Source of the DNA: Eledone cirrhosa
Taxonomy: Eukaryota
Reading direction: 5' to 3'
Length of the DNA: 64,000 nucleotides
NCBI GenBank assembly: GCA_964016885.1
Contig: OZ024743.1
Span: 102,300,001 to 102,364,000 of the forward strand
The translations under genes and the position numbers were made by a program. The notes beneath the pieces are model-generated. The model was not told the DNA's origin, made no database searches, and saw only the letters and a list, made by a program, of their open reading frames with translations. Shown in pieces: positions 1-64,000 of this stretch; within the stretch, counting starts at the first letter, position 1; each line of letters starts with the position of its first letter.

Positions 1-105
1 TGTTGAGCTCAATACAAATTTAATAACGGCGTTGAGCTCATTACACATTTAATAACGATGTCGGGCTTAATATTATTTTAAGAATCTTGTTGAGCTCAAC
101 ACAAG
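1..105. repeat. Degenerate ~29-bp minisatellite (GTTGAGCTCAATACAAATTTAATAAC-like), 3-4 copies, truncated by window edge
   Basis: GTTGAGCTC-like motif recurs at 2, 31, ~60 and 89 with similar following sequence. Confidence 0.6.
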
Positions 106-542
106 ATGGTTTTAGGGATTATGGTAAATGCAGACAATATCGGTCGCAGGAATTAATCAATATGATTTGTTATGAAATAAAACTCACCATATTTATTTCT
201 TCCATGAAAATATTGTTGTCTACTTCTATGACAATATTTTTTTTCTTTTGTTTTTGAGCGAAAAAAAGTTGCATTATGGAGAATAAAATATATTGTTGAT
301 TTTTTGATGTGTCAGAATGGACAAATATTAACTAAAAATGCCAAGCAGTATAAATGATTGTGAGTTGTAGTGTATGCGTACAGTAACTGGCCACAATAGA
401 CGCCACTTCAGTAAGTTATTGTGATCAATACTAGATAATGGAGAATATTAATTGAATTCTAATTGTAAATTTCGATAGCAGTAATGACATAAGAGAGAGG
501 ATTAGGCAAAGAAATAAACATAATTATAGGCCCTGATTCAAT

Positions 543-543
<1 letters not shown>

Positions 544-598
<55 letters not shown>

Positions 599-1078
599 CG
601 AGCACCATAGATATAGAGAGACAAAACTAGATGGAGAGACTGAAATACTATTTTGCTTTCTCAATTGAAAAGTTGCTTTTCATGAGACTATGAGCAGAAT
701 AACCCCTTTTTTTTTACTATATATATCATTAAACGATTTTAGATAATTTCTACGAGTACTTGTCTTCTAAGTTAAAATTTACACGTAAAATGGAAACGAA
801 ATCGGATTTAATCTTAGAAACAATGGATTGAGAATTGAATCCAAAAAAATAACCCTAAACAATAGAACACAAACAAAACACATTGCAAATAAAATAGAAA
901 TTCCGGATGTGCAGCAAGACAAGTTATAATATAAATCTCAGATTAAATTTGATATATGATACAACAGGATTAACATAGATCACCGGGTGGAAAGAGGCTT
1001 ACTGCATGCGATGAGCTTCCCATATTCGACATACCCGAGAGTATATATTCCTCCTCCATCTCCATCTCCACCACCACC

Positions 1079-1150
<72 letters not shown>

Positions 1151-1403
1151 GCTACTACTACAACTACTGCTACTACTACTACTACTGCTACTACTACTAC
1201 TATACTACTACTACTACTGCTACATGCATTTCATATTCATTTGAATATACATTTACTAGCAGCCTGCTGTTCAGAATTGCATTACTTCAGAACTTCAATC
1301 AACGTCTTCTCACCGCAACATGCCTCCCCTCTCTCTTACCCCCCCCTCTCTCTTTCTCTCTCTCACTCACTCTCTCTCACTCACTCTCTCTCTCTCTCAC
1401 ACA

Positions 1404-1473
<70 letters not shown>

Positions 1474-1488
1474 ATCTCTCTCTCTCTG
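544..1488. repeat. Microsatellite cluster: (AGAT)n 544-598, (CCA/CTA)n ~1069-1220, (CT)n ~1330-1487
   Basis: Direct reading of simple repeats. Confidence 0.95.
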
Positions 1489-1924
1489 TATGAATATATT
1501 TGTGCCCTCGTGGAAAATAAACAGGAATTTGTATGAATATATACGCATTTTTTGTTGTCGTCAGCTCCAGCTCGTTTCTGATTATATATTTTGCACTTCC
1601 TAATTTACGATATTGTCTCTAGCGGATGGAAAGGTCAAATATTGCATGGGAAAATTGTCGACACAAGTTACATCTGATAGTCGATTGAAGCTTTGCTTGG
1701 AGTGTGCGAATCTTATGTCACAGTCTTTTATCTTCTTCAATTAATTTCTATGATGACTTTTTTCAAAATGTTTTTCCTCGTTCTTGATACAATGACACCA
1801 CCCTGTCCTCTCTTCTGCATGTTGTTCCTAGGACTTAGGTTCGATGCTGGTGCTCTTTATCTTTACTTTCAATTGGTCTTTATAACGTCACACGAGGCCA
1901 CCGCGAGAACTCTTATTATTAATG

Positions 1925-2590
1925 TACTAAGGATCGGATGCCATGTTTGCATGAAAGAGTTACGGCCCTTTATGGTCAGAGTTCAAATCCCGCCGAGGTT
2001 AACTTTTCCTTTCAACCTTACGGGGTCGATAAAGTATCAGTAATACACTGGGATAATTGCTGGCCTTGTGCCAAAAGTAGAAACAATTATTAGTGTACTA
2101 TGCGCATACTTGTTTTATGATTTATAATATAAGGATTTCTACTATAGGCAACACTTATAGGATAACGGAAAGTCGATTAAATCGAACGCTATATTATCGA
2201 CACCGTAAGGATGAAAGGCAAAGCTAACCGCGGCGGGATTTGAACTCGAAGCGTAAAGGGCCGTAACTCTATACAACAAAGCATATAATAATTATTTTTA
2301 CTTTAGACAAAAGGCCTGCAATTAAAAGGGGATGGGAAAGTCGATTAAATCGGCCGTAACTCACTGCCGTGAATTAGGTTGTCCGACGCTCTACTGATAT
2401 AAGGTATACTAGGGTGGTGGATTGGCAGTTTTGTTAGAGTCGGACGATTGTAGTTTTATTCCTGCGCTTTATGTTCTTAATTCAAGTACCGACAACGTCA
2501 ACTTTACTATCATCTTTCTGGGGTCGATATAACCAATATTTCCTCTTTCCCCTAAAATTGCTGTCCTTGTATCTAAATTAGAAATCATAT
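1925..2590. mobile_element. Cluster of four tRNA-derived SINE copies (+ 1925-2092; - ~2135-2290; - ~2295-2400; + ~2410-2590)
   Basis: B-box GTTCAAATCC, core CCTTTCA.CCTTACGGGGTCGATAAA and tail GGCCTTGTGCCAAAAGTAGAAACAATTATTA; the other copies are more decayed. Confidence 0.85.
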
Positions 2591-3460
2591 AATGTATATA
2601 TGTTTAGTAAATATGAACTCTATCACTGCTTTAATAAGATAGCAATATGGTTACATCACATATTTTATCTCGTTCTGAACAGGAAAAGAAACCAATCAGT
2701 TTCTGATCCTGATGCACGTTGATAGAAATAGCTATAAAATAATAATTTCCCTGGGGAAAGGAAATGGGTAGCTTTTCTGATGAAGAACAGATGTCATGAA
2801 ACTAGTAAGACATGACTTTCTCTTAATATGGAGAGAGGTAACTGATGGCATATCTACCTTGATTAGTGTTTCACAACGATATTATATTGTATTGGTACTC
2901 ATTTATTTATTTTTGACCCGTAACTCCTGGTGAAATCGTAGGGGTGCTGTAGTGACATACATCGTTTTGGGGGCATTTATACTTGTTGGAACACATCTTT
3001 ATATTAGAAAGAGCCAAAACTTATATTTCAACTACATATATAGGTTTATACTATAATCATACGTACAATAAATTATATAAACAACTTCTAATTTAGGCAC
3101 TTGGCCAGCAATTTGTGCGGTAGGAAACATCAATTACATCGTTCTGAGTATTTTCTGCTACTATATTTTATCGTTCCGATCATAGCAGGATGAGATGCAA
3201 AGCTGACCTCGGCAGGATTTAACAAAAAAAGCCGTAATACTGATAATAACATTAACGTGGAAGAATGCCACCTTCTATGTCCTATAACGCTGCTGTTGTA
3301 GTAAAGTACCAACTGAACTACAACCTGAGAAAATCTAACATCTAACAGACACAATGTATTATTCAATCTGTTGAATTTGATATGGAAATAAATGTTGTTC
3401 ATTCTAGATCCATAGAAAATGCTTAAGTAACCAGAAGGTTTTAATTTAACATTTTTTTTA

Positions 3461-3639
3461 CCGTATTTCCCGGCGCCGAAGACGCTTCGTCCTGGATTTT
3501 GAAACCAAAAACACCCTAATTTTGAAACCAAAAACAATGAAAAAAAAATAATAAACAACCTTCGACCTCCAGGGCGCATGGTAGATTTTTGAGACTTATT
3601 TTAGAACAAAAGTAGCGTCTTCGACGCCGGGAAATACGG
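3461..3639. mobile_element. 179-bp Tc1/mariner (pogo/Tigger-type) MITE
   Basis: TIRs CCGTATTTCCCGGCG(C/T)CGAAGACGC at both ends, TA duplication at 3459-3460 and 3640-3641. Confidence 0.9.
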
Positions 3640-3655
3640 TAAAAATAGTTTTTAC

Positions 3656-3718
3656 TGAAATAAGAATGTATTGTTGAATTACGAATGAACATAATTCAAC
3701 AATATATTCTTATTTCAG
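3656..3718. repeat. Short palindrome, ~27-bp arms
   Basis: CTGAAATAAGAATGTATTGTTGAATTA ... TAATTCAACAATATATTCTTATTTCAG. Confidence 0.85.
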
Positions 3719-4071
3719 GTTTTCACAAGTCATCTGGAAACAGACCTTTGGAAACATTCAATTAATATTGGGGTGACTGTTGTAGCGGGTGCCTTTGGCC
3801 ATTGTCCGCGGAAAGGCATTCGTGGTCTCGCGGGGAGAAGGCCTAACACCACCGCGCCCTAGGTATAGAGACCACCACCAACCCACTTCCCCCTCCCATT
3901 CTTCTGTGACCCGAGAGTCCTTGCCCTTCCCTTCATTGTTCCGTTTTTAAATATCTGTAGCATTGTTATTTGAAATAGATTGGTTTACGATTTTTTTAAT
4001 ATATGCCGTTAATAAATCATAAAAAAATACTTTGAATGGTCTCACTTTAGAGAAGAGAGGAGAGGCATGCC

Positions 4072-4127
<56 letters not shown>

Positions 4128-4170
4128 CTTCTTCTTCTTCTTCTTCTTCTTCTTCTTCTTCTTCTTCTTC
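4072..4170. repeat. Compound (GTT)n(CTT)n microsatellite
   Basis: Direct reading. Confidence 0.97.
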
Positions 4171-7100
4171 GTGAAAGGGTTATATAGACAGATTCCTCAG
4201 ACACGCCTTCCGGTGGGTCCTATCAGAAGCGTAAATTAAAAAGAAATTGCTTGTTTCCCCATCGTTTCCATTCTCCTGTTTAATTTGCATTTTGATATAA
4301 TAGAATATAGTTGATTGAACCAGGCCAATTAAATGATATTAATGGTATGAGATGCAAAATACAAACCAGGGGGATTGGAATGCAGATCATAAAGAAGTCG
4401 GACCTAATTACAGAAAAGCTTTTAGCCCAATACTGTAATGCCAAGGTATATTCAAGTTAATTTTATTCGCTCAATTGGGGTGATATTATGTTTCATGCTG
4501 GATTTTAATGAAAATCATAATGAGCTATTTAATCGTCTTACTTTTATAATATAACTCCTGTCTTTTCCTCAACAACAAAGACACGAGTGATCTCCTTTCA
4601 AATGTAAATATTTCACTTTATTGCCTCAAATTATGATCATTATAGACTTGCTTTTATTAGCAAGCAAATATTTATTTCCTATTATATATTTTATTTTTAC
4701 TTTTCTTTAAAACGAAATGACTGTTCAAATAATATTATCATACCATATGTCGTCAATAGAAAAAAGGGTTTCATTTCATAAATATTAGTAAATTGGTTCT
4801 TGCTTTATAAATGATAATAACTTTCATCCTAAATGTTGTGTCATCATTAGAAAATATCGTTATTAAATTATATTCCCAAAGAATATGAATACAGTCTATT
4901 TTTCTTTTTCGTTTAATTTTTCTTCACTTTGAACTCATCAGATAAATGAAAGTAACTAATATAATTGTTTCTACTTTTGGCACAAGGCCAGCAATTACCC
5001 AATGCATTACTGGTACTTTATTCTATCGACCCCGGAAGGATGAAAGGCAAAGTTAACCTAGGCGTAGTAACTAATATAATGTATAAAATAATGTTCCACA
5101 TTTCCACAGTAAGTGGTGCAAAGCGTCTGTAGTAAATCATTTATATATTCTAATATTACATGAATACTTACACATGAATAAACTCTCTATATATTTCGTC
5201 TGTTAATGCAAAATGTCAGAAATCGCTAGAAAGCTGGTGTTTATTTAATGTGAAAGAAAAAATAATGGATGTTCAACATGTTCAGAAATATTGTGGTTAC
5301 AATTAAATGCGCTAAGAATTTTTTGCTTACTGTCAACCATTTCTGCCAAACATGGTGTTTATATGAATGTAATAGTAAAAATGCGATACCCATCAATACA
5401 TAAGGTATAATCGCACTCTCGTAGTGCGAAACAGCTACACAGTAGACTATTTCTAGTTAGCTCGTTCCTATATCGTGGGTAGTATATCCAGTATATCCAC
5501 ATGACTTGGTAATGTGTCAATGTTATCTGTTATTTATTACTAATAAGTGGTGATGTAGCTTCTTGTTGATTTCTACGATGACCATTTAGTTGCTCGATTA
5601 ACTGAACGTATGTATTTTATAGATGCGTGCGCACTTTACGTAAATTCCAGTCCAAATCAGTGTAACAAGATGGCATGTAGTTGATCCTTTGCATGGTGGA
5701 TATAATCCAATTGATGGAACTTCTCTTCTATACAGAATTTTACTCACAAGGCTTCGATCAACACGAGGGTCTGGTTATAGATACTTGAAACTATTAAGTA
5801 GGATTGCAAAATAGGCTTCATAACAAGAGGGAGGGGTACATCATACAATCCAATCAATATCTGTTTAAGCAATTTAATCTATTTAATGTATAATTAAAAA
5901 TAAAGTGAGAAAGGTGAGATTATTCAACTTCGCCGATTACATGGGCTTTGTTTATTAAGTCCGGGTTTGACGCAAAAAAATATTTCAATTTAATTGAAAT
6001 TTCCGAGAAGTCGAAAAACAAATTAAAACGCGCGGTAATTTTTTTGCGACTCTCAAAGTAAAGAGGTAACGTCATGAAAATAAGAATTAATTCCACAAGT
6101 TAAATTTATTTAGATATTTAGGAAAAGAGCGGTTACACTATGCTGGAGAGGGTTAATAGACCGCAACATGATCATTGTTTAATCTTGCTTAAAAACAAAG
6201 CCCAGGCTATCATTTACATAATCATGGAGAAAAATGTTTCTTCTTTCAAAATTTCAGTTAAGAATTTTCCCGAGCATGAAATTCAACGACTCTTCCTTTA
6301 ACAAGATTAACATTCTAATTATCACAACTGAGAGAAATAAGCTGTGTTCTGACCTGGAGAGGAGATGGCTTCTGTCAGATTTAAGTGATCAAGTCACGGC
6401 GTGTATCCGAACGGCACAGTTACAAATCCATCGGGAGTTAAGGATCCATCCATGAATACATACATATAAGTGTGAATATGATTATAAAATACATGTTCTG
6501 ACTAAATTATTTATGGTTTTCAGACATATATCCTTTCTCCCGTGTCAATTCAGTTATCTCCATTAATCCCGTGTTGTCAGAATTGAATAGGGGAAATATA
6601 TATGATCCAAATGCATTTTACAGATCATTAGAATGGCCCTAATCTGCATTTTGATATCCATACTTCAGCTAGCTGTATATTTTAGCAGATTCAACTATAT
6701 TCATTTGTACTTAAATATATTTGTTTGAACAGAGTAAAATTTGGCAAAAGCTATCATGTTCTGAATATATACAGGATGAGTTATATACTCCGTAATGCTA
6801 CACATTTGCATATGTATCTAGCTTATTTGCAAATTGCTACCTCGCGCTAATGTATGTAACTCTATTGCAAATGTGAGAGATATGTTTGGCTCAAGTTAGA
6901 TTTCTCCCGATCTTGACGCCCATTACATTGTATGTTACTTATCATTACTAATATAGTTTCGTTTATTACCATTATCACGAATATGGTAGTAAGGAATATA
7001 TATAGAGATAGATCTGCATATAAGCATTTGGTAAACTGCAGTGTAAGGAGGGGAGTTGGCAGAGTTGTTAGAACGTATTGCAATACTCGTTATGGCCCTC

Positions 7101-7451
7101 TGCATTTTGAATTTAAAATTTTCCGAAGTAAAAATTGACTTTTATCTTCTTGGGGTCGATACAAAAGCACCAGTCAAATACTGGAGGTCGATTCCTCTTT
7201 CTATACCTCCTTCTCACTTCATCTCCATCAAACTCCTTCCTCCTTTCTTCACACTGAGAGAAGGGACAGACTCCGTTTGGTGTGAAATGCACAAGAAACA
7301 CTATATGTCACTACATTGTCCCTACGACTTTATCAGGAATTACGGGTGCATATATACATATAAACTACAATATAAATAGTTTAGTATATATGTAGACAGG
7401 AATAAACAATGGAAATATGTACCGTTGAATTCGACATTTATTGTATATCCT

Positions 7452-7645
7452 ATTAATTGTTTCTACTTTTGGCACAAGGCCAGCAATTACCCAGTGCATT
7501 ACTGGTACTTTATTTTATCGACCCCGTAAGGATGAAAGGCAAAGTCAACCTCGGCGGGATTTGAACTCAGATCGTAAAGGGACGTAACTATGCTGGAAAG
7601 CATGGCGTCCGACCCTCTACCGATACTGCCAATCCACCGCCCTTA
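7452..7645 (-). mobile_element. Full-length tRNA-derived SINE, young short-form subfamily with a Meta-like central domain
   Basis: Minus strand: GGCGGTGGAT-TGGCAGTATCGG (A box) ... GAGTTCAAATCC (B box) ... GCCTTTCATCCTTACGGGGTCGATAAAATAAAGTACCAG ... AGTAGAAACAATT. Further copies at ~3085(-), 4960(-), 7045(+), 26500(+), 34020(-), 35485(+), 37243(-), 38793(+), 39245(+), 39447(+), 42415(-), 44030(+), 50093(+), 59445(+), 62150(-). Confidence 0.92.
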
Positions 7646-8072
7646 TATATATATGTATATCCTATTAATGTAGATTAAAGTTTGTTCATTCTATCATTAC
7701 AATAGCAGAGGTCGGACGAGCTTTTGATTCCAGAGCTAGAATTGACAAAGCCATTAGCAGAGAGGGATGGACTGACAATATGACTTTCTTCTCTGAAGGA
7801 CTACGTATGCGAAAATTAACTTTTCTTCCCCTTTCTATATATATATTTTCTGGGTTTTTTTTGTTATTATCATTATTTTTCACTATTTGTACAAATAGGT
7901 AACTTAACAATATTCTGAATATCCGCAATTTAATGCTGAAACTGGTATTGTAAATAAATCAATATTTTGAAATTTCGCTAAGAATATCTCTTCAACATTT
8001 TCTACAGGAAAATTTCTTTTTCCTTTCTACTATTTGTTTTGTATATATATCAACTCGTGTGTTACCTTTCTA

Positions 8073-8179
<107 letters not shown>

Positions 8180-8236
8180 AGTGAGGTTATTTTTTACAAA
8201 ATGAAAAATAACCGAGGTGTCCTACACGAGTGAAAG

Positions 8237-8347
8237 TATAAAGAAAAATAGATGAAATCGAAAATGCAACTGGAGTCTTATTTAAAAAAAATATATATAT
8301 TTTTTTTAATAAAACTCCAGTTGCATTTTCGATTTCATCTTTTTTTT

Positions 8348-8354
<7 letters not shown>
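8237..8354. repeat. ~118-bp palindrome (foldback) with an AT-rich centre
   Basis: AGATGAAATCGAAAATGCAACTGGAG ... CTCCAGTTGCATTTTCGATTTCATCT. Confidence 0.88.
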
Positions 8355-8384
<30 letters not shown>

Positions 8385-9499
8385 AAAATACTTAAATATT
8401 TTGCACTACCTTAGGTTTCAAAAATCTCCCCTGATGGCGACTGCAGGATGCACACAGTTGTAGGATGCATGATGTAGTTGTGCAATGCTTAGGCCTAATT
8501 CATCAAGTCTAGAGTTAAATTCTGGACGAAATAAAGTTACGTAGTTGCTAGTGGATGATATATATCCAAACTTATATTTTTACCCTAAACTTCACAGGTT
8601 GTTAACATGCCACAGATTTCCTAAGTGGTAATATATAGGAAACAATAAATAATGTATTCATATATAGAAATATGGTATGTTGTTTTCCCTGTCGTTTTTC
8701 AACAAATCATCAGGGAACTTCTGTAAGAACAACACAATGTATATGATTGACAAATGACTAAATATATTTATAACTAGAATGTTTCCTGCAACTTTATGAG
8801 CTACACTATAGTTCCCATTACAATGGCGCCATTGTAGAGTTGGGCTGTCATTCGTGTGGCAGAAATAAATATCAAGTTTCTGGTGGCTCTCTCGAAATAG
8901 ATATACGTTGAATTCTGATGAGCGTAAACAAACGATCTTTTGATTGACTCGAAGCTTTTTACGTTTCTGTTTATTTACTAGATCTATCTGTGTGTCTCTA
9001 GGTCCCTCTCCCCATCTCTCAATCTCTCAATATATATATATATATACATATATATTGTGTGTGTATGAGTGTGTATGGATATACATATATACGTATGTAT
9101 ATATATATATATATATATATATGAAATTGAAAAAGTGGAGAATAACATGGTCAACAGTACAAAAAAAAGGGGATTTATTTGCAGTTTAACAATTGTTTCA
9201 CTGATAGAGTTGTCTAGACAGCAAATAAATCCCCCTTTTTTGTACTGTTGTCCAAATTATTCTCCACTTTTTCAATTTTATTACTCCAAGATAAATTTAC
9301 ATAGGAATACAAGTGAAATCATAAACTTGTAATCTACGTAAACCTCTATATATGCTTCGATTTTGAATATGTTTTGCAAGATTTCTCATCTGAAAACATG
9401 TGTTGAAACAGATATTGTTATACTTTGGGAGGGTCATGCTATTGATTTTCACTTCAATTTATTGTATTTCACTCCAATATATTATAAATTTGCGGAAGG

Positions 9500-11430
9500 T
9501 ACTTTATATATTGTCAAAGCTCTTACGTCACACATTATATGACCTCCTCAGTGACCAGGTTTTTATTTTATGTCTTTCCTTTGTTCTTTCCTACACCATT
9601 TTGTGTTTATGTGTTATGTGTTGTATGCTTAGTTTGCGCATGCGTTACATCTAGGCTTATTTATTATTAGTGTATTTATTTACTTGTCACTTGTAGGTTG
9701 TTTGTTCTATCTGTGTATGTCTGATTTATTTTGTTAGTTCTGTTTTGTGTGTGTATGTATGTCTTTATTTATTTTGTCCTTAATTACTAGTTGTGATAGT
9801 GCTATTCCACTCATGTTTTCTGTTTAATTTTGTTTTGCAGTTCGTTTATGTTTGTCGCCTCTGTGATGTGTTTGAGCATTGCACCCTTTCTGTGTGTGGA
9901 TATCATTTTTATCTCTTTGTTCTGTAATGTGCCCCTATGTTCTATTTTGACATGTTTTCTCCATCCTTGAGCTCTCGCAAGTGTTCACTTATCCGTTCTC
10001 ATATGCTACGGGCTGTTTCACTGGTGTATGTTATATTCTTCTTCCTACACTGTCCCTCAGTACATCTTATGATATATACTACGTTCCTAGTTTTGCAGTT
10101 AGTTTGCGAGCTTAACGTGCAGACTATGCATTTCCTATCAACACAGGGGTATCTTTGAAATGGGTATGTTTTACTAATTAGGGTTTTTAGAGGAATACCT
10201 GGTCTTTTAACTATCTTAATATGAAATTTGAGCTTGTCTAGGGCCCTTCTAAATCTGTAAGCTAGTTCGCTTCTAGGGGTTGTATTGACGAACACTCTGG
10301 TAGTTATTGCTATCATACCATGAGCTGATTTTATTTGCCTTATTCTTAATCCTTTCTATTCTGTTCCAAAATTTTCTCCTATACATGGGGCAAGTTCCAT
10401 TTACATCATTTTCTACAATGTTTGCCCATTTGGTTCTGGCTCCTTTATATATCCTGATCGTGTCTCTCTGATTTTCGCCAGAGAACTGCATGCAGTGGAA
10501 GAACTGATGTATTTGTCTTTCTAATTCTTTGGGGTTTCACATACGGGACACGTTACTCATCATTCTTACTAAGTCCGCAATCAGTATGTTGATTTTTATG
10601 TGATCCAAAACAACTGAGTTTCGGTGGATCATGTATTTGGAGGTCATCGGTTTGGCATAATGCGAATGGATGATTTGCGTTCTATTACTAATAGTTTCCA
10701 ACCAGAGTTCTGTATCTAGTACGAGTAATCTATGGATGGGGTGTTTAGTTGGGTAGTCTATAGTAATTTTAATACTCTGGTGGTTAGAGTTAGCTATTTG
10801 CTGAAGGATTTCCATTGTTCTCTAATTCCTGACTGTTCTCCTGTGGGGCAGTTTTTACTACGATATTTATGTCATTAACGTAGCGGGAGTACATAGTCGG
10901 GTTATATAATTGTCTAATTGTTCCTTAAGTCTTCTGTCCCACCATACTATAAAGAGGTTAGCTACGTCACCTGCTATGCTAACGCCAATGGCTGACACCG
11001 TCCTCTTTGGAATATGTTTTGCCATTAAATTTCAACATATGTTCCTTAAGGGTTAGTTTTATACTGGCCCACACCACATGTAGTCGAGATAGGCAGGCAG
11101 GTAGCCTGGTTTGCAGCAGTGCAGGGAGAGGTAGAGAAACTTGGTGAATCATTGTTACTTTTATGTGTCCAAATGGAATGTATTTCATTAGTGTGTGTGT
11201 CGCTGGTTTTATTTGTTGTTTGTGTGTGTAGTTAGGTTGTATGTATGGCATTCCGTATTATCAGTGGGGGTGCCTGCCTATCTCAAACATCCTGTCTTTT
11301 TCTTTCACAACATTCCAATTTCCTTTTTCTCAGAACTTTGCTCTTTCTTGCTGAAATATACGTTTAACATTCATGAATTTAAGACGGCATTGCGTTATTG
11401 TGTTTTGTCTTTGTCTTCTTTATATTGAAA
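9500..11430 (-). mobile_element. Decayed Penelope-like retroelement (RT + C-terminal GIY-YIG)
   Basis: Frameshifted minus-strand peptides: IGVSIAGDVANLFIVWWD, MYSRYVNDI (YVDD-derived), HYAKPM (thumb), CIVC...NVVYIIRC...YTSETARSI (GIY-YIG); hammerhead-like core at the 3' end. Confidence 0.88.
9513..9555 (-). ncRNA. Degenerate type I hammerhead ribozyme at PLE 3' end
   Basis: GUCA CUGAGGA G GUCAUAU-aau-GUGUGAC GUAA GAGCUU UGAC: stems I and II pair, GAAA mutated to GUAA. Confidence 0.6.
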
Positions 11431-11440
11431 AATATCTATA

Positions 11441-11478
<38 letters not shown>

Positions 11479-11619
11479 CATACATATATGTATATATATA
11501 TATATACATACATATATGCATATATATATATACATACATATATGTATATATATATATATATACATACATATATGTATATATATATATATACATACATACA
11601 TATATGTATATATATATAT

Positions 11620-11650
<31 letters not shown>

Positions 11651-11651
11651 C

Positions 11652-11737
<86 letters not shown>

Positions 11738-11798
11738 ATATATATATACATACATACATATATGTATATATATATACATACATGCATATATGTATATA

Positions 11799-12406
11799 TG
11801 ATGGCTGCCAACTCGTTTTCGAGTACGGCCACTACTTTATATCCATGTAATAGAACTCCTACCGATGCGCTGAACGAATGTGACTTTAGTCCAGCCAGCG
11901 ACTTGAAAACTCTGGTACAAACACTACACCTGTGACAATTATTGACACATAGTGCTAGGCCCATGGTACCATATGACGACAAGTGCAGAGAGATCTCCAG
12001 ATTTAAAGCAATGCCTGTGCCGTGAAGCTTTTATAGTGAGCAAAGGTACTGCACAAAGCCAGTCCCACTCTCTTAACCAATATGATATTTACCAAAAAGA
12101 AGAACAAGTCAACATCATTGGATACCATCAGAGTTGCAGGTGTTATATCAGAGTTTTCCTTCTCCTAGAATTCTGCCTTGACAAAGGCTAAGGGGTCATC
12201 TCTCCCAGCGATTTTGGATGGCCATTGACTCTTAAGAGCTCCTTTGCCCTTTGACAGGTTTTGTTTTTAGTCCTGCAGGATGTCCAAAGTCACCCTCCTC
12301 ACCAAGAAACCTTGGCGGAGTTGCCAGTTTAGTCCCCAACGACCCGACCATGAGACAGGTTGTACTGGGATACATGTTACCAGTAGCACCAACTGGTGAC
12401 CTGACA
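11799..12406 (-). mobile_element. ~610-bp non-autonomous RTE-derived element, copy 1, within a TA microsatellite
   Basis: Same termini as 63056-63665; RTE 5'UTR-like motif TCTAGGAGAAGGAAAACTCTGA; 3' part encodes [17 protein letters not shown] and ends CTCGAAAACGAG-TTGGCAGCCATCAT. Confidence 0.8.
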
Positions 12407-12420
12407 TAATATGTATATTT

Positions 12421-12525
<105 letters not shown>

Positions 12526-12527
12526 TG

Positions 12528-12559
<32 letters not shown>

Positions 12560-12618
12560 CATACATATATGTACATACATACATACATACATGTATATAT
12601 ATATACATACATACATAT

Positions 12619-13485
12619 TAGTGATCCCCTCTGACTTCTCAACATTCTCTACCTGATATTCTGTTTTGGTCTCATTCATTCTCAGCCCTACACTCATCGA
12701 CACAGTCTCAACCTCCCGCATCAAATCCTCTGCCTCCTTCACTGTATTTGTCACCAAAACTATGTCGTCGGCAAATTCAGCATCTGATACCTTTTTCGCC
12801 TTAACTCTCCTGCTCTGAGCCGGTGCTACAGTAAAACCAGAGTCCTGGTGTTTCTCCAGTGCAAGGCGCATACGATAGTCCACTATGGAAGGCCGTTAGA
12901 ATTGGTTGAGGGCTTCCTGTATTTGGGAGCAAAGATTGGGAATACGGAAGATGATGTGCTTGAGAGGAAGAGCAAAGCCTGGGCGGCGTGCCACAGCTTG
13001 AGATCGGTGTGGAAGTCGGACCTTCGTAAAGACCTGAAAATCCGCCTCTTCATTGCTGTAGTGGAGTCTGTGCTGCTGTACGGGTCTGAGACTTGGACAC
13101 TGACCAAGAAACTCACTCAGATAGTGGATGGGTGCTACACGAGAATGCTGAGGATGGCTCTGAACATTAATCAGTACACACTGAGGAAGAAAAACTCAGA
13201 GCTGTATGGGAGCCTCCCAAAAGTCAGCTCAAAAGTGACACAGAGGAGACTGAGGTTAGCTGGACATGCTCACCGACCTCCAGAATTAACATTGCACTCA
13301 GTACTCCTGTGTGAGCCCCTGCATGGACACACTAGAAGAGGAAGACCAAGGTTAACGTATGTTGATGCCCTAAGGACAGACACTGGCCCGTTGGAGACGC
13401 AGGACATGGCAGCGATAATGAGGGACAGAGACCGCTCGAGAGAACTCGTCCATGGATCTCGGGAATTTTACCCGCCCTAGATGAG
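12619..13485 (+). mobile_element. 5'-truncated RTE-clade LINE with an inverted 5' segment (12619-12886 minus, 12887-13485 plus)
   Basis: Minus part: IVDYRMR...EFADDIVL...[12 protein letters not shown]...EGIT. Plus part continues [14 protein letters not shown]...VESVLLYGSETW...LRLAGH...RGRP, stop at 13480, then ATGAG. Confidence 0.93.
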
Positions 13486-13522
13486 ATACATACATATACA
13501 TACATATATGTATATATATATA

Positions 13523-13554
<32 letters not shown>

Positions 13555-13801
13555 CATACATATATGTATATATATATATATATATACATACATACATATA
13601 TGTATATATATATACACATACATACATACAGGTATATATATATACATACATATATACATACATATATACATATATCTATATATATATACATACATATATA
13701 CATACATATATACATATATGTATATATATATACATATATATATACATACATATATACATATATGTATATATATATATATATATACATACATTCATATATA
13801 C

Positions 13802-13836
<35 letters not shown>

Positions 13837-13837
13837 A

Positions 13838-13968
<131 letters not shown>

Positions 13969-13974
13969 AAAATG

Positions 13975-14242
13975 GCGCAGACATACAATACAACAGGAGG
14001 AACATAATAGTACCACTGATGATGTTGCAGATGTGCAACAAAGGAACTTTGTTTGACTATATATATGTGTTTATATCTGTAGTTTTGACCGTTGGTCAGT
14101 CAATGATAAACATTGAGGACCAAATAAGTTAACTGTGGAGATATAAAAGATACAGAAGCGAAAACCGACCAAATAGTGAGTGTGTTCTGTTATTATTTCT
14201 GGCAATATTATTACAACAATATGACCCTCTCCAAGTATAACA
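13975..14242. mobile_element. Partial copy of the TIR-bounded ~310-bp element at 52591-52901
   Basis: Shared ATAATAGTACCACTGAT, CAATGATAAACATTGA, ACAGAAGCGAAAACC and terminal AATATGACCCTC.CCAA.TATAACA. Confidence 0.75.
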
Positions 14243-14336
<94 letters not shown>

Positions 14337-14407
14337 AATAACAACATAATCGGTACAGTATATAGAAAGAATATATTAGGTTAACGCTTGATATAGCAGG
14401 AAGAGTG

Positions 14408-14443
14408 CCTTGATATTTCGGACCCTAGTCATTCATCAGAAGA
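14408..14443 (-). ncRNA. Minimal type I hammerhead-like motif, probably the 3' end of a decayed PLE (~14340-15200)
   Basis: UCUU CUGAUGA AU GAC-uagg-GUC C GAAA UA UC AAGG: intact core boxes, short stems. Confidence 0.55.
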
Positions 14444-16212
14444 AAGAATGAGAAATCATATAGATTGAGGGTCGGGCGGGTTGGAATTGGGGAAAATGTC
14501 TTTAGATAAAAATAACAGGTCCATGCATGTTGACATCTCTTGCAAAACTGTTGGTGCCGCCGTTTTGTGTTTGATTTATTTTTTAGAAACGTGGATGATG
14601 GAGCGCGTCTACCTGAAATGGAAAAAAATATCGTTTTGTAAAAAGAGCTATACTTCAGCACGTGCGTAAGCATGTGTGTGTATGTGAGTGTGTGTGTTAT
14701 ATACGTGTGTGTGTGTGTGTGTGTGTGTTATATACGTGTGTATATATGAGTGCATGTTAGCTTAAATTTGCTTGTGTTTGTGTTAAACTAAATTGTGATT
14801 AGTGCAAATTTAAGCAGGGGATTGTAAATAGCATTATGCGTAGATGGTTTTCTGATGATGACTAATGGAGTTATTAATGAGCAGGACTAATATAGTCAGT
14901 GCCGTCTAATTCACGCTTGTTTGCTTGTTAACTTCTACTACATGAAATTTTTCCTATTGTCCTACCCTCTTTCTGTCAGCTGTGTGGTCCTGCAACTATG
15001 TGAACGAACACATGCTGCCAACAGTTTCATTTTGAGTATAGCAGGTTTAATGTAATTATAAAGGTGTTTTCTCTCATGCAAGCAGCTACCTTGGGATTTG
15101 TTTATGTTAGGTCGTATTTATTGAATTTGATTTGCAGTTAGGTTACGCTTCAAATAACTTGAAAATCGATAAAGCATAAACTATTTCAGAAATTTAATTT
15201 TTCATTGTCAAAGAAACCGAGAGAGCATTGCTATAGTTGTCTTTCTTTATTTATCATTATTACTATTATATATTTATTTATTTATTTATTTTATTTTATT
15301 TATTTATTATTTTTTTATTTTTTTGTGGGGGATGGGATGGGGGTATTTTTTCTATATTGCAATTCCCCATATTGCCGTCTTCTGTACGCTAACTGGATAT
15401 CTGTTTGGCATAACAATGAATACATTTTAGCTTTTACAAATGACTGTATGTCTGAATGGAATTTTGTAATATTCATGTGTCTGGGAAGGGGCGTGGCTTA
15501 ATTGTTATCTTGATCATCGTAAGATCCTGATTTCAGTTCCTGGGGGTAGCTTGTGTCCTCTAGCAAAGTAATGTATTTCGCATTGCTCCTGTTCGTAGAA
15601 CGTCCAAAGATCAGTTTTGCTTGTGATTGAAAGTGCCAGAGACTGCAAGTTTTTTTTACCTTTTCCTCAAAATCAATATTTCAGTCACGAGCAAACGAAA
15701 TATCATTGATATACTCTCATTTTTATAAAAATAATAATCTTTATTTATCATTCTGGTATAATTAACTAGAATTATATCGGAGTAACTATTTGACCAATTA
15801 GAACCTTTTCTTTCATTGATCGTAACTAATGTTTACATACGTTCTTCGATCAGTTGAAGTAACTGGAATATTTGAGCTGTGCATTAAATATACTATGGTA
15901 TTTACTCTTGTCCATCACATTTCTTAGTTGACACCGAACTGGAAGTGGCCGTTCACGATCGATGAAATAAGTATCAATACTAATTTGAGTCTATCGACCA
16001 AATAACTGTCAATGTTTCCTTTTCATGGCAAAAGGAAATACTGTTTTGAAAGATAAATATTGTATTTAATTTATCGATTAGCATGGAATAAAAGACAACA
16101 TAAATAAATCTAGGTAATGGTCAACTGAAATATTTCTCGTCTCTAATAAAACACCGTAAGTCATTTCTTCTTCCATCTTGAACACAGAAGTGTGGATAAA
16201 TAAAGATTCCTT

Positions 16213-17283
16213 ATTGAAGCACAAGGCCAGCAATGTTGTGGGAAGTGAGATTCGATTATATTAAACTCAGTCCATGACTTGTACTTTATTTTATAGACCG
16301 CAGAAGAATGATAGACAACGTTGACCTCGGCGGAATTTGAACTTAGAACATAAAGAGCCGTAGACAAATGGCATAAAGTATTTTGTTAGACGCCGTAGAG
16401 ATTCTATCAATCCAACACCCTAGTGAGAATAAATAATGGTTTTTGACTTAGGTACAGGGCCAAACATTTTATGGCAGGGGAAAGGCGATTAAATCGACCC
16501 CGGTGCATTACTAGTACTTTATTTAATCGACGTCATAAGGATGAAAGGCAACGCTAACGTCGGTGTGATTTGAAATCAGAAGCTAAAGGACCGTAAATCT
16601 ACGCCGCAAAGCATATTTTCCGAGGCTCTACCGATACTGCCAATCCACTGCACTAGTGGGATAACAAATGGTTTCTGATTCAGGCACAAGACCAAAACGT
16701 TTTAAGGGGGAGCGGAAAGTTGAATAAATCGACTTCAGTGCATTACTGGTGCTTTATTTTATTGACCCCATAAGGATGAAAATCAAAGCTAACCTCAGCG
16801 GTATCTAAACGTAAAGGGCTGTAACTCTATGCTGCAAAATATGGTGTCCGACGCTCTAGTGGTTCTGCCAATCCACCGCCCTTAAATAATTATTTCTACT
16901 TTTGGCACAAGGCCAGCAATTATCTCATTGTATTACTGGTACTTTATTTTATCGACCCCGTAAGGATGAAAGGTAAAGCTTACCGCGGCGGGATTTGAAG
17001 TCAGACCATAAAGGGCCGTAACTATTTGCTGCAAAGCATAGCGTCCGACCCTCTACCGATACTGCCAATCCACCGACCTATAATAATAAATAAATAAATA
17101 ATTGTTTCTACTATTGGCACAAGGCCAGCAATTACCCATTACATTACTTGTACTTTATTTGATCGACCCCGTAAGGATGAAAGGCAAAGTTAAACTCGGC
17201 GGGATTTGAACTCAAAATGGCAAGGGCCGTAAATCTATGCGTCAAAGCAAGGCGTCCGACCCTCTACCGATACTGCCAATTAA
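16213..17283 (-). mobile_element. Head-to-tail array of five SINE copies
   Basis: Units at ~16213, 16440, 16672, 16890, 17100, each running from (GG)CACAAGGCC-like to GCCAAT(CCAC)-like sequence, separated by short AAT-rich linkers. Confidence 0.9.
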
Positions 17284-20200
17284 ATAATGATGATTATTTC
17301 GGCGTCTATAGTTGATGTTTTAATTTAGCCAAATACCCGTGTCTTGTCAAATTAACAAAACTCTTTCTCAAACAAGTAATATTCCCTTGGATTTCACGTG
17401 TTGACAGCCATTATAGAAAAATCATACAATTTGCTTTTAACAGAAGAGAATAACCAATTCTAATTTAGACAATTTGATTGAAATTGCTGAATTTCAAATT
17501 TTCATCCTGTAGATGTTTATATATATTTGTATATATTTTATTTAAAATTATAAAAGAAATAAGTGATAGATACACTGGTATATTATTCACATAGTACGTT
17601 TATAAACATTAAATAATGTTACACATCACCCAAGCTGGCGATTTTCCAAAACCATTTTTACACACTGTTAAACAAATTTAATACATATGTTCCGAAAGTA
17701 ATTAAAACACATTGCGTTTCTAGAACTAAGAGAAATATTTTGAGGTAAAACAAGTCGACTGATGCATGAATATGATACAAAAAAATCATATTTGAACGCT
17801 TAACATTGACTACTAAGTATATAATGTTCGGTCTATTCCTAATCTACTAGAACCGACGAGAAATGACTGTGAAATGTTTAAAATACAAATTGTCCTATCA
17901 GTCCTTTATTATCCTATTATTTTATTGGTTACAATCATTAGACAGCAGCCATCTTGCAGCAGCACCATCTTCGAATATTTTGGTCAATTATATTGATACC
18001 AATAGTTTGTCTGGTATATAATATATCGACATTGTAAGAAGAAATTGTAAATTCCACGTAGGTTTAAAGAGGCGTGACCAGAACCTAAACAAATATGAAC
18101 AAATAGCATGGTGTATTTTTATTCCTTGACGAACCAATTCTGCTATTTACCGGTGACACACATACAAACACACGGCATTATACACACGCAAGCATACACA
18201 TTCACGCACACACCCTCACTTACATATGGAGTGAAGCTGTACAGTCATTAACTCAAACATTTTTTATCGCGTGTTATTTCGATACGTTCATTAGAAAGCA
18301 CGCTTTCTCCTGAACATAACATTTCATTATTCAATGAGGAAGACTATTTCCGTAATTGAAGAGTACAAGTTCAAGTTAATATCTTTGTTAAAGGGCGTGC
18401 AATCGTTCCAGAAACGAAAAGTGCATGGCTTGTCGAACTTCTGATCGACCGGATAATCTAAATAACTGTTGTCTGCCAACAGAATTCTCTGTCTCATTTT
18501 AAATGCCAATTCAAATTGATACACCAACTGAGGTTTCTCGACGCCCGTGTAGCAGATAAAAAAGTATTTAAACTTTCAGCATTCATATTCAGGCATAGCA
18601 GACAATATGCTGAATAATCTATTAGGAACAGCTCCAATTCCCTTCAGTCAATATGGAATTTCAATAATGTAGTCACTTCTATGAACAGAGAAGTGAAACC
18701 CCACCCTAATGAGGGAAATGATAACGTAGTCTTCTTCAATCGTACCAACTCTGTTCAGTTTATATAACTACTATACCTAAAGCGCTTTCCTTTTTAATTT
18801 CACGCATGAAGTGTACAACTAAAACCTTCACAGCCAATATTAATTGTAGAAATACAATATTGGGACATTTCATACTGAACACCCAAAAACATCCTAACAT
18901 ATATTACATAGTTATTCCCACGTTCTGTTACATATCATACTGTGTACAACTTCACTTATCGCAGGTAAATGATTTCAATGATCTCAATGTTTATCAACAA
19001 TGAAGGCTGGTATATTTTCAAAGATGATGAAGTATGAGAAACGAGAGATAGGCAGCGGGGAGCATTCGTATGGGTATTTAGTAGTCATCTAAGTTAAAAT
19101 TCCATTGAATTTAACTTTGTTGTTCATTCTGATATACGTATGTGGGGATCCCTGTCTCGCGATGGAGGCGTCAAGGCGCCTTCTTGACACATGATATCTA
19201 GCGTAGGAGGAATTCTGCGTGATTGGAAAAGAGTCACAGTACAGAACTTGTTCTTTTTCTCAAATAGATAAAGCGCAAAGTTACTCTCATAGGGATTTGA
19301 AGACAGAGAGTAGAGAGCTGGATCGAAATAATATGCATACTCTGATGATATTAATCAGCTCAACAATTTCAATTCAAATTTACACCTGTTAAAATGCATG
19401 GATATCATATGTAATTCTTCTTTTATCTAATAATGTAGAAATTTCTTGTGTGTATTGAAATTAATACCCTCAATAACAGGCGAAATCTCCACAAAGTTTA
19501 TAAAAGAATTCTTTTATTACTGGCTCAAGCCATTCCCGCTCATCTAGGCCACTAATATCATTGGCAAAATCGCCAACATCGCAATATTCTTGCTTCTTCT
19601 AAGACGTAGGGTCATACTGACTAGTAAAAGCAAGCTAATATTATGATTGACAGTAATTCATTATTTAATAGCTATATAAAGTTATTTATTTAGCTACTTA
19701 TTTTGAATAGTGATTCCCTAATTATATCCAATTGCAACTTGTTTCTTTAATTAACTATATATTAATCAATATTTATTCGTGGAGTTCATTTTTCCTTCAT
19801 AACATTCCTCTTTTAATCGTTACCAAATAGCATTAATCATTAATTAATATAGGAACAGCTCGTATATCTAAAGACGAAGAACAGCATTTCATTTTTAAAT
19901 GGTCTAAAACTAAAGTTTGAGAATTTAAGTTTAACGAGAAATAAATGTTTTAGATCATTCCACCTCAAAGATAAGATATTCCAACATACAACAAATTATA
20001 TGAAGAAATAGCGACGTTGTTATGTTTTATGAAGAAATCAATAAACAAGAAGATAATTATTTTTATCATAATTAAAATTCCAAGATATTTTTGGTTTTGT
20101 GTCGTCTTTATATGATTTCTCCTTGAGCATTCGTTGAATAAAATGAAAAGAATAATTAGCTGATAGGATAATTAATATAAAACACAAACAAGATTGAGAA

Positions 20201-21422
20201 ATAGCTAAATAATACTTGAGACGCAGAATAGCTTCCAGTGACAGGTATCTAATTCTATATGTGATTTGCTTTCTGTGCTGATGTCAATAATTTTAAAAGC
20301 AAAGTAAACATAGAACACCATGGATACTGAAAAATGAAGATTTCTTAAATTATTATTTTTTTCATATAATTTTACTCGCGTGGTTTGTTTTCTCAGCAAT
20401 ATGGCGCTAGTAGTTTTTACCATCTATTTTAGTAGTTTATTTTCATATTGGATTAAAAACCTTAAAACTAGGTAATTTTCTATTTTCGGTGAACAAATCG
20501 CATAGAAACAAAAATTGTTAAGGAAAATTACTTTTAATACTTCTACATGAAAATTAAAAATATATATAACTAGATTTAACTGAAGACTAATTAAGCTCTA
20601 CTATGTTATATAACGAATATAGCGTTAGCTTCAACAGGAAAATGGAAAGCTAACAGTTATTTCACAGTGGATTCATATGAGTAGTAAACGAAGAAAATAT
20701 AATGTATTTAATCATGCATTTCGGGTACAGGCTTAGATAAATATATAGATTATTGAAGAAGGGTGTAGAGAGAGGAAACATGTCTGAATTAACATATATT
20801 ATATCATGAACATAAGAAATTCAAAACTTAGAAATATTTCTTATATGTGGCAATTGAAATTGAATACAGCGGAACTCTTTATAGAGCTATTTTTAATAAC
20901 AAATGTTTAAAATTAATGTTGTCATCCGAAGCATACCACCGCCAATACATGAATAACTTACATACATCCAGCAACTTGTACATATATAAATACATTATAA
21001 TGGCTTAGAATATCGATAATACATGTACTATGATATAATACATTTTTAATGAAATATAAAATAGCAAGGAGTCTGGTCGATTTGATGCTCATCCCATGTT
21101 GCCGAAAAGAGTGATTGGACTACATTTCACTGCGAAACTAAACACATATAAATCTGACGCTGTATATTCATACGCACAAGGATATATTTATACCTACATT
21201 GTTACTCCGTTTATATATTACTAAACGAAACGAAGAGAAGAGAAAAGTTGTTGTTAATTCAATTGTCATGGACTCCTAATCTCTATATCTATTTTTCAAA
21301 TTCGCAATGCTGGGATGTTATTTCTTAGATACATGTCTCATAAGTTGAGTTTATTTGGTGAATAAAATAAACAACACTCCAATTATACGACCCTATAGAT
21401 ACATATAAATAAAGAGAGCTGT

Positions 21423-21464
21423 AGCTGCTGATGAAATTCCTATATGAGTTTGAAACTTGTCAGT
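21423..21464 (+). ncRNA. Degenerate hammerhead-like motif in an old PLE remnant
   Basis: AGCUG CUGAUGA AAUUC-cuauau-GAGUU U GAAA CUUG UC AGUU. Confidence 0.5.
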
Positions 21465-23419
21465 TTGACTAGTTTGTTATCCATGGAGATTCTGTATATA
21501 AAGCCAGTTTTTACATCTCTCTATAATATATGCTATTGGTTAAAGTCTACAGATATATTCTCTCGTGCAATATATCATAAATAAAACATTGTTAATGTAA
21601 CTGCAATTTACAATTGTGATATGTTTTATGGATTTAGTAATCAAATTTATGAAGAATGATTTTTAGTTTATTAACGAGTTTTCTGTCTACTACGTATTTC
21701 TCTTTTCTTAGCTTGTCTATGCCTATCTACCTTTACACAATAGGGACTATCTACTATCTACTCTGTACATTTCTGAAGTTTGTTGATCTGATTTCATGCA
21801 GAAATGTATTACTGAATTGGCAAACGCATCACTAACATATTGAGCAACCTTAGTCTGATTCGTGATTGAATTTGGAGTTGTTCCAACAAAGAATTTTTAA
21901 AAGTTTATATTATAAGCTTGTGCGAATAAGGCAGTAGTTCTATCAGGGATGCACATATCTGTTTCACAATAGCCACTATATAATTATTAGTTTCCTTAGA
22001 TGCTATATCTTTTTAATATAGTTTGTGGTATTTATTCATTCATTTACAATTGCATGGCTAACGGTGCGTGTTGGTAATTTTGTTCGTTTTTGGTTATTTA
22101 AACTTTCGAATTCGATTATATCAAAACTAGCCTTCTTGTTGCTTAGTACTGTTTCATAATGTATCATGTTCAACATCTGCAAACTAATGTTTGCAGGAAC
22201 AATTTATTGGTCTGTATTTTTATTTGAAATATTATTCACATATTCATAAAGTCACGCACACATCATACGTTTCATAAATTTGCGCTTACAAACAACACCA
22301 AACTTATACCCGCTTCCATTACTCCATGCATTAATACATACAATTGTAAACGTGTAAACAACATAAAAGAATAATATATACATACATACACAGGAACACT
22401 AAAATATGTGAGTAGAACAATATATTTCAGTTGGCATGATAAATTAGTGTGGATGTGACATATACCCTAGATATGATAGGAACATTTCATTAGTTTTGCT
22501 CAGGGATACAACAAACAACAAATTTAAATATATATTGATATATATTATATATTTACACACACACACACACATACACACACACACACATAAACACACACAC
22601 AGACACACACACACACACACACACACACGCGCGCGCACATATACCCCCCCCCCCCACACACACACACGCGCGCGCACACATACCCCCCCCCCCCCCCACA
22701 TATATATATATATATACTATGCGTTTATCTGTGCTGCAGCGATTAGACATAACAAAAATATAAACAGAAACAACACCCACAAAAACATGAGTGTATTTTT
22801 AGGAATAGACAAATACATACACATATATGCAAACCATATGCTCACACATATATACAGTATTTGTCTGTGTGTGAGCGTTTATGTGTGAGCACATATGTGT
22901 ATGCTCGTGTGTGTATTTCCGTTTCTATGCATCTGTTTCTTTAATATTTATTTCTATTTCTCTTTTTCTTTTCCAGGTAAGTTCTAAATTAACGTCACAT
23001 TGTCGAATATGAAAAGAAGTTAATCTCAGTTTCCAAGAGGAGGTAAATAAAATGCAGCATTCTTAAAAATATCTTGAAAACACTGTTCGAATATTTTGAT
23101 ATACATATAATAGTAATATATATTTAGTTTCCACATTATATAAAAAGAAATAGATGAACTAAATACGTTGTAAGATAAAATATAAGTTAATACGACTTTT
23201 CTTCCAGGTGTGATTTCAAATAAAAAGAACTAATTACGTGGTGTTTAATGTACTTGTTTAACAGTTAGAAGAATGTGAATGTTAGAGCAAATCAATATAG
23301 AATTAAGATTGACGAGCTGGAAGGATCTATAACGTGCTTTTTTAAAGTCTTTTCTTTTTTACGTTTTACTTCCAAATTACATCTCAGTAGGTTCCACTGG
23401 TATTTACTGGTTTACTGGA

Positions 23420-23915
23420 ACATTAATAACCAGGAATAAACTGGGATATATTCTAGCAACTACTGTGATAATTGCCCTGTATATTATGACAACATAGATG
23501 TTCAACTCAATCATCGAGTCCATTCTACTCTATAATGTGTCATTGTCATTAACAAAACCCTCTGAAAGAAGATCAATGGCACATATAAGTGAATGCTGAG
23601 AAAGATCCAGAACATCTGCAAAGCATATGTAACAAAGAAAACGCTCTATAATTAACATTCTCGCCTTTCTGACATCATAAAATGACAGAGCTTTATATTA
23701 GATGAACATGTGACACATCACAATAAACTTGCTCGCAGATTTCTCTAGAAAACAGATGTATGGAGACGGGATGGGACACTAAATGCTACAGAGAAATATG
23801 CCCTCCATTATTACACCGGGTTCGAGGCAAGGGAACTTTACATAGCAATGCTGGACAGAATGACCTGGAGGATGATTGTCATAGCGCTGGTAACGGCTGT
23901 AAGATAGATATATTG
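23420..23915 (+). mobile_element. Highly decayed RTE LINE 3' end
   Basis: Remnants of the RMLR, LSDII and AMLDRMTWR motifs typical of the RTE C-terminus, with multiple stops. Confidence 0.45.
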
Positions 23916-26301
23916 ATTGATATTTGAATTAATAACTACAAGATAACAAGAACTTTCTCAAGTTTATAAGTTTCATATAAAATGGAACTATATCACCTTA
24001 TGTGAAATCACTTCTGTTAGATAGATTCCAGACATTGGAGAGATGTATTGAAAAACATAGATATAATACAGTGCTAGTTAGAAAATATATAATATCGAGG
24101 CGCCTATTGGTTGATCGGTATCCTATCAACACCATACATTATTGTTTCCCGAATATATACCTTTCTATACAAAGATTTTCTTCAGTTATATCAATTCTTG
24201 TTGAATGAAAATCTTCAAAACTAGGTCGATAAATGCTAACCCCGTAAATATGACATACACGAATTTATAAGAAAAATACATAGGAGCAATGCTATGAAAC
24301 CGTTATATAAGTATCTAACAAGTAAAACAAATAGATAAGCAGAATATAATTTATCTTCTTAATGTTATTAACGAATTTCTTTGTAATTATTTTATCGAGA
24401 TAATTTGTGTAGTACAGCAAGTAGGTAGCCATACTGTTCATTACAGTTTTATGGAACACACTAGTAACTTAATTGTAAATAACATTAATATATCATAAGA
24501 AGCATACTCCATCTATGCTAAATTATATCCACGTCCAAAACTATCTACTTGGAAATTCTGATTATTAAGCAATATATTGTTTGAGAGGGAAATGAATTTT
24601 AATAATGGAAGATGCATCATAATATTAACGAATAATGTAGTGTATGCAGTTCAAAATAAAGGCATATCCGAATCCATATATAAGGATTTTGTAAAATATA
24701 CATACATTTAATCTAGCTGTGGGTATCGTAAGCTGTATCTATACCACAACTACGTGAACAGCGGCGAATGTATTTCACTGTCATTTCAGTTCGTCAACAC
24801 TCGCTTACTTATGTCCAGATTCCGGGGACAATGACTAGAAGACATCTCAAACTATTCTAATTGAAGGTATTTTGACATATAGTATTTTGACATATAGTAC
24901 ACAACAGAGTGACTAGTATTAATTAGCTATATCTTTAATGCATCATGATCCAAAATAAAACTTTTTATGATGTATATTAACCCATGTATGTTTTGTTTAC
25001 ATAGAATAAACACATTTATTCTCGCCTTATTTGAGTGAGTTTTCTAATACTATTCAAATAAAGGAACACAGATTTCAAATTGTTTATCAGTCAGCGGTAA
25101 TGATTTGATTATTTTTATCTCTTACCACACATGAGTGTATGATTAGAAAAATACATTCTTAGAATCTTAAATAAGGACCCATTGGATGATATTGGATTGC
25201 CGTCAGTTCCGAAGACGAGTATTTCACTCATTTGTTCTCAGGTAGATTCAGCATGCATAGCGTGTGTGAAAGATGTTCTCTTGAACTACATGTTCAACGC
25301 ATCTTTGCTGAATGGATTGGAGTAACGTGTAATAAATAACTTGCTGAAGGACACAAGAGCACCACCGAGAATATAACTCTTGACCTTACTAACGACAACA
25401 CCTTGGATATTACCGAGCTCACTGTTGCTAGAAAAGCCGAGATGACCATGGCTTAATGAATTTGAAAATGACTCTGTTCGAAGAGTTCTTGGCTTGTGCT
25501 AAACTGTAGCAACATCAAAAACAATAACAGTGGCAACGACAACAGGTATAATGTACTAGCCTGGTCAGTAATAAGAATACTAAATGTCCAGTTTGGTCCA
25601 CCATCTTGTCGATTAATCTCGGAGCATCACCGTGTGTAGAAGGATCCTTAGATAAAGAGTTTAGACGGCAAACACATCTGCACACCGAACCTAGTCAGTG
25701 GGCGCATTGTATATGAATAGACTGCTCGATCGGAACTCGAATCTCAACACAACACACCCTGACAATAGTATAGATCTTAGCTTTCCTATATACCATTCCC
25801 ATATACCTTTTCTTAAAAAGAATAATACATGTGTATAAATGTCAGAAGAACAAACCTGTAAAGAAAGGCTCATACAATTCAAAATTAAATGTTATATAGG
25901 GGAAAAAATATTGTTCGTTGCAGCAACGTTTCAATACTAATGTACCAAACATATAACAGAGAAAATAATTTTATTCATAGCTTATAGTTCAACAGTAAAT
26001 GTACTGTGCTATCACTTTGTAATTAAGAAAGAATCAATGAGCACAAAATTTAGGAGTAATTATTTCCATTTCCAATAAGATATAGAATCGCTGCGAATTG
26101 CTTAATGATGTACATTCTTCAATCAAATCAACAGTTTTCCTCTTCGTCTCCCCACTCTCAGAACTTCAAAGGGGAAAAAGAAGAACGAAAGGAAAAAAAG
26201 AAAAAGAAAACAAACCGAATACATTTAATGGTTACAAATATATTAAAGAAAAGAAATCAGCGCGCATTAGTTAATCATACGAAGAAATTATTCTTATATC
26301 C

Positions 26302-26439
<138 letters not shown>

Positions 26440-26699
26440 GTTGCGACGGTGAACAGAAAACAAAAAAACGTGGAAGCGAAGAGGCAGTACAACAGTTATT
26501 ATTAGTGGATTGGCAGTATCGGTAGAGGGTCGGACGCCATACTTTGACACATAGAGTTACGGCCCTTGCCATTCTGAGTTCAAATCCCGCCGAGGTTAAC
26601 TTTGCCTTTCATCCTTACGGGGTCGATAACATAAAGTACCAGTAATACACTGAGTAGGTGCTGGCCTTGTGCCAAAAGTAGAATCAATTAATAGTTTCA

Positions 26700-28779
26700 C
26701 GCTTGAGAGTGGGGGGATGTGGACGACGTTTCGGGCTTAAGCCCTACATCAGGAGAAAAGTGGACAGGAAGAGAGTTCCGAGGATGTGTGTGGGAGTGTG
26801 GGAAACACATTAAAAAAAATTAGTTTAAAAAGGGGGGGGGCGAGAAACGGGAGGAAAAGGATGTGTTTGGAGAGAAAAAAAAAATTAAAAGAAACAAGTG
26901 GTGAAAGGGTGTGAGGCGTGTACGGGTGGTGGTGGGTGGAGGTGGGATGGAGAGGGGAGAGGGAGATGGGAGGTCTGAGTGGGGAGGTCTGAAGGTGGTG
27001 TGTGTGTATATGTGTAGGTGTACGTGTGTGTGTATGTGTGTGGATGTAAATGTGAGAGTTGGGCGAAAAAACGACGTTCCATGTTCAGGTAATAGGGAAA
27101 CCGGTGTGTACATGCGGTGGGGTGTGAGTCGGTGTGTGTGCGTGTGGATGTAGAGGCGTCACAGGGGGTGGGGAGAGGGGGCGTGTGGAATCCGGGGGCT
27201 GAGTGTGTGTATGTGTTTATATGTGGTGTGGGTGTTTGGTGGCGTGGTGCGAAAATAGTGTAAGTCTTTGTGTGTGGGTGTGTTGCTGGGGTTTTTCCGC
27301 GGATTGTGTGATCAGATGTTGGAGATTCTGGTTGTTGCAGGGTGGATGGCCGGAGCCATGGAGCAGTGGTTTAAATCCTGGTATAGTACTAAGGAAGTGG
27401 AGAGTTGTGGGGTGCGCGCGCAACAGGAAGTGGTAAGAGGGTCAAGGCAGGGCGAAGGTGGTGGGAGGAAGGCGGTGGCAGTAGGGAGATGTCAGCGGCA
27501 GTAGTGTGGAGGCTGACAAGTATAGAAAGGTCTGTATGTGTGTGCGGTGGACAAGGGAGGGAATGGGTAGGTGTGAAAAGTGGAGGGAGAGGGTGGCGAT
27601 GTGGGGGTTGGTGTGTATATTAGTGGAGGTGTTATGGGAGTAGGGGGTGTTGGTAGAGCGGGCAGAGAGAGAGGGGAGACAAAAGGTGTTGGGGACATTA
27701 GGAGGGGGTGTAGTGTACAGGTGTGTGTGTGTGCGTGGAAGGTCGAATGCTAAAATAAGAGGGGTCGGGAGTTCAGGCCGGGGGGTGTGGGTCTGTAGGG
27801 TGAAGATGGTGTGTTGCTCGACCGTCAGGTGGGTGACGGGGGTCCCATGGCATTGGATCAGGCCGCAGACTGAGGTGATGGGCGGAATGTCCAGGGGTAC
27901 CAAAGTGGTGGGTGAAGGGGGAACTCCCGCCGAGACGGATATCTCAGAGGTGCTCCGTGAAGCGATTCACCAGACGACGTCCTGTCTGTCCGACATAGGT
28001 TGCGCTGCACTCCGTGGAGCGAAGTCCATAGACGAGGTTGGAGGAGGTGTAGCGGAAGGCATGCCGGACAGAGAGAGAGTGGCCGTTGGGACCCTGGAAG
28101 GCGGTGGAGTTGGTGATGTGGGGGCAGGTAGAGCAGCGAGGTCTGGAGCAGGGAAGGTAACCGAAGAAAGGGGTTGGGGGATAGGGAGCTGTGGACGAGG
28201 AGGGAGCGGAGATTACGCGCGCGTTTAAAGGATAGATGGGAAGATGGGGGGGTGGAGGCGTGGGAAGAGGCGGAGGATGGTGCGGTGGAGGGGTAGGGTG
28301 GAGAGGTGGTAGGTGAGGGGGAAGGGGAGATGGTAGGTGTGGCTATGTGGTCATGGGGTGAGGGCGGTGGAGCGGTGGACAGCACGGGCGCGATAGAGGG
28401 CGTTGTGGACGAGGGAGGGGGGTAACCTTTCTGGATGAAATGGCTGACTAGAGAAAGGGTGTGGGACTCGAGGTCAGTATCACAGCTGCAGAGGCGGCGG
28501 ATCCGGAGGATTTGGGAGTAGGGAATGGAGTGTTTGGTGTGTGTGGGGTGGGATGAGGTGAAGTCGAGGTAGGAGTGGGAGTCGGGGTGTTTGAAGAAGG
28601 CGGAGGTGATGAGAGAGCGGTGGGAGGGGTCGATGGCGATGGAGATTTCCAAGAAGTGGACGTGGGTGGTGGAGATAGAGGTGGTGAAGTGGAGGGAGGG
28701 GTGGAAGGAGTAGAAGAAGGAGAGAAAGGAGTTGAGCTGTTCTCGGGTGAGGGACGTCGCTCCTATGCAGTCGTCGATG

Positions 28780-28781
<2 letters not shown>
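26700..28781 (-). mobile_element. 5'-truncated GC-rich Penelope-like retroelement
   Basis: Minus strand: YIDDC at 28767-28781, SHSYLDFTSSHPTHTKHSIPYSQILRIRRLCS, GIY-YIG remnant NLVYGLRSTECSATYVGQTGRRLVNRFTEHL; hammerhead core near the 3' end. Confidence 0.9.
26722..26753 (-). ncRNA. Degenerate hammerhead core at PLE 3' end
   Basis: CUGAUG(U)A GGGC-uuaa-GCCC GAAA CGUC; stem I no longer pairs. Confidence 0.55.
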
Positions 28782-28830
<49 letters not shown>

Positions 28831-28837
<7 letters not shown>

Positions 28838-30124
28838 TAAAATAACAGATTAAAGTTTAAGCAAAGAATCGCTGGTTTCACCCTTCACGGGATATTCTGA
28901 AACTAACAAAGTCAATCTGTAAACGCAGAAGTGGATATTTCAAAAAACGTTGCAACCGGAGGAAGACAGGAAGATGATACTTTGGTTCGTGGAAACGTTC
29001 CCTGGCAAAGAACGGGAAAAAACGAATATAATACGTCATAAATAGGAGCAGTGAAAAACAATTACGCGCAAAGACAGAACCACGTTTATGGTGTAGAAGA
29101 GGTCGTAGACAGGTAAGTATATATTACCTGTATGTTTTGTGAAGGTACGTATACCTTCTGGTACGTATATTTGATTGTATATGTTATGGCGTATAATTTT
29201 ATATATTCTGGTACATTTGGTTTGGGTATGTGTATACGGGAGTTCTGCGTGTGTGTGAGTATGCAGGTTCGTACGTATGTAGGGTGTGTGTATATGTGTA
29301 CTTCATGTTTTGGTTGACTTACGTCTTCGAACATTTGTGTATTTACATGTAGGTATGTGTGTGCGCTTGTTATATACGTATTTATTTATATACGTTAATT
29401 TAATTATTTATTTATTTGTATACACGCATACACACACACACATATTTATATGTGCGTAGTTTTGTATACCTATGGTAGGTGTTTTCGCGTATTCTTGTGT
29501 ATGTACGTATTTGTATGCGTGTATGTATTTATTTAATTTCTATTACCTCTGTATTGTATTTATTTACTTTGTTCTTAACTCTAAAGCGGATATTCATTCG
29601 GTCTCCTAGTTAGAATTTTAGTCTACGACTTCTGCTATACCATTTACGTGGTTTTGTCTTTGCGTGAAATTGTTCTCCACGCTCCACATATGACGTACTA
29701 TCTTCGTTTTTTTCGTTCATTGCCAGAGAACGTCTCTATGAACCACCTAAGAGAACATTAGTCTACCACCTCTTCTATACCATAAACGTGGTTCTGTCTT
29801 TGCGCGTAATTGTTTTTCACTGCTCCTATTTATGACGTATTATATTCGTTTTTTCCCGTTTTTCGCCAGTGAACGTTTCCACGAACCAAAGTATCGTCTT
29901 CCTGTCTTCCTCCGGTTGCAACGTTTTTTGAAATATCCACTTCTGCGTTTACAGATTGACTTTGTTAGTTTCAGAAGACCCCGTTAAGGGTGAAAGCAGC
30001 GATTATTTGCTTAAATTTTAATCTGTTATTTTAATAAATATTTGCTCTACGGTTCTTATATATTTGATATAAATTTATCCTTATCGAGCCCTCTTTGGAT
30101 TTTAGTCTTCAAATTTATTATTAT

Positions 30125-30128
<4 letters not shown>
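28831..30128. mobile_element. Non-coding element with ~280-bp inverted repeats (28831-29110 / 29761-30040) plus a diverged partial direct copy (29621-29745); PLE pLTR-like
   Basis: Arms are reverse complements with few mismatches; each has a decayed hammerhead-like motif CAGAAGA CCC...GGG U GAAA; flanked by TA repeats. Confidence 0.75.
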
Positions 30129-30200
<72 letters not shown>

Positions 30201-30211
30201 TGTATATATAA

Positions 30212-30244
<33 letters not shown>

Positions 30245-30379
30245 CATATACATATGTACGTCTGGATTGTATCGAACATTAATAATAAAGTTCCATTCGT
30301 TTGTAAACGAACGGTCCGATTTAAAGCTGTGCCGTGCCGGTAACCGATCGTCATCTGTTTGTTCAACACTGATTTTTAG

Positions 30380-30428
30380 GAACAGTCAACATGTTTTAGG
30401 GTCATAACCCTTCATCAGAACTGTATAC
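30380..30428 (-). ncRNA. Degenerate type I hammerhead in a short non-coding insert (~30260-30450)
   Basis: ACAGUU CUGAUGA AGGGU-uaug-ACCCU AAAA CAUGUU GACUGU: stems I and II pair, palindromic stem III, GAAA mutated to AAAA. Confidence 0.65.
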
Positions 30429-30569
30429 CTCTGCCAGTCTGAAATTCTAATTTTCTTTTTAAAATAATAAAAATAATAATATATATATATATATATATAT
30501 AGTCCAGAAATTGCCGTCGAAACGGCTTGAGCTCTGCCGTCGGAGTCATACTTTTTCATATATATATAG

Positions 30570-33000
30570 AAATCACATGAATCAAAGTTCTGTTCAAACC
30601 ATTTATTAGCTTTCAATTGTTTCGTCCAAACCGAGGTTTGGAGTCTTCGGAGCAACTTTTCAATGATTGTTTACATACATGACCTCCTTTCCAACATAAG
30701 AGACATACAGAACATACAGAAACATATGTATATATTGATGCACAGTGGGGGTGACATCCATTATAATATTTTTGCATGGCATTTTAAATTCAAAAATTAA
30801 AATCATATTAAAACAAAATTAAAGTTAAAATACAACATCGGCAGTTTACGAAGATAATGCAAGAGGATAGTTTGTTAGTCATTAGATGTAGTTAGTGCAT
30901 GCACTAGTTACACGTGGGGTGTGCACGTGTGTCTTATTTATATAAGATTATTGTGCCGCAAGGTGTGATATGCAATACAAGCACTTTAAGCGGGTAATCA
31001 AGAGTATTATGGGGGTTGTATTGGTAAAGTATTTTTTATGTATGATAAAGAAGCTTGTGTGCAGAGAAATATTATAAATGAGCAAAATAATGTTATGGTT
31101 TTTGAATACACCACCATTTTCACAATCCAGGAAACGTAATATATAGATTATATGTCCTTCACATAATTAACGATGATTCAGTATTGGATGTTTGATGTAT
31201 TAAGTTAGATTATTACAGCTTGTTGCGGCTTAGTGTTCTTTAATCCAATTCTATAGAGCAGGTTGTTTTTGTTGCGAGAATTTACATTGTTTTATTTTCC
31301 GGAAGTATGTGTGTGACTAAGGGGAGCTAATGCGTTAGGAGAGGTAACTAGCTGATTTCTATAACTAAATTTATTATTCCAATGTACATTAAAAGGTGTC
31401 TCAATTGAGTCACTTATATATATGATTATATACAGTTTCCAAATATAAGTATCCTATCTTTAAATTACAGTCTACTCTATCAAGAAGTACTAAAGGTATC
31501 TATATTAAGATGATTACTCCCTATCATAGAGTGCTACAACTGAATATTCCATATGAAGAGTGGAGATCTCCATATCAATGATCTTTGTAAATGTAGTCTA
31601 CTCACAGAACCTGACAGGGTCTTATTAGAACCACGTCTATATATAACCCTGGTAAGCTCTGGGTCAGCACATGACTGATTGCATGGCAAAGTTAAATATC
31701 TCTATGGTAGACCAAAGAACAATTCTCACTTACAATGTCATTAATCTGTCTATCAAGTTATACATGTATGTATAACTCATATACCAGTTGTACATAATTC
31801 ATTGTACTCAACATATAGGTTATATAGCTCTTTTATGTTAATAAATTAATCTTCTATTTATCTAATGATAGTACTCCATACATATAACAACATTTGCACA
31901 AATAATTCAGTGTTTAAAGTTTACATATAATTATATAGTGATATAATGTAGTCTAAGTAATTGAAGGAAATTATACTGGGGATATTTCTAGGGTAAAAGG
32001 TTTTAGATAGATGTCACGAATTGTGTTAAGATAGGGTGGATCATTGAGTGTGGAGTTGTGGTATAAGGTGTGCCCTTGAGGTGTGTTGCTATAAGTGGTG
32101 GTGGGTTCAAGTCTGACATTGCTATATATTGGGTTTAAAGTTTTGGAAGGAGTGTCGGAAGCGGTGTTGGCATGACGCGAACACTTCTGATTTTTTATTA
32201 AGGAGGTTATGGTTTGAGAAGATAATAGTATGGGTCTCTAATAGACAGAGGTTACACAATTTATTAGGTGGTTTGTACGATGTCACCTTACCCATCACTT
32301 CCCATTTAAGTGTATAAGATCTATTTTTAGTTTTTAGATAGTGTATGTAGCTAGATAGAGAAGTGGAGTTGGCTAGACTGTGTGTTTTGAAAGAATGGAG
32401 GTGTGAATTGTATCTGGTTTTGAAGCAGTTAGAAGTAGAGCCTATATAGGTTTCAGAAGAGTTGCTAGTTGTGACGGTGCATGAGCATATGATATCCTTG
32501 ATTAAGCATTTTTTATCTAAAGAGCAGGTTCTATTAGATCTACAGTTACAATTATTCTGGATGTTAGCCTGCCGGTTATTATGTTGTGTAGAAGTCTGGA
32601 TGGTAGCTGTAGGATTATGGTTATGGAGGTTGTCGTTCCCAGCGTTATTGCTTACACTAGTGCTATTACTATTATTACTATTGTTATCAGGATTAGTTGA
32701 TATAATGTTATTTTGAAGGTTTACCCCCTGTTGTGATTTAGTTTGTTGGAAGTAAGAATTAATTTTTCTTTTATTGCTACTAGCTATGTGGTATGCTATG
32801 TTAGGCGTAGTAGAGTAGGAGATTTTAATTGTTTTTTTTATTTAAAAGGCTATGGTACTTGTGGCCAGATGGGAAGTTTTTATCTGGGAGTGAGAAGAAA
32901 GCCTTAGGTAGGTTGGTAGAGACGTTTAGATTGAAAGGAGGGTTGAAAAATGTATTATTTCTTCTTCTATTTTTGTTTTTTATGTCTGGTGAGTTGATTC
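30570..33000 (-). mobile_element. 5'-truncated Penelope-like element (same type as 47775-50700) with a long 3' region
   Basis: Minus strand: NRRRNNTFFNPPFNLNVSTN...KISYSTTPNI...NNCNCRSNRTCSLDKKCLIKDIICSCTV...TYIGSTSNCFKTRYNSH; decayed hammerhead (CCGAAGA C UCCAAAC-cucg-GUUUGGA C GAAA CAAUUG) at ~30612-30652. Confidence 0.87.
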
Positions 33001-33650
33001 GCATATTAGCAGGTCCACTGATCAGCCAGATTTGTATATCAGCAGACTGGCCAGTCAGTTTCCTCTATACGAGCGATAAATGGGCGGTTTTGCCAAATTC
33101 AAATAAAAAAGAAAATTTCGCTCTAATGGGTGAATACAATAAATGTAATCTGAGTTTTTCAAATATTAGTAATAACATTCGATTCGTTTGCAGTTGTGCA
33201 ATTTTATAGCCATGTCAGTAGAATGAGCACTTCAATCTTACACTTGTGTTGGCATGCGAACTGAACTGCAGACACTAATGATATACAAATCTGGCTGACC
33301 AGTGGATCCGCTAATATGCAGATCTCACAGATCAGCCAGTCTGCTAATATGCAAATCAGGCCGATCAGTCACTGTGTATTTTTAAATATAGCATATATTT
33401 TCACTAGCTCTGACAGTTTGGCAGGTGAAGAGTGAGCTGTACTGATGAAGGGTGATACCTAGAAACATTAGTGTCTGCAGTTCTGTTTGCATGCCAGCAC
33501 AAGAGCAAAAATGAAGTGTTCATTCTACTGACATGGGCATACAATTGAGGTTTGTTTGCATAATTGCAAACGAATCGAATGTTATTACTAATATTCGAAA
33601 AATTCAGATTACATTTATTGTATTCAGCCATGTAAAGCTAAATTTTCTTA
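33001..33650 (+). mobile_element. Non-coding hammerhead-bearing element (retrozyme-like), locus 1, with an inverted 5' segment 33001-33280
   Basis: 33281-33650 and the reverse complement of 33001-33280 are overlapping permutations of one unit; homologous to 62345-62965. Confidence 0.8.
33434..33483 (+). ncRNA. Type I hammerhead ribozyme with intact catalytic core; predicted cleavage after C33475
   Basis: GAGCUGUA CUGAUGA A GGGU-gau-ACCU A GAAA CA-uuag-UG UC UGCAGUUC: 8-bp stem I, 4-bp stem II (A.A at its base), short stem III, GUC site. Confidence 0.82.
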
Positions 33651-33875
33651 TATATATATATATATATATATATAAACATATGCGTATATATATATGTATG
33701 TATACATATATCTATATATCTATGTCTATCTATCTTTCTATCTATCTATCTCTCTCTATATATATACGTCAAGGATTTCCATGGAAATCTGATGAACGAC
33801 TTCAGACGCCGCTGTTAGAATCGTCTGACTTCCTGAAACCTTGGGTAATGGAATAATTATTAAATGTTTGTTACA

Positions 33876-33938
<63 letters not shown>

Positions 33939-34690
33939 TACATGTGTATATTTATACACCTTGGTGCAGTCTTTTTTACACACTGTATTTTTATACAGAT
34001 ATATTTTTATCTTACACATCGGTTGCTTGCGCAATTCCAATGCGTGACTGGAACTTTATTTTATCGACCCCGTAAGGATGAAAGGCAAAGTTCACCTCAA
34101 CGGGATTTGAACTTAGATTATAAAGAGCCGTAACTCTATGCTGCAAAGCATGGCGTCCGACCCTCTACCAATACTGCCAAACCACCGCCCTTATAAATTG
34201 AAAAATAAGGATATTTAATTGATATTGGGATCTAATTGGACCTTCTCCGGCAGACGGAAGAGCATCCAATCAACACCACATCACTTTTAGTATCATTCGG
34301 AAATGGACATACTAATTTACATTAGTGTTCATTTTGGTAATTAATTAAGAAATATATTGGGATGATTATTACATATTTATCATGGTTTAAATTTATTTGG
34401 GATTTCGTATTTTCTCGTATGTTTACATGCCTACATATTAGAGGTGTATGTATATTTATAGAAGCACGTTGGGGGCAGCCTGAGCCACACAAGCTGTATT
34501 TATACAACTATAGATATATCATAAACTTCTACTGCTAGCACACTTCAGAAAATATACCTTAATTAATTACCAACGGTAGCACTAATTATGTGCAAATTAG
34601 TACTGCCATTTCACAATGATATTAAGAGAGAATGGGTATATATACCAATCAAATACATGCTTCCTCGTGGTTGATTGGCTGATATACACT

Positions 34691-34722
34691 TCTGATGAGG
34701 GTCCAATTAGAGCCGAAAATCC
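34691..34722 (+). ncRNA. Decayed hammerhead-like core in a PLE-like 3' remnant
   Basis: CUGAUGA GGGU-ccaauuag-AGCC GAAA AUC. Confidence 0.4.
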
Positions 34723-34817
34723 ACTTTACATAACTACATATTAGATATATTCTGTATTTATACACATATAATTTTAATACATATACACATATATATTTAT
34801 TCGTATGTATATGTATT

Positions 34818-34851
<34 letters not shown>

Positions 34852-34852
34852 A

Positions 34853-34993
34853 CAAAGGAATTGTGGTAAGGAACCAGATGGACCATAACGCACCAGAGTA
34901 GTCAATACTTGGGGTAGTAGAGTGGGAAATAGAAAAAAGTATGACCCCGAACGGCAGCAGAGCTCAAGCCGTTTCGACGGCTCTTCTGGACTC
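34853..34993 (-). mobile_element. ~140-bp non-autonomous element in TA repeats; relatives at 30501-30557, 36697-36860, 47518-47644
   Basis: Shared GGTAAGGAACCAG(A/G)TGGACCATAACGCACCAGAGTA block and/or GTCGAAA(C/G)GG...GCTC(T/A)GCCGTC block; every copy abuts TA/TG microsatellite. Confidence 0.8.
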
Positions 34994-35034
34994 AACATAT
35001 ATATGTATATATACGTATTTATATATATATATAC

Positions 35035-35101
<67 letters not shown>

Positions 35102-35769
35102 TGTGTGTGTGTGTATGTGTGTGTGTATGTGTGTGTGTGTGCGCATGTGTGTAGTTACATATATTTGTGTATGTATTTGTGTGGAAAAGTAATTTTACAG
35201 AAGAGAACTGCTAAAAGGCAATATAAAATGTTTATTTAATTTCAATGCTACCATTGAAAAAAGTTCTAATTACATATATAAAGATAAACTACATACATGT
35301 GAAAGCATGAATGTATGTTTGTGTGTTTGGTATTTTGTTATTTTTCTTTGGCTGCAGACAATGCTGTTTGAAAATCAATCATCCCTTTGAAATATTGATT
35401 TTTCACTCTAAAGAATATAACATAAGAATGGTCAGATTGAAGGAATGTATTAATGCATATTGATAGCATTATTATTTACTACTTAGGCGGTGGATTGGCA
35501 GTATTGGTAGAGGGTCGGTCGCCATGCATTATAGCACAGTTACATCCCTTTACGGACTGAGTTCAAATCCCGCCGAGGTTAACTTCGCCTTTCATCCTTA
35601 CGGGGTCGATAAATAAAGTACCAGTAATACACTGGGATAATTGCTGGCCTTGTGCCAAAAGTAGAAACAATTATCATTTACTACTTAATTATACTTCAAT
35701 CGTCAACAACAAATATATCTCATTCAACTATTTCTCCAGAATTACTAAAAATGTTATTGTTGTCTTTGA

Positions 35770-36460
35770 AGTTGGAGTTGCAAGGCTGACGGGGTGCCTA
35801 GATATTAAAGGGGGCGCTCAAAACTCCACATGTTTCCGTTAGTTTTGCGACGATGTTATCACGTTTTTAAAAACTGCCAAGTCGTGCCGGGGTGAGCGTG
35901 AGACTTCAAGCTTGCTTCTGCTAGTTAAAGTTGTTTGCTAAGTTGAAACCTGCGTTCGAAGACAGGGCATAGGTACTAAATTGGCTTGTCGGTGTAGGAA
36001 CTACTCAACAAGTGTACGGGTCTGAAATTCTTCGCGGGATAGTCTGAAGGGTATAACCTGAAGACCTCTACTGTGGAGTGTGTTCACGGCTTTGAACAGC
36101 GGAACATGGAGTTATGGTGGAAATGTAAGTGGAGTGCAAGGCATTTATTGTGGGAAATAGATTTCAAGAAGAGACGCTTGAGGTGTAACGTGGATGGAGA
36201 ATGGTCTATGTAAGAGGCAAAATGCAAACAAATGAGGGCAAGAGAAAGGCCGAGGGAGATCTTGGTCAGGTGAGTGGATAGTAGCACGCAGGAGAAGACG
36301 TAACATGTGAGTGTAGGTGATGTAGTAGAGTAGAGAGTATGAGATGGCTTGGAAGTTGAAACAAAAACCGCGTGGTGAGGGCTGGTAATGGAGGAAAGAG
36401 CTAAGGAGAGAGATGTGACTGGTATAACGTTTTTTTTAAGAAGATCAAGGAAAGTTTTAA
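35770..36460 (-). mobile_element. Possible decayed 5' part of a Penelope-like element
   Basis: Peptide remnants HNKCLALHLHF and LQVIPFRL resemble PLE N-terminal HLxFLxxC...IPxGL; weak. Confidence 0.3.
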
Positions 36461-36634
36461 ATATCATTAGAGGCTGCTAGAATAGTTGGTAATAGTTTGA
36501 TGCGGAAATACAGACTGTAGTGAAAATATATGTTTATGTATGTATATTTGTATGCATATAAGTAATATCTACATAAAGAAACACACACACGCACACACGC
36601 ACACACACACACATACACACACACATACCCCCCC

Positions 36635-36699
<65 letters not shown>

Positions 36700-36857
36700 A
36701 AGGAATTGGTAAGGAACCAGGTGGACCATAACGCACCAGAGTACTCAATACTTTGTGTAGTAGAGTGGGTAATAAGAAGAGAGTCAGGACCCTGATGGCT
36801 GAGCAAAATAGTTGTCGAAAGGGCTGGAGCTCAGCCGTCGGGGTCCTGACTCTCTTC

Positions 36858-36946
<89 letters not shown>

Positions 36947-38603
36947 GACTTTCAATGAGATAGGTTTACTTTTAAGAATTAGTATTATTTTAATTCGGTC
37001 AGGTTTCTACATCTATCTATTGTGTTTGAATTTCTCAAGGCGGTTCAACGTGATTTGTGAGCCTCCCAAAGCCTTCATTGATTTCTATTACTTTTGCATG
37101 TCGTGGTCAAATATATTTTTTCTTGAAATAAAATAGATGCCAGATATATTTAATGTGATCAAAACAACATGTAATGTATTATTTGAAGTGACAAAGGGCT
37201 CAATGGATATATTTCATTCAATGACATCACTTTATTAAATCTAATAATTGTTTCTACTTTTGGCACAAGGCCAGCAAGTACCCCAGTACATTACTGGTGC
37301 TGTATTTTATCGGAAGAAAGGCAAAGCTAACCTAGGCTGTATTTGAATTCATAACGTAAAGGGTCATAACTCTATGCCGAAAAGCATGGTGTCTGACGCT
37401 CTACCGATACTGACAATCTAGTGGAAAATGAATTCGGAAAACTCTAATGGATGTATACGTTGGTAAAATACATATGTTGAGAAGTTCATCTATTTAGATT
37501 AGTCTATTTGCAGTGGAAAGCGGGAATTAGATATTTCGGTATTCTCCCTTCGTCCGAAAAAGGAGATACAAAAAGAGAGAAAAAAATAAGTGAGAAAAGC
37601 AGAAAGTAAAAGTTATATGTCCTTGTTTCTCCCTCTGACGAATTAAAGGTCCAGGAACATCTATGATCATACTGATTTTCTAACATGCTATATTTTAATT
37701 TATTCATGCGGTAGATTATTTTTCTAAGACGGAGGAGTAGAACTTTATATAATTTTATATAATGCCCGGCAACCTAATTAACAGCACCGTGACTTCTTTA
37801 GCTTTTCACGAAGAACATTTATAAGCATGTGTACATTTTACAAATTCTGAAAACATTAGTATGCCGTCCTACATTAACATTGAAATTCTTTAACCAAGTT
37901 CAGATACGATAAATTATTTTTCAAGCTTTCTTATATATTAATGAAAAATAGACAGCCCTTAGTCGACTTCAATTTAAAAGTGAACCGAATTGATGGTAGG
38001 ATAAATTTTTCATTATAAAGTTGTTCGGTGTTTATAGAAAATCGGTATAACATATTGATCTGCAAAAAGAAAATTCAAATTTTATATCTTACATATTTCA
38101 ACAGAGAAGAAGTAGCGTAGGAGGTCCTCTACCTCAGTGGAGTAACATCTCTGCAAAATGCCAAGTTTATTTTGTAGGAAATATCAACTAACAGCAGGAG
38201 CTATCAGGCAAATTTTAAATTTATAAACACAGAGCTTATTAGATTTCGAAAATAATATAAATTTTTGGATGGATATTTATCGTCAAACTGTAATTATGGC
38301 TCACACCAGGTGAGCAACACAGTTATCAATAAATTATACCAATAAACATTATATTGATATTCACCAGAGTTCGAAAATATGTAGAAGGGGATGTAAAAAT
38401 GGCGAACAGCAGGTGACTTTATCCCTGCGGTTAAGACACCGAGAAACACCGCCATAAAATAATACCGAATCGAATAATAAGCTATTTGCACACATACACA
38501 AACACGCAAATATATATATATACATATATAATTATATATATATATATGTATATATATATATAGTGCGTGTATGCGTAAGTATATATATATGTGTGTGTGT
38601 GTA

Positions 38604-38635
<32 letters not shown>

Positions 38636-39159
38636 TGTGTGTATGTGTGTGTGTATGTGTGTGTGTATGTGTGTGTGTGTGTGAGTGTGTGTGTGTGCGC
38701 GCGCGCGCGCGCGCGCGCGTAAGTATATATAAATATATATATATATAGGAAATAATTATACTGTAAAATTGTTTATCAGAACATTAATTACATAGTATTG
38801 GTAGAGAGTCGGACGCCATGCTTTCCAGCATAGTTACGTCCCTTTACGATCTGAGTTCAAATCCCGCCGAGGTTGACTTTGCCTTTCATCCTTACGGGGT
38901 CGATAAAATAAAGTACCAGTAATGCACTTGTTAATTGCTGGCCTTGTGCCAAAAGTAGAAACAATTAATTACGTTTTTTGATAAATGTACATGACCGAAC
39001 CCATTGCTCAGTATTATATCGAGAAACTTTGTCGATGTAGTGTTTCAGGAATCAATACGTAACTTCACATAATTGTACATTAGGATTCGGAGAAAAAATT
39101 AAAATGTTTCTGCAGAATGATGAGTAATAAATATATCCATCTAATCATCTCTCTCTCTT

Positions 39160-39246
<87 letters not shown>

Positions 39247-39689
39247 ACGGTTAGATGAACTGGCGGTATTGGTAGTTTCATTTGCTGTATTTATTCTGAG
39301 TTCAAATCCTGCTGAAGTTAGCTTTGCCTTTCATCTTTGCGGGTTCAATCACATAAAGTACCAGTAACCTATCGGGGTGGATCTAATCGACTTACCCCCC
39401 CCCCCCTCAAATTGCTGGCTTTGCGCCAAATATAGAAAATTATTTTTGAGTGGTGGAATAGCAGTATCGGTAGAGCGTCGCACAACATGCCTTGCAGCAT
39501 AGAGTTACTGCAGTTTACGTTCTATGTTCAAATGCAACCGGGGTTAGATTTGCCTTTCATCCTTATTTGATCGACCAATTAAATCACCAATAACGCACAG
39601 GGGTGTATTTTTTTCCACTTTTCCCTTCCCTGCAAAATGCTGGCCTTGTACAACGTAAAAACAATTATTACTATTATTGTCATTGCATT

Positions 39690-42410
39690 AGCGAGTACAA
39701 CTCTGTGCGCCTTCGGTATGTGCTGTATTGCTTTTCCTGTTGCTATTTCTATTGTATTGAGGGTACTCTTTTACGAAGTATCTAGTAGTGCTGGTTTCTG
39801 TATGCTATATAGATATTGGTAATTCCTGGAGTTTTGGTTACGTATTTATCTGTTTTTATCATTCCAAGAGCCCCTGTTTTTAAAACCCTGTTAGGGTTGT
39901 TTCTGTTCTCATCATCCACATTTGCGTCATTTCTATCTTCAGATATTTTCTTCATTTCCTTGATATCTCTATATCGTCGTCTGTGGGGAAAGATAAATGA
40001 ATTAGAAGACAGTTCTTCGTTGTAGCCTTTGATTATAAAATCCAGACGGTTGGCTTTGATCTCCTTATTTGCGTGCAATGTATGCATAAATTCCAGTGTA
40101 TGCAAATCTCAATTCTATCTGTTTTGTGGATATATTCATTTTTGGTTACAACTGCGCAGCCAGAGACAATCTAGTTTATTGTTTCTTCCCCAACACTACA
40201 TATTCTGCAGTTACGGATTGTGTTATTCTTCTTTATTTATTTTGGTTTCTAGCGGGAATGCTTGTGATCTAATGCTGCAATTAGAATTCCTTGAGTTTCC
40301 GCTTTTAGTCCAATGCTTCTTAATCAGTCTTTTATACATTGTGCTAGTCCATTTCCTCCCTCTTCATGTTTCTCGGGTATTGCCCATGTAAAGATATTTT
40401 TTGGAATCGTTTTAGCATGGCAACCTGGAGATCTTTCTTTCTATTTAGATTTTAACATTTTTGTAGCCTCTGTTGCTGTTTCTTCCGGGTTTTCATTTTC
40501 CTTATTATTATCTGTCAAATCTGCTTCTGTTTGGAATTCTGTGACTTCGAAAAGGCAGAAAACACATTTTTGTTTTGTTCATGTTTCATGGTTATTTGTA
40601 TCCACTTTCCATTATTCTTCATTAAATATATTTGTAGCCCTACAGTTGTCATGTTATAATATTTTCCTAGTTGCTTAAGACCCATTTTTCACTGTGTTCC
40701 TGGTAGGTAAAATGTTTCTACATCAGATTTTCGGTGGTGTGTTTCAAATGCAGTCAATATTTGTATTATTTATCTATCTAGTACAGCTAGTTCTATTATT
40801 GTCTAGTTCAGAATGTTAAATCTTTATCTTAATACTGTCCTCGCTAGAATATTGATGCATATTACCTTATTCTTTGCAGTCGTTCTATCTTATGTAGTGA
40901 ACTAATCCGCCTATGGTATTCCTTTCTAATCTCTTTTTTCATTTATATTTATTGAACCCTGTCTAGCTCATTGATTTCTAAGTATATGTTTGTTTGTGTT
41001 TTATCGAATTCTCTTATCAGATTTTCTTTAGCTTGATATAGATTTTAACAAGTTTTCCTCTCTACAGAATTGCATTGGTGCATTTTTCTAGTCCAAATTT
41101 CATGTCTGCATCAGTGTTTCAAGTTGTCTCTCGACTACATTGTATGACGTTAGATCATACATATACTCGATATGGTTAATTTTCTTACCAGTTAATTTTC
41201 TTCTACAGTATCTCAGATAATTGTGGCAGTGCTAGTTAGAAGAGGTGTGTTGAAAGGAAGTTCCATCGAAATATCGCTTTTATAAATGAGATGAGCTCAG
41301 GATTCATAGATTCATCTTTCTCTCGTATCTGCAGAACTATTTTCCATTTAATCATAGCATGTTTGATGAATGTTTTTGGCATTACTTTGTTATGGCTGGT
41401 ATATTCAGGTTCCGCGAGTGGAGACCACTGTTAAAAGAATTCTGAATCATCAATTCGTGTCACGCTGGGATTTTGTTTCTTTTTCTGCAGATTTCTGTTA
41501 TGGATTCATTGATGAGTAAGTCGCCTTCACAGTCATATGAGCCATTGCAGCACCCTTTCTGCTTTTCTGTAAATATGTTGTTATTTCCATATGCTTGGTC
41601 AGTTTCTGCGATATTATTGTATGTTTTAGGAAGGCATATTATGGGTCTATAGTTCTGGGGTTTACTAAGATTTTATTTTGGGGGATCAGGGTGGTTTTCT
41701 CTTTAGCATCTCTTTAAAAGTCTTGCAAATACACCATGTGTTCTTGTTAAAAGTTTCAACCAGAAATTTGGCTTTTTGACATGTCCCCGTGCATTCCAAG
41801 TTATTTGCTTCTTATTTCAATACGATATACACTACTGTTGTGTTATCTTCTCATAGTTACTCAGAAGCTGTGTTTGTTGTTCTTATTATTCTCATGCTTG
41901 GCAATTTCCCTGCTGCCAATAATCCTCCCTAGAACGTTTTCCCTCCTTTTAATTTTGGGGTTATATTTACCTTTATTTTGCTTCTAATAAGTTCCAGTTA
42001 GACTCGTTTTGTGCTGGATTATAATTGCTGATTTTGTTAAAGGTCTGTTAGCGTGTTTCATATCTGGGTTTTTTTGTGATTTAGCAAGTATTTGTTGTTA
42101 TAGGCATTTTTTAGTTATAGCGAATTCCTTTCCTGTTATATATTATTTCATGACTATTTTTATTTTCTTCCCTTTTCCATGTTAGGTTGTTTTGTTTCCT
42201 ATGTAATTCAACATTTGGAAGTCTCTTCTTTTATTTTCTATCTTTGATTTCCATGTTTGTGTGAGTTCTTGTATTTTATTTCTGTATAGGACTAGGGGGT
42301 ACATATTTTCTTTTGTAACAGATTGACTAATGCATGTATTGTTATTTAACCACGTGATACTAATTTTTCTGATTGTATTGATTTAATCTATGATAGCCAG
42401 TTTAGCGTGT
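39690..42410 (-). mobile_element. Decayed, internally deleted R4/Dong-clade LINE (RT + restriction-like endonuclease)
   Basis: NYRPIICLP, EKQKGCCNGSYDCEGDLLINE, KEIKANRLDFIIK (RPD-derived), TGALGMI; ends in AAT-rich tail. Confidence 0.78.
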
Positions 42411-42554
42411 TTTATAATTGTTTCTACTTTTGGCACAAGGCCAGCAATTACCCCAGTGTATTACTGATACTTTATTTTTTCGACCCCGTAAGGGTGAAAG
42501 GCAAAGTTAACCTTGGCGGATTTGAACTCAAGTTAACTTCGGCGGGATTATAAT

Positions 42555-43650
42555 GGTTGCTAGTTTCCCTTCGCCTTTTATCGTCGGGAGGTGTTTTCTT
42601 TCCTCCATTGAATCTTCTATTTTATGCAGTTCTTGCATTAATTACATGCTTATCTTATCATGGTACTGAATTCCGTTTTCAGAATTTCTTTTACGTACAT
42701 CTTCCTTTCATTTATAATTTTGACTGTGTTGTCATGAAATTGTTTTTATTGTTTAAAATTCTGTATGTATTTTCAATACCCTTAGTCGTAATATTCGTAT
42801 CATTTGGTATGGCCACATTGATGATCTGACAGTATTTGACTTTCTTGTTTAACTTGACAATGCCTGGTCGGGGATGCTTAATATCAGTTTGAAAGTCATA
42901 ATCCCGGAATATCGTTTGTTTTCCACCCATTCTCCTGCATTACTTTACAAGGCACATGTTCATACCAATTCTGTATGACTTCATATTGGTATTTACGACA
43001 TAGAAGCCAAAGAATGTATAGACACACTATATTATGGCAACAGTTGTATGCTTCTTACACAAGGTTCTCACATCCAATTATCAAGTGAGCCACATTCTCC
43101 ACATTTTTTCCACAGAACCTGCATATTTCGATTTCAGATGTTTTGTAGATGTTATACTTCACCGAATTGATAGCAAGAGCTTGGTCATGCACTCCAACTA
43201 TAAGACCTTCACTGGCACGTTTCAAATCACCTTTGATATCCTGTTTATTTCTCTCAATCTGACAATGCATCCTTACTCCTAGTAAGTCTTCTATTCTTTT
43301 CTCTTTTGCTCTTTGTTTAATATCTTCCTTTCCAATTATGTCTACTGCATTTATATCCATATCTTCTGCTGCATATATCAACAACTCTTTGTCACTGTTT
43401 ATCAACTATTCAGCAAGCGTCCTCCTTTCACACCTTATACAATGATCCATCCTCTTCCACCATTCTTTCTCTTCATGTATAGTATATCAATATTTGCTTT
43501 GGGGTGTAAAGCCCTTCACAATATCATTAATCTTCTCGTTTTTCTATGAAATTATGATCTTTCTTCTTCAGTCCAACGGAGAATAGATGCACTATATCTA
43601 TTCACTCCAACTCTCCAGTAACCATTGCAGCGAGCAGATTTCTCGCAATC
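42555..43650 (-). mobile_element. Second R4/Dong-clade LINE 3' fragment (another RLE fragment at ~44150-44385)
   Basis: SEGLIVGVHDQAL...CRFCGKNVENVAHLIIGC (CCHC knuckle), DFQTD...RPGIV...CQIINVAIPND (RLE). Confidence 0.82.
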
Positions 43651-43734
43651 AAGTTGGATTTTGAAATCATTTTAATTCTTTTAAAATATATCCCTCTAAC
43701 CTTTACATTTATTTCTACATGCAAAATATCAGTG

Positions 43735-43900
43735 TCTTCTTCTTCTTCTTCTTCTTCTTCTTCTTCTTCTTCTTCTTCTTCTTCTTCTTCTTCTTCTTCT
43801 TCTTCTTCTTCTTCTTCTTCTTCTTCTTCTTCTTCTTCTTCTCTTCGTTGTTGTTGCTGTTATTGTTATTATTGTTGTCGTTGTTATTATTATTATTATT
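43735..43900. repeat. (CTT)n followed by (GTT/ATT)n microsatellite
   Basis: Direct reading. Confidence 0.97.
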
Positions 43901-45124
43901 ACACTGTTGCAGAACATCTAAAATTTGTACTGGATTAGAGATATCAGCTGTGCTCAGCTTGTGAAACGAGGTGGCACCTTCAAATTCAATTCCAAGTAAT
44001 ATTGTTTTATACAAGTTTTCCACCCCTTGATAACTTGCCTTTCGTCCTTACGAGGTCGATAAAATAAAGTACCAGTAATGTTCTGGGTAATTGCTGGCCT
44101 TGTGCCGAAAGTAGAAACAGTTAGTTGTATATAGTTTTATGTTTATTGCCTGACTGTTTATAGTGCATCCACAACATGCAGAATCCCTTCTACCTTCTTC
44201 TTTACATATAGATGTCTTATCACCCAAGCTAGCTCTTTGCATCTTCCCGTTTTCTTGGCTTCTTTGTCGCCAAGGTTATAATCTGCTGCGTAGGCTATAC
44301 CCAAAATAAGTCATTCTTTGTTGTTTTTGTTTACTACAATGATAGCTGATTTTTTTTCTACTTCATTGTCACATTGGACCATGATTATTATTAATATTAC
44401 AAACTGTTTTCCAATCTGAGTTCATTTCATTGAATGTTTACAATCACATTTGAACAGGAAGCTTCTCACATTGACGATACTTCTACTTGATTCACAAGAG
44501 ACAGAGTAAAAAAAAAACATTCTTGTAAATTTTTAAAAACACTGAAAGATGGAATATAGAACAACATAAATTATTGATATTTTAAATAACGGGGTTGAAA
44601 ATATTATATGACAGTTTAATTGTTCGGCTATGACCATTATACGTGAAAAGAGAATTTTACGAAAAAAATCGATTCCTATGATTCTCTCAGTAAGAATAAA
44701 ATTAAAAAGCTCATAAATTTGATATATTCCAGTAATATAGTACAGATGATAGTTATATAGAAACATAACTAGCGAATATCTTATGAGAATGTCAATACTG
44801 TGTAGAGACTAGAATGAATACCTGCTTGAACAAACATCGATGTAGTATTAAAAGACATAATATATTTACTATCCCATCCAGATTCGAAACCTTATTTAGG
44901 ATTGACACCGACCTCATTTGAAACGGGATATGATCAGTATTTTCAATCATTCTTGAACCATATATACACACATACACACATACACACATACACACATACA
45001 CACAGAAAGACATACACATATGCATACACACAGACACACACATACACAAACACACACACACATACTCACATGCACATAAATAAGCATATGCTCAGTTCTT
45101 TCTCTTTCTCTCTCTCTGTATATA

Positions 45125-45200
<76 letters not shown>

Positions 45201-45251
45201 GCATACACGCTCAGGCACACACACACACACACACCTATATACAGAGAGAGA

Positions 45252-45316
<65 letters not shown>

Positions 45317-45714
45317 GGAGAGAGAGATAGAGAGAGAGATATAAAGACAAGGGAGTGTAAGAGAGAGTGTGAGAGTGAGCATTTAAATTTCGTAATAAAT
45401 ATCCAGTTAGGTAGAGCAATCAATCCGAGGACGAGTTGTGATATATAACATTTAGATCCCTGACAAACGATTTGTATTATCAAAGAAAACTAACAATCTG
45501 TATGAGCTAGACCAACCCACATACAATCACTTAACACATAAAAACATAACTTCCAGATATACTAAGGTAGGTATCATAACATATATATGTATACTGATTA
45601 TATTTCTCAGTAGAAAAGTGCAATGGGCCTTTGTCCACAGCATCAATAATTTCTCTAACGATACATGGCTCTTCCCCACTCTCTCTCTTTATATATATAT
45701 ATATTTTTTAATTG

Positions 45715-45784
<70 letters not shown>

Positions 45785-46305
45785 GTTTGAGTGTGTATTG
45801 TCTGGGAAATCAACATTGGACTAAAAATTGTATGAGATTTTTCCAGTACTTAACTTGGTAATTTTTTGATGAAACTCGGAAAGATGAAAGACAGTGCAGA
45901 TAAAATATTCTAGCCTAAGTTTTAACAACTTTGCTAATTGGTCGGCTTCAATATTCTGTTACTTAAGGTTAACAATGTTATGGGTATAGGATATTTGAGA
46001 AATGCGACAGACAATCTTTTATATTCCAGTTTTATTATTGCATTAGACTGAATAAAATTCTCCCACAAAATCAATCGGAGGAATGTTGATTAATACATTT
46101 TTGTACTTAAATGAAGTTTATATCACGTATTCCGGAACATTTGAAATGATTGCTGATTGTTGATATATATATATATATATATATATTTTAATCTTATTAT
46201 TTTCAAAGATGATAGTATATCATTCTTCTTATATATATATATATATATATATATAAACGGAAAAAATGAAACGTCGGTATACATATATGTATGTACGCGT
46301 ACATA

Positions 46306-47518
<1,213 letters not shown>

Positions 47519-47774
47519 CCGAACGAAGGAAGTGTGGTAAGGAACCAGATGGACCATAACGCACCAGAGTACTATTTCTGGACGCGAGTCCAGAAATAGC
47601 CGTCGAAACGGGTTGGGCTCTGCCGTCAGGGTTAAACATTTTCCTATATATATGTATATATATATATGCATATATATATCCATGTATATATATATATATA
47701 TATGTATACATATATATATGTATGTATATATATATATATATATATATATGCATATATATGTATATATATATGTA

Positions 47775-50219
47775 TGGCCTAAGTGATTCCTTTCTGTCGT
47801 CTATTCCTAGCTGTTTGACTATATTGTGTGCCTCGTTGTTGATGTTTATCAGTACCGCTTCATTAGTTTTTTTGTATTTCCTATGTAATTCCTTTCGTAT
47901 GAAGCTATTGTATCTATTAACATACATCGTATACACATTTGATGTTTTGTCCGCTTGGACAATAATTCCATTGGTCAATATTCCATTGGACAATATAATC
48001 AAACACCTAGGAATAGACGACAGAACGGAGCCACTTAGGCCATAACCCCCACATTTAATCTCAAGGACCACAAGGAACATTTTGATTATAACCCCACAAT
48101 TAGACTTATATGCCCGTCCAAATCGGACATCGGGAAAATTAGTAAACATATATTAGACAGAGTGATAGCACAAATGAAGAATAAACTAGTGAGTAAACTA
48201 TGAGGTAACGCTACCGAAACAATTAAGTGGTTTAACAATATAGCTAACAAAGAAGTATATAAATTTATACAATTTGACATTAACGACTATTGCTCCTCTA
48301 TATCCCCCAACACCTTGGATAAAGCCTTAGCATTCGCCAAAGCCAATTCTGACATAACAGACGACGAAATAAAAATCATATTAGCTGCTAGGAAAACAAT
48401 AATTAAATTTGAAAACGCCTATTTGGAACGTAATTATAGATTAAATAACTTTGACATCACGATGGGGGTTAACGACTCGGCTCAAGTCACAGATTTAGTA
48501 GGTATTTACATAGCCCATAGTTTACAAAGTGAGTTTAGAGACCTTCACGGTGGAGTCTTAAGAGACGACGCCCTTCTCCTAGTTAAGAACCTAAATAACC
48601 AGAGCATAGAAAGACTCCGTAAGAATATTAAACAGACTCTCGGGAAACTAGGCCTTAGCATAACATATGAGTATAACACTAAAACAGTTAACCTTCTAGA
48701 CGCGACGCTTAACCTAAATAGGGGACTTATAAGACCTTTTCACAAGATTAATGAAAACTTAGCATACATCAACTGTAACTCAAACCACCTACTCTCCATA
48801 ATTAAATTCATTCCACGCAGCATATCCCTTAGGATCTCCGGCCTCTCGTCTAACCGACAAATCTTCGAAGAACATGCAGAATACTACAATACCGCATTAG
48901 ACAAGGCAGGCCACTTACATAGAGTAGAATATATAGATAAAAGCCTTCGTAAAGCGCATACGAACACGCATAACACAAACTCCAGAAACACACGCACACA
49001 CGCACTTACGCATAGAACTACAAAGTATACGGTAAATAGAAATACAACATCGAAATCAAACAAGTCACGCATTAGAAAACATATTTGGTATAACCACATA
49101 TTTAACACCTCTATTAGTACTAACCTACCCTCTACCTTCTTTAGAATAATAAATAAGCACTTTCCAGATTCACATGGATACAGCAAAATCCTTAACACTA
49201 AATCTATTAGACTATCTTACTCCACGGCACCAAATATAGAGGCACATATTAAGATGCTTAACGCTAAAAAGATACATAACAACACCAGAACACAAATTTA
49301 CAACAATAACAATAGAATCACCATTGAACACAACAGAATATCTAATACACAACCACCCACTAATAGGCAAACAAAACGTAACACACTTGTACAGGCATCG
49401 CAGCCCACCAATAATGCCAAAGTTGCCCATGACAAGAATTGTAACTGCCACCTACCTGAAACCTGTCCATTACATAATGAATGTATGCAGTCTAATCTGG
49501 TTTACCAATGCACAGTGGACTCACACAACCAGAAATGGTATTACATCGGAGCGACTGGGAATACATTTAAAGCCCGTTGGTATACACACCGTTACGCAAT
49601 GAAACATTCCCAGCATCGTTATGTAACTACCCTTGCAAACAAGACCTGGAAACTGAGGGAAAGTAACCATCAATACACCCTGAAGAAAAAATTATCGAAC
49701 GCGCCCCCATATCGGAGTGGTATGAGAAGCTGTCGATTATGCGACCTTGAGCTATTCCACATCTTGAGTTCGAAGAATAAGTTACTCAACAATAAAATCG
49801 AAAGATCAATTTATCGTAACCATAGACTCAAAGAGAAGTTTTCGCACTACAAGTGCAAATCGAACCCTTAACCTCTTACTACCAACTGACAAACTGCATA
49901 TACTTAGATTTTATACCCTCTTGTATCTAAACCCTTTTCTTTACCCACAAAAACCAATACCTAGATACCCCCTTCTCCTTCATTCCTCTTCTATTTCTTC
50001 GTTTTCTTCTTTCCTTCCCTCCCCTTTTTGGCTATCTTTTCTTTTCTTCTTTCTGCCCCCCCCCCCCTTCTTTGCTTTTATTTTTGTCATACAGGGTCGA
50101 TAAAATAAAGTACTAGTAATGTACTGGGTAATTGCTGGCCTTGTGCCTAAAGTAGAAACAATTATTATCTTTATCTTTATTTTTTATATATATATTTATC
50201 TCTTTAATCCCCCCCCCTA

Positions 50220-50266
<47 letters not shown>

Positions 50267-50700
50267 ATCCCTCCCACTATGATCAATTTAATTCTCTTTA
50301 ACTCACTACATTCCACGACATGAAGTCTACTTATCAAAACTGATCAAAGAATCCTTCCACCTCTACCCCTCCCTCCATCTCAGTTTGTCACACAACTTCC
50401 TAACTCATCCCCCTTCCTCTCTCTCTATACTATTCCGTTTGATCCCTCACCTTCTGATACCTCTCTCTATATACTAGTAAATACAATTCCAAATAAATGT
50501 TTTTCTCTATATATTAAGAATTATTTCAAGAGTAACTTACTCACTATTTTGAAAATTTGGACTGTGAACAACAATTATAATTGAGTGGCTGCTATTTGCA
50601 GTATAGCAATATAAGGTTGCACTTACCAATGAAACGGTCGTAAATACCCGGATTAAATCCTTCTCTTAATGCTTACCTGTGTTTTCTCTTTTATACTATA
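47775..50700 (+). mobile_element. Penelope-like retroelement (YRDD type), 5'-truncated with inverted segment 47775-47985; 3' boundary approximate
   Basis: Inverted part encodes ADKTSNVY...KQLGIDDR; direct part KDHKE...[16 protein letters not shown]...FIQFDI leads into the 518-aa ORF. Confidence 0.9.
48315..49871 (+). pseudogene. PLE RT/GIY-YIG reading frame remnant (518 aa open), probably inactive
   Basis: FDITMGVNDSAQVTDLVGIYI, GGVLRDDAL (consensus GLYRDDGL), CNCHLPETCPLHNECMQSNLVYQC...YYIGATGNTFKARWYTH, CRLCDLE; upstream RT part interrupted by stops. Confidence 0.88.
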
Positions 50701-50842
50701 TATATATATATATGAAATATATAGATTTAGCATACACATAAACTAGACAGAGTCATAGATATATATATATGTGTTTTTGGCGACCATTCACGGTGTGGCT
50801 CAATGACGAATTAATTAATTAAATAATCAACAATCAGAGCAA

Positions 50843-51477
50843 TATATAAGAAAGTAAGTCCATAGAATCATTTGATAAAATATATACAGTATTTCCTCTC
50901 CCAATCAGCATAATTAACCACACAAAAAATCAATTAAACGAGGCTATAAGTTTAAAATGCGCTTTCTAGCAACCAGTCCATTCGCCGTCAGGCACCAATC
51001 ACAAACTTTCTGACTTGACCACTAGCCACGTGACAGTTCTTAGCCATTTTGAATTCGTTTCTGGCGGGGATCATTAAAGAAAAATCTTTGTCCAATTGAG
51101 TTTGTATCCCGATGATTTCGAAACTCGTGAATTTATCCATGATCGGATATTTCCAAAAAGCGAATGAAACCCCATGGGGTAGAGACATACTTTTGGTATG
51201 TTTATATGCATTTTTCTTCTAACTTTGATTTTGTACCTAATTGTGTATGGGTGGCTATATGTCTAATCGATTTCTACGGGATATTAGAAATACTAGGTAA
51301 ATCTTCTGTGGCTGTTGATCGCAGATAAAATAGCTATCATTTATTTATCTATTGTTTCTTCATAGGTGCATTTAAAACTTATAGCCTCGTTTAATTGATT
51401 TTTTGTGTGGTTAATTATGGTGATTGGGACAGTAAATACTGTATATATTTTATCAAATGATTCTATGGGCTTACTTT

Positions 51478-51484
<7 letters not shown>
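50843..51484. mobile_element. ~635-bp non-autonomous foldback/MITE with ~115-bp TIRs between TA repeats
   Basis: AAGAAAGTAAG(T/C)CCATAGAATCATTTGATAAAATATATACAG... at 50848-50960 mirrored at 51368-51480. Confidence 0.85.
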
Positions 51485-51561
<77 letters not shown>

Positions 51562-51579
51562 ATATGATATATTTAGATA

Positions 51580-52345
51580 TCTTACCCTTAGTCTTAGGTT
51601 GTTCTCCGCCGTTCGGCGCATCGAGCAGTAACTACTCGCCAACGGTCACATTCAGCGGCGATTGTTTCTCGTCTGTGCCATGTGCTGTTGGATGTCATCA
51701 GATCTTTTCGGAACGTTCGCCACCAGGGGGTACGGGGAAACCTCGCCCCCGTTTGCCACCAGTTTGCCACCATTGCATGCGCAGAATATGGCCAGCCAGG
51801 CGGCACCGGCACTCCGTGACCATTCTTTCGGCTCCCCACGACTCTCCGCAGGGTCTCGCACTCGATCGCGCCAGGACACACTAAGAATCATTCGCAGGCA
51901 CCACTGCTCGAAAGCATTCAGCCGTCTCTCTATCTGTACCGCGCTCTTCTAGGTTTCGCTTGCGTAAAGCACTGTCGGCAGCACGATGCTCTTGTACAGG
52001 TGCAGCTTGGTCCTGGTGCATCCGCTGGAATGCTGCGGCTCATATGCCGATCCGACATTTGATGTCTAGCTACGCGTTGTCTTAGCTATCCAGGATGCTG
52101 TCTAGATATGTGAAGTGATCGACTTCCTCAATGTCTTGTTGGACGACTCTGATCGCTGGCCCTGTGTTGTTGGCTGTTCTCACCACCTTGGTCTTTTTGA
52201 TCTTGATTCTCAGGCCGATCTTTGCCGTTGTTAGGGCTTGCAGATCTGCACTGTCTTCAGCATTCAAAGCGTTGTCGTCGGCGCATGCCAGGTCTCTTAT
52301 CTGGACTCAGTTCGTATGCAGCGGCATTCCTGCATGATACATCGC
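51580..52345 (-). mobile_element. Decayed RTE-clade LINE 3' fragment
   Basis: [42 protein letters not shown]...DRWR; CTAAG-type tail. Confidence 0.88.
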
Positions 52346-52397
<52 letters not shown>

Positions 52398-52477
52398 CTA
52401 CAGTGACATATACAGATACCCAAGTTTAGTTGGGTTCTGGGCACCAATTCCTTCAGCATGTATATATATATATATAT

Positions 52478-52969
<492 letters not shown>

Positions 52970-52970
<1 letters not shown>

Positions 52971-53596
52971 TAGCAGTGGTACCCGGTGTTGCACTGCATA
53001 AGGTATTTTGGAACACGGACCGCCAACAGACCTAATCGTGTAAAAACTGCATGCCTTGACAATATGTAAAGAAAACAAACCGAATACTCTGATGGATAAT
53101 CTGTAAGATTTTCCTCGATGAAGAAGGAAAAATGCAGATTTCACCTAATGCGGGCCATAGGAGATCAAGAAAATGAATTTTTTTATGTGCATAATATGCC
53201 TTGAAATTTCGAAAAAAAAAAGGCTAGACGTAACGCCTCAAAAAGACCTAAAAAGCTGAAAAAATGAAGTTTTTCACCTAATGCGGGCCCTAGGCTATAG
53301 AAAAGTTGGATTTTCTTTGCTTACGATATGAAGAAGAGACTGACTAATACATAGTTACAATTTAAAGAAAATCGGTCTGACGTAATGTCTCACAAAAACC
53401 CTAAAAATCTGAAAAAACGCAATTTGTCACCTAATGCGTGCCCTAGGGGATCAACAGGTTGAATTTTATTATGTGCATAACACTCCCTGTAACATAAGTA
53501 ATTCACATGTAAATTTTGAAAAAATCGGTTGGGTACTTCTCGAGTTTTAGTCATTCAAACTCACAGACACACACACACACAGACAGACATCCTCAG

Positions 53597-53605
<9 letters not shown>
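52970..53605 (-). mobile_element. Non-autonomous Helitron with three internal ~135-150-bp repeats
   Basis: Minus 3' end GTGCAACACCGGG-TACCACTG-CTAG|T; 5' part GATGTCTGTCTG(TG)n; CACCTAATGCG repeated at ~53142, 53275, 53428. Confidence 0.8.
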
Positions 53606-53677
<72 letters not shown>

Positions 53678-53739
53678 TACAATATATTAATAAATGGAAA
53701 CTATATTTATAAAACCATATTTATTTTAGTATATATATT

Positions 53740-53969
53740 TCAAGGGCAGCCAAAGCAAATTATGCTGAGCTTTCATCAGATAAAATACAGATTTGTTTTA
53801 TAAATAAATATTGACATACCCGGAAGAAAGACAACCTTAACGGTTGAAGTTCCCTGGGTCCTTCAACTGTTAAGGTTGTCTTTTTTCCGGGTATGTCAAT
53901 ATTTATTTATAAAACAATCTGTAATTTATCTGATGAAAGCGCACCATAGTTTGCCTTGGTTGCCCTTGA
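53740..53969. repeat. 230-bp near-perfect palindrome (foldback element)
   Basis: ~110-bp arms TCAAGGGCA...GTTGAAG / CTTCAAC...TGCCCTTGA around an ~11-nt loop. Confidence 0.9.
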
Positions 53970-54428
53970 GTGTTGAGTGCTTTATATCAGTTATAAAAAA
54001 AATTTAAGCTTCTTGAATCCCAACAAATTAAATATAACCTCTGCATATATATATATGTATATTTGTGTGAGTGAGTGTCAATCCAGAGGTTATTGAGAAA
54101 AATAACCTGCTGTATTCGTTAATTAATTGAAGATTAATAACCCTTATTAAATTTAAAACTATATTCCTTATGTTTAAGATATATTAATGACCACATGATA
54201 GAATGCGCTCAATCTGTTATTTATAACTACCAGGAGAAGAACTGCCCCTTGGGCGGTTTTCTGCTAGCATATGTAGTGTGCATATTGGTATTATACGTAT
54301 ATATATATGTATATATACGAAGAAGATATTGTCAATTTACCTTTCAATTTACATATCATATCTATATATGCATATATGCATATATATATATATATATAAA
54401 TATATATATATATGCATATATATATATA

Positions 54429-54480
<52 letters not shown>

Positions 54481-54485
54481 TATAC

Positions 54486-54577
<92 letters not shown>

Positions 54578-55500
54578 TCTATATATATAAAACTGTGGTT
54601 GTCTGTCTGTCTGTCGATTTTTGGCACACATCTCCTCTTAGAATCTCTCACGCAATTGCACCGAAATTGCTATACTTGTACATTGAGCCCTAGCGAAGAC
54701 ATCGGAAAAAAAATAATTTCAAATTGACCCACCCTATGTGACGAAATCGAATATAATGTATCGATTTTTGAGCGTAAGTTATCAGTTATTTCCCTTTGTT
54801 CTGTTTACATTGAGCGTCTTACGTAAAAAATTACGCTGGCTTTCTCAGCGTTTAAAATGACATTAAATTCATCAGTTCGAACACTAAGCTTCCGTTTTGC
54901 TTCATTTCCATTTAAAAGCATTTTAAAACAATATTTTTACTTGAAAACAAGTCTATTTAAAGACTACGTAAAACAAGCAAATATTTCGTCGTTAGGCGTG
55001 CAGACAGACAGTCGTGCAGAGAGGTGATATACGCGTGCAGACAGATAGTCGTGCAGAGAGGTGATATAGGCGTGCAGACAGACAGTCGTGCAGAGAGGTG
55101 ATATAGGCGTGCAGACAGACAGTCGTGCAGAGAGGTGATATAGGCGTGCAGACAGATAGTCGTGCAGAGAGGTGATATAGGCGTGCAGACAGACATAACT
55201 GATAATTTGGTTACGCTAATGTTTTTCTCTGCGTTGCAGTGTTTACATTTTCGATCTTTGTTAATAAATAACCAGTGCAGTTTCTATCCCCAGCATCCTC
55301 TTTTGTTATAACATTCGGGTCATCGTTATGTTTTCTTAACTTCATAAGGCATATTGTTGGTTGAGGGAATATTAATCAAAAACACCACATGCAAGTCTGC
55401 ACAGTAGACACTACAGTTTTTAAGCCAAGAAAGAAACTTAACATTGTAACTTTAACACAGCTACTGAGCGACCCCGAGCAACGCCGGGATTTACTGCTAG
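54578..55500 (+). mobile_element. Non-autonomous Helitron A
   Basis: A|TCTATATATATAAAA...(GTCT)n start; 3' hairpin CCCGAGCAACGCCGGG (55473-55488), then CTAG|T. Confidence 0.9.
54994..55195. repeat. 37-bp tandem repeat, ~5.5 copies, inside Helitron A
   Basis: AGGCGTGCAGACAGA(C/T)AGTCGTGCAGAGAGGTGATAT at 54994, 55031, 55068, 55105, 55142, 55179. Confidence 0.97.
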
Positions 55501-55503
55501 TAA

Positions 55504-56782
55504 TCTATAAAGCTCAGTGTGTGGTCATGCTCCTTTCTTATAGAAATCTACGATACAGAATTTCTTCAATTGAAATTTACAATTCAGTATTCTAAATAGT
55601 TTCGATTGCGTCTTGGCACATCTCATTTTTTCAATTTCACCCACAATTACGCAAAAAATAGATAAAACTCAATATTTTACGATTTTTCTCTGTCATTTAA
55701 ACTGCTAAACTCTTTCCTCTTCCATTCAAAATCTATACAACTTCATACATTCTGCTACTTTCTCTTTCCAAGCTTGATGGTGATACTGTCCGTATTACTC
55801 TGTCATATAATCTGCCCCCTCTATCTACAACCCACACATCTTGCTACTTTCTCTTTTATACTTCAAATTATTACATTTCAGACGAAACGACAATTATTCA
55901 AAAGCAACAGATACATTTATTCAACAACAAGCGATAAATCTTTTTTAAAATCTCATTTCCAAACGCATACAAACACACACTCACTTCAACAACAACAATA
56001 ACAATCTGCCTTTTATAGATCATGATAAACAATAATATCCTCTATGAGGTCACTAAACCTGCTAGAAACAGCAGCTAACTCTCCCCCATACAACACCCCT
56101 CCCTACTGTCTTAAATTTAGAAAACATATCTTCTATGAGGTCACTAAACCTGCTAGAAACAGCAGCTAACTCTCCCCCATATCACACCACTCCCTACTGT
56201 CTTAAATTTAGAAAAGATATATCCTCTATGAGGTTACTAAACCTGCTAGAAACAGCAGCTAACTCTCCCCCATATCACACCCATCCCTACTGTCTTAAAT
56301 TTAGAAAACATATCTTCTATGAGGTCACTAAACCTGCTAGAAACAGCAGCTAACTCTCCTCCATATCACACCACTCTCTACTGTCTTAAATTTAGAAAAC
56401 ACATATCCTCTATGAGGTCACTAAACCTGCTAGAAACAACAGCTAACTCTCCCTCATATCACAACCCTCCCTACTGTCATAAATTTAGAAAACACAGAGA
56501 CAACCATGCAGAACAACGCCATCGCAGCTCTGTTGTTCGGCTGGCATCGTCTACGCGCGTGTTGCGCAAGTACTGTGAAACAATAAATTTCAACACATTT
56601 TTGCACAGAGATAATATCCATAGGCGAAACTACAATTGTCACTGCTGGCGCAGCTCCTGCTTCCAGGTCTGCTATTCATTCACCCAGTGCCTGGCAGACA
56701 AAAAAGTGCTGCCATAAAATGGGTGGTGCAACCTAACTTTGGTAACTTAATGACCCCGAGCAACGCCGGGCTTTAATGCTAG
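55504..56782 (+). mobile_element. Non-autonomous Helitron B, head-to-tail with Helitron A
   Basis: A|TCTATAAAGC start; identical 3' hairpin CCCGAGCAACGCCGGG (56755-56770), then CTAG|T. Confidence 0.82.
56035..56495. repeat. Five-unit tandem array with alternating 91/93-bp spacing inside Helitron B
   Basis: ATGAGGT(C/T)ACTAAACCTGCTAGAAAC at 56044, 56135, 56228, 56319, 56412. Confidence 0.95.
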
Positions 56783-56792
56783 TATATATATA

Positions 56793-56900
<108 letters not shown>

Positions 56901-56924
56901 TATAGATATGATATGTACATTGAA

Positions 56925-57590
56925 AAGTAAATTGACAATATCTTCTTCGCCCACTTGTTTCTGAGAGGGTCGTGGGGACAGAGTCCTTCTCAAACATTCC
57001 TTCCAGCGAGTCTGTCAGAAGCAAACATCTCTAACTGATTCAGCTGGATCCCAAGGTGTGACCAGCGTAGCTCATGGATATTATTCAACTATCTTGCTCA
57101 GGATCTACCTCTGGGTCTTTTCCCAGTTGGTTTTGCCTGTAAAATCTGTCCAGCGATTCTTTCCTGAGACATTCTAACCACATGCCCATATTACCGGAGC
57201 TGTGATCTCTCAATCCGGAGAAGTAGCGATTCTACCGGCAGTGACTCTGATCTTCAGGTTACACACTCTATCAAGTAAAGTTACTCCAAAGACCCTTCGG
57301 AGGAACCTCATTTCTGCTGCTTTTATTTGCAATTGTATTCTTTTGGTCATTACTCAAGATTCATGATCCTCGGTAAGAGTTGGCAGGAATACCAGGAAGA
57401 CAGCGAGTTTGGCTTTTACACTTACCCGCTTCTTCTGGTTGCTGAATGCTGAGGCTGGCGCATTACTGCATCAGCTTTTGAAATTCTTGCACTTAATTCA
57501 GCCTACTGCCCTCCATCACTCATGAACACAGGCCTGAGATATTTGAACTTCTCTACCTGCTTCAGTGGAACTCCATTCACATGTATATAA
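56925..57590 (-). mobile_element. Decayed RTE-group LINE 3' fragment
   Basis: LKQVEKFKYL, AAEMRFLRR, IERSQLR*YGHVVRM motifs. Confidence 0.82.
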
Positions 57591-57744
57591 ATTTGAGCGA
57601 CTTCTGTCCTTCACGAAATGTGCATAAAGGGAAGGATACAAACACATCTATATGTCTCTAACCTAAAAATGGTGACACACACGTCTCTAATTCAAGAACA
57701 CTGACAAGCTCAAGCATGCACACATACACACAATCTTATTACCA

Positions 57745-58470
57745 CTTATGAGCTTTGGTCCGGGCAAACATCCCCTCAATTTTAGGACCCTCTGGGTTGT
57801 CCAGAATTGATGGACCTGATGGTCTTACCCTGTGCTCTTGGTCAAGAGGCAGGGGCCTTATGTGGGATGTCACAGTTAGTGACTCCTGTCCTTCTTCCCA
57901 CATCCTAGATGCAGCGGTAAAAGGAGAGCTGCAGCATCTTCTGCTGAACGGAACAAATTTCTAAAATACCGTGATCTGTTGACTAACTACATTTTCCAAC
58001 CTGTGACATTCGAAACGTTTGGGGGAGTCGGGCTACTGACAGTGAGGTTCTTATCTTCACTGGCAGCTTGCCAAACAGAGGTAACTGGTGAAGTTCGTGA
58101 GGGTGCTTGGTTGTTCCAGCACCTCAGCCTCGCTATCACCCGAGGTAATGCTGCGAGCGTACTGGCTTGCCTCAAAAATTATTAGAGGTTTTTTCAGTGC
58201 TCCTCGCTATATTGTTATCTTCTGCTCTGGTAGCTGTTCGTTTCTCACCCCTTTCATCTGCCTTTTGTTGTATGTGGTCCTAGATGTGTGTATCACCTGC
58301 TTGTGTGTTTTTTTCTTTCTTTTTTTCCTTGCTCTTTCCTTTGTATGTATTATATTTGTTTGAGTTTTTGTTCTGTCAGCATTATATTATTATATTTTTA
58401 TATGACTGCGAGTTAAACCTGTAACAACAAATGAGTTAAACTTTGTTGTTAATAATAAGTAAATAAAAAG
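57745..58470 (+). mobile_element. CRE-clade LINE 3' end (restriction-like endonuclease + 3'UTR)
   Basis: PSGLSR.DG.PDGLTL..W.RGR.LMWDVTVSD, FQPVTFETFG, LFQHLSLAITRGNAASVL; T-rich UTR and A-rich end. Confidence 0.87.
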
Positions 58471-61425
58471 TCATACTTCTTTTTACTCTCCCATTTCCTC
58501 ATTTATCGAATGCTAACATGATGTGTGTGTATGTGTCTGTTTGTGTGAATGTATGTATGTGAGTGTATATTTTTGTAAGTGTGTCTGTGTTTATACAATT
58601 AGTTATTCTAGCAGAAAAACCATCCTTAGGGTGGTTTCTGCTAGCATGTGTAGTGTGTATATTGATATTATACGCAGGTATATATGCATGTAGATATGAT
58701 ACATCAAATAAAATCATAATTGACAATATACGCAGAAATTGAACGAATACTGCGTTACACTGTCTTATGTAATCAGTAACGTAATCCATGATACATTATA
58801 TATAAACTGCATTAGGAGAAAGTTAGTGACGGAAATATATGAATGTCTATTTAAGCGATCGCTAACCGGAAGTGTTGACATTTGAAAAGTCTAAAGAAGT
58901 GAATCTTAAGATAAGCAACAAAATTATTCATATTTAATCAAGAATAAAGAAATTTAGTAGATAAATTATGTAATATTCATTCATTATTTATTCAAAGTAA
59001 TCCAACTTATTTTACAAACAAGTTAAAAAAATATATTCTGGATGCAGTCCCGCACTCCTTACTTTATTATAATTAAGACACTTGCCATTGATTGAAAAAT
59101 AATTCCATTTAAACGGGAAACTGTATTTTATTCAGAATTGTATGCATCTGTGATGAACTATTGAATAATTATTGAAAACTACGATGCAATTTCAAATTTC
59201 ATGTCTAATTTGAGACACAATTATTTCATTGGTTGGTAAAGAAAAATGCGTGAAAATTCTATCTGGAAATTTACATGTTGAAATTAAATTTTTGTTTAGA
59301 TGAGAATTGAATGCGACATTTGTTCTAGGTGCTTCTCAAGTAAATCAACATCTTCAAGGAATATAATTTTGAAGAAATCGAATTCTCTTCGGGAAATAAA
59401 ATTATTTTATTTCTCTTTGAGCATGGATCATAACTCTGTTATAGAGCAGTCAATTGGCAGAGTGGTTAGAACGTCGGATGGACTGGTTTGTGGTATACTT
59501 TCCGGCTCTGAGTTCAAAACCCTCGAATTCAACTTTGCCTTTTATCCTTTCTAGGTTGATAAAAAAGCAACAGTTTAATAGTAGTGTCTACTTCTGTTTT
59601 AAATATCTTCTTCCCTTCCGTCTTCTTTGGAAGAAATTGATTATGTTCAGACCTGAGGAAGGTATGGGCTCCAAAACTTTTAAGAATTCCCGAGTTGTCC
59701 ATTTTCTACGGCGCCTCTATAAATCCATCAGAAATTCCAGGTCCTTGTATACTTATAGTACTGTAATATAATAATTCACTATTTAAAGAAGAAGAAATAT
59801 AAATTATAGATATCTGGCAGATTGGAAAAAATGGAATGAAGTATAGTGAGAATGTGATAAGATAATTGTGTTGATGATGATAAATGTTGTAGGACATATG
59901 GAATTTGCAACATACTTTACACTGTCTAAGACAGAAAATAGTATCACCTCTCTGAAAAAGTTTAGTTTTATGAGATTACACATTTAATTATATACACATT
60001 CAGTGTGGAGACATAGCAAGCGTCCGAATTATATTATCAATAACAATACCAGAAACAGTATATATGAGACACAAGTCTCATTCATATAATTTGTAAAAGT
60101 AAAAAAAAAGGTGAGAACAACATCATATTTGAAAGAGCATAGATTATTTTGTTTATAACAGAAAGAAAAATGCGACAGAACAGAGATGAAAAAGAACAGC
60201 AAAAATATGATTCACGCTGTCTTTGTCTGCCGAATGAAATAGCGCATCGATATATCGAGTTATGTGCAGCACGGAGAGAGGTGTCCTGGTTCAAATGTTT
60301 GGAGAGTGGACTCATTTACATCTCTCTCTCCCTATGCCGATCGTCGCCTATCTAACATTACATGTACCCTCCAAACTCCCTTTCCTCCATAAGCGTCCTA
60401 AGCTCCCCTTCTCTATCCATTCCAGTATCTTCCAACAGGCTATCAAGTTCTGTTTATTCAACTAGAATTTTTTCAACACGCTGACGCGTATGTGCATATA
60501 TGTGCGCGTGTGTGTATGTAGATTGTACACACTAGTTAGTGAATGTTAGACGCTGTTTTCTGTAGTTTTTCATCACCCGTTCTTTTCTCAGTCACTCTAG
60601 TGCCTGACCTCATCACCCTTTCCTTCCTAAGTCACCTCTAATGTGTGATGAAAAGACAGACGGACGGAAGTCGCTCACAATTTATGTATAGATCCCTATT
60701 TCTGCTGGGTCTCACAGATTATTTGCTATTTCAAGGTAACCAGCATGGTGATTCGCAAGTTTCATATTCCTCTTACTTATCTCTTTCGTAACCAGTAGAA
60801 GCTGCTGATGCAATTCTCTGCTGTTGAATTTTGTTTTCCTGAAATATTGTGCTTTAAAGACACCCAGTAGTGGGGAATTAGTTATAATATTTGATACTGT
60901 TCATCCGAAGGGATTTTGTGTAGTTTCCTTCTATCCCTTTTTTTTTCTTTACAAAATACATTGTTATATAATTCGCCATTGTCCAATATGACACGCTGTA
61001 GAATCGAACATTCCTTATTTGATATAACATATGGTCTTAGTGAGAAATATCAAGGAGAATGTAGTCTCACGGGCAATTAATTCGCGGAATATATTCAGGT
61101 TTCCGTATAAAGCGAATTTATATCATTCTTCGCATTAAAAGCCTTTTAGGAAAGAATGAACGGTTGATAAGCTCATTTCTCGCTCACTGTACGCTTGAAG
61201 CCATGTAGAAAACCAATTATATAGCCCAAAACAATTAAACGAAATATTATACTGGTTGGAATTGTAGGTCATATATAATTGAATCATACGTCTTTATCGA
61301 TTTCTTACTTCGGCGGCAAATTCAACCCAAGTGGGGTTTGAACTTAGAACACAACAGGAACATAAGTAAATACTCTCGTTATTTATTTTGAAGTGCCCAA
61401 TTTCTGCCTCAAAAGATACAGATAG

Positions 61426-61510
<85 letters not shown>

Positions 61511-62344
61511 ATGCAGAGAGGCTGAAAGAAAAGAAAAGAGAGAGAGAGGGAGAAACAGAGAGACAAAAAGAGAAGTAGAAATAAAGTGAGGGAGAAAATA
61601 TAGAGAAAAAATGAAAAAGAGAGAGATAGAGAGGGGGTAAGAGGCTGTGACAAATTTCCGCTAGTTTCTATTTTATATATTCAAGGGATATTGAAAACAT
61701 TGAAAACATGTACTTAACAAAATTCTGTTCCGAGTTAATATATATTAGTTATCAATTATCAATAACCTCCTCATAAATACATAACAGCCCCCATGGAGCC
61801 AAACATACTTCATATTTCTTCATAATAGATCATTTGAGTTTCTAAAAATGATAATCTAATTAAATGATATTCAGATTTCCTGCGTAAAATATAACTACGT
61901 TAGCAGACCAGATATTAATATATATGCTAATTGCAGACATTTCATTTCTCGTGTAATATTTCTCCAAACAAAATAAAGTCGATTATCAGTAATAAGAAAT
62001 AATGTATACAAATTCAAGTGATAGCATTTATGTATTTTTATTTATTTATCATGCATATAAAACGATATGCATGAGAATATGTATGCAAAAATATTTCCAT
62101 TAGTATATCCGAGAATAGGAATGGGTATCAGTCGGTTATGATATATATTAATAATTGTTTCTACTTTTGGCACAAGGCCAGCAATCAACCAGTGTATTAC
62201 TGGTACTTTATTTTATCGACCCCGTAAGGATGAAAGGCAACGTTAACCTCGGCAGGATTTGAACTCAGAATGGCCGTAACTCTATGCGTCAAAGCATGGC
62301 GTCCGACCCTCAACCGATACTGCCAATCCACCGCCATGATATAT

Positions 62345-62965
62345 ATTAATAATAATATTTGATTCGTTTGCCATTATGCAAACAAACTCTTTAAGCCATG
62401 TCAGTAGAATGACTACATGATTCTTGCTCTTGTGTTGGCATATAAGCAGAACGGCACAGACTAATGTTTTGGGGTGATTGCCCTTCATCAGTGCCGTATA
62501 CTGCTTACCTGCCAACTGCCAGAGCTAGTGAAAATATATGATATTTTCTGAAATATACAGTAACTGATCGACCTGATTTGCATATTAGCAGACTACCTGA
62601 TCAGTCAAATCTGCATATTAGCAGACCCACTGATCAGTCACATTTGCATATCAGCAGATAGGCCAGTCAGTTTCATGTATATGAGTGATTAATGGCCGGC
62701 TTTGTCACATTCAAATAACTAACAAATAGTTTTATCGTTCTACATGGCTAATTACAATAAACATAATCTGAGTTTTTCGAATATTAATGATGATAATATT
62801 CGATTCGTTAGCAATTATGCAAACAGCCAGGGTAATTCTACTAAGAAGGCATAAGAGGCTGTTTGCATAATTGCAAACGAATCTAATATTATTATCATTA
62901 ATATTCGAAAAACTCAGATTATATTTATTGTATTCAGCCATGCAGAGCGATAAAACTATTTGTTA
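62345..62965 (-). mobile_element. Non-coding hammerhead-bearing element (retrozyme-like), locus 2: ~1.1 monomers plus an inverted segment 62835-62965
   Basis: ATTATGCAAAC recurs at 62373 and 62814 (period 441); hammerhead on minus strand ~62450-62500: ACGGCA CUGAUGA AGGG...CCCC AAAA CAUUAG UCUG UGCCGU (decayed). Confidence 0.8.
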
Positions 62966-62988
62966 ATTATATATATATATATATATAG

Positions 62989-63055
<67 letters not shown>

Positions 63056-63058
<3 letters not shown>

Positions 63059-63665
63059 TGGCTGCCAACTCGTTTTCGAGTACGGCCGCTACTTTATATC
63101 CATGTAGGAGAACCCCTACCGGTGCGCTGAACGAGTGTGGAATTTTAGTCCAGCCAGGGACTTGAAAACTCTGGTACAAACACTACACTTGTGACAATTA
63201 TTGACACATAGAGCTGGGCCCATGGTACCATGTGACGACAAGTGCAGAGAGATCTCCAGATATAAAGCAATGCCTGTGCCGTGAAGCTTTTATAGTGACC
63301 AACGGCACTGCACAAAGCCAGTCCCACTCTCTTAACCAAGATGACATTTACCAAAAATAAGAACAAGTCAACATCATTGGATACCATCAGGGTTGCAGGT
63401 GTTATATCAGAGTTTTCCTTCTCCTAGAATTCTGCCTTGACAAAGGCTAAGGAGTCATCTCTCCCGGTGATTTTGGATGGCCATTGACTCTCAAGATCTC
63501 CTTTGCCCTTTGACAGGTTTTGTTTTTAGTCCTGCAGGATGTCCAAATGCACCCTCCTCACCAAGAAACCTTGGTGGGGTTGCCAGTTTAGTCGCCAACG
63601 ACCCGACCATGGGACAAGTTTTACTGGGATACATGTTACCAGTAGCACCAACTGGTGACCTGACA
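63056..63665 (-). mobile_element. ~610-bp non-autonomous RTE-derived element, copy 2
   Basis: Collinear with 11799-12406; retains a complete terminal C2H2 finger [25 protein letters not shown]. Confidence 0.82.
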
Positions 63666-63923
63666 TATATATATATATAAATATATATATACATACATAT
63701 TCGTGCGTACACACGCTCATGCACAGACATATACACATACATACACATACATAAACATACACATACACACACTTACCTGTACAGACATGTACACAACAAA
63801 ACACAAAAGAATTCACAGGTATACACAGGTATTTAAACAAACACACTCATACAGAAAGATATACAAAGACATACAAAAACATACGAACTGTATAATACAC
63901 ACCCATCTATATATATATATATT

Positions 63924-63956
<33 letters not shown>

Positions 63957-64000
63957 ATTTATATGTATATATATATATTTATATATATATATATATATAT

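What the first reader, a model, noticed from the sequence alone, without database searches (positions are those of the whole stretch)
62345..62965. Second retrozyme-like locus: 441-nt periodicity and compensatory changes in hammerhead stem I
Seen: the minus strand reads D-E-A-B-HHR-C-D, a different permutation from locus 1, with block D repeated 441 nt apart and an inverted C-D copy at its 5' side. Stem I is CUGUA/UGCAG at locus 1 and CGGCA/UGCCG here, i.e. a U-A to G-C double change plus U-G to C-G. This copy's GAAA and GUC are decayed. Inference: the source lineages were under selection for ribozyme folding.
Basis: partly seen in the sequence, partly recalled or inferred. Interest (0 to 1): 0.75.

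Follow-up and report, generated by a model that had tools for sequence, protein, structure and literature searches.

The report
Decayed copy of Penelope-spread hammerhead repeat
This is a mutated, likely dead copy of an abundant ~438-base non-coding repeat whose family keeps a hammerhead (self-cutting RNA) fold through paired base swaps, carries a box also found ahead of the host's U6 genes that likely acts as a promoter, and was likely pasted into TA repeats by Penelope-type jumping genes.

Summary
Window 62343-62970 is one insertion of a dispersed 437-439-nt unit (4,942 exact 19-mer hits), so the 441-nt repeat is not a local duplication. The U-A to G-C swap marks one sub-lineage (S3), i.e. 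one inherited event; the U·G to C-G change is rare in S3. The strong evidence lies between lineages: across four subfamilies and two sister families (61-65% identical to S3) stems I and II change pair type while 12 core bases stay fixed. Family copies bear Penelope marks: 5'-only inversions (84 of 85), (TA)n flanks (154 of 194), clustered 3' ends. All three families keep a box found at -77 to -79 of this genome's U6 genes. 5' truncations cluster just after the predicted cut. This copy's core is broken. Cleavage, transcription, circles and the partner element are untested. It is a metazoan non-LTR retrozyme variant; the scan noted this family before on other DNA (e1-9876314, e1-10308957).

The parts
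62343..62830 (-). Direct arm: one full unit plus the first 45 nt of the next (partial tandem)
62385..62825 (-). 441-nt monomer; folds at -144.2 kcal/mol, z -8.1, 0 of 100 shuffles as stable
62343..62384 (-). Second copy of block D; 3' end at unit position ~45 in AT-rich target
62832..62970 (+). 5' inverted arm (end of C, D, part of E); outer end at a preferred family 3' end, followed by (TA)n
62561..62659 (-). Three 33-bp repeats with ATGCAAAT, ATGCAGAT, ATGCAAAT
62572..62584 (-). U6-type box TATGCAAATCAG(G), intact; likely promoter element
62531..62540 (-). TATA-like CATATATTTT (imperfect)
62501..62513 (-). Outer stem I, 5' strand
62492..62496 (-). Inner stem I, 5' strand CGGCA
62485..62491 (-). 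Core CUGAUGA, intact
62472..62483 (-). Stem II and loop, with a U to C change that breaks the last pair
62457..62471 (-). Decayed GAAA (AAAA), stem III palindrome and cut triplet (GUC to CUG); predicted cut between 62457 and 62456
62452..62456 (-). Inner stem I, 3' strand UGCCG
62437..62449 (-). Outer stem I, 3' strand
62407..62423 (-). Hairpin C; its closing pair is A-U, G-C or C-G by subfamily; damaged here
62968..63056 (.). (TA)n microsatellite flank
62156..62335 (-). Unrelated SINE-like repeat inserted at the 3' end, 18-nt target duplication at 62138-62155 and 62336-62353
33001..33640 (+). Locus 1: subfamily S0 copy, inverted arm 33001-33280 plus direct arm 33279-33640
30270..30441 (-). 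Truncated copy of sister family F2

Best explanation
This locus is a core-damaged genomic copy of a high-copy, non-coding ~438-nt repeat whose source lineages kept a type I hammerhead fold by paired base changes; active sources would likely be transcribed from an internal U6-like promoter, would self-cleave (likely as dimers) and likely circularise, and were likely copied into (TA)n sites by a resident Penelope-like retrotransposon. Shown: dispersed family, subfamilies, covariation, stable fold of the unit, insertion anatomy, shared box, resident Penelope-like ORFs. Inferred: transcription from the box, cleavage, circles, two-strand priming that gives the inverted arm, and which element supplies the enzyme. 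After insertion copies decay without regard to pairing; this one lost G12 and the GUC site.
For: Copy number: 4,809 candidates and 40 of 40 scored places at 85% or more; 2,832 exact core matches; 4,942 exact 19-mers. Covariation: stem I pair next to the core is A-U, C-G or G-C, the fourth pair out U-A, G-C or A-U, and stem II GGGU/ACCC becomes AGCU/AGCU; covariation score 0.38 vs 0.18 shuffled (0 of 500) and at most 0.07 when slid. 12 core bases fixed where 52% of 240 columns are fixed (p~4e-4). Subfamily changes keep pairing in 14 of 20 cases vs 38% (734 of 1,921) in individual copies, p=0.004. Consensus circles fold at z -11 to -13; stem III is a palindrome in all three families. Penelope marks: 85 of 194 loci have an inverted arm, 84 at the 5' side, none at the 3' side; 154 of 194 touch (TA)4+ vs 965 of 3,900 controls; 3' ends cluster about 40-50 nt apart, as described in PMC8557442 and PMC11167929. 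RT plus GIY-YIG ORFs with hammerhead-bearing 3' repeats are resident. The box lies at -77 to -79 in 12 of 20 U6 loci (3 distinct promoters) and 87-92 nt before the core in all three families. 14 of 67 arms stop 0-9 nt after the predicted cut vs 22 events in 420 upstream bin-exposures.
Against: No cleavage, transcription or circle data. Rfam does not recognise the motif. An A·A (or C·A, U·U) mismatch closes stem II, and predicted folds put the active form 5.6-7.9 kcal/mol above the minimum for all six consensus motifs. No pLTR homologous to this family among 50 Penelope-like loci. No copy longer than two direct units among 194 loci and only 14 with two direct hammerheads, so circles are not shown. 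6 of 20 subfamily changes break pairs; 8 of the 11 one-sided changes are A/G opposite U, which editing could make. The box-TATA gap is 43-46 nt against 47-49 in U6, whole-promoter alignments were mostly not significant, and S0 has a T6 run that would stop polymerase III within the unit. The truncation bin was chosen after seeing the data, only 3 arms end exactly at the site, and stem I stalling could explain it.
Confidence: 0.72

Rival explanations
1. Same family and enzyme, but the templates were linear, mostly uncut read-through transcripts of tandem source loci or terminal repeats of an autonomous Penelope-like element; circles play no part.
For: 53 of 88 arms cross the cut site and only 3 cross two; none exceeds two units; in vitro a Penelope enzyme used uncut RNA and did not need the ribozyme (PMC11167929); a preprint derives retrozymes from pLTRs.
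Against: Upstream of each hammerhead the copies continue into the same unit, not an ORF; no homologous pLTR in 50 loci; the unit folds as a closed, highly paired RNA; sister family F3 has a four-hammerhead array.
Confidence: 0.15
2. Pairing was selected for RNA structure (stability, recognition by the Penelope protein), while the hammerhead cuts poorly or only with protein help.
For: Compensation also occurs outside the ribozyme (hairpin C, hairpin D); mismatch at the base of stem II; 8 of 9 Xenopus dimers did not cleave; the PAc ribozyme needed protein.
Against: The 12 unpaired or catalytic core bases are fixed across three families; the cut-site base stays C, U or A; truncations step down at the predicted cut.
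Confidence: 0.09
3. The paired changes come from mutation bias (templated repair of hairpins, A-to-I editing fixed by reverse transcription), not selection.
For: 8 of 11 one-sided subfamily changes are A/G opposite U; A>G exceeds T>C at paired sites, 17.3 vs 13.9 per 1,000, p=0.009, polymorphic sites included.
Against: No asymmetry at monomorphic sites (437/30,598 vs 413/29,502, p=0.78); editing cannot give U-A to G-C, A-U to C-G or G·U to U·G; individual copies break pairs in 62% of changed cells.
Confidence: 0.03
4. A local duplication and inversion unique to this locus.
For: The 5' D block and the inverted arm share a 3-nt insertion absent from the 3' D block.
Against: The same anatomy recurs genome-wide; arms within a locus differ by 10%, about twice the distance to consensus.
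Confidence: 0.01

Closest known systems
Metazoan non-LTR retrozymes (Cervera and de la Pena 2020, PMC7229834, parts 2-4 of 6 read; review PMC7761336, passages; preprint 10.64898/2026.07.22.740005, parts 1-3 of 5 read)
   Same: Non-coding 150-450 bp unit, type I hammerhead, low GC, highly paired predicted circle, palindromic weak stem III, co-existence with Penelope-like elements.
   Different: Mostly dispersed 1-2 unit insertions with 5' inversions and fixed 3' ends; a conserved U6-type box, whereas the review says retrozymes seem to lack promoters and a motif pointing to the partner; mismatch on both sides of the stem II base. This copy has one broken hammerhead, so it fails the preprint's 'active' definition.
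Penelope-like element pseudo-LTRs with minimal hammerheads (PMC4209133, part 1 of 4 and supplement search; PMC8557442, passages; PMC11167929, parts 1-2 of 4)
   Same: Partial tandems, 5' inverted truncated copy, optional tail between two 3' ends, (TA)n targets, unpaired base after CUGANGA.
   Different: No ORF; long two-part stem I; extra A before GAAA; no sequence homology to the 50 resident pLTR loci examined.
Newt satellite 2 (Coats, Zhang and Epstein 1994; paper not held; seen only as cited in PMC2220036)
   Same: Hammerhead repeat with an internal snRNA-type promoter.
   Different: Cited as polymerase II-driven; the box here matches U6, not the 5 U2 upstream regions inspected; promoter activity untested.

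Membership tests
Metazoan non-LTR retrozyme | Type I hammerhead with intact core in the family | tested here: met
   Core intact in 210 of 264 parsed copies over six groups (samples partly selected on the core); broken in this copy
Metazoan non-LTR retrozyme | Head-to-tail unit of 150-450 bp | tested here: met
   437-439 nt; 76 of 194 loci exceed one unit, 14 have two direct hammerheads
Metazoan non-LTR retrozyme | No protein coding, no LTR/PBS/PPT layout | tested here: met
   Only short ORFs of 70 codons or fewer within the element; the 68-codon frame from the core ATG is closed in S0 and F2; no tRNA gene
Metazoan non-LTR retrozyme | Highly self-paired predicted circle | tested here: met
   70% paired, z -11 to -13
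Metazoan non-LTR retrozyme | Self-cleavage | not testable with these tools
   Only indirect: truncation cluster after the cut site
Metazoan non-LTR retrozyme | Expression as linear and circular RNA | not testable with these tools
   Needs RNA data from the organism
Metazoan non-LTR retrozyme | This copy active (two consecutive intact hammerheads, preprint criterion) | tested here: not met
   One hammerhead, with G12 and GUC lost
Rfam hammerhead families | Covariance model match | tested here: not met
   No match at E<=1 or E<=10
Penelope-mobilised element | 5' inverted truncated arm, partial tandem, tail, (TA)n target | tested here: met
Penelope-mobilised element | Sequence shared with an autonomous partner | tested here: inconclusive
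   None in 50 loci drawn from 150 scored of 10,597 candidates
Autonomous Penelope-like element | RT plus GIY-YIG ORF between pLTRs | tested here: not met
U6-type promoter | Upstream box shared with host U6 genes | tested here: met
U6-type promoter | TATA at matching distance and start site | tested here: inconclusive
   Gap 43-46 vs 47-49 nt, imperfect TATA; start site not mapped

The most novel reading that the evidence does not exclude
A clade of animal retrozymes that carries its own U6-type promoter inside the RNA, cuts itself with a hammerhead variant closed by a conserved mismatch at stem II, and is copied from both cut linear RNA and circles by Penelope enzymes priming on both DNA strands; the step-down in 5' truncations at the cut site would be a genomic fossil of ribozyme activity in the germ line.
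Probability: 0.35. Interest if true: 0.7.

Novelty: new variant of a known kind. Interest (0 to 1): 0.4.

Why it matters
The papers read propose, but do not show, that Penelope-like elements spread animal retrozymes, and a review states that these repeats seem to lack promoters and partner-identifying motifs. This family gives genomic insertion marks, a conserved box shared with host U6 genes, and a natural series of compensatory hammerhead variants that can be assayed. The locus itself is an old, broken copy (37 differences from its subfamily consensus), and younger families in this genome noted by the scan are better test material.

Tried and rejected
Rfam scans: no hammerhead hit. Expression: no RNA holder listed; laying two contig runs of unrecorded type gave 124 contigs in one and a single 238-nt contig in the other-organism run, not used as evidence. 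Partner search: no pLTR homology in 50 Penelope-like loci; S0 copies near L221 and L280 look like separate insertions; a short AT-rich match near L271 is a minisatellite; 12 further flanks were fetched but only 2 were read. Editing scars: none at monomorphic sites. Shared rare variants between arms of one locus are only modestly raised (5.7-5.9% vs 1.5%) and do not separate circular from linear templates. The within-family tree is poorly resolved; most but not all G-C copies group together, so intermediates (7 U-C, 3 G-A of 171) cannot be called ancestral. A '9 of 9' p-value printed was a miscount (8 of 8 with the S1 structure, 8 of 9 with S0) and is not used. Whole-promoter alignments to U6 were mostly non-significant. 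U2 upstream regions (5 of 15 loci inspected) lack the exact box. The 68-codon ORF is treated as chance. R-scape is not available. Literature: no paper with retrozyme+promoter+octamer; cephalopod searches found no description of this family; a squid genome paper lists 235 hammerhead matches without analysis (passages). The supplement of PMC7229834 could not be read, one of PMC4209133 was not searched and preprint supplements are closed; they may hold cephalopod examples.

Full report
Observation. On the minus strand, 62830-62343 holds one full unit plus 45 nt of the next; block D recurs at 441 nt. An inverted arm occupies 62832-62970 and runs into (TA)n. The hammerhead reads CGGCA CUGAUGA A GGGC AAUC ACCC C AAAA C AUUAGU CUG UGCCG. 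Locus 1 (33001-33640) is 82% identical over 317 columns. A SINE-like repeat with an 18-nt target duplication abuts the 3' end. The genome is a 3.0-Gb animal assembly; a cephalopod is my inference, not tested.

Family. A search with the locus gave 4,809 candidates; all 40 scored places match at 85% or more over most of the query. Exact patterns give 322, 2,832 and 4,942 hits; at about 6% divergence the last implies on the order of 16,000 arms (my estimate). 171 aligned hammerhead copies fall into subfamilies S1-S3, 5.5-7.2% from their consensus (161 scored); locus 1 belongs to S0. Sister families F2 and F3 are 65% and 61% identical to S3. The window copy is S3, with 37 differences.

Covariation. 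The U·G to C-G change occurs in 4 of 100 listed copies of 122. Across groups (264 parsed copies) inner stem I is CUGUA/UGCAG (S0, S2), CUGCA/UGCAG (S1), CGGUA/UGCCG (S3), CAGUC/GAUUG (F2) and CGGUG/CAUCG (F3); stem II is GGGU/ACCC or AGCU/AGCU. Paired fractions in unfiltered copies are 0.74-1.00 per pair. For some searches I gave 60 of the 264 plus the two window copies; 7 truncated or rearranged rows were skipped and one F3 variant was picked by hand. Result: 92.7% of cells paired, 5 of 11 pairs with two-sided change, score 0.38 (0 of 500 shuffles; but 150 of 500 reached the number of such pairs and 481 of 500 the number of pair types). Over the whole unit, subfamily changes keep pairing in 14 of 20 (S1 structure) or 11 of 16 (S0 structure) cases against 38% for individual copies (p=0.004 and 0.013); the structures come from these consensus sequences, which favours them. 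Twelve core bases are fixed against 52% background. The positions flanking the base of stem II are a mismatch in every family (A·A, C·A, U·U), and U·U in several resident Penelope hammerheads. An unpaired base after CUGANGA is known (PMC4209133) and a U·U start of stem II is known; I did not see A·A in the passages read.

Insertion anatomy. Of 194 loci (not a random sample; many were picked by likeness to a full-length query), 85 have an inverted arm, 84 on the 5' side and none on the 3' side; 154 touch (TA)4+ against 25% of controls; 3' ends cluster at unit positions 66-71 and 102-115; 76 exceed one unit, 14 have two direct hammerheads, none exceeds two units. These are the marks described for Penelope-like elements (PMC8557442), and two-strand cleavage with two internal start sites was shown in vitro for one (PMC11167929). 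The genome has 10,597 GIY-YIG candidates; three long ORFs carry RT (two below Pfam's cut-off), two also GIY-YIG, with a zinc-finger linker that I read as Neptune-like. None of 50 loci shares a terminal repeat with this family.

Template. Of 88 arms picked by a motif downstream of the ribozyme, 53 cross the predicted cut, which needs an uncut or circular template; 3 cross two sites. 14 of 67 stop 0-9 nt after the cut, against 22 in 420 upstream bin-exposures (p=8e-5) and 15 in 156 downstream (p=0.02). This is suggestive only: post hoc bin, 3 exact ends, and stalling in stem I is an alternative.

Promoter. ATGCAAAT lies 87-93 nt before the core in S0, S1, S3, F2, F3 and this copy. Following a lead from earlier scan notes, I checked U6: TATGC(A/T)AATNAG is at -77 to -79 in 12 of 20 loci (3 distinct promoters), at -271 in 6 (displaced by a SINE in the one I read), at -276 in 1 and absent in 1; it is absent from 5 U2 upstream regions inspected. 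In the whole window the exact box occurs twice, once in each family copy. By U6 spacing the start would fall near 62506, in outer stem I. Against: shorter box-TATA gap, imperfect TATA, T runs inside the unit.

Mechanism. Shown: family, covariation, fold, insertion marks, box, decay of this copy. Inferred: transcription from the box through the next unit, cleavage (dimer-assisted through the stem III palindrome), ligation, priming by a Penelope enzyme at (TA)n on both strands giving a direct and an inverted arm, then neutral decay.

Comparison. It works like a metazoan non-LTR retrozyme and meets the sequence-level criteria at family level; cleavage and circles are untested, and this copy is not an active member. 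It differs from published examples by the insertion marks and the box; newt satellite 2 is a cited precedent for a promoter. Searches found no description of the family; unread supplements may bear on this. The scan noted this family and related ones before.

Noticed in passing
window 62156-62335 (-): SINE-like ~190-nt repeat with 18-nt target duplication; 22 other matches in the window. Resemblance to octopus tRNA-derived SINEs is recalled, not tested.
   Followed up: partly
L430 (and by position L429, L432-L435), G000:C19 U6 array: The same SINE sits in the TATA box of a U6 promoter, pushing the upstream box to -271; 6 of 16 fetched array copies show this displacement.
   Followed up: partly
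G000:C19:31.78-31.84 Mb; G000:C3:307.35-307.45 Mb: Tandem arrays of U6 genes (about 1.8-kb spacing) and U2 genes (about 2.2-kb spacing).
   Followed up: no
window 63059-63665 and 11802-12406: 607-nt repeat, 94% identical, flanked by TA repeats; the 11.7-13.6 kb copy has RT-like fragments on the minus strand.
   Followed up: partly
L303:1601-2993: Four-hammerhead array of sister family F3 (spacing 435, 476, 481 nt) with a (TA)n hairpin inside the unit.
   Followed up: partly
L274, L275, L283, L284, L240, L276, L280, L287: Resident Penelope-like terminal repeats with minimal hammerheads closed by U·U at stem II; one family has CCAAT- and TATA-like boxes upstream.
   Followed up: partly
window 33789, 34692, 14439: Further CUGAUGA...GAAA motifs of other repeat families.
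   Followed up: no
window 62282-62488 (-): 68-codon frame starting at the ATG inside the ribozyme core; closed early in S0 and F2.
   Followed up: partly
L321:680-1740 on the minus strand: ~27-nt minisatellite resembling the TATA-like region of family F2, 2.5 kb downstream of a Penelope-like ORF.
   Followed up: partly
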